The position numbers and the translations under genes are program-made. A stretch of 20,000 nt of DNA from Folioceros fuciformis (lineage: Eukaryota): NCBI GenBank assembly GCA_049999805.1, contig JBNGIO010005877.1:60728-80727 (forward strand). Reading direction: 5' to 3'. Below the pieces are notes generated by a model, which was not told the origin of the DNA, ran no database searches, and was given only the letters and a program-made list of their open reading frames with translations. Positions 1 through 20,000 of this stretch are shown piece by piece. Numbering within the stretch: position 1 is the stretch's first letter; every line of letters starts with the position of its first letter.

Positions 1-791
<791 letters not shown>

Positions 792-948
792 TCAGCGGGC
801 AATGCGAGCCGCAAACGCACACGACGCAAGCCGCTGACACCCCGCCAGGCTCGAACCAGCCACCACCAGAAATTCAGATCTGGGAGCAGGGATCCAGAGG
901 AGGACTCGAGGCCGGTGATTATAACACGGACCGCAGCCGCTGCAAGAC

Positions 949-1048
949 NNNNNNNNNNNNNNNNNNNNNNNNNNNNNNNNNNNNNNNNNNNNNNNNNNNN
1001 NNNNNNNNNNNNNNNNNNNNNNNNNNNNNNNNNNNNNNNNNNNNNNNN
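949..1048. other. Assembly gap (100 N)
   Basis: Run of exactly 100 N, probably a placeholder length. Confidence 0.99.
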
Positions 1049-2324
1049 CCGACAACTTGGTCGTAAAACGTGGCGCCAAATGCTAAACGCCCACGAGGCC
1101 GGGCAAACCGAGGAGGCCAAGAAAACTCTCCCTTTTTCGTTCTTTCCCTTCTCCCGGTCCGCTACAGTGGCAGCTACACGCAGACGCTACAGTCTGGAAG
1201 GCTTTTTTTCGTGGGCTGCGAAAATATACAGCCTGAATCTGGAGCGGGGGAAGCAGCACTGAGGCACTCGACTACAGGGGCGAGTAGCAACAGGAGCAAG
1301 AATCGGGGCCGGGACGGAAGGAGATGAAGGAAGCGCACAGCAGTCGCAGCGCAGCAGATGTCAGTGCGAGACGAAGCCAAGGCAGCAAGAGCAGCAAAGG
1401 GCGGCGAAGTGGCGGCACCCCACACGCGCGAATGCGCGGGAGCTGCCAGCCGATGCGAGCATCAAACCCCGAGATCCCACATACGCTCCATCTCGGCCTC
1501 TGCTTTCTCTTAGGGTTCGAGCTTCTGCCACTTGGACCCCGGGCCCTCCGGCATCAAATCTCTCAAACCCGAAGTACATACCACCCGCGTTGCGTCTTTT
1601 TTCCACGCTGCTCATACTTGCACCTACACAGCTGACACACGCTCTAAAAATCTTTCTCCTCCACCTCCTCCACCTGCGTGTCGTCACCCCAGCGCAACCT
1701 CCCTGCCCTCTTTCCTCGTGTTACCATACACTTACCCATGCCCAACAACCAGCTTATTATCGGTACTCGGATTCCCTCCTTCGTTATTAGGTAGGAGGAG
1801 CACGACGTGTCTCGTCTCGCCTTAAGAGTGTTGTCCCACCATGATAAGAGAAGCTTTCCGGCTGCTGAAAGACCAGCTACTCTGCCACATGTCCACCTGC
1901 GTTGTTGCTGGCCCACAGTACAGTTCAGCACTCTAGCGCTTTTGCTGGACGTAACCAGCAGAGCCAAGCTGATTTTCCTTTCCTGCATAAGAGACCTCGA
2001 GCGCAAAAGCCCCTAACACGAGGAAGAGGCAAAAACAAAAACTGAACTTCTCAATCCGTTCCTTTCCCGCCCACTTGTGTACATGTCAGGAGGGAGTGTC
2101 GGTGGGTTTCCGCGGCCCATCCGTGGAAGTGCGTGCGCACGGCAGTCTCGATGGAGCGTGACGTGTCGCCTCCGCCGTCGACGCTTCGTGGCTACCCCCC
2201 GAAGCTTGGGCGTCACGGAACCTGTGGGCAGTACAAATACGGACCGCCCATCACAGGATTGAGAGCAGAGAGCAGGAGCGTGGGCAGGACGACCGCAAGA
2301 GTTCTGTGAGGCTCTCAGCCTCTG

Positions 2325-2444
2325 CGGGTGCTGTGTGGGAAAGTCAACACACCCCCACCCAAACGCAAAAGTGTGCTCGAGAGTCGTGGAGCTCGGGGCA
2401 CTTTTGCGTTTGGGTGCTGATGTGTTGATTTTCCCCAGCCTCCG
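2325..2444 (+). ncRNA. Pre-miRNA-like stem-loop (candidate)
   Basis: Arms 2337-2373 and 2399-2435 are reverse complements at 33 of 37 positions. The stem extends inward (CTCGAG/CTCGGG) to a 10-nt loop at 2382-2391 and outward (CGGGTGCTG/CAGCCTCCG). Several G-U pairs favour the plus strand. It matches no conserved miRNA that I recognise. Confidence 0.5.
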
Positions 2445-2683
2445 GAACATAGCGGCATCCATCTTTCAGATTCGGACCTTTACACAGCATTTGCCTGGAG
2501 CGGATGAGGACTGGGTTCCCAATTCTTTCTCGCCGTGCTCTTGGGATTCAAGCAAGACTGGATGACCAAACTGCTGCTACGCAGCATTATGACTCACAAC
2601 GCGACTTGATTCATCTACCATTGGAGGAGGGTGGCCTGTATACAGTCCCCTCTTCCGGAGTCCGGGAGAGATTTGAGAGCTAA

Positions 2684-4690
2684 TTAGTCCTTGGTCCTGA
2701 TAATTGTCACTGACCCGGTGCCCTGAGTGTGGATGGTTCTCAGGCTCACCACCGACTTGCCGGAAAGGCCTATGCCGGTTTCCGAGGGGTTGGGCCGGCT
2801 GGCTTCCTCGGCGAAGGGTGGAAAAGCTGGAACACCAGAGCGGGCCTTGGGAGTCGAAATCCTCTGATTTATGTCTTCCAATGTCACGTTGCCCTCCACT
2901 CCAGGAAGGGGTTTCACGACGTCGAACGGACAGAAGGGCAGGGGTGTCACTGGTTGTGGTTTGCGCGGAGTTGATAGCTGGCTGCCTGCAGTGGCCACAA
3001 AAGCAGTGCAGTGTCTGCCACAGCTCAGAACAAGGTCTGGGAGGAATGGGTTGCTCCGTGTCACCACTTCACAAACTCACCAGGAGTTGACGGCCTGCTG
3101 GGAAAAGGTGTGCAAGGTCCTTGTCCAGCAATTTCTTCACGGACTGAACGCCCACGCCTTACCAGCATCTGCAAACCTGAAAAACAATGACCACAGTCTC
3201 ACTCTCTTCATCACACATGAAGAGAGCAAAACCATCACCCCCACTAATATCCCTCTTCCTACCTGAGGATGCAAAGGTGGATTGTGACACGGGATTCCTG
3301 AAAGAAATGTTTGAATCAGCAGATACACACATTGTGAAGGTGGGAGGAAGAGGAAAGACAACACGACAATATTGCTCAAAAATACTTCATACGAAACATA
3401 ATTTGGAGCAGAAACTACTCACATCTCATGGTAATATCGATCCTGGGGAATACAAGCCAAACGCTGAACCTTATGGTCCGCTTGACTTTGATGAAAGCGT
3501 TGCTCAGGCCAAATCTTCGTGTCCAGATACTCACATTCTGCAATCTCATCCTTGGGGAACTTGGGAAATCCTTCCTGCAGTTGGGGATGCTCATGAACCC
3601 AAGCCTGCTCCGGGTGTAACACGTCCCCTGTGACCATTCGCTCAAGTGGAGAGTGTAGAGCAGATAGGCCCAACCACCCATGCTCCTCGGCACTGGCATT
3701 GCTTGCGATGGTACCTGGAGGGGCACACCAGTTTCAGACGCTAGCAAAGCCTTGAACCGGAGGTCCCTGCCCTTCCTTGTCTCCCTGAGGCGGAGTATGT
3801 GAGCCTTAATGCATCTGCCAAACCCGGATCATATACCGACTTACCAGCATTCGCATACCAAAAAGGACTGGAGGGGATGTTGCTCTGATAACCATATCCC
3901 TGCGATGCCTGAGTGAAGGACGACTCCTGGGACGACTGTGGGTTGTCACAACATTACAGGTATGTGGTATGTGAGACAAAGGAAATACAAACCTTCACGA
4001 CGTTCCTCTCCTACCACCACAAGGATTGGAAAGGAAAATGGGTCTGCTGTACATACGTCAACTTGGTATTCCGGATGTTGGAAGTTGTTAATGTAGTCAG
4101 CGGCAGCTTCCTCAGGATACTCCAACATCCGCCTCCGTTTCGGCCGAGGGCTGCCACCAGGATCCAGCTGCGGCTCGAATGAACACCCCGACATGATGCC
4201 ATCTGAACATAACAACAATGGCGTTGCACTCCAGAGGTAAGCACAAACAGATATCACGGCACGGCGTGAAACAAGAGATAGAAAAGCAGGGAGACCCAAG
4301 CATAACGCATTCACAAGAAGTGCCCACCTTGACTGCATTGCGACGAGTAGTACGCCGATGAAATCTCCGGGACATGGGAGATAGGAGTTCCAGAGTAAGT
4401 GGGCCCTGGATGGGTTTCATGCACGGATATCTCGTCCCATAGGGAAGCAGAGATACCTGCCAAGGGAGCCACAAATCAAGTTTGCGGTGAATTGACAAGC
4501 ATCCACCATCCATCTAGCCAAGGAGCACAATCCAAAACACCACGACGCTGCGCAATGCAATGCTGCAGGGCAGAAACATGAAACAGTCCAATGCCCACCA
4601 ACCTAGCGGATTCCCATCGCATTCGTCCAGCTTGTAGCAAGCGTCCGTCCAGCTGGGAATTGCGTCCGCATCAGTCTTCCTGTTCGCCAT
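2684..4690 (-). CDS. XRI1: XRI1 (X-ray induced 1)-family protein, about 392 aa; proposed exons 4690-4603, 4456-4328, 4202-4057, 3935-3845, 3714-3423, 3297-3263, 3176-3081, 2985-2684
   Basis: The C-terminal PFDVVKPLPGVEGNVTLEDINQRI...GLSGKSVVSLRTIHTQGTGSVTIIRTKD matches the XRI1 C-terminal signature. The internal KRRRMLEY and N-terminal ISASLWDE motifs are also present. All seven GT-AG introns are phase-compatible (1179 nt CDS). The middle exons are less certain. Confidence 0.85.
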
Positions 4691-4920
4691 GCGGCCGGCA
4701 ACAGCCTGCGCATGGACGAGAAGCAGGCAGGTGCTCTACTCTGCCACACACTACCACGAGACACGGAATCTTGCTCTCTCCTGCTGCAGATGATCTCCTA
4801 CCAGTACCCCTTCCTCACCCGCCCGCGGTTCAGACCGCAGTCGCACTCGCCTCAACGCCACTCCACACCGCACGTGCCAAGCACCCTGGTCGCCCACAGC
4901 ATTCCGCAATCCGTCCGCGC

Positions 4921-5565
4921 AATCCCGATTCCGATTACGATTCCAATTCCGCTGCGCAGCAGCAGCAGCGGCGGAGAATTACCCCTCTCCCGCAGCATGG
5001 CGCACCTGGAGGTGCCAACGCCTGCCTGGACCCTCGTCAGCAAGAGCGCGGAATTCCGGCGCTACAGGCGAGCCGCACTCCGGGCAGGAGGGCGCCACTG
5101 CCGGAGGCGGCTGCGGCGGCGAGCGTGCGCGGGGGCGAGTCTCGGCAGCCGGGCAGCCGCCGGCGCCATAGACCGCGGGAAACGAAGAGAGGCCCGGAGC
5201 AAGGAGCAAAAAGCAAAGAAAAGAGATGCCGAGGAAGGCAAGAAAGCAAGCAAGGAGCAAGCGGTCTGGATCTTGGATTTGGCCTGGCCTGGGCTGCCCT
5301 GCCGATCCCGGACCGTGCTTCTGCCTCTGCCTCTGCCTCTGCTTCTTCCTGCGAGATGCAAAGTGCAGAACAGGGCTGTGCGATGCCAATGAATGCAATG
5401 CGACAGGAACGCGATGACATGCAATGCCCGGCAAAGCAAGGCAAGGCAGGTAGGGCGTGCGGACGTCAGCCCACAGTCGCAGTCCCAGTCCCCGACCAGA
5501 CCCAGACCCAGACCCTATAGATGTGTGACGAGCCCGCCGCGAGGCCGAGGCCGAGGCAGAGGCAG
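4921..5565. repeat. Cluster of short degenerate hexamer microsatellites in the XRI1 5' UTR/promoter
   Basis: GATTCC-like units at 4921-4950, CTGCCT at about 5321-5342, CAGTCC/CAGACC at about 5474-5515 and GAGGCC/GAGGCA at about 5541-5565. Confidence 0.75.
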
Positions 5566-5938
5566 GGCTCACCCCGCGGGTGCACAAATGCGTTCCCAGC
5601 CCTCTGCCCAGCAAGTGCGTTTCCCTCCCCGGGCTTTGCGGTGCCCACCACGCTGACGTGGTTTATCGCGCCTTTTTAAGGCCACGCCCCAAACCCAACA
5701 TCCCTACCAAGTGTCCACTCGTGCCCCGCCTCTGCCCTAGGCTTACCCTCCACTTACTGTTCAACCACCCTAGCTCTTAAGGCGCGTGTTTGTTTGGCTT
5801 GGCACACGAGGATAAACAAAGACAAGCTTTAGAAGGAATCTTATTGTGTTTGTTACAATACATCAATTGATAAGGCTATAGTACAGTAAGAGAGAGCAAA
5901 AAGCAAGACTATGAGCTCCTTAGTTCTTTGTTCTCATG

Positions 5939-6661
5939 TCAAAACTTGCAGGGAGATAGTTTTATTGGTATTCCTGAATCAAAGATGAGCATAAGGTTAG
6001 ATGACAAAGGTTGTGCATGGAGAAAGAGTGACAAAGGTTGTGCATAAAGAAAGAGTGGAACATATGATATGAGTAATGAAATCATATTTACATTTTGCAT
6101 TCGCACAATGCTTTTATCTCCTTGTTCTTGCATGCCAAGTTCCTCGATGTCCTGAACTTCGAATGCACATTTTGTTTGAACAACAACATGAAACATGTCT
6201 AGGTCGTTAAACTTTTCAAACTCAGAAGGTAGGGTGAGGAGTCTAGGAGCCACGGCACCTTGCACGTATCTGCGAATACCTGTCTCATAATCTTCTTGCT
6301 TGTCCCACCCAAGAGCATAAAGTTTGTCTTCTAGTTGGTCGTAGCTTTTAATGTGTTCGTTGCTCCAACGGAAAGCAAGAGCCTTGGTAGGAGGTTTCCA
6401 ACCCACGATATCTGCTCCTCGTTCTTTTCTTGACCTAATGAAGCTTCCTCCCCTCTCTGACTTGGTGCCCAAGCTATGCCTTTCTGTGCTGGTCTTGATG
6501 GCATAGACTCTAGCTTCTCTTGCTTCGTTGATTTTGATCAAGCTCTCTCGGATGAGGCTAGCTTCCCTATGGACTCTTGAACTAACATATGGTTCTTGTT
6601 TCTTGGACTCTTTACTTTCTTGCAGATTGCTCCACATCACCGCTTTATTTTGTGCAGACAT
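5939..6661 (-). CDS. FPF1 (flowering-promoting factor 1)-like domain protein, intronless, with an N-terminal extension
   Basis: 6385-6149 encodes KALAFRWSNEHIKSYDQLEDKLYALGWDK...LLTLPSEFEKFNDLDMFHVVVQTKCAFEVQD. This parallels the FPF1 core (KVxVY..GE.VSSY..LE..L..LGWE...LISLP.DF.KFN...MYDIVVKN...F.VRD). The start is chosen at MSAQ (6661) and the ORF is open up to 6778. The C-terminal tail includes a 27-bp tandem duplication (about 6003-6057) and is uncertain. Confidence 0.75.
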   Translation of the reverse strand: MSAQNKAVMWSNLQESKESKKQEPYVSSRVHREASLIRESLIKINEAREARVYAIKTSTERHSLGTKSERGGSFIRSRKERGADIVGWKPPTKALAFRWSNEHIKSYDQLEDKLYALGWDKQEDYETGIRRYVQGAVAPRLLTLPSEFEKFNDLDMFHVVVQTKCAFEVQDIEELGMQEQGDKSIVRMQNVNMISLLISYVPLFLYAQPLSLFLHAQPLSSNLMLIFDSGIPIKLSPCKF

Positions 6662-7099
6662 CTTGGTTAGTTTGGTCGGAGAAGTGAAGAGATGAGGCGG
6701 AGGAGGGTTGGCGAGGCGTGGATCAAACCCTAAGCCGAGGGGAGTGTGGGTGGTGTGGGGCATCCGGCAACGTGACATGGAAGTTGCGGAGAAGAAAACG
6801 GAGATGGGTGCAATGCGTCATCCCCGTCAAGTCACCTGCTCACATGGCGAAGACGAGGATGAAATTTTGGTGGTGATCCATGCGCTGGGAAGGAGAAAGC
6901 ACGCACCCCGTACATTTGCCAGAACCCTGGTCCTGGCCCGGGAGAGGGAGGGAACCTACGCTCCAGTCCTTATCGCAAAAGGTTGGAGGAGTTGTGGATC
7001 CCAAGAGGGGCATTTACATTGCCATCTTTAGCTGGGCATCTGGCACCCAAAATTCGTGCATCACATAAGGGCAAAGCTGTTGTCATGTGACATGTCACA

Positions 7100-8671
7100 A
7101 TGCAGGAAGAAGTGGCCGGCCAGCGGACGGGACGGCAGTGCTGGAGGCGCGTGCTAGATAGAGAGACAAGGTGTATCATATCCAGTCTACGCAAAGGCAG
7201 TAGAGGCAACAAAGGCAAAGGGAAAGGCGAGCAACGCACACGCACACGCAGGGTGCGGCGTCGATTATGGAGCTGGTTGCTGCTATCGAGTGACAGCTGT
7301 GTGCTTTGGCTCTGCTCTTTGGACTGTTGCTTCCCCCTTTTGCAGCCTGTTTTTGGCACGACTGTTGAGTGCTCTGCTCTGACGCGGGCTGACTGCAGAT
7401 CCTTCCTTTCTTGTAGCCGGAATCGGTGTTTACATGCCAAAATTCGGCCACTTCCGGGTGGAAACCCTTGCTCAGCGGCCCTGGAAAAAGTCTGTAAACA
7501 CGATGGCAAAGGAAGGTTGGAAAGGTCAAAACAACCCACCCAGCCTTCCTGGCCCACGGGCAAGAGACACAGATGGCACATGCCCACACAGCATATGTAT
7601 GTAAGTCTATGTGAAAGGCCCAGGCTCAGTCCCTGGGTCAGGTCCAGGCCCAGGGCTCCGGCTCTGCGCCCCCCACCAGTGCTGCAGGGTAGGATGCATG
7701 TACTACTAAAGAGCCAGCGCTAGCCGCCCGGCCAGCGAGACAGCCAGCCAGCCTGCCAGCCTGCCTGCAAGCAAGGCGAGAGAAGGTACAGACAGCAAAC
7801 GCGCAGTGAATGTGATTAAAACATTTCCAAGGCCTGCCGCCTCTCCCCGGGGCCCGGCCGTCCCTCCGCTCAAGTACTTCGTATGCTTCTCCATCCCAGC
7901 GTCCAAGTCCATGTGTGACCTACCCTGCCCCTTTCCGGGGTTGCAGAATTTTGTAAGGTGGTAAGTTGTAACTGCCCTGACCGGGATGGAGCCAAGGCAG
8001 AAGGCACGCAGGCAAGCGGGGACCAGGGTATGTAATGGGAAGGCGTGGGATAGGCTTGGCCCGACGGAGAGGGGCTGTTGTTACCTTTGGGATGGGAGCA
8101 CGGATGCCGTACAGAACACCGAGGACGATCCGGATCCGCATCCGCTTTTCATACATGTTTACAGCTGCTACCTGCAGGCCGGTCATCAGCAGCGAACATC
8201 GCGTGGTATACGATTGGAAACTTGTGATGAGGCTGTTGGGTAACGCCACCCGCAAGGCCCAAGGCACGCGCCTCGGGGATGCCCGAATTCAGTGAGAGTG
8301 GAAGGAAGGGAATGAAGAAACCCTCGTACATGGCCTGGGGGCTGCCAAACTCTGAAAGCTTGCAGATATCGCACACAATGCTTTTGGAATTGTCTTGAAA
8401 AGGTTAGCTACCTCCTTTCCAGACATGGACATGATGGGCAACTCTGCCATGAAAGTTGCAACCGGGTCTAAAATACAACATCCTACAATTCCAATCCCAG
8501 ATGATGCCCCACCAAGTTGCAAACTGTTTGGTTCACCTCTGTGTTCCTCTTTGATAAACGCGGGAAAGTTGGTGTGGCAGCCTTACGTCTCTCTTCTTCA
8601 AACTTTGCGTCGGTGTCACACCACCATTAGCCATACCTCACGTGCTGATAGAAGGCAGAACCGTGTACTGA
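7100..8671 (+). CDS. Putative spliced gene of unknown function (possible exons ..7600, 7947-7960, 8178-8239, 8366-8402, 8581-8671)
   Basis: Strong donors (GTAAGT at 7601 and 7961, GTAACG at 8240, GTTAGC at 8403) and GCAG acceptors join into one frame ending ...MYNFVRWPVISSEHRVVYDWKLVMRLLDIAHNAFGIVLKSLTSLFFKLCVGVTPPLAIPHVLIEGRTVY*. No family is recognised, the start is uncertain and an alternative frame is also open. Confidence 0.3.
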
Positions 8672-9205
8672 GATGAACCAGTAAGAGGACATATCAGAGG
8701 ATGGACGGATGTCGGTTATGATGCATGTGACAAGACTTCAGGCCTCCATCCATGTCGTCAGAACACTGTTCGACAACCGGAAGACCCGTCGTTCTCCAGA
8801 TCTGCGCAGAGGTCTTTTTGGACATGCCGAAAGAGAAAGCAGCACTACAGCCGAGCCTTGCAGGCGGATGTCACACTTTCACAGTGTGGCCTGACTTGGT
8901 GATATACTGGTGTGCAAGAAGACTATGTATGGAGGTGAATATAGATCGAGGACAGCATCGCGATAATGATAGAGTATGCACATACATGACACTGTTGGCT
9001 TACCTTAACGACGCCCAAAACAAAACTTTTTTCAAAGCTAATATAAGATGATGCAGGACTACTCACCAGAGGATGGACCAGCCCAACACTTGCAGCTGCT
9101 TGACAGCTGCACAGTCGTCAGTCTGACAACCCCGGATGCGCAGCATGACTCCCATTATTTCTCGTCGGATAGGTTGTCCATGGTCCATGGCCAGGATTGT
9201 ACAGG

Positions 9206-11402
9206 TTATATGCAACACCTGCCACACAGACCCGTCTCCTGATCGTCCGTAGTGGACACTACAGCAGCGCCTTGTACGCCTGTTAACCACTTCCCAATGA
9301 ACAGCTGGGACGAAATCCTGGCATTGCCCTGATCCTGCAGGCATCTCCCCATGTCAGTAACCATTGGAGATCACCTCCTTGGACATTCAAACCCGCAAAG
9401 TTATCAGCAGCAAAAAGACATCTGCACCAGGAGAGACATGTACATGAGGTCGAATGTTGGATATTGCTACAATTCCGTAGTTTCGGGACCTGGTCCAACG
9501 ATGATGACTGAACGAGAATCCCTTCTTAAGGTGCTCAGCTCTTCCGGCTGCTCGCAAGAGGAAGTACGCGGACTTGGGCAGTGGACGGTTGGCAATGGCG
9601 CTAGTTGTAAGCTGGCAAAACTTCACTTCGTTGTCTTTGGAAATTCTTGAATGGCCACCGCAGTGGACATCCCCTGAAGGAAAGAACGCTGAGATAGGCC
9701 ATAGTGCACGACAACACTTGTACCGGGGATGTGAAGTCTACGCCCAAGACGAAAGGAAGAGAATGAGTGAAGAAAGATATAACACACCTCCCAAAACCAG
9801 AAGTTCGCGCCCATTCGAAGAGGATTTCCAGGTGCAAAGTGCTTCGCAGAACTCTATCTGCTCTTTGACATGAGCGGGATCTGACCAATGACCTTTGAAA
9901 TCTTGCAAGCGTTGCACAGCTCTCCCTAAAACAAACGTGAAACCAGAATCTAGGAAGACGAGGGGAGCTGGGGAGCACACCAACAGGGCACGAACGTTGT
10001 CAAAGAGCCCTCCAGGGCCAAGGCATTTGTGGAGATCATCCCACTGCCGAGATCCTAGATATGGTTTGGGATCGCCCTCCTGCCGGTGAAAGGACCGAGA
10101 CCCCCGAATATCAACAAACAGGTACCCCACTCCTCCTATCACATGGTAGTGGTAGTCCTGCAGAGCCAAGCCAAGTGTTAGGGGCAGGAAGCAAACCGCA
10201 TGCCTTCCAACAACTAGTAACTAGCACTGACTTACCTTGTCTATAGAATCCAACTTCTGAAAATCCACGTCCTCGTGCAGTTGCCTCTGGTACTCGAGAT
10301 TCACTATCCAGGCACACCGTGCGACGAAGAACTCGACATTGCTAGTATTTGCGTGCTCTTTGCTATCACCCCAGTTGTCCTGCACCTCGTGATCATCATA
10401 AATCATTAGGTTGGGACAATTGGCAAGGCAGGAAGCAGTTGGGAGATGGCCCCATGTCTGTCTGTACACTTCCCTGTACTTCTCAAGAATGGCCTGCTCC
10501 TTCTGTTTCCACTGCTCTGATGGCAGATCCTTGAGCAAGGCCATGGACAGCTTAAACCTGTCCGACCACTCGTCATAGTGCCCCTCCCCGATCCCATTAT
10601 CCATCAGCTTATCGCCATCTCCATAGATCTAAAAGACACCAACCTCTTAGAGTCGGGCAGCCAGCCAGTAAGGACAAGAGTGGAAACGAACGCTTTTCCC
10701 CCACCTGATCACCAAGATGCACCAGCTGATCCACACCCCCACCCTTAATCGCCGTCTCAAGATGAGCCCAAAGATCAGAACGCGGAGGAATATCCTGCTC
10801 TGTCACAAAAATCTTGTTGCAGCTAATAACTCCCACGGTCACACCACTCTCATCCGGCTCCGAAGGAAACGTTCTAAAACTCGCGGGAATCGAGCCCCGN
10901 NNNNNNNNNNNNNNNNNNNNNNNNNNNNNNNNNNNNNNNNNNNNNNNNNNNNNNNNNNNNNNNNNNNNNNNNNNNNNNNNNNNNNNNNNNNNNNNNNNNA
11001 CTTGGTAGCTGGCACAAGCCCTCCAATCTGAAACACCTCCGCCCTGCCACCCGCCAGAATCTTCTCCACCAACACCGGCTTGTGGTTGGGCCCAATTTCT
11101 CGCGGCCGTCGAAGCCTGACCTCAGGTCGCCAAGTGGCACGGCGGGTGAGGCTCCGCGCCAGCTCGGGCTCCCGCACTGGCGTCAGCTTTATCTTCACAA
11201 TCCCTGGCTTGTCCACCTCGATCAAGATGCGTGCCGTGGTATCCGTGACCTTCCCAATCACAGGCCCAACCTTAATCTCCCCCGGCACTCTCGACTTCAA
11301 CGCCCTTCGAAGAATCTTCACCACGCCCCGTCTTGCGACAGCCTTCCATCCGAACTGAAATCTCACACCTTCCCGCAGTTCAGGGACTTCCGTCTGGGCC
11401 AT
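9206..11402 (-). CDS. PhoD-like (alkaline phosphatase D / metallophosphoesterase) protein; exons 11402-10705 (contains N gap), 10628-10236, 10157-9788, 9673-9444, 9334-9206
   Basis: The N-terminal GPVIGKVTDTTARILIEVD is followed by PhoD motifs in the correct order: ISCN, LVHLGDQIYGD, NLMIYDDHEVQDNWG, LFVDIRGSR, LGGDVHCG, QLTTSAI and RNYGIV. Four phase-compatible GT-AG introns (76, 78, 114 and 109 bp). There is an in-frame stop just upstream of ATG 11402. Confidence 0.9.
10900..10999. other. Assembly gap (100 N) within PhoD exon 1
   Basis: Run of 100 N. The apparent frame change across it reflects the placeholder length. Confidence 0.99.
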
Positions 11403-12021
11403 CCCGGGAATTTATGCCTTTTCCTCCTTCCCGCCCTGCCCTCACTATCGCTGGAGCCTCGGAAGGACTGCTAGTAAGACACTCCACGGTATCAGCCGGG
11501 AGAGAGCAATGCCCAGGAGTGAACTCCGAGCGGACAACCCACTAGAGTAAGAATTGTCGACCGTCGATGGCCTCCCAGGACGAACGGCATTTCCGACCTG
11601 TTCCCGACAAGCCTTAAGAACGTTGCGGGCTAGAAGTTGCAGTATACAGAATTGGAGCTCGATGAGTAGAGCATTGCCGAGATGTTGGTCAAACAAACGG
11701 TAGGACCGAAAGAGTCGGTTAAGAACTTAGGGGATCCAGCTGGGTCTAAGCAGCCGGCACTCGACGGCATCGCCTGCCGCACATGGTATATGCCTGTGAT
11801 CTTCAAAAGATGCGCATGGATCAACGAAGCCAACGGCATTTTTCCAGAGCAGACCATCCATTGCCAAGCCCCCCGTCGAGCATGTGTAACTCCTGATAGT
11901 TTTGAAATGAGCAACACACGGCCGTGCGTAAGCCGCAATTTCGTTTAGATGTATGCGTAGTGATGTGGAAACCATCGGGAGGAATGTATGGCATACAGCC
12001 ATATCATGGCCACACTTAGCT

Positions 12022-12150
12022 CTTCATTTCATCAAGGGCCTTCGCGCTAGCTGAGGCCCTCAATGAAATGAAGGGCCTTGGCTCGAATTGAGCACTCAAC
12101 GAAATGAAGGGCCTCGCCTCGCGCTGGGGTCCTGAATGAAAAGGAGAGCC
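12022..12150. repeat. Inverted plus direct repeats of a CAAYGAAATGAAGGGCCT-like motif
   Basis: CTTCATTTCATCAAGGGCC (12022-12040) is 17/19 complementary to GGCCCTCAATGAAATGAAG (12055-12073). Further direct copies lie at about 12096-12114 and, degenerate, at about 12133-12152. Confidence 0.65.
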
Positions 12151-12840
12151 TCAGCCTGCGCTGAGAATGAGGGACCTCCGCACTATCACTATCAGGGCCT
12201 TAAGCGCTGGAAGGGACCGAGCACGAGGCTTCGCCCTGTCTTTACAATTCATCCAAGCCCGAAGAAATGCCAGGCATCATGAATTGGACGAATTGTCCAT
12301 ATTCTTTATTTGTCTTCTACAATTCCACATCACGAGTCCTCACTTAGTCCTACTACCTCTACATTGAACAAACTTTTATTTCTTCTAACGTGGTCAAGTT
12401 TGTGGACCGATATGGAACACTTAACTTTTTTCCTGCACGATTGCTGTGTCTCAATCTTCTTGCACTCAAACACGGAAAGACAGATGTTAAGAAAGCTCAT
12501 TCCCACACCTCAATGTTTATAAGGTTTTGCCTTGCAGCCATATTTGATTCATGAGGAGGGTGGTAAACTTCATCAATCGTTGAAGAGATATAAGGGGTCT
12601 CAATTTCGATATTACCTCAAGGTTAGGCACAAAGTTGTAGTGTTGTCCATGCTAGGAAGATTTCTAGTTGCATGGTTGCTGCAAATATGAAGGCATATTA
12701 TCAATTTAATTTTGTCTCTTTGTCCAAAGTGAGGCATGCCCAATGCACATAGTCCACATGTGGGGACACCCTACACTTGTGCAACCAAACCGCATGGCAA
12801 AGCAATAACGTGTGTGTGGCATTCCAAATGCTATCAACAC

Positions 12841-13059
12841 CAATCTCAAAATTGGTATTTTGCGCTCCCTACAAACTAGCCTAGAGATGGGCCTTCAGCA
12901 TGCATGTGTCCCCTCAGTAGCAGCATGATGATGGAGAAGTGGTAACAACCAACATAACAATCTCACAATTGGTATATTGCGTTCCCCATAAACCAACCTA
13001 GAGATGGCCCTTCAGCATGCTTGTGTCCCTTGGGTAGCAAAATGATCATGGAGAAGTGG
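12841..13059. repeat. Diverged tandem duplication, period about 117 bp
   Basis: CAATCTCA-AATTGGTAT...CCTAGAGATGG-CCTTCAGCATGC-TGTGTCCC...ATGGAGAAGTGG occurs at 12841-12942 and 12958-13059. Confidence 0.85.
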
Positions 13060-13260
13060 ACATGACAAGGCCCACAAAGCAGGTGATGTATGAGGTCCTT
13101 GCTACCTACGGCACATCATGCTTGCCAATGTTGCAAGAGGGTCAGAGGTGGTTAGGGGGCATGCATGCCAGTCATGAGGCAACCTACAAACTTTGTGCAG
13201 CCAAAGACATCAACAAGAATACTACAACAAGCGTGCAATGGAAGATAGTACTGTAGCTCA

Positions 13261-13702
13261 TGATTGTTGAGGAGACATAACCACAAGAGGCACTGACGTG
13301 CAAGGATGAGCAAAAGTGCTACAAGGGGGCAAGGAGGAAGGGGGAGTAGGTTCATGTATATATATAGGGTGACCAACTCCTACATTGGTATGCGCGTATA
13401 TTCCTGCAACAATGCACTCAAATGCCTCCCCTTGGGTGCTTCCTCCCCATCGTGCACACCAAGGCTGCTGGTCATCATTTCACTCTTTGGTGGCTCGCTT
13501 CACATATACTCCTTCTCCCTCGATACGAGCGGGTGATCACAACTGGTGATGTGCAAATGTCTCCTCTTGTCGTGCACACCAAGGCTATTGGTCATCATTC
13601 CACTCTTTGGTGGCTCACTTCACAAGAGATCAACGAAAGGAGCAACTTCTCTACTCCTTCTCTCTTGATGCAAATGGGACATAATACATCTCAGGATCAT
13701 CA
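13261..13702 (-). mobile_element. 3' LTR of the Ty3/Gypsy element (left boundary tentative)
   Basis: On the minus strand TGATGATCC starts immediately after the polypurine tract. It contains a TATA-like TATATATATA (13357-13366) and an internal ~54-bp direct repeat (about 13451-13504 and 13570-13624). A plausible terminus ...CAACAATCA lies at 13261 (TGAT...ATCA). Confidence 0.6.
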
Positions 13703-13713
13703 CCTCTCCCCTT
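13703..13713 (-). promoter_or_regulatory. Polypurine tract (PPT) of the LTR retrotransposon
   Basis: AAGGGGAGAGG on the minus strand abuts the TG start of the LTR, downstream of the integrase/PHD coding region. Confidence 0.75.
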
Positions 13714-14804
13714 AATTTGCTACCCAACTTTTGTCGACAAGATAGATTAACAAAAGTGTTCATACAATTCATTACACACCATCATCCTCAATCTACCTCA
13801 ATCAGGACACAATGTTCTTCTCATAATGTATCAATTGTAGCACACATTGGACAAAACCACTACCATGGTGGTTCCAGGCATAAATATATCATTCATCATT
13901 GCATCTATCACACAACAAAATGCAATGATCACTACCCGGATCATTCATCATTGCATCTATCACACAACAACATGCAATGATCACTACCCGAGTCTCCACA
14001 CCCTGTACAAGAAAATCCCTTCCCTTCCTTGGTATAAAAGCTTGTACATTAATGGCCGAATTCAAGTGAGGTAAATGGCACGTTGCACAATTCTTCGTGT
14101 GTTCCAAACAAGTTGTACCATCCCTTGCTTCAAGCTTCAAGACTCCATTTGGCTTCACATTCCTCACCCTCGATATTATCCTGCTGGCACTTGTGTTAAC
14201 TATTGTCAACATCTTTCTCTGTAAGTACACATAATCTCCTACTTCAAATTTCCTTATTTTAGGTTTGAAATGACACTCCTTGTTTTCCTATATCTTTTAG
14301 GTTTGAAATGACCACTTCTTGTTTTCCTATATCTCAACTCATCTCTATGTTGAGCTATCAACAAGTTCTCCATTGCCATAGGCATAACCCTCTTGAACAA
14401 CTCTGCCCTATGCTTGATTATCTTTAACCATTGATTGGGATCATCCAACTCCATGGTAGTGTTCACCTTGTCCTCTAACATTCTAGACAATTGTGGCCTT
14501 CGCTCAAACAATAACATGTAAGGTGAAAACTTTCTCAAAGACGCTTGTCTACTCATCCTATAACCCATTGCAAGGAAAGGTAACATTCTATCCCACTCAT
14601 TCTTGTCCATTACCAAGCAATATTTTCTCAGTGTTATCTTACATGTTTGCACCATCCTTTTCATTAAACCATCAGCTTCTAGATGATTCCTAGAAGTGAC
14701 CCTTAGATCAATAAGATACTCATTTAAAAGTTCATCAAATTCCTTCATAAACTCCGTGCCTTCATCTATTAAAACTTTTGCACAAGCTCCAAACACACTC
14801 AAAT

Positions 14805-14904
14805 NNNNNNNNNNNNNNNNNNNNNNNNNNNNNNNNNNNNNNNNNNNNNNNNNNNNNNNNNNNNNNNNNNNNNNNNNNNNNNNNNNNNNNNNNNNNNNNN
14901 NNNN
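14805..14904. other. Assembly gap (100 N) within the integrase
   Basis: Run of 100 N adjacent to a tandem array. Confidence 0.99.
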
Positions 14905-15104
14905 AAAACTATTCATTTTGAGAAATGTTCTATCATTACTAATAAAAACTATTCATTTTGAGAAATGTTCTATCATTACTAATAAAAACTATTCATTTTG
15001 AGAAATGTTCTATCATTACTAATAAAAACTATTCATTTTGAGAAATGTTCTATCATTACTAATAAAAACTATTCATTTTGAGAAATGTTCTATCATTACT
15101 AATA
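14905..15104. repeat. Tandem array, 5 identical copies of a 40-bp unit
   Basis: AAAACTATTCATTTTGAGAAATGTTCTATCATTACTAATA x5. The reverse complement encodes the integrase segment LVMIEHFSK*IV. Confidence 0.97.
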
Positions 15105-15910
15105 TATATTTGAATCCTCTGTGAGGGACTGGTAACTCTCCAACCAAATCCAAACTCCACCTATAAAATATTCCCCTGATACATATCGAGTGAAGCTGAG
15201 AAGTTTTACCTAAAAACTTTCTTTCACCCTATCACGCACCTCACAAGTAGATAACACCTTCTCTACTACGTCCATCATTCCCTTCCAATAATAATTATTC
15301 ATAAACAAACTTAATGTTCTCTTTGTATTAAAATGCTCCAACTCTTTATGGATTTTTCTTGTCAAACTTATCCTGTCTTCGGGTTTAGGCACCACCTTCA
15401 AGTTTTCCTTAAACAACAACTTACTATCAACCCACATGTATCTTCTAGCTCGTTTTATCACTTCATCATTTTCCTTTACAGTCAACATTTCTTATTTCTA
15501 CGTGTCATTATGTGCTCCATTGTATTATGATCCTCCTAAATATCCACTAATATCAAAGAAGATAATGACTCTACAAGATTCACCAGATATGCCCTTGGTG
15601 TCCACCTTGACACCACCAGGTTACATTCCACATATCTTTTTTATCAAAATCTTATATAGCAATCATCGCATCCACCAAACTTCCTCAGCGGATTTGTTGA
15701 CAACACATTTGCATTAGCATGCTTTACCCCTTGCCTGTTAACTTTTCACTTTCATCAACCATTTCAAAGGCTGATGATGAGTAACTAACTCAAATTATGT
15801 TCCATGCAAGTATGGTATAAAATGCGACACCGCCCACACTAGCGTCAAACACTCCCCATGATATGACGAGTAATTGCTCTTAGCAGAATTGTTACTCCTA
15901 CTTCCATAAG

Positions 15911-16489
15911 TGTAGAACATGCGTTTCGTACGGCTAGTACTTAGGGCGGAGCCTATAGGAGAAGGATGAGGGGAGAAGGGATGAAGGAAGAAGAGGAGAC
16001 ACGGTGGAAGTAGGAGCAAAGGGATGAGGGGAGAAGAGGAGACATGTCTCCATCCACTACACGCTCCTCGAGCTCCTATGTTGACTAGTTCTTTTCTCCA
16101 AGCCAGCGATGTTGAGGTCATCAGTGTTTGTTGAGGTCACCTTGAGGGACTCCTGTTGGTTAGCAAGTACCTCCAGGGACTCCTTTCCGATTACCCCTTG
16201 GGCTTAGAGAGGGGCACTAGGCCACCCCTTGGGCTTAGAGAGGGGCACTAGGCCAACTGCTAGAAAACCCTTGACCACCTGCTCCGAGATGGTAGCACAC
16301 ATGCTAGCCAACGGGGTCCTCCGCTTTCCTTAAAGGGGAGGTCCCCTCCGTGGCCAAGAGCTGGGAGAAATGGCTATGTCTAACTAAAGCGAAGGGCTTC
16401 TTATGGACGGAGGCCACCGCTACCGACGGCGCTTGGCGTCCTTGTAGCTGCAAAGGCCTTCTAGCTACCTTTGCAGCTACTTACTGACA
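15911..16489. mobile_element. LTR-like non-coding insert truncating the Gypsy RNase H
   Basis: It begins TGTAGAACA where RNase H similarity stops and ends ...ACTGACA (TG...CA). It has purine-rich tracts and a 31-bp tandem duplication (16193-16254). No target-site duplication was found. Confidence 0.35.
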
Positions 16490-16793
16490 CCGTGTAAGAT
16501 GCTTACACCTATCTAAATCGATACCACACATAGCACACTAATTATAGAGTCCCGCCGCGCACCCGACTCTATTAAGACGAGTGAATTTTTGGGCGGGAAG
16601 GCCACTCCACCACTCTCATTTCGGCTAAGGAATCCTAGGCCGGTCTTGGAAAATCCTGCCACCCGATCTTCTGAGATGCTGCCTTGCTGCCACACTCTGC
16701 CACGGTGAACCGGAGCCACCACCAGCGCTGTCACCACTAATGGAGGTTCCGAGGAATTCCCTCGTTCCGAATTTCCCTGGTTATCTCCTTGGC

Positions 16794-16913
16794 CCAAGAT
16801 AACGCAGTAAAGCTGCGTGTAGCCAAGCCAGACCAAGATAACGCAGTAAAGCTGCGTGTAGCCAACCAGACCAAGATAACGCAGTAAAGCTGCGTGTAGC
16901 CAACCAAGCCAGA
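16794..16913. repeat. Three tandem ~38-43-bp units, each with an internal hairpin
   Basis: CCAAGATAACGCAGTAAAGCTGCGTGTAGCCAA...CCAGA starts at 16794, 16833 and 16871. Each unit has the stem ACGCAG/CTGCGT with a 5-nt loop. Confidence 0.95.
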
Positions 16914-17399
16914 CACGCTCGACAGCCAGCTCCTTTGTCGTACACTGCTGATATAATTCAGGAGCGCTTTCAATTTCCTTGATTTTACCGTTCCTGGATT
17001 CCGATGATCATTGCAGATCCCCCTTCCCGTCCTTCGCTCCCCACGGCACCAACGGGTTACGGCACAGGCTCGTCCAGCAATCGTGTCCAGCATCGGATCG
17101 TAGAGTAGCCTCAGGTCCGTTGGGAAAACACAACAGACAAGGCACCGCTCCCCTTGTGCGTCCGTCAACCTGGTCATCAAGTCCCCAAATGGAAGGCGAG
17201 AGCTCTGAGAGCCCGCTGCCAGCGATCCTCCCGGCCAGGCACCCCTTGATCACGGGCCCGGCCACAGCACCGTTGGCTTCGTAGATTCAATGCAAACACC
17301 AACTCGAGAAACGCGGTGGAACAGAGAGCGCCGACAGGCCGCTGTTTCTGCTTCCGACTCTGGTGCGTGGGATCCCGATGGACGCCTACCTACTTGACG

Positions 17400-18375
17400 T
17401 ATCCGTGAGCAGATGCTCGCAGCGATCAGCAAGTTGGCACATCCCGGAAACCACCGCGCTCGTGTCTATCTCCCGCGCTCCGACATGCGCACTGTGATCC
17501 TGAGCTCCTTCTCCGCTAGCTTGCCCTGAAACAAGGCGCACAGCAGCTCCAGAAGCTCACCGATGTGAAAGTCTGACACTTCCAGGGTGAACTGCCTAGA
17601 CTAGATTGCAGAGACGTCGAGGATCTCATCCAGAACCTACAGGTGGACAAGGTTCCCCAACGGAATGCGCACTGATTCTGCCATAAGCACGGGTGCATCC
17701 TTGGTCTGCAACAGGCGCAAGTGGAGCAACAGGTAGATCAGCCGCGAATTGGCTCATCCTGAGCCAGGGCCTGGAATAGGGTCACGGTCTTGGATGGCCG
17801 CGGTGGGCTGTTGGATGGCGATCCAGGCCTCCGGAATGCGGTCGCAAGGAAATTCAGGGGCCAGTTGGTGAGAGGGGAAGAATCCGGGGTTCGATGCCCA
17901 CCGCAAATCCTCCTTGCCAATGTTGGGCTATCGCAGCACCTCCAGATGTGGTTAGAACACTCCGCAGGCCCGCTGTAGCAGCTCCACGACCCGCATATCG
18001 AAGAACTCCTGCATCGCCTTGCTGCAAGCACCGCCGTAGGATCAACACTGCAGGTCCCATATCCCCTAAATCGGGGCCAAGAAGACGACCGCCAGTGGAA
18101 ACGTAAGTGCACCGGACCCGCCCCCAGCGCTGGCCTGCACCTCGTAGTCACTGAAGTCCGGATCGCACTAGACGGAACGCAGAATGGCCTTCCTGTACTT
18201 AGCACGACGTCGATGATGACTGCGCACGGGTGCTTGCTGTATGACCACCATTTTCTTGCCTTGCTCCAATTTCCCTAGAACCTGGAGCTACTACCCGGCG
18301 AGCATGGCTTTCTTGTGATCGCTGGAAAGGATACACGACAGCATCGTGTCCAGCACGGGAAACCAGATCCCCGCA
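17400..18375 (-). pseudogene. Decayed two-component histidine-kinase-like sequence
   Basis: One frame reads NLVHL*VLDEILDVSAI*SRQFTLEVSDFHIGELLELLCALFQGKLAEKELRITV...CANLL (17654-17427). This resembles the HisKA C-terminal helix, linker and N-box of plant histidine kinases (LLNDILDLSKIESGKL.LE...F....LE.L..LF...; QIFANL). There are 11 in-frame stops, 8 of them TAG. Confidence 0.5.
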
Positions 18376-18409
18376 TATTTTGACTCTAAAGATCTAATCA
18401 ATCCCACCT

Positions 18410-18596
18410 CTTGCAACTCTTGACACTTGTCCTTTGCAATTGTCTAATTAACTTCATCTAGATCACAATAAATGAAACGCTTGACTGCAAACCCAGCAGC
18501 TAGCACAACCTCCAAACAAGATGCAATTCCAGCAAACAACTCAACCACAACCAATCCATGCAGAGACGAACTCAAAGTCACAAGTTTATTACACAT
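18410..18596 (-). pseudogene. C5-cytosine DNA methyltransferase N-terminal fragment (motif I region), retrotransposon-type
   Basis: MCNKLVTLSSSLHGLVVVELFAGIASCLEVVLAAGFAVKRFIYCDLDEVN*TIAKDKCQELQ. VELFAGI corresponds to the SAM-binding motif I, followed by the helix and the motif II strand ending in an acidic residue (FIYCD). It is below the ORF-track cutoff, and the catalytic PC motif is absent because of truncation. Confidence 0.7.
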
Positions 18597-18911
18597 AGGT
18601 CCAATTTACTTATCGGCTTTATACAGGCCTGAATCTTATATCTAGCTGAAATTCAATCTGCCTCTTTTCAAGAAAATGCTAGCAGTGGGACAGGGATTGC
18701 GGCACCTGATGTTGGAGGTACAACTAACTTAAAAATTGGTGCTGGGGTCTCACGCACGTGGCAACAAAGGGACGAGGCCAAAGCTAAGACTACATCCAAT
18801 GTAGAGAATGTGTCTGTCTTAGAGGCCACTGTTGTAGCATTATCTTCAAAGCTGGGTGCGCTTATAGCAATCTTACTAGTGGAGCAAGCTCACCCAAGCC
18901 AGCCGATGCTA

Positions 18912-20000
18912 TTTTTTTCGCGAAAAAAATTCTGATTAAATTGGCAAATACCTCCCACTACAATACAAAGGGAAAGTCCTGCTAACGTATGTACAAAAAC
19001 CAAGCAGAGAGGGTGAGAACTAGCCTTGAGTCCAAGACTCAAAACAAGGCGCTCAGAGAGCACTCCCCTACACTATGATACCCTCGAACTGCTAAAGCCA
19101 CTTATACTCACCCTCAAGGTCTCCCATGGACTTTAAGACTAATCATCCCTAGGGGCACGAATGATTCCACCACGTATCTTTCCCAGATGCCAGGAATCCC
19201 GCCATCCTCCAGTCTTTCCGCTTAAACTGCTTCCGACAGGATTGCTCCCAAGCTTCTGCTGCAATCAACAAACGCTCCCATATGTGCCACATCAAAGCTT
19301 TCGATGAAGTTGAATCTTGTCCTCCATAGACCACCACAGACCAGTTGACCCAGAGATGGAGAAGGCAAGAAGACCACAGTAAGCCCCACCATTGTGTTTT
19401 AAGGAGAAATTTGCCCGAGGTTGCGTCCAGCCCAAATAAGGCTGATTGTGACGTGATCCTGAGGTTAGCACCAGGAAAAATCAAACAAAGCCACATGCCA
19501 ACCTCCCTCCAGATCTCTTGGGCAAAGCTACAATGATAGAACGTGTGTTGGCTCTTGTTTGGGGCCCTAGCGGTGCACAGTCGACACACATCCTCCCCCG
19601 TTGCAGCTAAAAGCCCATCCCACTGATTCGCTTTAGGCAAGCACGCTTGAAAAAAACACCAAACTATAGACCTGACCCTAGGGGGGATTCCTGTGGACTT
19701 CCATAGAAGTTTGATGGCTTCCCTTTGGCGCCGTCTAGCGAGTTGCAATCGGGGAGCCATTGGCTGTCGTTGCTTGATTTTCTGTGCTCGCTCTAACCAA
19801 AGGAACAAGTCCGCCGTAGGGAAGTTGAAGAAAGATCGAGAGATAGCCTTCTTGCACCCTAGACACCTAGGCCATTTGTAGAGATCTGGTCTAAAGGTCA
19901 GAGTCCAATTCTCGCCCAGTCGGAACCAACACTGAACCTTTGCTTTATCGGAGGGTAGTGGCCCAATTGGGTGTTCGCCTGGGATGCACCATCGCCCTAC
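18912..20000 (-). mobile_element. L1-type LINE, 3' end of ORF2 (zf-RVT) plus 3' UTR and short poly(A)
   Basis: The frame is open from 20000 to the stop at 19149 and includes LLWKSTGIPPRVRSIVW...CRLC...SQHTFYHCSFAQEIW...LW (CCHC-type zf-RVT). A T-rich 3' UTR ends TTAATCAGAATTTTTTTCGCGAAAAAAA at about 18912. Confidence 0.88.

Follow-up and report, generated by a model that had tools for sequence, protein, structure and literature searches.

A 20,000-nucleotide stretch of the Folioceros fuciformis genome (contig JBNGIO010005877.1; hereafter the window) raises the question of whether one Gypsy retrotransposon can carry both a DNA methyltransferase (DNMT) and a PHD finger. The first-pass annotation had assigned the DNMT and pol pieces found here to a single element whose RT was lost or replaced. 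Taken together with the explanation that accompanies it, the best overall, we consider it likely that the window holds a dead copy of a Ty3/Gypsy lineage encoding Gag-PR-DNMT3-type methyltransferase-RT-RH-IN-PHD as a single polyprotein; the element anatomy described below is, in our judgement, close to certain.

Composition of the window copy

The window contains one dead, rearranged Gypsy copy whose pieces all lie on the minus strand in the order originally claimed: a DNMT piece with an RT remnant, foreign DNA, RNase H, integrase, a broken PHD finger, a PPT and a partial terminal repeat (Table 1). The DNMT fragment, placed at 18596-18410, is family DNMT DNA to about 18433, and the tabulated piece matches columns 1-41 of the element DNMT alignment; the remainder of that fragment is RT, so its peptide is chimeric. 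This RT remnant is joined in frame to the DNMT piece via a ~1.3-kb deletion (relative to G000:C2927) and means that RT was not wholly lost: the window copy lacks most of it, but its own family (family W) retains RT. The 3' repeat, read as an LTR extending to 13261, is instead the B half of a split repeat; its similarity ends at 13357, and 13261 is unsupported as an end.

Table 1. Features of the window copy and adjoining DNA (window coordinates).
Feature	Position	Strand	Evidence
Inverted fragment of sister DNMT-bearing family (region after Gag), outside window copy	18673..18904	+	78-80% DNA identity to G000:C5648, C5464
PR-DNMT linker plus N-terminal part of a DNMT3-type C5 methyltransferase, covering motifs I (ELFAG) to II	18433..18672	-	72-82% DNA identity to family-W copies; one in-frame stop
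RT N-terminus remnant, 60 bp	18373..18432	-	76-88% to RT DNA of family-W copies; intact sister ORF residue ~1449 onward
Foreign GC-rich DNA, 2464 bp	15909..18372	.	Mosaic of other repeats plus a decayed gene-like piece, where ~0.87 kb of RT-RNase H sequence is missing
RNase H C-terminal half, frameshifted	15689..15908	-	Pfam RT_RNaseH E 1.1e-7 (match 15798-15929); 73% to intact ORF residues 1760-1811
Integrase zinc domain and core	14270..15488	-	Pfam Integrase_H2C2 E 5e-10; stops, frameshifts, 100-N gap
Integrase C-terminal region	14016..14269	-	43% to intact ORF residues 2245-2349
PHD finger, broken	13836..14015	-	52-bp duplication, stops, frameshift; full C4HC3 set in many family copies
Polypurine tract	13703..13718	-	Same place ahead of repeat B in family-W copies
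Truncated terminal repeat B	13357..13702	-	80-87% pieces to family-W B, ending at 13357; CA-ending terminus missing

The foreign DNA has 45 matches in the genome; leaving aside the window's own match and the initial 50 bases (RT remnant), these are partial, and no family-W counterpart was seen among them. Derivation of 17472-18371 from a histidine kinase lacks support (0 Pfam matches, best PDB E 0.54). Within the integrase region, 14905-15104 consists of roughly five repeats of a 40-bp unit, and an integrase query gave 150 scored matches across the genome. Contigs from a DNA run, possibly the window's own assembly sample, cross all three junctions with zero differences (16877-18558, 15273-16185), while an RNA run gave no cover over the pol or DNMT pieces, which is neutral as to transcription. 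The window copy itself is a decayed remnant only.

That the DNMT and pol pieces belong to one element is borne out by comparison with family W, for which 8 stretches, among 20 genome stretches examined, carry DNMT-RT-IN in order. The DNMT, RT, RH-IN and IN pieces of the window copy are each ~70-83% identical to these same eight copies and have no DNA-level match to sister families. It is very improbable that the pieces derive instead from two neighbouring insertions of one family. The 2.5 kb of foreign DNA between them, the unrelated fragment upstream, which is inverted relative to the window copy's pol, and the lack of a readable target duplication at the window copy would fit such an origin; however, the pieces share a strand, follow the right order without overlap in family coordinates, show comparable identity to the same copies, and include a DNMT fused directly to the family's RT. 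The DNMT piece is not a single-copy host gene either, as it has 76 matching places among 109 genome candidates, with host DNMT3, DRM and CMT at separate loci. Full-length relatives of the integrase carry the DNMT domain. The window piece alone matches 0 Pfam families, but DNMTs of the same family pass the PF00145 cut-off (C909, 41.6 bits; C3145, 41.1 bits).

The intact frame, its methyltransferase and its PHD finger

No intact frame of family W was found among the stretches examined, and the full architecture is read from a sister family with an open 2386-aa Gag-PR-DNMT-RT-RH-IN-PHD frame. Pfam recognizes PR, DNA_methylase, RVT_1, RNase H, rve and PHD (E 1e-11) in this frame, the DNA_methylase match (E 2e-4, 21.3 bits) being slightly below the cut-off of 22. 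The Gag-PR-RT-RH-IN order with a DDE integrase is the Ty3/Gypsy hallmark, and the same order is present in family W. DNMT, RT, RH, IN and PHD are thus colinear, as anticipated, but between split repeats and not paired LTRs. Several DNMT-bearing families occur in the genome, including young near-identical copies, with counts from our partial census being minima. We dismissed an apparent 3526-aa frame on C5954, which reflects a 10-kb N gap, and rejected an autonomous RT-less family: RT is present in C1012, and the remaining copies are deletion derivatives whose breakpoints differ.

The closest solved relatives of the element DNMT are DNMT3A/B (E 1e-9). An alignment-based model reached pLDDT 93 (a single-sequence model only 37), its top Foldseek match being DNMT3A (E 1.6e-19, TM 0.70/0.83), and on this model the domain is predicted to have the complete DNMT3 fold. 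A DNMT3-type catalytic domain with unrearranged motif order is shared with host plant DNMT3 (PpDNMT3b, in the text of PMC6453930). Unlike the host DNMT3 gene, which has introns and a separate locus (C4480), the element DNMT is intronless and lies inside the Pol frame, and Pfam finds no DUF3444 in the 2386-aa frame.

Several observations bear on whether this domain is an active enzyme. The catalytic Cys, the EN (Glu-Asn) and the motif-VIII Arg are invariant across 47 aligned rows at ~40% identity. Of the motifs to be checked, Cys and EN are kept, but motif IV reads EC, not PC, in the families of the Folioceros genome, with PC in the Marchantia and Klebsormidium versions. The DNMT is under purifying selection, with dN/dS of 0.13-0.14 between subfamily pairs (with saturation at synonymous sites in 5 of the 9 comparisons made against the intact copy) and 0.37-0.74 among dead family-W copies. 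CpG observed/expected is 0.34 in the element versus 0.43 in a DNMT-less Copia frame, and CHG sites show C/T differences at the same frequency as CG sites; depletion near the Copia level together with equal CHG and CG decay fits host methylation and carries no signature of the element's own enzyme. According to the text of PMC5890265, no methylation by the Klebsormidium DNMT was seen in yeast, a test its authors deem inconclusive. Judging from these sequence features, the element DNMT is probably an active DNA methylase. With anatomy and ancestry unchanged, it might instead be retained to serve the particle non-catalytically or by acting on RNA, for example in nucleic-acid binding, SAM binding or packaging. 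The change from PC to EC, the inactivity in yeast, the lack of CG-specific decay beyond the Copia control and the absence of DNMT from some chlorophyte-clade members (3 RT-tree rows with RT-RH-IN-PHD) lean that way; nevertheless, the invariant residues, the complete predicted fold and the PC of the Marchantia and Klebsormidium versions make this rather improbable.

The best solved relatives of the PHD finger are those of KDM5 PHD1, WSTF, BAZ2, UHRF1/2, ORC1b and ATXR5, which we take to be the H3K4me0-reading class. The element finger has the C4HC3 ligands (broken in the window copy) and is without the cage tryptophan two residues before the His; by its ligands and missing aromatic cage it would fall in that presumed class. 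On the integrase tail, it would most likely direct insertion to H3K4-unmethylated chromatin in the way of the chromodomain in chromoviruses, and a role in targeting integration seems somewhat favoured. Chromoviruses, especially the self-priming Tcn1/Tf1-Sushi group (Neumann et al. 2019, PMC6317226), likewise have a chromatin reader at the integrase C-terminus and self-priming in place of a tRNA primer. In the Folioceros elements, by comparison, PHD replaces the chromodomain (none in the 2386-aa frame by Pfam, E 0.1), a DNMT is added and the repeats are split; the terms PHD and methyltransferase have 0 occurrences in the main text of PMC6317226. PHD-bearing algal Gypsy elements are described in the texts of PMC9940879 (Gypsy-7a_cRei) and PMC6673714 (REM1, cited there), with the finger proposed to guide insertion; these texts name no methyltransferase for them, and Gypsy-7a is drawn with paired LTRs, unlike the split repeats seen here. 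RT-tree rows with PHD before the integrase fall outside the DNMT clade.

Distribution and origin of the lineage

All 101 DNMT rows, along with 5 lacking DNMT, fall on a single RT branch (SH-aLRT 98) in trees that are quick single-domain searches whose outgroup does not form one side of a branch and half of whose rows were gathered by a DNMT query. Members of the branch are DNMT-bearing elements of the Folioceros genome, Closterium, Klebsormidium and chlorophytes, and Marchantia relatives are joined by DNMT comparison. With an RT-RH query, DNMT was present in 40 of 53 new non-animal rows and 0 of 59 animal rows. RT and DNMT distances are correlated (r 0.71, 0/999 permutations).

A DNMT-bearing Gypsy element, KnitGypsy-Dnmt3, has been reported in Klebsormidium nitens (de Mendoza et al. 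2018, PMC5890265). The K. nitens model KFL_009030040 (GAQ92009.1), presumably a copy of it, is colinear with the Folioceros elements over PR-DNMT-RT-RH-IN (39% over 1598 columns) and falls on the same branch of the quick RT tree. By sequence comparison, then, the Folioceros elements are of the same lineage as KnitGypsy-Dnmt3, and this kind of element was therefore already known. Both have an intronless DNMT3-type domain in Gypsy Pol, purifying selection and DIRS-like repeats, as far as the text of PMC5890265 describes them. They differ in that the Folioceros host is a land plant with several families and young near-identical copies, and in the PHD after the integrase; the K. nitens model is incomplete and stops short of this site, and the term PHD is absent from the text and supplementary files of PMC5890265. 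Our literature searches for Gypsy with DNMT in plants, which covered openly accessible text, gave PMC5890265 alone, and term counts in the available text found no such element in PMC6317226, PMC8075897, PMC10952607, PMC11982613, PMC6453930, PMC8226300, PMC9940879 or PMC11244446.

The text of PMC5890265 treats the DNMT acquisition as independent in the K. nitens lineage. Here, however, the K. nitens element lies inside a green-plant-wide RT clade, which argues against a Klebsormidium-only capture. We found no published description of such a DNMT-Gypsy clade, though Repbase, theses, subscription papers or preprint supplements may contain one. The first-pass annotation had suggested a land-plant family; the host is indeed a land plant (genome matches to EPF, 7, and dirigent, 29, with LCIB and YABBY indicating a hornwort), but the lineage is not special to land plants. 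The sequences point to one old green-plant acquisition of DNMT as the likely origin. The wide distribution could also stem from recurrent horizontal transfer, or from host DNMT3 having been captured twice, once ahead of RT and once ahead of integrase: DNMT occupies two positions, a Tetraselmis element has the streptophyte layout, Klebsormidium adjoins the chlorophyte clade with weak support, and the DNMT tree is without a host DNMT3 outgroup. We regard such origins as unlikely, since the DNMTs of both layouts are 36-45% identical with motifs unlike Folioceros host DNMT3, RT and DNMT co-diverge within the chlorophyte layout too (r 0.42), and the second layout is nested in the first (support 98). 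Three Marchantia gene models are Gag-PR-DNMT. The idea that Marchantia MpDNMT3b is a domesticated element gene is unsupported, as the preprint text gives no gene id and the Marchantia matches carry Gag and protease.

Element ends and a proposed insertion route

In PAT/Ngaro-type DIRS elements, split direct repeats of the form A1-ORF-B1-A2-B2 are associated with a circular intermediate. The Folioceros elements have a like layout, either A1-ORF-PPT-B1/A2.B2 (the slash marking the B-A joint) or A-ORF-B, without two identical end LTRs, in at least three families of the genome. Unlike PAT/Ngaro, they use a DDE integrase (rve), with TG...CA ends and 4-bp target duplications, and Pfam finds no recombinase family, and so no tyrosine recombinase, in the 2386-aa frame. 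TG...CA ends, PPT and short target-site duplication are present in the families; the 4-bp duplication, not readable in the window copy, was found in 4/4 copies with both ends read, one in a tandem repeat and one across a 10-kb N gap. The DIRS-like structure matches the Fig. 4c legend for the Klebsormidium element in PMC5890265, whose text offers no mechanism for the KnitGypsy-Dnmt3 ends. A 16-bp palindrome spans B/A at 18 sites versus 1 control. In 7 of 9 copies the primer site is complementary to repeat A over 14-21 nt, and one pair covaries; a third family shows 14 nt of complementarity. In the other 2 of 9, matches are at chance level. A folded 301-nt fragment gave z -1.08, and no tRNA genes were found in four element stretches.

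We propose that RNA starts inside A and would self-prime reverse transcription in a Tf1-like manner. The cDNA would then carry B/A at both ends, so that the TG...CA att site would be internal to the repeat. Its ends may join into a circle; a cut by integrase at one palindrome, staggered by 2 nt, would open this circle, leave both ends processed as usual and produce the A-ORF-B/A.B layout. Recombination of the B x B or A x A type could then account for A-ORF-B and solo A.B copies. Packaged alongside RT, the DNMT would most likely methylate the new cDNA at CG before insertion.

Circle-opening integration is put forward tentatively. Trimming of linear cDNA at its two internal att sites could instead yield A-ORF-B without any circle, B/A.B arising by tandem insertion, unequal recombination or short-read mis-assembly, a possibility that deserves to be taken seriously though we doubt it. 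The family-W 3' ends are in line with it, 12 of 13 readable ones stopping at B with unique flanks (a 14th is too decayed), as are head-to-tail copies on C6226 sharing a single B/A, and an assembly in 7240 contigs. So is the lack in family A of the mirror form that random opening of a two-repeat circle predicts: it was seen at 0/9 family-A 5' ends, with a possible single case in a third family across an N gap. On the other hand, A-ORF-B lacks the repeated R region required for another round, several family-A copies have the A.B joint at an identical position, starting immediately behind the PPT, and the layout is found in three or more families here and, according to the text of PMC5890265, in Klebsormidium.

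Self-methylation, chromatin targeting, circle integration and enzyme activity are what we infer, and the combination of them all is at present doubtful: a green-plant-old Gypsy lineage with an active DNMT3-type writer and an H3K4me0 reader, integrating from a circle opened at an internal palindromic att site and self-methylating the intermediate, would unite Gypsy enzymes with DIRS-like replication, would be young and probably transcribed in the hornwort, and would be present in Marchantia, annotated there as ordinary genes. The 2018 report, in its text, described the DNMT-bearing Gypsy as the product of capture in one lineage, with its role unsettled (PMC5890265). Should a single old clade of these elements extend across chlorophytes, streptophyte algae and bryophytes, the methylase would have been retained throughout green-plant history, and DNMT gene counts in such genomes would include transposon frames, as with the Marchantia models. 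The near-identical open frames offer natural enzymes and reader domains for assay, and the conserved internal palindrome provides a testable path by which a DDE integrase may use circular cDNA.

The window copy and its family

Searching the assembly (87 Mb in 7240 contigs), in which the window occupies C5877:60728-80727, placed the pieces of the window's dead Gypsy copy in a family context. As the first-pass annotation had stated, a DNMT-like peptide, an RNase H, an integrase and a broken PHD finger lie in that order on the minus strand. The DNMT peptide on its own retrieved zero Pfam families, and in the genome it matched at 76 places (among 109 candidates), while the integrase gave 150 scored matching places (among 307). 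All window pieces are about 70-83% identical at the DNA level to one set of copies, the window's own family (family W), and none has a DNA-level match to sister families. Relative to the copy on contig C2927, a deletion of about 1.3 kb has fused the DNMT to RT, and at a second break 0.87 kb of RT-RH has been swapped for 2464 bp of foreign DNA. That the DNMT and pol pieces belong to one element, as proposed earlier, is borne out by every piece matching the same W copies and by the DNMT running into family RT. The accompanying claim that the RT was lost or replaced holds for most of this domain in the window copy, but a short remnant stays and family W keeps its RT. Judged from sequence, the window copy is a single element, broken twice. 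Its three junctions are spanned with zero differences by contigs of one DNA sample, which may itself be the assembly source.

Twenty genome stretches related to the window pieces were fetched. Eight match both pieces at the DNA level in the order DNMT-RT-integrase, with a PHD seen in five; the others comprise one with both pieces inverted, five with the DNMT side without integrase, one with the integrase side only, four of the sister family and one short contig tail without a match. The expected colinearity was thus recovered for DNMT, RT and integrase in eight relatives, DNMT being present in these, but instead of paired LTRs the element ends carry split repeats. No intact frame was found among the W copies examined.

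Seven matches to EPF and 29 to dirigent, neither of which is known outside land plants, speak for a land-plant host. The genome also has YABBY and LCIB (the latter as two weak exon matches), a gene content that, going by PMC8075897, points to a hornwort. The notion of a land-plant family is correct as to the host, which has EPF and dirigent, but the lineage also occurs in chlorophytes and streptophyte algae. A host-gene source for the DNMT peptide had been raised as an alternative; DNMT3, two DRMs and two CMT-like genes (labelled by their motifs) lie at loci apart from the element.

Features of the window, and related loci and frames elsewhere (window coordinates unless a contig or gene is named)
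Feature	Location	Strand	Remarks
Cytidylyltransferase exons	2-800	-	CTP_transf_like, E 1e-8
292-aa frame	5939-6817	-	resembles FPF1; no Pfam match
Multi-exon host gene	8300-11690	-	expressed; 5 spliced joints in RNA run; weak DUF7800 match
N gap inside host gene	10900-10999		closed with 23 bases by RNA-run contig
52-bp duplication	13888-13990		inside PHD; possibly assembly artefact
40-bp unit, ~5 tandem repeats	14905-15104		beside N gap; possibly assembly artefact
Foreign insert	15909-18372		decayed gene-like frame plus other repeats; partly covered by low-depth contigs of RNA run
Decayed frame in insert	17472-18371		faint histidine-kinase likeness, not significant
Family RT remnant, 60 bp	18432-18373	-	family-W RT
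DNMT DNA	18672 to about 18433	-	abuts RT remnant directly
Inverted piece of sister family	upstream of window copy		DNA match
LINE ORF2 3' end	19149-20000	-	zf-RVT, E 2e-9; high copy; reaches contig end; beyond inverted sister-family piece
Host DNMT3	C4480		intron-bearing
DRM-like host genes	C5799 and C4599		long open frames
CMT-like host genes	C6088 and C4660		
Third-family contigs	C6056, C5129, C6306, C25, C6226		stretches L027, L095, L097, L193, L026
Marchantia Gag-protease-DNMT transposon frames (P0064, P0100)	MARPO_0008s0049, MARPO_0009s0240, Mp8g15430		annotated hypothetical proteins

The intact design in sister families

Family A, a sister family with near-identical copies (94-99%), includes, on C5196, an uninterrupted frame of 2386 aa that runs Gag, protease, DNA_methylase, RT, RNase H, integrase and PHD, all by Pfam except Gag, where Pfam is silent and a zinc-knuckle-like motif was recognized by eye. 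Its DNMT matches at 127 places in the genome. The DNA_methylase match in this frame (E 2e-4) is slightly short of the Pfam cut-off, which W-family pieces exceed (PF00145). Motifs I, IV, VI, VIII, IX and X occur in every family; of the two sought in intact copies, VI is kept throughout, but IV reads EC, not PC. The closest solved structures are DNMT3A/B, and a model predicted from a 47-row alignment (pLDDT 93) likewise has DNMT3A as its top structural match (E 1.6e-19). Values of dN/dS for the DNMT are 0.13-0.14 between subfamily pairs, 0.27-0.41 between close family-A copies and 0.37-0.74 for dead W copies. In many W copies the PHD has all eight ligands and lacks the cage tryptophan; it resembles the solved PHDs of KDM5 (PHD1), BAZ2, UHRF1 and ATXR5, which are readers of unmodified H3K4.

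Five spliced joints confirm that one sequencing run is RNA, and a fraction of 0.78 of the words sampled from a family-A copy recur in it (word sharing, not alignment), a hint of family-A transcription. A third family is young, its copies being 99% identical, and includes several derivatives without RT whose breakpoints differ. Some of these keep a long open DNMT-integrase-PHD frame (1093 aa on C6056); they are either real non-autonomous forms or assembly artefacts.

Spread across green plants

A DNMT query returned 60 proteins, the majority of which also contain an RT, RNase H, integrase and PHD; the named ones are from Haematococcus, Chlamydomonas eustigma, Monoraphidium and Closterium. A profile search extended the set to Pleodorina, Tetrabaena and, in Marchantia, to gene models that read Gag-PR-DNMT. 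Two layouts are seen, PR-DNMT-RT-RH-IN(-PHD) versus RT-RH-DNMT-IN-PHD (46 full rows), which form separate groups in the DNMT tree (93) and again in the RT tree (99); distances measured on the two domains correlate. An RT-RH query blind to DNMT gave 112 new rows among the 120 of 887 matches listed, and among these DNMT was present in 40 of 53 non-animal rows (one at only 22 bits) versus 0 of 59 animal-named rows. In an RT tree of 117 rows, with only 6 animal rows in and short-RT rows out, every one of the 101 rows with a DNMT falls, together with 5 that lack it, on a single branch (support 98). The basal layout has DNMT before RT, Tetraselmis included, and the other is nested inside it, in trees that are quick, single-domain and imperfectly outgrouped; the Marchantia rows lack an RT. 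Two Gypsy proteins outside the DNMT clade (P0237, P0267), themselves without DNMT, carry a PHD ahead of the integrase, which suggests a separate PHD placement.

PMC5890265 describes a Klebsormidium Gypsy element, KnitGypsy-Dnmt3, that has a DNMT3 inside Pol and a DIRS-like repeat structure, read there as a lineage-specific capture. Elements here share both features, and a Klebsormidium protein aligns colinearly with family A (39%). Since algal Gypsy elements with a PHD finger are likewise already reported (PMC9940879, PMC6673714), the present element joins a known kind. Its range over land plants and chlorophytes, its grouping in one clade, the shift of the DNMT within the frame and the anatomy of the ends were not found in the literature consulted, and further papers may cover them.

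Element ends and a possible integration route

Family A is organized as A1 (~466 bp) - ORF - polypurine tract (PPT) - B1 (~111 bp) - A2 - B2, A and B being the halves of a split terminal repeat. Repeat A begins TG, repeat B finishes CA, and the B1|A2 junction is a 16-bp palindrome, found in degenerate form at 18 sites versus 1 control, in several families. Target duplications measure 4 bp in each of the four copies whose two ends could both be read, namely C6246, C5954 and a pair of solo A.B units, and B is last in 12 of 13 readable family-W 3' ends. Bases following A1 pair with A around position 231, over 18-21 nt in six of nine copies and 14 nt in one, complementarity being at chance level in the other two; one base pair covaries, the third family has the same complementarity, and the helix is present in the predicted fold of a fragment that is not unusually stable overall.

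Self-priming and the PPT would set the true repeat as [B|A]; because inserted copies nevertheless begin at A, the att site would be internal. Joining of cDNA ends would yield an A.B joint, as observed. If one palindrome were cut after CA on both strands, the CA ends would be left recessed behind 2-nt overhangs, the form on which integrases normally act, and the circle so opened would insert as A-ORF-B|A.B. We advance this circle-opening route tentatively, rating it somewhat below an even chance. Random opening of a two-repeat circle predicts a mirror form of the ends, and its absence from all nine family-A 5' ends counts against such opening; the form was seen only possibly once, as an A.B|A end spanning a 100-N gap on C5845 (L190). 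On C6226 (L026), head-to-tail copies have one B|A repeat in common. Either locus could be a trace of circular or tandem intermediates.

CG and CHG sites have been lost alike and CpG depletion is no greater than in a Copia frame, so sequence decay bears no sign of DNMT activity. The likeliest DNMT substrate would be new cDNA, because the DNMT adjoins RT or integrase in the polyprotein. The PHD, which protease cleavage probably splits apart from the DNMT, would most likely steer insertion.
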